This document shows, piece by piece, positions 1-20,000 of a DNA stretch of 20,000 nt (its first letter is position 1; the number at the start of each line of letters is the position of its first letter). Both the position numbers and the translations under genes were made by a program. The DNA comes from Chiloscyllium plagiosum (Eukaryota), in contig NC_057753.1 of assembly GCF_004010195.1 (NCBI RefSeq), positions 3,973,508-3,993,507 of the forward strand, read 5' to 3'. The notes below the pieces were generated by a model. That model was not told where the DNA came from. It did no database searches and saw nothing but the letters and a program-made list of their open reading frames with translations.

Positions 1-180
1 ACTGTGGTGCATCAAGCCGTTATCGTGACCTCGAAGGCAGACGAGTTTCTTCAGAAGGGCTCTCTGTCTCCCACTGTGTTCTCCATCCTCACCTCCAAAA
101 TTTCTTTGTCACTGAAAATGAGACGATCAGTATGCTTCACACAAGCAGTTGGGCGAAGCTGCGTCCAGAGGGAGGTAGGG

Positions 181-206
181 TGTGTGTGTGTGTGTGTGTG
201 TGTGTG
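181..206. repeat. (TG)n microsatellite
   Basis: Perfect TG dinucleotide run seen directly. Confidence 0.95.
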
Positions 207-619
207 GAAGTTCAGTGCTTTGAATTCTGTGCACAGGGGAAGAGAGATTTTATTTTGTTGTTTTTTTTTTCTTGAATACGGTTCGTGGGTCATTTCTCAG
301 CATTGCGATTTGTAAGGGTGGTACTGCTCAGATTCAACCGAGCAGAGAGGAAGGATTCCTAGATTACCAGCTGCACTTTTAGGGAGCTGATAACTGGGAA
401 AATGAAGAAAAGCAGGCCAGCACAGGAAAGGGGCGAATTGATTCGTTTCTGGTATTTCTTATGGAAGAAGATATTAAATGAGCAACACAGTAATAAGTGA
501 AAAAGTCAAGGCTAATCTAATAAAGGAATATAAGCAAGCAAAGTACAGGAATGAAATTGTAGATAGCATAACTTAACAGTGTTCATACATAAGCAGAACG
601 ATTATAGTTACTGGAAGAA

Positions 620-1015
620 ATCAGACCTCGCACACATGATATGCTTCTCCTGTGCTAGGCGGCAAATCAGTTGTCCCTGTTGACCCCATGTGCAGAAGTG
701 GTGGCTAGTTGCTGATTTCAGAGCTGCAGCTGCAGAGAACTTCCTGTGGATAGCACGCCCACTGTGGTGGTCACATCATAGGTGAAAATTGAACAGGCCA
801 GGGCACGGATGATCGCCAGGCGGTAAGGAAGGAAGGGAGGGAGGGAGTGCGTTGTGACCTCCTAAGGAGATACTGTTTTGCACACTGTTCAGGAAGATCA
901 CTACAGGGAAGAGCGGGCGTAGCCAGTTTCATGGTGCCATGCATGGGTCTGCTGTCTAAGAGGAGGGGAAACAGTGGTAGCATTATAGGGATTCATAGGG
1001 TCATACAGGACAGAA
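620..1015 (+). mobile_element. Degenerate CR1-type LINE ORF1 remnant
   Basis: Frameshifted pieces read MICFSCA..VP..CRK (Cys-rich ORF1 N-terminus), RYCFAH/YTVL-like and IGIH/IGDS-like esterase-start segments in CR1 ORF1 order; heavily decayed. Confidence 0.55.
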
Positions 1016-1020
1016 ACTAA

Positions 1021-1304
1021 GGGCGGGCATGGTGGCTCAGTAGTTAACACTGGTGCCTCACAACACCAGGGACCCAGGTTCGATTCCAGCCTCAGGGGGG
1101 GGACTGTCTGTGTGGAGTTTGTACATTTCCCCCCGTGTCTACGTGGGTTTCCTCCGGGTGCTCCGATTTGTTTTAAATTGCCCACGGTGTTGGTGCATTA
1201 GTCAGAGGGAAATGGGTCTGGGTGGGTTACTGTTCGGGGGGGTCAGTGGGGACGTGTTGGGCCGAAGGGCCTGTTTCCACTCTGTAGGGGAATCTAATCT
1301 AATC
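1021..1304 (+). mobile_element. HE1-like tRNA-derived SINE
   Basis: A box TGGCTCAGTAG, B box GGTTCGATTCC (1077-1087), core GTGGGTTTCCTCCGGGTGCTCCG, LINE-derived tail GGGCCGAAGGGCCTGTTTCC and (AATCT)n end. Confidence 0.85.
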
Positions 1305-2105
1305 AAACCCTTCAGTCCGACTCATCCATGTCAAGCAGGTTTCCCAAACTAAACTCGTCCCATTTTCCCCGCACTTAGCCCATATCCCCCTCAGCTTTTC
1401 CTATTCACATACCTGTCCACATGTCTTTTAAATGTTGTAACAGCACCCGCATCTACCACTTTCTCCCTGGCAATTCATTCCATACACGTAGCACCCTCTG
1501 TGTGAAAATGTTACCTCTCTGCTCCCTTTTAAATCTTTCCCTTCTCACCTTAAACCAATACCCTCTGGTTTTCAACTCTCCTACCCTAGGGATTACTATC
1601 TTTACTATTCATCTTACCTATGCCTCTCATGACGTTATAAATGTCTGTAAGGTCACCCCTCAGCCTCTTACACTCCAGGGGAAAATGCCCCAGTCTATCC
1701 GGCCTCTCCTTATAACTCACGCCCTCCTGGTGACATCCTTGTAAATCTTTTCTGCACCCTTTCCAATTTAGTAGCATCCTCCCTGTAGCAGGGTGACTGG
1801 AACTGGAAGCAGTACTCCAAAAGTGGCCTGTCAGATGTCCCGTACAGCTGCAGCGTGACATCCCAACTCCTCTGCTCAGTGCTCTGACCAATAAAGGCAA
1901 ACGTGCCAAAAGTCTAGTTCGTCCTCCTGTCCACCTGTGAGATCAGTTCAAGGAACTATATGTACCTGAACTCAGAGATTTTGCTGTTCAACAACACTCC
2001 CCAGGGTGCTAGCATATAACTGTGTAAGTCCTGGCCTGGTTTGCCTTGCCAAAATGCAAAACCTCACATTTATCTACATTAAATGGCATCTGCCACTGTT
2101 TGGCC
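1305..2105 (-). mobile_element. CR1/HER1-type LINE ORF2 3' fragment
   Basis: Minus-strand translation SYKERPDRLGHFPLECKRLRGDLTDIYNVMRG matches the CR1 ORF2 C-terminus; homologous to 2789-3175 and 4452-4803. Confidence 0.85.
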
Positions 2106-2109
2106 CACA

Positions 2110-2322
2110 GTGGGGTGGATGGTATAGTGGCATTACCGCTGCACTGTTTATCCAGAGACCTAGGTAATGTGCTGGGGGCCTGCGTTTGAATCCTGTCACA
2201 GCCTGGTAGAATCTGAATTTTTTAAAAAGATCTGCAATCCAGAGTCGAAGAACCCATTGTCCATTATTGGGAAAACCAGTCTGATCCAGTCATGCCCTTT
2301 TGGGATGGAAACAGCCACCCTG
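2110..2322 (+). mobile_element. tRNA-head SINE of a second family (truncated)
   Basis: GGTATAGTGG A-box-like and GTTTGAATCC B-box-like motifs; body (ATTGTCCATTATTGGGAAAACC...ATGCCCTTTTGGGA) aligns with 11617-11941. Confidence 0.7.
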
Positions 2323-2324
2323 TC

Positions 2325-2788
2325 TAAATACTCTTCCCAGTTATTAGCAGGTCATCCAAAGACATGGTGACCTGGGGCATCAATTGTAGCATGTTTCGTG
2401 AAGGACAGCTTGCAAGTCCTCTGTGTGAGGGACTTATCCAGTTGCAAGAATTGATTTCCCATTTGTTTAAAGTTCCCACAAAGGCAAACTGACCCATTGG
2501 GCTTCACAAATGGTACCATCGGTGCTGCCCATTTCTCAAACTCTCCTAATTTGATGATTCCTTCGCTTTCCAGCCGCCTGATTTCTGCCTCTTCTTTTGC
2601 CCCAAAGGCCAATAGCACTGGGAGGGCCTTGCTAAATGGTGGAATTACTTCCTGGTCAATGTGCATGGTGGCCTTGGCTCCTCTGATAGTCCCTAAACCT
2701 TCCTGAAAAACTTCGGCGGTATTTAATTCGGACTTGCCTCAGGCAGCCATTTTCTCACTGAAAAATGTTGAGCCAATCAAAGTGAATC
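2325..2788 (-). mobile_element. Gypsy LTR retrotransposon protease-RT remnant
   Basis: Minus-strand frames give HFDWLNIFQ, EVFQEGLGTIRGAKATMHIDQ, EAEIRRLESEGII..WAAPMVPFVKPNGSVCLCGNFKQ and, after deletions, SLDDLLITGK (decayed YxDD). Confidence 0.85.
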
Positions 2789-3175
2789 GGAGGCTGAGGG
2801 GTGACCTTATAGAGGTTTACAAAATTATGAGGGGTATGGGTAGGGTAAATAGGCGAGGTCTTTTCCCTGGGATGGGGGAGTCCAGTACTAGAGGGTATAG
2901 GTTTAGGGTGAGAGGGGAAAGATATAAAAGAGACCTAAGGGGCAACATTTTCACACAGAGGGTGGTACGGGTATTGAATGAGCTGCCAGAGGAAGTGGTG
3001 GAGGCTGGTACAATTGCAACATTTAAGAGCCATTTGGATGGGTATATGAATAGGAAGGGTTTGGAGGGATATGGGCCGGGTGCTGGCAGGTGGGACTAGA
3101 TTGAGTTGGGATATCTGGTCACATGGACGGGTTGGACCGAAGGGTATGTTTCCGTGCTGTACATCTCTATGACTC
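2789..3175 (+). mobile_element. 5'-truncated CR1/HER1 LINE 3' end inserted in the Gypsy element
   Basis: RRLRGDLIEVYKIMRG...WD* followed by a 3'UTR and CTCTATGACTC tail; flanked by TGAATC at 2783-2788 and 3176-3181 (TSD). Confidence 0.9.
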
Positions 3176-3886
3176 TGAATCTTTCTCTGCTTGGGCCTGT
3201 CAGAGCGGTGACAGGGAATGAAGACTCTGGGAGCAGGCAGGACCTGGGCAAGTGGAAGTTTATTCCTACAGAAACCAGTTAAAGCAGAGAGAGGGCCAAA
3301 GGATCTTTTCTGAATCTGGCCTTGACGTACCAATGCAGTTCATCGTTTAATCTTTGGCTCAGATCAGAGGATAGATCAATGGCGCACTCAAACTCGTACA
3401 GTAAAAAGCAGTATTTTTATACATTTCTGTATTACAATGATCACATACAAGATGGTCGCAGCCATTCCCTCCCGATCCACTAAAACACCTCGTCAATGAT
3501 GAGCATCCCCGTGGTCCGCCTCAGGTTCCCATTACCTCACGGTGTTTACCATGTACTATAAATCCCCTCGTCCTTGGGATCTTTCTATGCATCCTATTCA
3601 CTCACATTCCAAAGTCACTGGTTGTACTCCCTCAGATCTGTTTCAGGCTGGCTTACCAATTAAAGACAGTTTGAATTCTTTTATTCACTGCATTCCTTTC
3701 AATTACTCCCTTCACGTTTCCCATTGTTCTAATCATATATGTAAAAATATGCAAGACAGTTAATTGTAACCAATTGCTATTTCTATTCTGAGGTTAGTGA
3801 AGGTTAGGTATACCGATTTCTACTGTTAGTCCTCCGCAGTTATTGGCCGTGAACAATCTAGTTTGTCCAAGGTGAATGAGAGAGTA

Positions 3887-4202
3887 CAGGTACACAATCC
3901 TTGATCTGAAATCCATGTCTTTCTCGCGAAGTTTCTTTCTCCGTAACAATGTTGATTGGCGTGCAAACTGTTAACCCAACTCTACACCCACGCGACCTGC
4001 GTCACTCAGCTGTGACATGGCTTGGCGTGGCCCAGCTCTGGCAGACCTCAATTCTGTCTCAGGGCCTGTAGTACTCACAGGTGCATCTGCTGTTCAGTAA
4101 GATTTATTTCATTTCACCGTTGAACTGTCACTTATTCCGAAATCCAAAAAATTGCGAAAACCAACTAGCCCTGAGGGTTTCGGATAAAAGATTATGTATC
4201 TG
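3887..4202. mobile_element. Tigger/pogo-like MITE (non-autonomous DNA transposon)
   Basis: TA at 3885-3886 and 4203-4204; 25-bp TIRs CAGGTACACAATCCTTGATCTGAAA vs revcomp CAGATACATAATCTTTTATCCGAAA (20/25 identical). Confidence 0.85.
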
Positions 4203-4451
4203 TACTTCCTAAAGTTAACTAACTTTCACACACAAGCAGAAAGGTTTTGGTTATATGCATCTATATTTATGTTGGAGAATCTCCAACTGGAAACTCTTGC
4301 TTAATATTGCAGAGTAATTGGGAAGCAATGGTTTATTATGAAACAGCTAACTGTTGTTCTGGTAGTTATTTAGGGATTTAGAATTTTATATCTTGCACCT
4401 GGTATTTATTCCTTTAGTGGCACAATCACCCTTTCATTAATGAACTGATTT

Positions 4452-4803
4452 TATAGAGACATACAAGATGATCAGAGGATTAGAGAGGGTAGACAGTGAC
4501 AGTCTTTTTCCTAGGATGATGACGTCAGCGTGTACGAGGGGGCATAACTACAAATTGAGGGGTGGTAGATTTAAGACAGATATCAGAGAGTGGTACTTTA
4601 CTCTGAGAGTGGTAAGGGTGTGGAATGCCCTTCCTGCTAATGTAGTCACCTCAGCCACAAAAGGGAGATTTAAACAATCCTTAGATAAGCACATGGATGA
4701 TGATGGGATAGTGGAGGGGACGAGCTGAGAATAGTTCACAGGTCGGTGCAACATCGAGGGCCGGAGGGCCTGTTCTGCGCTGTATTGTTCTATGTTCTAT
4801 GTC
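4452..4803 (+). mobile_element. CR1-type LINE 3' end
   Basis: IETYKMIRGLERVD...RVVRVWNALP...FKQSLDKHM, then GAGGGCCTGTTCTGCGCTGTAT and a (TGTTCTA)n tail. Confidence 0.9.
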
Positions 4804-4878
4804 TCAGGTGTGTTTTTATTGTAACTGCACAGGATGGTTGCTGCTCAGGGTCCCCTTTACTGGCTTTGGAGTAGTTTT

Positions 4879-5190
4879 CATAGAATCCCTACAGTGTGGA
4901 AACAGGCCCTTCGGCCCAACAAGTCCACACTGACCCGCTGAAGAGTATCCCACCCAAACCCATACCCCATTACTCCGCATTTTCCCCTGACTAATGCACC
5001 TAACCTACACATCCCTGTACACTACGGGCAATTTAGGACGGCCAATCCACCCTAACCTGCACATCCTTGGATTGTGGGAGGAAACCCACGGGAGAATGTG
5101 CAAACTCCTCATGGACAGTCACCCGAGGCTGGAATCGAACCAGAGTCCCTGGCGCTGTGAGGCAGCAGCGCTAATCACTGAGCCACCGTA
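4879..5190 (-). mobile_element. HE1-like SINE
   Basis: Reverse complement of the 1021-1304 family: CTGAGCCACC head, GGAATCGAACC B box, GGAAACAGGCCCTTCGGCCC tail. Confidence 0.9.
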
Positions 5191-5194
5191 TCAT

Positions 5195-6140
5195 GTTGGT
5201 TCTGTAATCAGTGACTGAGCTGGGTCAGTATCAACCTCCATTCGAACCAGGTGACCATTTAACCAGATTTTTGTTGTGATTGCTCCTGACTTGCATGTTG
5301 CTCAATAGTTTCACTGTTCCAAGCCAGATGTAGGTGGGCCATCCAGCATGTGCACTTTCCTGGGTACTGGCTGCCTATGAGTTCTCTTATGCAATTCAGG
5401 CCAAGTGGTACTCTTTTGCTGTCTCAAGTCTATATACCAGCAACATTTACAACGGCCTGCAGACCTGGATCCCGAAGAAAAGGTTAACCATTTGGTCAAG
5501 GCTTGGCTTTGTTTTGGAGGTTTTGCTGTGGGCTGACCTGGGGTTGCTCTGTTCAGGATATATCCAGATGCTGCACAATCACCTTCACTCAAGTGGTTAG
5601 CACCCAAGCTCCGCACCCCCCCCGAGGGTGGGGTGTCCACTTTCATCAGCAAACACAGTGCCTCATACGGCCCCTGCGTTTTTGAATGACAAAGCCAGCT
5701 GTAGTGCCTGCTTGAAGTCCACTTGGGCCTGTAGGTGGATTGTAATGGTTGCATCGTTAATTCCACATACCAAACAGTGCCTCAGCAGTTTGTGAGGGGT
5801 TAAACCAAGGTCACATGCCTTTTAACCTCGTCAGAAATCCCGACATGGATTCCTGTCATTCTCTAGTAAAACCACTGAGTGAAACTGAAGGCCTCTCAGA
5901 ATTAGGGGAGTGGGGTCTGAATATTCCTGAACTAAATCTGTCAACTCTTAAAAGATTTTAGTATCTAGTGCCTCAGGAAATGGTAGGCTCCTAACAACCA
6001 CGAGCTGTCAGGAATTACTCGTTGCTTGTCATCTGCCCCAAATGTCATTTGTCCAGAAAAGAAAATCGCATTTGTTCCATATATTGGGCCCAGACTTTGA
6101 CAGCAGTGTCGAACAAATCAAGTTTCCCAAATAATGGCAT
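5195..6140 (-). mobile_element. Gypsy gag-protease remnant
   Basis: ATG at 6140: MPLFGKLDLFDTAVKVWAQYMEQM...FPEALDTK..ELTDLVQEY; later LVCGINDA..DFKQALQLALS; then KIWLNGHLVRMEVDTD (decayed aspartic protease DTG motif) near 5225-5275. Confidence 0.85.
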
Positions 6141-6211
6141 GTTACCAGAAACACTGGTCCCAATCTAAAGACAACTGTTGTGAGCGAATGTCTGCAGGAG
6201 CAAACCCCAGT

Positions 6212-6300
6212 CTCGTTGCCACTGAGAAACCTCCACAGAGACCAGTATCCCGTCACCAAGTCACCCTTTCTTTACACGTGCATAGTACTTGACACCAGAG
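6212..6300 (-). mobile_element. Gypsy 5' LTR 3' end plus primer-binding site
   Basis: Minus strand reads ...GGTTTCTCA-G-TGGCAACGAG: an LTR ending in CA at 6223, then a TGG-initiated PBS (6221-6212), about 70 bp upstream of the gag ATG. Confidence 0.7.
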
Positions 6301-6322
6301 CCTTAGGGACTTGGCTGTGTAC

Positions 6323-6903
6323 TGTTGAGAATGCGTATAGGGTATGAGCAGGCAGGGAAAGAGTTAAATTGAGTTTTGTGAAACAAGAGGTTCAGCTGAG
6401 CATGACTCAGATCAGATAAGAATGTACAGTAAACAATGGGGTGCTGGAGGCAAGGGTAATGGGTTAACAAGGTGGAAAAGCATTTATTATGTCGAGCCAT
6501 TTAACAAGATGAGGTACCATTCAGTATGTGAGGTCAGTTTAACATGGTGAAAAGTATTCATTATGTGAAGCCAGTTATTCATTGTGTAACAGCAGATGGC
6601 TTAATCTTTACAATCAGTGAGTGTCAATAGTAATGGTCACCCGATTAATATCTATGTTGCCTGATCTGAATGCTCCTCCCTGAAAAATGACTATATAGTT
6701 CATTGAGAAACTGCTCTTCCAGAGAAGACAGAGAACTCATGTCCCTGTGCACATGGGCGATCGTTCTCTCTCCCTCCAGGGCCTGGAATAAAGAAAAAGG
6801 AGGTAAAACCAAACTGTGTTTCTGAGCGTTTTGCTTTGACTTGGTGAGGGGGGGGAACGGGACAACACGGCCACTCGCCGAAGAGAGCGTCGCATTCTTA
6901 ACA
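6323..6903 (+). mobile_element. Putative solo LTR
   Basis: TG...CA ends with 12/13 inverted termini (TGTTGAGAATGCG / CGCATTCTTAACA), an internal ~38-bp duplication (~6464 and ~6539), TATATA at 6692 and AATAAA at 6787. No TSD visible. Confidence 0.65.
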
Positions 6904-7149
6904 AGGTCACTAATGAAGGTGGAGGAGAAGTAAGCTAAAAATGGGAAAGGAAAGATTGGACATCATGTGCGGTATTGAGGAGTTCACTCATTTCCTTCAG
7001 ACCAGTTGGGTTTCTCCAGCATTTTCTGTTTAATATGATTACTGTATGGCACTCTTTGATGCATGAAACAGTGACAAATCTTTGCAGAGGTAATTTCTTG
7101 AAGCAGTGTGGTGACTGTCCTGCATAAATACTCATACTGCTTATCCCAC

Positions 7150-7320
7150 TTATATCTCCACCCTGGAGGCTCCCTGCCTCCATTCCTGATGAAGGGCTTT
7201 TGCCCGAAACGTCGATTTTTTTCCTGCTCCTCGGATGCTGCCTGACCTGCTGTGTTTTTCCAGCACCACTCTCTAATGTAAACTCTGGTTTCCAGCATCT
7301 GCAGTCCTCATTTTTGCCTA
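7150..7320 (+). mobile_element. Penelope-like short repeat with hammerhead motif
   Basis: ATTCCTGATGAAGGGCTTTTGCCCGAAACGTCGATT...GATGCTGCCTGACCTGCTGTG...CCAGCATCTGCAGTC; the same unit recurs many times in the window. Confidence 0.8.
7182..7217 (+). ncRNA. Minimal type I hammerhead ribozyme motif
   Basis: CUGAUGA (7186-7192), stem II GGGC-UUUU-GCCC, GAAA (7206-7209), C-GUC cleavage triplet (7211-7213). Confidence 0.7.
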
Positions 7321-7459
7321 CTTATTCTGCTGTCTACCCATGGGATGGAGTGCACGTTGCTCAACTTTCAAAGCCAGCACACAAGCCACGTGAGCCACTC
7401 ACTTGCTGAAAAGTAAAGGAAATTTTGTTGCACTTCTCTCAAACTTCTTACAGATACCC

Positions 7460-7703
7460 TGGGCGGTACAGTGGCTGCCTCACTGTGCCAGGGACCTGGC
7501 TTCGATTCTAGTCTTGAGTGACTGTGTGTAGTTCATATGTTCTCCCAGTGTATGCGTGGGTTTCCTCCCACTGTCCAAAGACACGCAGGCTAGGGTGGAT
7601 TAGCCATGGGAAATGCAGGAGTGCTGGGACAAAGTGACATTCTCTTCAGGGAGTCAGTGCAGAGTTGATGGAGCAAATGGCCTGTTCCCATGCTGTAGGG
7701 ATT
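7460..7703 (+). mobile_element. HE1-like SINE (diverged)
   Basis: GGGCGGTACAGTGGCT head, GCTTCGATTC B-box-like, GCGTGGGTTTCCTCCCAC core, AATGGCCTGTTCCCATGCTGTAGGGATT tail. Confidence 0.8.
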
Positions 7704-7760
7704 TGCAGCAGTGCTGCTGACAGGCCACCTCCATTTCTGGCCCGCATACAGGAATACAGT

Positions 7761-7856
7761 ATTCCTGATGAAGGGCTTTTTCCCGAAACGTCAATTTTAC
7801 TGCTCCTCGGATGCTGCCTGAACTGCTGTGTCTTTCCAGCACCACTACTCCAGATC
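7761..7856 (+). mobile_element. 96-bp hammerhead-containing Penelope-like insertion with 12-bp TSD
   Basis: CTGATGA at 7765-7771, GAAACGTC at 7785-7792; flanked by CAGGAATACAGT at 7749-7760 and 7857-7868. Confidence 0.8.
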
Positions 7857-8494
7857 CAGGAATACAGTTAACACCGCAGCGATCGGTTCTGTCAGCTGAT
7901 TAAATCAAGACACCGACAGTTGGCGAAGCCGGGTAATGCGGATGCTTTGTCAAGGCTACTTTACCTGTCCAGGAACTGGGAGTTGTCCTTATCAGGCTTT
8001 TAATCTGGGGAATGAGTTTTTATCCTTCTCTCTTGTGAATAGGAATTGAGGAAGTTAGAAAGCCTCAAAGGGAACCGTTCCATGTTTTACTTCTCTTTCA
8101 AGACTTACTGTGGGCTCAAGGGTTAAACATTTCACGACCAAAGAGACTCGCTGCAGTATCAATTCCACGTCTGTCCTCTTACAGAATAGACAGAACATCT
8201 CAGGAGGGGGGAGAGGCTGACTGTATCCCAAAAAAGGAGTCCAGTGGAGCCACACATGTGGATTCCTCTGCAGCCTCAGACAGTGGTATCCTGTCCTTCC
8301 CAGACAGGACTGATAGCCTTGGCCACAACCCTGTTAAAAACTGCCTCCTGCTCCTATTATCTTGCTTCCCCTCCGTATTAGCATAGCTATGTAAATCCCC
8401 CATTGAGAACAGGCAGAACCCTTCTGCCTTACTCTCTTCCCATCAACACATGATCATGAAGAATGTGATAATTAGTCTCTCTAATCCATTCACA

Positions 8495-8775
8495 TGTTAT
8501 CACAGGATATCAACATGCACTGGGTTTTGTAAGGTCATGTAATGTAATGACAGTCAACCATGTGACTGATAGACCTTTTGTTTTAGCCCTATAAAGAATA
8601 CCGTCTTTGTGTGTAGATTTGTGAAGAGGTGTCACCACAAGTAGACGGATGACTCCTTCTGGTTAGATTGAGAATCTCTCACCAGCTGTCTGCTAATAAA
8701 CCATGTACTTTTAAGCAGAAACTTCTGTCGTCCGGATTTGTGGAGGAAAGACACCAACAGAATAAGTGCAACGAG
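8495..8775 (+). mobile_element. Putative Gypsy 5' LTR and degenerate PBS
   Basis: Starts TGTT (8495), TATAAA at 8590, AATAAA at 8695, ends AACA (~8759), then GTGCAACGAG (8766-8775), resembling the PBS at 6212-6221. Confidence 0.55.
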
Positions 8776-8777
8776 AG

Positions 8778-9400
8778 CATCCTGGCATAATCCGAAATAT
8801 CCAGGAGCTGCTTTTTGTGCTGAAGGTGGACTGCCAGATTGAGGAGAAAACTGGATTGTGCGAATACCGCACGTGACATCCGGAAGGTGCCAATGATGGC
8901 TTCACCCATGGGACTGGCTTCAGTCACCCTGGCTCTGGATTCAACTTGATTTTGCGGGACCAGTAGAGGATGTTCCTGGGTGATTGTGGATGCCCACACC
9001 AAGGTGGCCGTCATGAAGTCAGCAACAAAAACCACGATGGTACTGACAGGATGAAATATTTGCCAGGTTTGGGAACCCCGAACAGGTCGTAAGTGACAGT
9101 AGTCAATCGTTTGTGGAGCAAGCGTTTGAGGAGAAGCTGGAAAATCACGGAGCCAGATGCATGAGATCAGCTCCATATCACACTCTGTGTCAAGTGGCCA
9201 AGAGGAGAGATTTGTACAAACTATGAAGCAGACCTTTGAAGACCTCTCAAGGGACGGGTTCACTGGGATGATGACTCAAATAGTTCCTCACCTTGTATAG
9301 GAACACACCACACACGATGACCCAGTGCTTGCTTGTGACCTTAGTTCTCAGCTCACAGTTGAACATTATGTTTGACTTACTGCAGCCAGAAGAGACCAGA
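8778..9400 (+). mobile_element. Gypsy integrase remnant
   Basis: Frameshifted motifs HPGI, LHPWDWLQSPWLWIQLDFAGP, VIVDAHTK, IFARFGNPEQVVSD, RSAPYH..SGQEERFVQTMKQ, YRNTPH. Confidence 0.85.
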
Positions 9401-9429
9401 GTTGGGACAGCAAAATCAAGAAGGATAGA

Positions 9430-9703
9430 TCATCAGAATCATAGAATCCCTATGTTGTGGAAACAGGCCCTTTGGCCCAACAGGTTCACACCGACCCTCT
9501 GAGACCCATTCCCTGAACAGTATGTGCAGTTTAGCATGGCCAATTCACCTAGCCCTCGCAGCTTTGGATTGTGGGAGGAAACCGGAGCACCCGGAGAAAC
9601 AATGCAGATGGGTGAAAATGTGCAAGCACCACACAGTCAGCCGAGGCTGGAATCGAACCCAGGTCCTTAGCACTGTGAGGCAGCAATGCTAACCACTGAG
9701 CCA
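9430..9703 (-). mobile_element. HE1-like SINE
   Basis: GGAAACAGGCCCTTTGGCCC tail, GGAAACCGGAGCACCCGGAG core, GGAATCGAACCC B box, GCTAACCACTGAGCCA head (reverse orientation). Confidence 0.9.
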
Positions 9704-9830
9704 GGAGAAAGTGACAACTGCAGATGCCAGAGACCAGAGGTGAGAGTGTGGTGCTGGATAAGCACGGCCAGTCAGGCAACATCCGCAGAGCAGGAGAATT
9801 GACGTTTCAAGCATAAGCTCTTCATCAGGC
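9704..9830 (-). mobile_element. Penelope-like short repeat with hammerhead motif
   Basis: Minus strand CTGATGA-A-GAGC-TTAT-GCTT-GAAACGTC (9828-9801), followed by the family body. Confidence 0.75.
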
Positions 9831-9927
9831 GTGTGTGTATTCGCATACTCGCAGACACCTCCTTCTACTGCCCCCTTGATCACAACCTCGCCTCCACTCA
9901 CCAAACTACAGATAGATATAAGTAAAC

Positions 9928-10071
9928 GAGTATGGTGTTGGAAAAGCACAGTCGGTCAAGCAGCATCCGAGGAGCTGGAGAGTCGACGTTTTGGGCATAA
10001 ACTGCTTCTCGGATGCTGCCTGAGCGGCTGTGTTCTTCCAGCGCCATACTCTTCGACTCTGATCTCCAGCA
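9928..10071. mobile_element. Inverted pair of Penelope-like repeats
   Basis: GAGTATGGTGTTGGAAAAGCACAG...GCAGCATCCGAG is mirrored by CTCGGATGCTGCC...TTCCAGCGCCATACTC. Confidence 0.75.
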
Positions 10072-10500
10072 CCCGGGTTCAATTCCAGCCTCGGGGGACC
10101 GCACATGCTCCCCGTGGCCGGGTGGGTTTCCACTGGGTGCTCTGTCTTCCTCCCACATTCCAAAGATTAGATTAGATTACTTACAGTGCGAAAACAGGCC
10201 CTTCAGCCCAACAAGTCCACACCGACCTGCCAAAGCGCAACCCACCCAGACCCCTCCCCCTACATTTACCCCTTCACCTAACGCTACGGGCGATTTAGCA
10301 CGGCCAATTCACCTAACCTGCACGTGTGCAGGTCAGGGTGAATTGGCCGTGCTAAATTGCCCGCAGCGTCCAGGGCTGTGTAGGTTAGGTGCATTAATCA
10401 GGGGTGATTGGGCAGGGGAATGGGTCTGGCCGGGTGACTGCTGAGGGTCAGTATGGACTGGTTGGGCTGAAGGGCCTGTTTCCCCAGTGTAGGGATTCTG
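10072..10500. mobile_element. HE1-like SINE cluster: a partial + copy, then inverted 3' halves joined at ~10325
   Basis: GGTTCAATTCC B box at ~10076. TTAGCACGGCCAATTCACC..CTGCAC-GT-GTGCAG..GGTGAATTGGCCGTGCTAA forms a palindromic centre, with tails pointing outward at ~10170 and ~10495. Confidence 0.85.
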
Positions 10501-10859
10501 GGTACGTTCTGCAGTGCTCACTTTCTCCCGAGATAGATACAAGGGCGAGCCATTTCCAAGGAAAGTGAGTTGAGGATTGTCAGATGAGCCATGACTTTAT
10601 GGTTCAAGGTGAGGGCGGACACATGGAGTTCCCACAGAGTTGTTTTTGTTTGGTCACAATGAGGTCTAGCTGATTGACGGCGACGTCGACCAATGGAAAG
10701 GGCGCGCTTCGGCCCGGTGGGATGACAACTAACGGGGATAGAGGGGGGGCGGGGCTGACGGTCTGACGTCACGGGCGGGGACGACGTGACGAACCCAGGG
10801 GCCGGGATGACGCAATGACGTCGGGGGCGGACGGTGGAGCGGAAGGTCGAGGAGGAGAC

Positions 10860-10870
10860 ATGGCGGCCCC
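10860..10870 (+). other. 3' end of candidate first exon of the ZNF gene (ATG GCG GCC CC | GTGAGT)
   Basis: Strong Kozak-like ACATGG followed by a consensus donor GTGAGT at 10871; candidate acceptor TTTTACAG at 12728. Confidence 0.55.
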
Positions 10871-10986
10871 GTGAGTGAGGGAGCGGGAGGTGTCATTGCC
10901 GCACCGTGGGTAGGCTGCCGGAGCCGTATCGGCAACGTCCGGTTCTGCGCTTGCAGCGAAAGGAAAGAGGCGACGGGCCCGCTTAC

Positions 10987-10998
10987 CGTCGTCGCCAT
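10987..10998 (-). other. 3' end of candidate first exon of an antisense gene (ATG GCG ACG ACG | GTAAGC)
   Basis: Minus strand AAAATGGCGACGACG followed by donor GTAAGC at 10986; CCAAT, GC box and NRF1 site lie upstream on that strand. Confidence 0.5.
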
Positions 10999-11097
10999 TT
11001 TTATTGGGAGGCAACTCAGGAATGAGCCCCCGCCCCCCACTGAGGTGGCCGCTGGTGTCACAGGGCGCATGCGCGCCCTTCTCTGTGATGTCAGAGA

Positions 11098-11507
11098 CAA
11101 TGGCCTCGTGGGAAGGCAAGTTGCCCAGTGGGGAGGCAATGGCCTCATGGGAAGACAAGTTGCCCAGTGGGGAGGCCATGGCCTCATGGGAAGGCAAGTT
11201 GCCCAGTGGGGAGGCCATGGCCTCATGGGAAGGCAGGTTGCCCAGTGGGGAGGCCATGGCCTCATGGGAAGGCAGGTTGCCCAGTGGGGAGGCAGGTTGC
11301 CCAGTGGGGAGGCCATGGCCTCATGGGAAGGCAAGTTGCCCAATGGGGAGGCAATGGCCTCATGGGAAGGCAGGTTGCCCAGTGGGGAGGCAATGGCCTC
11401 ATGGGAAGGCAGGTTACCCAGTGGGGAGGCAATGGCCTCATGGGAAGGCAAGTTGCCCAGTGGGGAGGCAATGGCCTCATGGGAAGGCAAGTTGCCCAGT
11501 GGCAATG
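11098..11507. repeat. 39-bp GC-rich minisatellite (~10 copies plus one ~20-bp partial unit)
   Basis: Unit GGCAATGGCCTCATGGGAAGGCAAGTTGCCCAGTGGGGA; short unit at ~11291-11310. Confidence 0.95.
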
Positions 11508-11616
11508 GGCTGCCCTTGTGGGGGAAGAGCTGGCTCAATGGGAGGGGGCGGCGCCGTGGGGAGGGGATGTGTCGGTCAGCCCCACGCGGAGGGGATAGTC
11601 CACCCTGTGTGGACTT

Positions 11617-11941
11617 GGTGCCTTAGTGGTATTATTGGCGGACTATTGATCCAGAATAACGGTCTGGGGTCCTGGGTTCGAATCTCGCCACGGCAGATGG
11701 TGGAATTTGCATTCAGTGAAAAACAAATTAAGGGTCTAACGATGAGCATGAATCCACTGTCGATTGTGGGAAAGACCCGCCTCATTCACTAATGCCCTTT
11801 TGGGAGGGAAACTGCCACCCTTACCTGGTCTGGCCTCTGTGTGACTCCAAGCCCTCAGCAATGTGATTAACTCTTAACTGCCCCCTGGGCGATAAATGCT
11901 GGCCAAGCCAGCAATACCTTAGTCCCATGAATGAGAAAAAA
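11617..11941 (+). mobile_element. tRNA-head SINE (second family), near full length
   Basis: TTAGTGG A-box-like, GGGTTCGAATCTC B box (~11674), body homologous to 2110-2322, ends CCCATGAATGAGAAAAAA. Confidence 0.85.
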
Positions 11942-12828
11942 GGGGGAGGATTTATACACAGCAAAATCAAAGCAGGTGAGATGTTTGTCTGTTTGGAATT
12001 TCTGCCCTACACTGACAGCGATGGGTTTTGGAAACTCCGTGAAACGTTGGTAAAGCGTTGAATCAACAAATCAGCTGCTTTTCTTCGAGCCCCCGCTGAA
12101 ACAGTGCTGGAGGCACTGACAGAAGTCAGTGTGGGAGTGAGTGGAGAATTAAAAATGCCAAGTGACTCCCGATAGCAGTGTAAAGCAGATTCGGTTGCGA
12201 GCAGTGAATACAGCGCATAGATTACAATTAGCCCAAAGAAATCTCCGATCGGTTTCAAAGTTTCAAACTTTAACCACAGCCTGAAAAAGGGCTCTTTCTT
12301 TGATGAGTAAGTGATACAAAGTAAAATGAAACAATTCCCAGGGTATGAATTTCTGCCCGTGTTGTAGGATTTAAAAAGTATCACTGTGACCACAATCAAC
12401 TAAATCTGTACCTACCTATTGAACCCCATTTCTGGTATGATCTCCAGTGTGTGTGTTTGGAGGTGCTGGGTTTCTATGGCCCAACTGCTCTTGTTCGAGA
12501 TTTTTGGGGCTTAGGAGATTCCATTGTACGTCTAGTCGAGTTGCAGTTGGATAAAGCTATCTTCTTTCTCACTATCTCTTCCCTTCCTACAGAAAGGTTC
12601 ACATCTCGTCTAGTCCCAGACTAGATGTCGGGTTCCCACCTTTGAGTGACATTAGTGAATCGGTCTGATGTGTTTGTGGCTTAGCTGCGTTCATGGTCAC
12701 GGTTTACTGTGTTACCTTCATTTTACAGGGCATTTGTGAAGGGTCGTTTCTGAGGAACAAGGCTCAAACTGGACATTGTGCCAAGAGCGCCCTGAGTAGT
12801 TTAATTCATCGGGACCTGGATTCTGAAC

Positions 12829-13782
12829 ATGGAAGGAAGAGGAAGCATTACCAGTGAGGAGAACCCTTACACCAGTTCTGGGGCTGGACAAGGATTCAGC
12901 CAATCATCTAGTCTGTCAAGAGATGGAGTTTTTCATAGTGAAGAGAAACTGTGGCATTGTGGGGACTGTGGCAAGGGATTTAAGTATCCCTCTCAACTGG
13001 AAGCTCATCGACGCAGTCACACAAGGGAGAGGCCATTCATCTGCTCCGAGTGTGGGAAGGGATTCATTCAGTTGTCTCACCTGCTGACGCACCAGAGGGT
13101 TCACACTGATAACAGGCCTTTTAAATGCTCCGACTGTGGGAAGTGCTTCAAGAGTTCCAAGCAACTGATGTCCCATCAACGCGTTCACACTGACAAGAAA
13201 CCATACAGGTGCTCTCACTGTGGGACTGGCTTCAGGCAATCATCTGATCTCACTGTACACCAGCGGGTTCACACTGGGGAGAGGCCGTTCATCTGCTCCA
13301 AGTGTGGGAAGGGATTCATTAATTCGTCCCACCTGCTGACCCACCAGCGAGTCCACACCGAGGAGAGACCATTCACCTGCAGGGAGTGCGGGAAAGGATT
13401 CACTCAGCTATCCAATCTGCTCAGGCACCAACGGGTTCACAGCGATGAGAGACCCTTTACCTGCCCGCATTGTGGCAAGTGCTATAAAAGTTCCGGAGAG
13501 TTGGTGCGCCATCAACGTGTCCACACGGATGAGAGACCGTTTCGGTGCTCCCACTGTGGGACTGGGTTCAAGCGATCGTCTGAGCTGACTGTACACCAAC
13601 GAGTCCACACTGGGGAAAGGCCTTTCTCCTGCTCCGAGTGCGGGAAGGAATTCACTCAGTCATCCCACCTACTCCAACATCAACGAATTCACACCGGGGA
13701 GAGACCGTTCAGCTGCTCCAAGTGTGGGAAGGGATTCATTAACTCATCCAACCTACAGAGTCACCAGCGAGTTCACAAGTAA
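12829..13782 (+). CDS. C2H2 zinc finger protein with 10 tandem Krueppel-type fingers and no KRAB/SCAN/BTB (317 aa)
   Basis: Intact ORF with ten CxxC-x12-HxxxH units and TGERP-type linkers, plus a degenerate N-terminal finger ([24 protein letters not shown]). Kozak AACATGG; upstream acceptor at 12728. Confidence 0.95.
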
Positions 13783-13909
13783 CTGCAGCATTGGCGTTTT
13801 GCTGTTTATCCCAGCTTGGACTGAACTGTCTTCACTGGAATCTGGTATTAATGACTTTCAACCTGGCTGTAGGTGTTAATATTCTGGACAAAATGCAAAT
13901 TCGCCTTCC

Positions 13910-13915
13910 ATTAAA
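13910..13915 (+). promoter_or_regulatory. Candidate polyadenylation signal ATTAAA of the ZNF gene
   Basis: First canonical-type hexamer after the stop, followed by T-rich sequence. Confidence 0.4.
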
Positions 13916-14254
13916 TTATGTGCTAAGGCTTTTTAATATCTTGAGCACAAGTTAGTTCCGTTTGAAAGTGTTTCCTTTCCACCCTGTCCAAAAGGTGTGA
14001 GGAGCTAGGAAAGGTTCCTTGCCAGAGATTGAGACAACCCAATCAGCTGTCCCTGCTACTTCCCTTTCCCACAGACCAAACTGTCTCCGAAATTCCTCTT
14101 GCCTGAGCCCTGAATTCCCATCTGTCTCTAATTTCTCTCCTATCTCCAGTCATGCCGTGGCAGAGTTCATTGTGACCAGCCTTTTGCTCCTGTGATCCTG
14201 GTCCCAATTAATTGCTGCCCATTTAAATTCCCCAGGCTGGCTGAAACAGATCTC

Positions 14255-14385
14255 ATTCCTGGTGAAGGGCCTTTGTCCGAAACATGTATTCTCCTGCTCC
14301 TCAGATGCTGCCTGACCTGCTGTGCGTTTCCAGCACCACACTCTCGACGCTGATTCCCCCAGCGTCTGCAGTCCTCACTTTCTCC
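14255..14385 (+). mobile_element. Penelope-like short repeat with degenerate hammerhead
   Basis: ATTCCTGGTGAAGGGCCTTTGTCCGAAACATG (core A6->G, triplet lost), followed by the family body. Confidence 0.75.
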
Positions 14386-14409
14386 CTCGCTAAAATAGAA
14401 GCTGACTTT

Positions 14410-14612
14410 GCAAAAGCAAAATACTGCAAATTGGTGGAAATCTAAAATAAAAACAAAGTGTTGGAGAAACTCAGCAAATTTGGTAGCCCCTGGTCGTGAG
14501 AGATCACTGTTAGCAGTGTGACGCTTGCTTGGAACTGAAGAATCATCAGATTTGAAAGGTGAATTCTGGCCTCTCTTCACAGGGGCTGCCAAACCTGCCA
14601 GCTTTCTCCATT
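14410..14612. mobile_element. Older Penelope-like inverted repeat with hammerhead-like remnant
   Basis: TGGAGAAACTCAGCA... is mirrored by ...CCAGCTTTCTCCA; CTGAAGA-ATC-ATCA-GAT-TT-GAAA at 14535-14557. Confidence 0.5.
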
Positions 14613-14654
14613 CCAACTCCCCTTTCCTGATTGCAGTGGGTCAGATCCGGGATG

Positions 14655-15058
14655 GGGTTTAATAGGAAGGAACTTTCCCAGTTCGTCAAAGGATCAATAA
14701 CTGGGGCTTAGATTTCTGGTAAAGGGCAGGAGATTTAAGGGAAGAATTTTGTACCCAGTGGGATGCGTGTAGAGAGGAACCTCGATTATCCGAAGGACAC
14801 GGGCGGTGAGTATTTTGTGCGGTTAATTGAATGCCCGATCACATAAGTCGGCCAAGCATCGGAAGTTTGTGATCTTGTTCGGCGAATGCCAAATTTGGTT
14901 AATCGAATGCTGGATCATCGAGATTCCTCCGTACCTGGAACTTGCTACCTGAAAGGATGGTAGGGGCGGAAATCATTTCAACATTTAGTTGGTATTTGGA
15001 TGAGCGGTTGAAGTGCCGTAGCACAACTTTCCAAGTAACTGGAAAGTGGGGTGAGAGG
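14655..15058 (+). mobile_element. Old CR1 LINE 3' fragment, split by a MITE
   Basis: GGGCAGGAGATTTAAG...TA|CCTGGAACTTGCTACCTGAAAGGATGGTAG (WNLLPERMV) ...TATTTGGATGAG...GGAAAGTGGG. Confidence 0.7.
14772..14931. mobile_element. Tigger-like MITE
   Basis: TA at 14770-14771 and 14932-14933; TIRs GAGAGGAACCTCGATTATCC vs revcomp CGGAGGAATCTCGATGATCC. Confidence 0.8.
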
Positions 15059-15094
15059 AATCACGTGGTGTAAAACTCTTATCTGAAAAAAATC

Positions 15095-15280
15095 TCACAC
15101 AAACTCCAGGTTACGGTCCGACAGGTGGATTTGGAAGCAGCTGCTTTCGGAATGCTGCTCCTTCAGCAGGTGGCTGAACCTGATGAACACACGACCGCCT
15201 GCTGAAGGAGCAACGCTCCAAAAGCTTGTGCTTCCAAATCCACCTGTCGGACCGTAACCAGCTGGTGTGCGCGATTTGTC
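15095..15280. mobile_element. Palindromic Penelope-like element (second subfamily) with hammerhead-like cores on both arms
   Basis: Perfect 31-bp inverted repeat 15109-15139 / 15229-15259; inner arms CTGCTGA-A-GGAGC..GCTCC-(G/A)AAAGC on each strand. Confidence 0.75.
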
Positions 15281-15486
15281 CAGCCCAGTCTGACACCGGC
15301 ACCTCCACATGGTTGTTAACATCTGCCTCTCCAGGCCAGGTGGAGAAATTCCTCTGAGGCACTGTGGGATATTGTTTGTGGGATAATGTTTTCTCAATGT
15401 AAGTTAATTGCAAAACTCCACAAACTGCAATCAAACACGTGAACAGTGCAAGGATTCAAAGTTGTTGCAAATGTACACATAAACAG

Positions 15487-15531
15487 ACACACACACACAC
15501 ATATATACATACATACATACATACATATATA
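15487..15531. repeat. Compound (CA)n/(TA)n/(TACA)n microsatellite
   Basis: Seen directly. Confidence 0.9.
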
Positions 15532-15917
15532 ATTAAGGTCATTGGTATATTGAGCCAATTCAACACATCTCACAAATTCAGAATTTCTCCAGGACTGATC
15601 CTTGAGGTACGAATGAGTGATGGAAGCAGTCAGGGGGAACAATTCCCGGGGAATTTCGGAAGCAGGAATGGTAAATCGACTGAACAGAGGAGAGAGAACA
15701 TTCTTATCCCTCAGACTCGACAAGCTCTCAGTTGCTAACAGCAAGGAGCTTTGACTTTGTCCAGATTTGATGTGGCTCAGTTGAATTCTCACCAGAGCAG
15801 TAATGGGGATGCTGCGCCAAAAAATGTCTGGAAATCTTGAATATTTGTGCTTAATTTTGAGGATCTTGGTGCCATATTCATTCAAGACTCAAATGCAGAC
15901 CCACGAAGGATTGAGCT

Positions 15918-17100
15918 CCCCAAACCGGGAGGGTTCCCGTCCCCAATCCGGGAGGGATCACCCAGCCCGCCGTCCCCAAACCGGGAGGGTTCACCCAGCC
16001 CGCCGTCCCTAAACCCCCCAGCGCACCGTCCCCAAACCGGGAGGGTTCACCCAACGCACCGTCCCCAAACCCCCCCAGCGCACCGGCCCCAAACCGGGAG
16101 GGTTCACCCAGCTCGCCGTCCCCATATCCCCCAGCGAACCGTCCCCAAACCGGGAGGGTTCACCCAGCCCGCCGTCCCCAAACCCCCCAGCGAACCGTCC
16201 CCAAACCTGTAGGGTTCAACCAGCCCGCCGTCCCCAAACCGGGAGGGTTCACCCAGCCCGCCGTCCCCAAACTCCCCAGCGCACCGTCCCCAAACCGGGA
16301 GGGTTCACCCAGCTCGCCGTCCCCATATCCCCCAGCGCACCGTCCCCAAACCGGGAGGGGTCACCCAGGCCGCTGGCCCCAAACCGGGAGGGCTCACCCA
16401 GCGCACCGTCCCCAAACCGGGAGGGGTCACCCAGCGCACCGTCCCCAAACCGGGAGGGTTCACCCAGCGCACCGTCACCAAACCGGGAGGGCTCACCCAG
16501 CGCACCGTCCCCAAACCGGGAGGGCTCACCCAGCGCACCGTCCCCAACCCGGGAGGGTTCACCCAGCCCGCCGGCCCCAAACCGGGAGGGCTCACCCATC
16601 CCGCCTGCCCCAAACCGAGAGGGCTCACCCAGCCCGCCGGCCCCACACCGAGAGGGTTCACCCAGCCCGCCGGCCCCACACCGAGAGGGTTCACCAGCCC
16701 GCCGGCCCCACACCGAGAGGGCTCACCCAGCCCGCCGGCCCCACACCGGGAGGGCTCACCCAGCCCGCCGGCCCCACACCGGGAGGGTTCACCCAGCCCG
16801 CCGTCCCCAAACCGGGAGGGCTCACCCAGCCCGCCGTCCCCAAACCGGGAGGGCTCACCCAGCCCGCCGTCCCCAAACCACCCAGCGCACCGTCCCCAAA
16901 CCGGGAGGGCTCACCCAGCTCGCCGTCCCCCAACCGGGAGGGCTCACCCAGCCCGCCGTCCCCAAACCGGGAGGGCTCACCCAGCCCGCCGTCCCCAAAC
17001 CGGGAGGGCTCACCCAGGCCGCTGGCCCCGCACCGGGAGGGCTCACCCAGCCCGCCGTCCCCAAACCGGGAGGGCTCACCCAGCCCGCCGTCCCCGCACC
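15918..17100. repeat. 33-bp C-rich minisatellite with interspersed 21-23-bp short units
   Basis: Unit CCCAGCCCGCCGTCCCCAAACCGGGAGGGCTCA with variants (GCGCAC, GGCCCC, GAGAGG), spanning ~1.2 kb. Confidence 0.95.
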
Positions 17101-18053
17101 AGAAACGAAAACCATAAACTGAAACTGCATTGGATTCCAATTGTACAGCTTTTTCTGAGCTTCCCCACGCTAAGTTGTTCGTAATGGTGATGTAAATGAG
17201 CGTAATCTTTGGCAGGGCTATTTTTGACTCTTTGCCAGTATTTATTTGAAGAGAAACACCCGATGTTTTGAACAGTAATTGCTCTTGGTCCTGAAACAGA
17301 CAACGCAGGGAGAGCTTACCGGGTCAGGCAACATCCGTGGAAAGGACAAACGTCCTGCCCTTCCTCAAACCTAGTCCGTTCTGTGCAAGGGTCAACAAGT
17401 CTCTGCACAGATGACATCGTCCCAGCAGACAGCTGACTTGCTGATTTAACAGTTCGAAACACTGAAAATAAATTCAGAAATGTTGATGGTTATGGATTCA
17501 TTTTGTGCTGTCAAAGCTGCACAAAGCAGTTTCCTTGAGATCCACATGATTCAATTTGTTTTCAGCATTGAAAATTTATACTGGTGTCACTACTTTATTC
17601 GACAATGTCGGAAGCACCCGTTTGTTTCAAATTAAAAACTCTCCAGTTTTCATTGGTCTCGGTTTCTATTCTACAAGTTTTCAGTCCCGTGAACTTCTCT
17701 TAGCAGAATCACTCCTTGTCAGAAAAAACAACTCAGCCAAGTGAGAACGATCAGAGCAAAGCATGAACCAACACTGCCAGCTGAAAGAAATGTAGGGTCA
17801 GATTGCAGTTTCCATGAAGGAGAAATGATGAGTCAGTCTTGAAAAGAGGGAGAGGTGGACATGCAAGAGGATGGGAAAGGGTTAACCGAGTGTGGGATCA
17901 AAAGTAAGAGCCCAGGAGTTTGCTCTCTGGTCCAGCCTGGGCTCAGCTGGACTTCCATCCAACCTTGCATCCATTCTTTCGTTACTGAAAAGCTTTCCAG
18001 GCTCAAGTGACGCAGATTCCTTGTTCGATTCAGTTAGGAAAGGCAAAGGAGTC

Positions 18054-18152
18054 AGGTAAAAACAAGGACTGCAGATGCTGGAAACCAGAAACTTGATTAG
18101 AGTGGTGCCGGAAAAGCACAGCAGGTCAGGCAGCATCCGAGGAGCAGGAGAA
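18054..18152 (-). mobile_element. Penelope-like short repeat lacking the ribozyme core
   Basis: GACTGCAGATGCTGGAAACCAGA...GCAGCATCCGAGGAGCAGGAGAA; homology stops just 3' of the predicted GUC cleavage site. Confidence 0.8.
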
Positions 18153-18463
18153 GGTAACGGAGTAAGAGCATCTGACAGAGATTTGGGACAAAAGCAAAAA
18201 ACTGCCAGAGAAACTGAGCAGCATCTGTGGAGACAGTAACACAATTGATTTGTTTTGAGGCCACTGCCTCTTTCTCAGGAGATTGGGAGGTCTCCGTCCC
18301 AGAGGGGTACACGTTCCAGTCAGCCGGACAATTCTTGGTGATTCCTTCACCATCTCCCAAGTTCCGAGGGGTAATTTAGGTCAACGCCTTCTTTCATCCC
18401 AACAGTCGGAACGTTTAGACACCACTGTCACAGCCAGTTTGGATTTCTTCACTTGGCTGATCA

Positions 18464-18655
18464 GGAGAACGTGAGCATTGCAGACGCTGGAGGAGATCAG
18501 AGTGGTGCTGGAAAAGCACAGCAGGTCAGGCAGCATCCGAGGAGCAGGAAAATGATGAAGGGCGGGCTTCTGCCCGAGATGTCGGCTCTCCTGCTCCCCA
18601 GATGCTGCCTGACCAGCTGTGCTTTTCCAGCGCCACCCCTCTCTCGGCTCTGATC
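18464..18655. mobile_element. Inverted pair of Penelope-like repeats
   Basis: The minus-oriented arm ends at ~18553. The plus arm starts TGATGAAGGGCGGGCTTCTGCCCGAGATGTC (inactive core). CTGATCAG occurs at 18457-18464 and 18650-18657. Confidence 0.75.
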
Positions 18656-18929
18656 AGTGTTTATCTCCACATTATATCCCTGCCTTTTCTGTAACGTCTT
18701 GACTACTTGCTAGAAGTGCAATGTTCGAGCTGGTGAGCATTAGGGTCAGCTTTGCTTTTTGTCTCAATTACAGGGGTCACCTCCACTGCCTCAGTTTCCA
18801 ACTCCGCCTGCATTGTGGGTTCTGTCTCGTACTGACTGAACTCAATAACTTCCAAATATCCATATCGGTTTAAGAAGCTTCTATTGATCTGCCTGTGAAA
18901 CAGTTCAATATTTTCAGTACTTTGTCAGT

Positions 18930-19620
18930 TTAATCTGATATGATTCGCATCCAACAGCATTTATGGCAGATACAATCCACAGTAACCCTTAAACTCTCTT
19001 TAAACTCCCACATCTGACAAGAAGTACATCTCACTGCAAAGGCCATTTTTGCTCCTTCACAATCTACAGACCCAGAAAATAACACCGTCTTATTCCTCTA
19101 CAAACACTGCCCCAGGTTAAGTTAATAGCTGTGGCTTATATATTAAGTTTAATCAAGAGACTTGTCTCCAAAAACATATAACCAAGAAAGAACCCACTGT
19201 ACTCACTAATACAGCCTTTCTCTTGGACAGACTTAAAACAACAATTAACTGATCTGATTCTGTGTTGTGAACTTCGACCAAACCGGTTCCTCCCAGATTA
19301 GTTGTGAATTTTGTTAATTTTCCCAGACGCACTCCGATGTCCAGCGACACATGAATTCAAATACAGCAAAGGCGGTAACTGTGTCGGTTCTCTCTCCCTC
19401 TCCCCCCTGCACTGTCCTCACCATGTGCTTCCCTTGTCTGCTCTTCTCCCTTTTAAAACTGCTGTTGTTTTGACTTTTTTTATCCCCAAAGTTCCAAAAC
19501 AATGCTACAGCATCTAAAACAGTAATTACTGCTCCTGGAATTCGAGGAAATTACCTCCAGCTCCTAAAATACCTCAAAAAAAAGGAGCTGATCTTACAAC
19601 TAGAAATTTTTCCCGTCCTC
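18930..19620 (-). mobile_element. CR1 LINE 5'UTR and ORF1 start
   Basis: ATG at 19046 gives MAFAVRCTSCQMWEFKESLRVTVDCICHKCCWMRIISD*, the CxxCxMWE...CxKC zinc-binding N-terminus typical of CR1 ORF1; the 5'UTR extent is inferred. Confidence 0.65.
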
Positions 19621-19624
19621 CAAC

Positions 19625-19869
19625 GGGCTGAGAAGTGGCAGATGGAGTTTAATTCAGAAAAACACGAGGTGCTGCATTTTGGGAAAGCAAATCTCAGCAG
19701 GACTTATACATTTAATGGTAAGGTCCTAGGGAGTGTTGCTGAACAAAGAGACCTCGGAGTGCAGGTTCATAGCTCCTTGAAAGTGGAGTTGCAGGTAGAT
19801 AGGATACTGAAGGCGGCATTTGGTCTGCTTTCCTTTATTGGTCAGAGTATTGAGTACACGAGTTGGGAG
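19625..19869 (+). mobile_element. CR1 LINE ORF2 fragment (post-RT)
   Basis: AEKWQMEFNSEKHEVLHFGKAN...EQRDLGVQVHSSLKV...AFGLLSFIGQSIEYTSWE, cut off by a Penelope-like insertion. Confidence 0.9.
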
Positions 19870-20000
19870 GGAAAAACAATGACTGCAGATGCTGGAAACC
19901 AGATCCTGGATTAGTGGTGCTGGAAGAGCACAGCAGTTCAGGCAGCATCCGAGGAACTTCGAAATCGACGTTTCGGGCAAAAGCCCTTCATCAGGAATAA
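19870..20000 (-). mobile_element. Penelope-like short repeat with intact hammerhead motif
   Basis: Minus strand ATTC-CTGATGA-A-GGGC-TTTT-GCCC-GAAAC-GTC-GATT (core 19994-19967), identical to the 7186-7213 core. Confidence 0.8.

Follow-up and report, generated by a model that had tools for sequence, protein, structure and literature searches.

Minimal hammerhead motifs in short repeats resembling truncated Penelope-like element ends in the Chiloscyllium plagiosum genome

A 20,000-nucleotide stretch of the Chiloscyllium plagiosum genome (GCF_004010195.1, contig NC_057753.1, positions 3,973,508 to 3,993,507; hereafter the window) carries a dispersed repeat of 95-180 nt, family A, which in some copies is headed by a minimal hammerhead ribozyme (min-HHR) motif. 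We interpret its copies, most of them decayed, with a probability of about 0.88 as short insertions in which the terminal repeat (pLTR with an optional tail) of endonuclease-bearing Penelope-like retrotransposons (EN+ PLEs) lacks its 5' part. The repeated motif does exist; it is, however, the minimal hammerhead already described from PLE ends, and the shark family is an ordinary new example of it. The distinct non-autonomous retroelement put forward in the initial annotation of this DNA is unsupported as stated, and truncated PLE ends fit better.

Anatomy of the insertions and their hammerhead motifs

Family A is represented in the window by ten arms at eight loci (Table 1), and no tandem units of it were found there. 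Its 3' ends fall into two classes, with three arms ending at reference position 91-102 and seven at 123-133 (reference copy included). Inverted, 5'-truncated head-to-head arrangements occur at two of the eight loci as well as at the locus of a second family, B, and in both family-A pairs the 30-40 nt tail is present on one arm only. Five of the seven testable loci have flanking direct repeats that at most 72 of 5000 random pairs match (tandem repeats excluded), one of the five being ambiguous; at 18457/18650 the repeat, 8 bp in length, is a palindrome that may be part of the element. A convincing duplication is absent at the other two loci, 9703 and 14254.

Table 1. Repeat copies and hammerhead motifs in the window (fractions of 5000 give random pairs scoring as high as the flanking repeat)
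Feature	Position	Strand	Details
Family A stub, longest copy	7144..7318	+	38-nt upstream repeat, min-HHR, body, tail; decayed 13-bp flanking repeat 7129-7141 / 7319-7331, 11/13 match, 72/5000
Whole min-HHR	7182..7217	+	Helix I 5' strand 7182-7185; box 7186-7192; unpaired A 7193; stem II 7194-7205; GAAA 7206-7209; CG palindrome 7210-7211; U16.1 7212; C17 7213; predicted cut 7213/7214; helix I 3' strand 7214-7217
Family A stub without tail	7761..7856	+	All boxes kept, but a mismatch in stem II and no closing pair in helix I; target-site duplication of 12 bp, exact, 7749-7760 / 7857-7868, 5/5000
Family A stub with tail	9703..9830	-	All boxes kept; 5' strand of helix I missing, stem II GAGC/GCUU; flanking repeat not found
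Family A head-to-head pair	9925..10529	.	13-bp flanking repeat, 12/13, 10/5000
Left arm of this pair	9925-10000	-	Without tail, without box 1
Right arm of this pair	10002-10071	+	Split by later SINE-like insertion; tail resumes at about 10508-10529
Family A stub with tail	14254..14385	+	Dead core, with changes at A6, in the palindrome and at the cleavage nucleotide; flanking repeat weak, 368/5000
Old, heavily decayed repeat(s)	14400..14612	.	CUGAAGA...GAAA boxes at 14535, stem II absent; neither family A nor B (blastn)
Family B head-to-head pair	15068..15315	.	Own hammerhead-like motif, stem II GGAGC/GCUCC
Family A stub without ribozyme	18050..18152	-	Begins right after helix I 3' strand; tailed; 16-bp flanking repeat, 13/16, 35/5000
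Family A head-to-head pair	18464..18654	.	Left arm (-) tailed; joint right after helix I 3' strand
Right arm of this pair		+	Begins in scrambled core (18553); tail absent
Family A stub, whole min-HHR and tail	19868..19998	-	C3 at 19994; upstream flank outside window

A descriptor built from the published min-HHR consensus (CUGANGAH-G..C-GAAA-palindrome-NUH, as given in PMC4209133) matched the window four times and each of 40 dinucleotide shuffles not at all. The four matches, at 7186(+), 7765(+), 9828(-) and 19994(-), are precisely the cores that the initial annotation had called near-intact, and its assignment of the motif to the minimal type I hammerhead of PLEs agrees with that consensus. 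All four have the catalytic boxes CUGANGA, GAAA and UH arranged as in type I hammerheads, with an unpaired A and stem II between CUGANGA and GAAA and with CG and UC after GAAA, whereas a 4-bp stem II together with at least two helix I pairs is found only in 7186 and 19994; the estimate of about eight cores in 20 kb thus comes down to four intact box sets, two of them whole motifs. Helix I (AUUC/GAUU) is as weak as had been supposed, with a U-U mismatch that leaves two pairs, the mismatch and one pair in the two whole motifs, and the closing 1.1-2.1 pair, present in both, is lost in three of the five family-A motif copies. The G10.1-C11.1 pair is G-C in four of these five and G-U in the fifth. 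Helix III is not stable; the palindromic 15.2-16.2 site reads ACGU, as annotated, in four of the five copies, including all exact cores, and because this palindrome is the whole of the helix, two copies would have to pair in order to cut.

Among the four cores annotated as degenerate, those at 14259, 15199 and 18553 are indeed broken or scrambled; 14535 combines both boxes with only a single stem pair and lies in repeat material for which a hammerhead ancestry is possible. Family B has no blastn match to family A; A6 is changed in both of its arms, G12 in one and U16.1 in the other, and its motif is predicted from these changes to be dead. The initial annotation had further held that the boxes are kept while stem II varies compatibly. 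The boxes do stand in the four exact cores, but two of the four cited stems come from dead cores, namely GGGC/GUCC from 14259, which is broken at A6 and the cleavage nucleotide, and GGAGC/GCUCC from 15199, which belongs to family B and has A6 and G12 changed; in addition, the C-U mismatch in the stem II of 7765 (GGGC/UCCC) had been left out. Across the five family-A copies, stem II shows one two-sided change, two wobble changes and one break, with a covariation score that 105 of 500 shuffles equal. The covariation claim is therefore weak, as it pooled families and dead copies.

Folding of the monomer favored an inactive rod (-11.4 vs -5.3 kcal/mol), and the monomer is predicted on this basis to be inactive. 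The double hammerhead predicted for 7186 and 7765 comes to -1.4 kcal/mol versus -18.7 for two monomers, and in the native 7186-7765 span the pair probability of helix III is about 0.0003 and that of the inactive rod about 0.88. In the literature, min-HHR monomers are reported without cleavage and dimers with cleavage at a low level, and eight of nine Xenopus dimers did not cleave.

Abundance, boundaries and decay of the copies

In public sequencing runs, 72,417 contigs (run X5) and 5,564 contigs (run X1) align to the 7144-7322 stub, which supports the annotated high copy number; summed contig depth was rejected as a measure of copy number, as its ratios differ 13- to 30-fold between runs. Depth over the stub climbs steeply at 7180-7188, where most copies start, and just upstream, at 7162-7170, it amounts to 1.5-4.5% of the depth over the motif in DNA runs and to 9% of it in RNA. 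The 38 nt upstream of the ribozyme in the longest copy are also repeated, and the stub has at least two different upstream extensions (7144-7181, and a loose-end consensus at 7181). Strand switches make up a small share of depth; among 15 of the 50 joints, 11 lead from 7180-7186 to 7218-7234, and nine of these 11 land at 7218-7223, just past helix I. Neither reads nor contigs showed a pile-up of starts or ends; at the cut site, the reads come from a polyA single-cell library that is poorly suited to reveal one. Family sequence is present on both strands in polyA RNA (3,318 of 12.96 million reads, run X21); 38 of these reads are at least 99% alike to the 7144-7322 copy, and 98% continue into other sequence.

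Among 40 of the 109 variants, non-CpG changes in the motif affect only free positions (N7 and loop II), and lower-level core changes may lie among the others. The catalytic G12 and its CpG partner are changed at similar frequencies (15.1% vs 16.9% in run X5; 6.3% vs 5.2% in run X1), so the copies appear to decay neutrally. A lower rate at G12 than at C11.1 in RNA (6.4% vs 14.7%) was rejected as a sign of selection, since it was found in one read direction only.

No RT or GIY-YIG Pfam match was found in the 72 scanned frames of at least 70 aa, of 92 listed in the window, the remainder being frames in tandem repeats and a CpG-rich stretch, frames overlapping the zinc-finger ORF and the overlapping frame 989-1201. 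Among the scanned frames, that zinc-finger ORF gave the only Pfam match. The translated stub, used as a protein query, retrieved nothing among longer proteins; its match to a 994-aa tandem-repeat translation was discarded as spurious, the score being a sum of weak matches. Pattern scans for further copies with flanks gave none in viral contigs, metagenome contigs or prokaryote genomes, and promoter/terminator and tRNA scans of the window, methods ill suited to such material, were empty.

Origin of the stubs

The stubs seem to be 5'-truncated ends of a longer element, because the sequence upstream of the ribozyme is itself repeated and because the tail and inverted arms are those of ordinary PLE insertions. 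We propose that the pLTR of the source element bears a minimal type I hammerhead, and that two copies within the same transcript, multimeric or tandem, would pair as a double hammerhead and be cut after GUC, probably with the aid of the element's protein, as in other PLEs. [quoted passage not shown] Fold-back of the cDNA would sometimes produce a head-to-head pair, and a duplication of 12-16 bp would remain after repair. The inserted copies would be solo and dead on arrival, decaying neutrally and mostly at CpG. A bolder extension, which we regard as rather doubtful, is that in this lineage the hammerhead fold, whether cutting or not, sets the end point of the RT, the ribozyme acting as a programmed stop and self-priming device. 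The RT would then halt at the helix I 5' strand, and the cDNA end would snap back on the helix I 3'-strand cDNA to start the mirror arm, which would explain why stubs start at 7180-7186, not at the cut site, and why nine of the 11 joints lie at 7218-7223. If true, the ribozyme would fill the genome with stubs of about 100 nt.

The view closest to the initial annotation treats the 95-135 nt stub as a non-autonomous element in its own right, propagated from master copies of its own: a PLE-dependent SINE-like element or monomeric 'retrozyme' that its hammerhead cuts from host transcripts and PLE proteins copy. The start shared by most copies and the low upstream depth are what it would lead one to expect, and pLTR-derived non-LTR retrozymes are reported from one chondrichthyan genome (10.64898/2026.07.22.740005). 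Retrozymes, however, are by definition tandem units, whereas family A forms no such array in the window; moreover, what stays constant is a boundary at the ribozyme's front edge instead of at the cut site 7213/7214, where self-cleaved RNA should begin, there is no pile-up of read or contig ends, and the differing upstream extensions are as expected for truncations of longer elements. We consider this view unlikely. Even less probable is that some single copy, such as 7186 or 19994, is itself catalytically active and cuts host transcripts, for instance by pairing of the same-strand 7186 and 7765, 579 nt apart. Two motifs are whole and family sequence occurs in polyA RNA on both strands, but the modeled double hammerhead is far less stable than two monomers, few RNA reads closely resemble the copy and nearly all run into other sequence, and in published experiments monomers did not cleave and dimers cleaved little.

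A further reading is that some other class of repeat contains a sequence that resembles a hammerhead by chance and that amplification has multiplied. The intact cores all derive from one repeat family and are therefore not independent, and the in-window covariation is not significant. A covariance-model search, one of the checks proposed in the initial annotation, likewise yielded no Rfam hammerhead among the 34 matches listed at E<=10. Nevertheless, every element of the published consensus is present, including those outside the search descriptor of that publication (the unpaired base after A9, G10.1-C11.1 and the palindrome), a second, unrelated family shares the layout with a different stem II, and the stubs bear independent PLE hallmarks, which together make coincidence very improbable.

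Relation to known elements and significance

The min-HHRs of metazoan PLEs described by Cervera & de la Pena (2014, PMC4209133) share with family A the type I layout, CUGANGA, the unpaired base, the G-C-closed stem II, GAAA, the palindromic 15.2-16.2 site with UH and a short helix I; they too are mostly solo motifs in truncated copies with close opposite-strand pairs, and the genomes of fish, coelacanth and Xenopus each contain thousands of them. The Nematostella(2) and Acropora examples (Fig. S3) have the identical layout of 4-bp stem II and CG palindrome. Cartilaginous fish are absent among the 56 Fig. S3 representatives, and relative to that set family A differs in the U-U mismatch of its helix I, while its 4-bp stem II lies at the short end. 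The insertion unit of EN+ PLEs, as described by Arkhipova 2013 (PMC3846280) and Craig 2021 (10.1101/2021.04.23.441226), likewise has head-to-head arms, a 30-40 nt tail on one arm, end duplications and strong 5' truncation, although in the rotifer examples the duplications are 8-10 bp, in contrast to 12-16 bp here, where no ORF remains at any of the loci. Tail asymmetry has been tied to two RT start sites (PMC11167929). In the same work (Frangieh 2024), RNA-seq reads ending at the cut site are also absent, and the ribozyme is protein-assisted and dispensable for insertion in vitro. With non-LTR retrozymes (Cervera & de la Pena 2020, PMC7229834; Li et al. 2026, 10.64898/2026.07.22.740005) family A shares a non-coding, hammerhead-bearing, PLE-derived nature, but those are tandem arrays (consensus 51-972 bp) yielding circular RNAs, whereas the stubs of family A are dispersed, stand alone or in inverted pairs, and are each flanked by a duplication of their own.

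Our literature search found no paper on shark PLE hammerheads and one 2026 preprint (Li et al. 2026), which reports PLE-derived retrozymes in its single chondrichthyan genome. Nothing in the analysis points to a host function. With this family, the finding of 2014 is extended to a lineage that the PMC4209133 alignment lacks and in which the repeat is very abundant. Its practical value is as test material: dated copies, numbering in the tens of thousands and sharply bounded at the 5' end, could be used to probe why PLEs retain a ribozyme that insertion in vitro does not require.

Hammerhead cores and stem II in the two repeat families

Scanning both strands of the window with a descriptor derived from the published minimal-hammerhead consensus gave exact cores at 7186(+), 7765(+), 9828(-) and 19994(-), whereas 40 dinucleotide-shuffled sequences yielded no core. 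This bears out the four near-intact cores of the initial annotation. As all four are copies of one 95-180 nt repeat, family A, they represent one motif rather than four independent motifs. The number of intact motifs had been overstated, since a 4-bp stem II with at least two helix I pairs occurs only at 7186 and 19994; the core at 7765 has a mismatch in stem II and has lost the closing pair of helix I, and that at 9828 lacks the 5' strand of helix I. Among the degenerate cores assigned to the same family, 14259 (dead) and 18553 (scrambled) are indeed family-A copies. The one at 15199, with two core changes, belongs to family B, a separate repeat with its own hammerhead-like motif, and 14535, with the boxes present and one stem pair, matches neither family. 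Rfam gave no hammerhead among 34 matches to the window at E≤10. On the whole, the original observation was largely correct.

The covariation of stem II had likewise been overstated. The five motif-bearing family-A copies contain one two-sided change (9828), two one-sided wobbles and one break, and the same covariation score was reached by 105 of 500 shuffles; the apparent covariation came from the dead copy and family B. Differing cells (1/55 in core positions, 5/40 in stem II and 18/230 in the body) are too few to tell these parts apart. The stems of families A and B (GGGC/GCCC and GGAGC/GCUCC, with the same boxes) fit a shared fold, in a single comparison in which the B core is broken in both arms. 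In box 1 these two arms carry an identical change at A6, which is what one would expect had one arm served as the template for its mirror image when the element inserted.

Insertion anatomy and probable relation to Penelope-like elements

Family A comprises 10 arms at 8 loci in the window. On the scale of the copy at about 14253, the 3' ends of the arms fall into two classes, 91-102 (three arms) and 123-133 (seven arms, including the reference copy as well as the right-hand arm at 10002, where the tail continues beyond a later insertion). Head-to-head pairs are present at two loci, and in each the longer end is confined to a single arm. Direct repeats of 12-16 bp flank four loci; these and the weaker or ambiguous cases were scored against 5000 random position pairs outside tandem repeats (see table).

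Features of the window, with flanking direct repeats of family-A loci
Position	Feature	Detail	Random pairs scoring as high
1022-1300, 4880-5190, 7460-7700, 9430-9703, 10072-10500	Abundant SINE-like family	Presumably resembling shark HE1 SINE	
1310-2110, 2790-3180, 4460-4800, 19000-19868	Decayed LINE-like fragments	Inverted matches; taken to be CR1-type; no Pfam match in frames scanned	
6940-7030, 14400-14612, 17290-17400, 18170-18260	Older fragments	Partly like family-A body	
7144-7318	Family-A locus	11/13	72/5000
7761-7856	Family-A locus	Exact 12 bp	5/5000
~8400-9400	Decayed stretch	Presumably LTR-retroelement remnant; no Pfam match in its frames	
9703	Family-A locus	No flanking direct repeat found	
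9925-10529	Family-A pair	12/13	10/5000
10600-11100	CpG-island-like	GC 63%; CpG observed/expected 1.02 vs 0.47 in window	
~11090-11500	39-bp minisatellite	Next after CpG-island-like stretch	
12805-13782 (+)	Intact 325-aa frame	10 C2H2 zinc fingers (PF00096, E 4.9e-68)	
14254	Family-A locus, dead copy	Weak repeat; ~470 nt downstream of zinc-finger frame, same strand	368/5000
15068-15315	Family-B palindrome		
~15180	Family-B spacer	Another hammerhead-like box	
15915-17100	Long GC-rich 33-bp minisatellite	56-bp variant units	
18050-18152 (-)	Family-A stub without ribozyme	13/16; begins ~5 nt past predicted cut site	35/5000
18464-18654	Family-A pair	8-bp palindromic repeat, ambiguous	72/5000

Insertions of endonuclease-bearing Penelope-like elements (PLEs) have been described as an inverted unit with an optional 30-40 nt tail at one end and a short duplication (PMC3846280; 10.1101/2021.04.23.441226), and family A shares with them the longer end on one arm of inverted pairs and the short duplications. 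In an anole PLE, the tail was traced to two start sites of reverse transcriptase (RT) and termed unique to PLEs (PMC11167929). Minimal hammerheads in PLE repeats were reported across metazoans by Cervera and de la Pena, mainly as solo motifs in truncated copies and in some cases as close opposite-strand pairs (PMC4209133). Their alignment of 56 motifs includes cnidarian layouts near-identical to those of family A and no cartilaginous fish. PLE-derived retrozymes in one chondrichthyan genome were described by Li et al., whose supplements may name the family (bioRxiv 2026.07.22.740005); searches for shark, cartilaginous and elephant shark hammerhead ribozyme or Penelope literature returned no publication on family A. 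The family-A motif is of the already known PLE kind, here in a host that we take to be a shark.

Assignment to PLEs was right. RT or GIY-YIG had no match in 72 of the 92 window frames of at least 70 aa, and protein searches with the translated stub gave no genuine match (one repeat protein matched spuriously); a PLE parent is therefore an inference, drawn from the motif together with the way the copies are inserted. The claim of a separate non-autonomous element goes beyond this evidence. The older body-like fragments, one of which matches the family-A body at 17305-17350 (E 0.006-0.01), are probably more decayed PLE-end families.

Regarding the neighbouring features, the CpG-island-like stretch is likely the promoter of the zinc-finger gene, and several open frames across the minisatellite at 15915-17100 are an artefact of its repeat period. 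In the 9925-10529 pair, the right arm is interrupted by a SINE-like copy, which is thus younger than the pair.

Copies in sequencing runs and the likely role of the motif

Public runs of the same organism were aligned to 7090-7350 at 80% likeness, which was fitted by 72,417 contigs of run X5, 5,564 contigs of run X1, 3,318 of 12.96 million RNA reads of run X21 and no reads of run X22. Depth is flat in the flanks, climbs at 7144, jumps at 7180-7188 and stops near 7323. No related copies turned up when viral, metagenome and prokaryote collections were scanned by pattern. At least five variants lie inside the motif (among the 40 of 109 listed); the non-CpG changes there are at N7 (10-30%) and loop II (19-35%), both free positions. 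CpG transitions affect C11.1 (16.9% in X5, 5.2% in X1), the palindrome G (13.7% and 4.8%) and the catalytic G12 (15.1% and 6.3%), which is the general base of the hammerhead (PMC6155905). Our reading is that the core is retained in source elements, whose copies decay without selection.

The RNA reads lie on both strands, and 98% continue into other sequence. They show no pile-up of starts or ends, in a library poorly suited to reveal ribozyme ends; reads at ribozyme ends were likewise absent in the anole PLE study (PMC11167929). The stub at 18050-18152 could be a copy of cleaved RNA, although as a single case, with no read pile-up there, it is no evidence. At least 11 joints switch strand between 7180-7186 and 7218-7234, and at least nine land at 7218-7223, just beyond the 3' strand of helix I (both among the 15 of 50 joints listed); the 18464-18654 pair carries the same joint. 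Self-priming at palindromic junctions was proposed earlier for PLEs (PMC3846280). A bolder reading, in which the hammerhead fold itself halts RT and helix I serves to prime the fold-back, seems to us unlikely.

In folding models, which leave out the tertiary contacts of the core, the monomer is predicted to form a rod with box 1 paired to the cleavage strand (-11.4 vs -5.3 kcal/mol for the hammerhead fold). Two identical copies give -9.5 as a double hammerhead vs -22.8 as two rods, and the neighbours 7186 and 7765 give -1.4 vs -18.7, with a helix III pair probability of about 0.0003 at their native span. This predicted behaviour agrees with published cleavage results: minimal hammerheads did not cleave as monomers and cleaved little as dimers (PMC4209133), a PLE hammerhead cleaved only with PLE protein (PMC11167929), and one of nine Xenopus dimers was active (bioRxiv 2026.07.22.740005). 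By analogy with these systems, the motif would most likely act in tandem source elements, as a dimer that processes the element RNA with the help of protein, and would be inert in the solo stubs.
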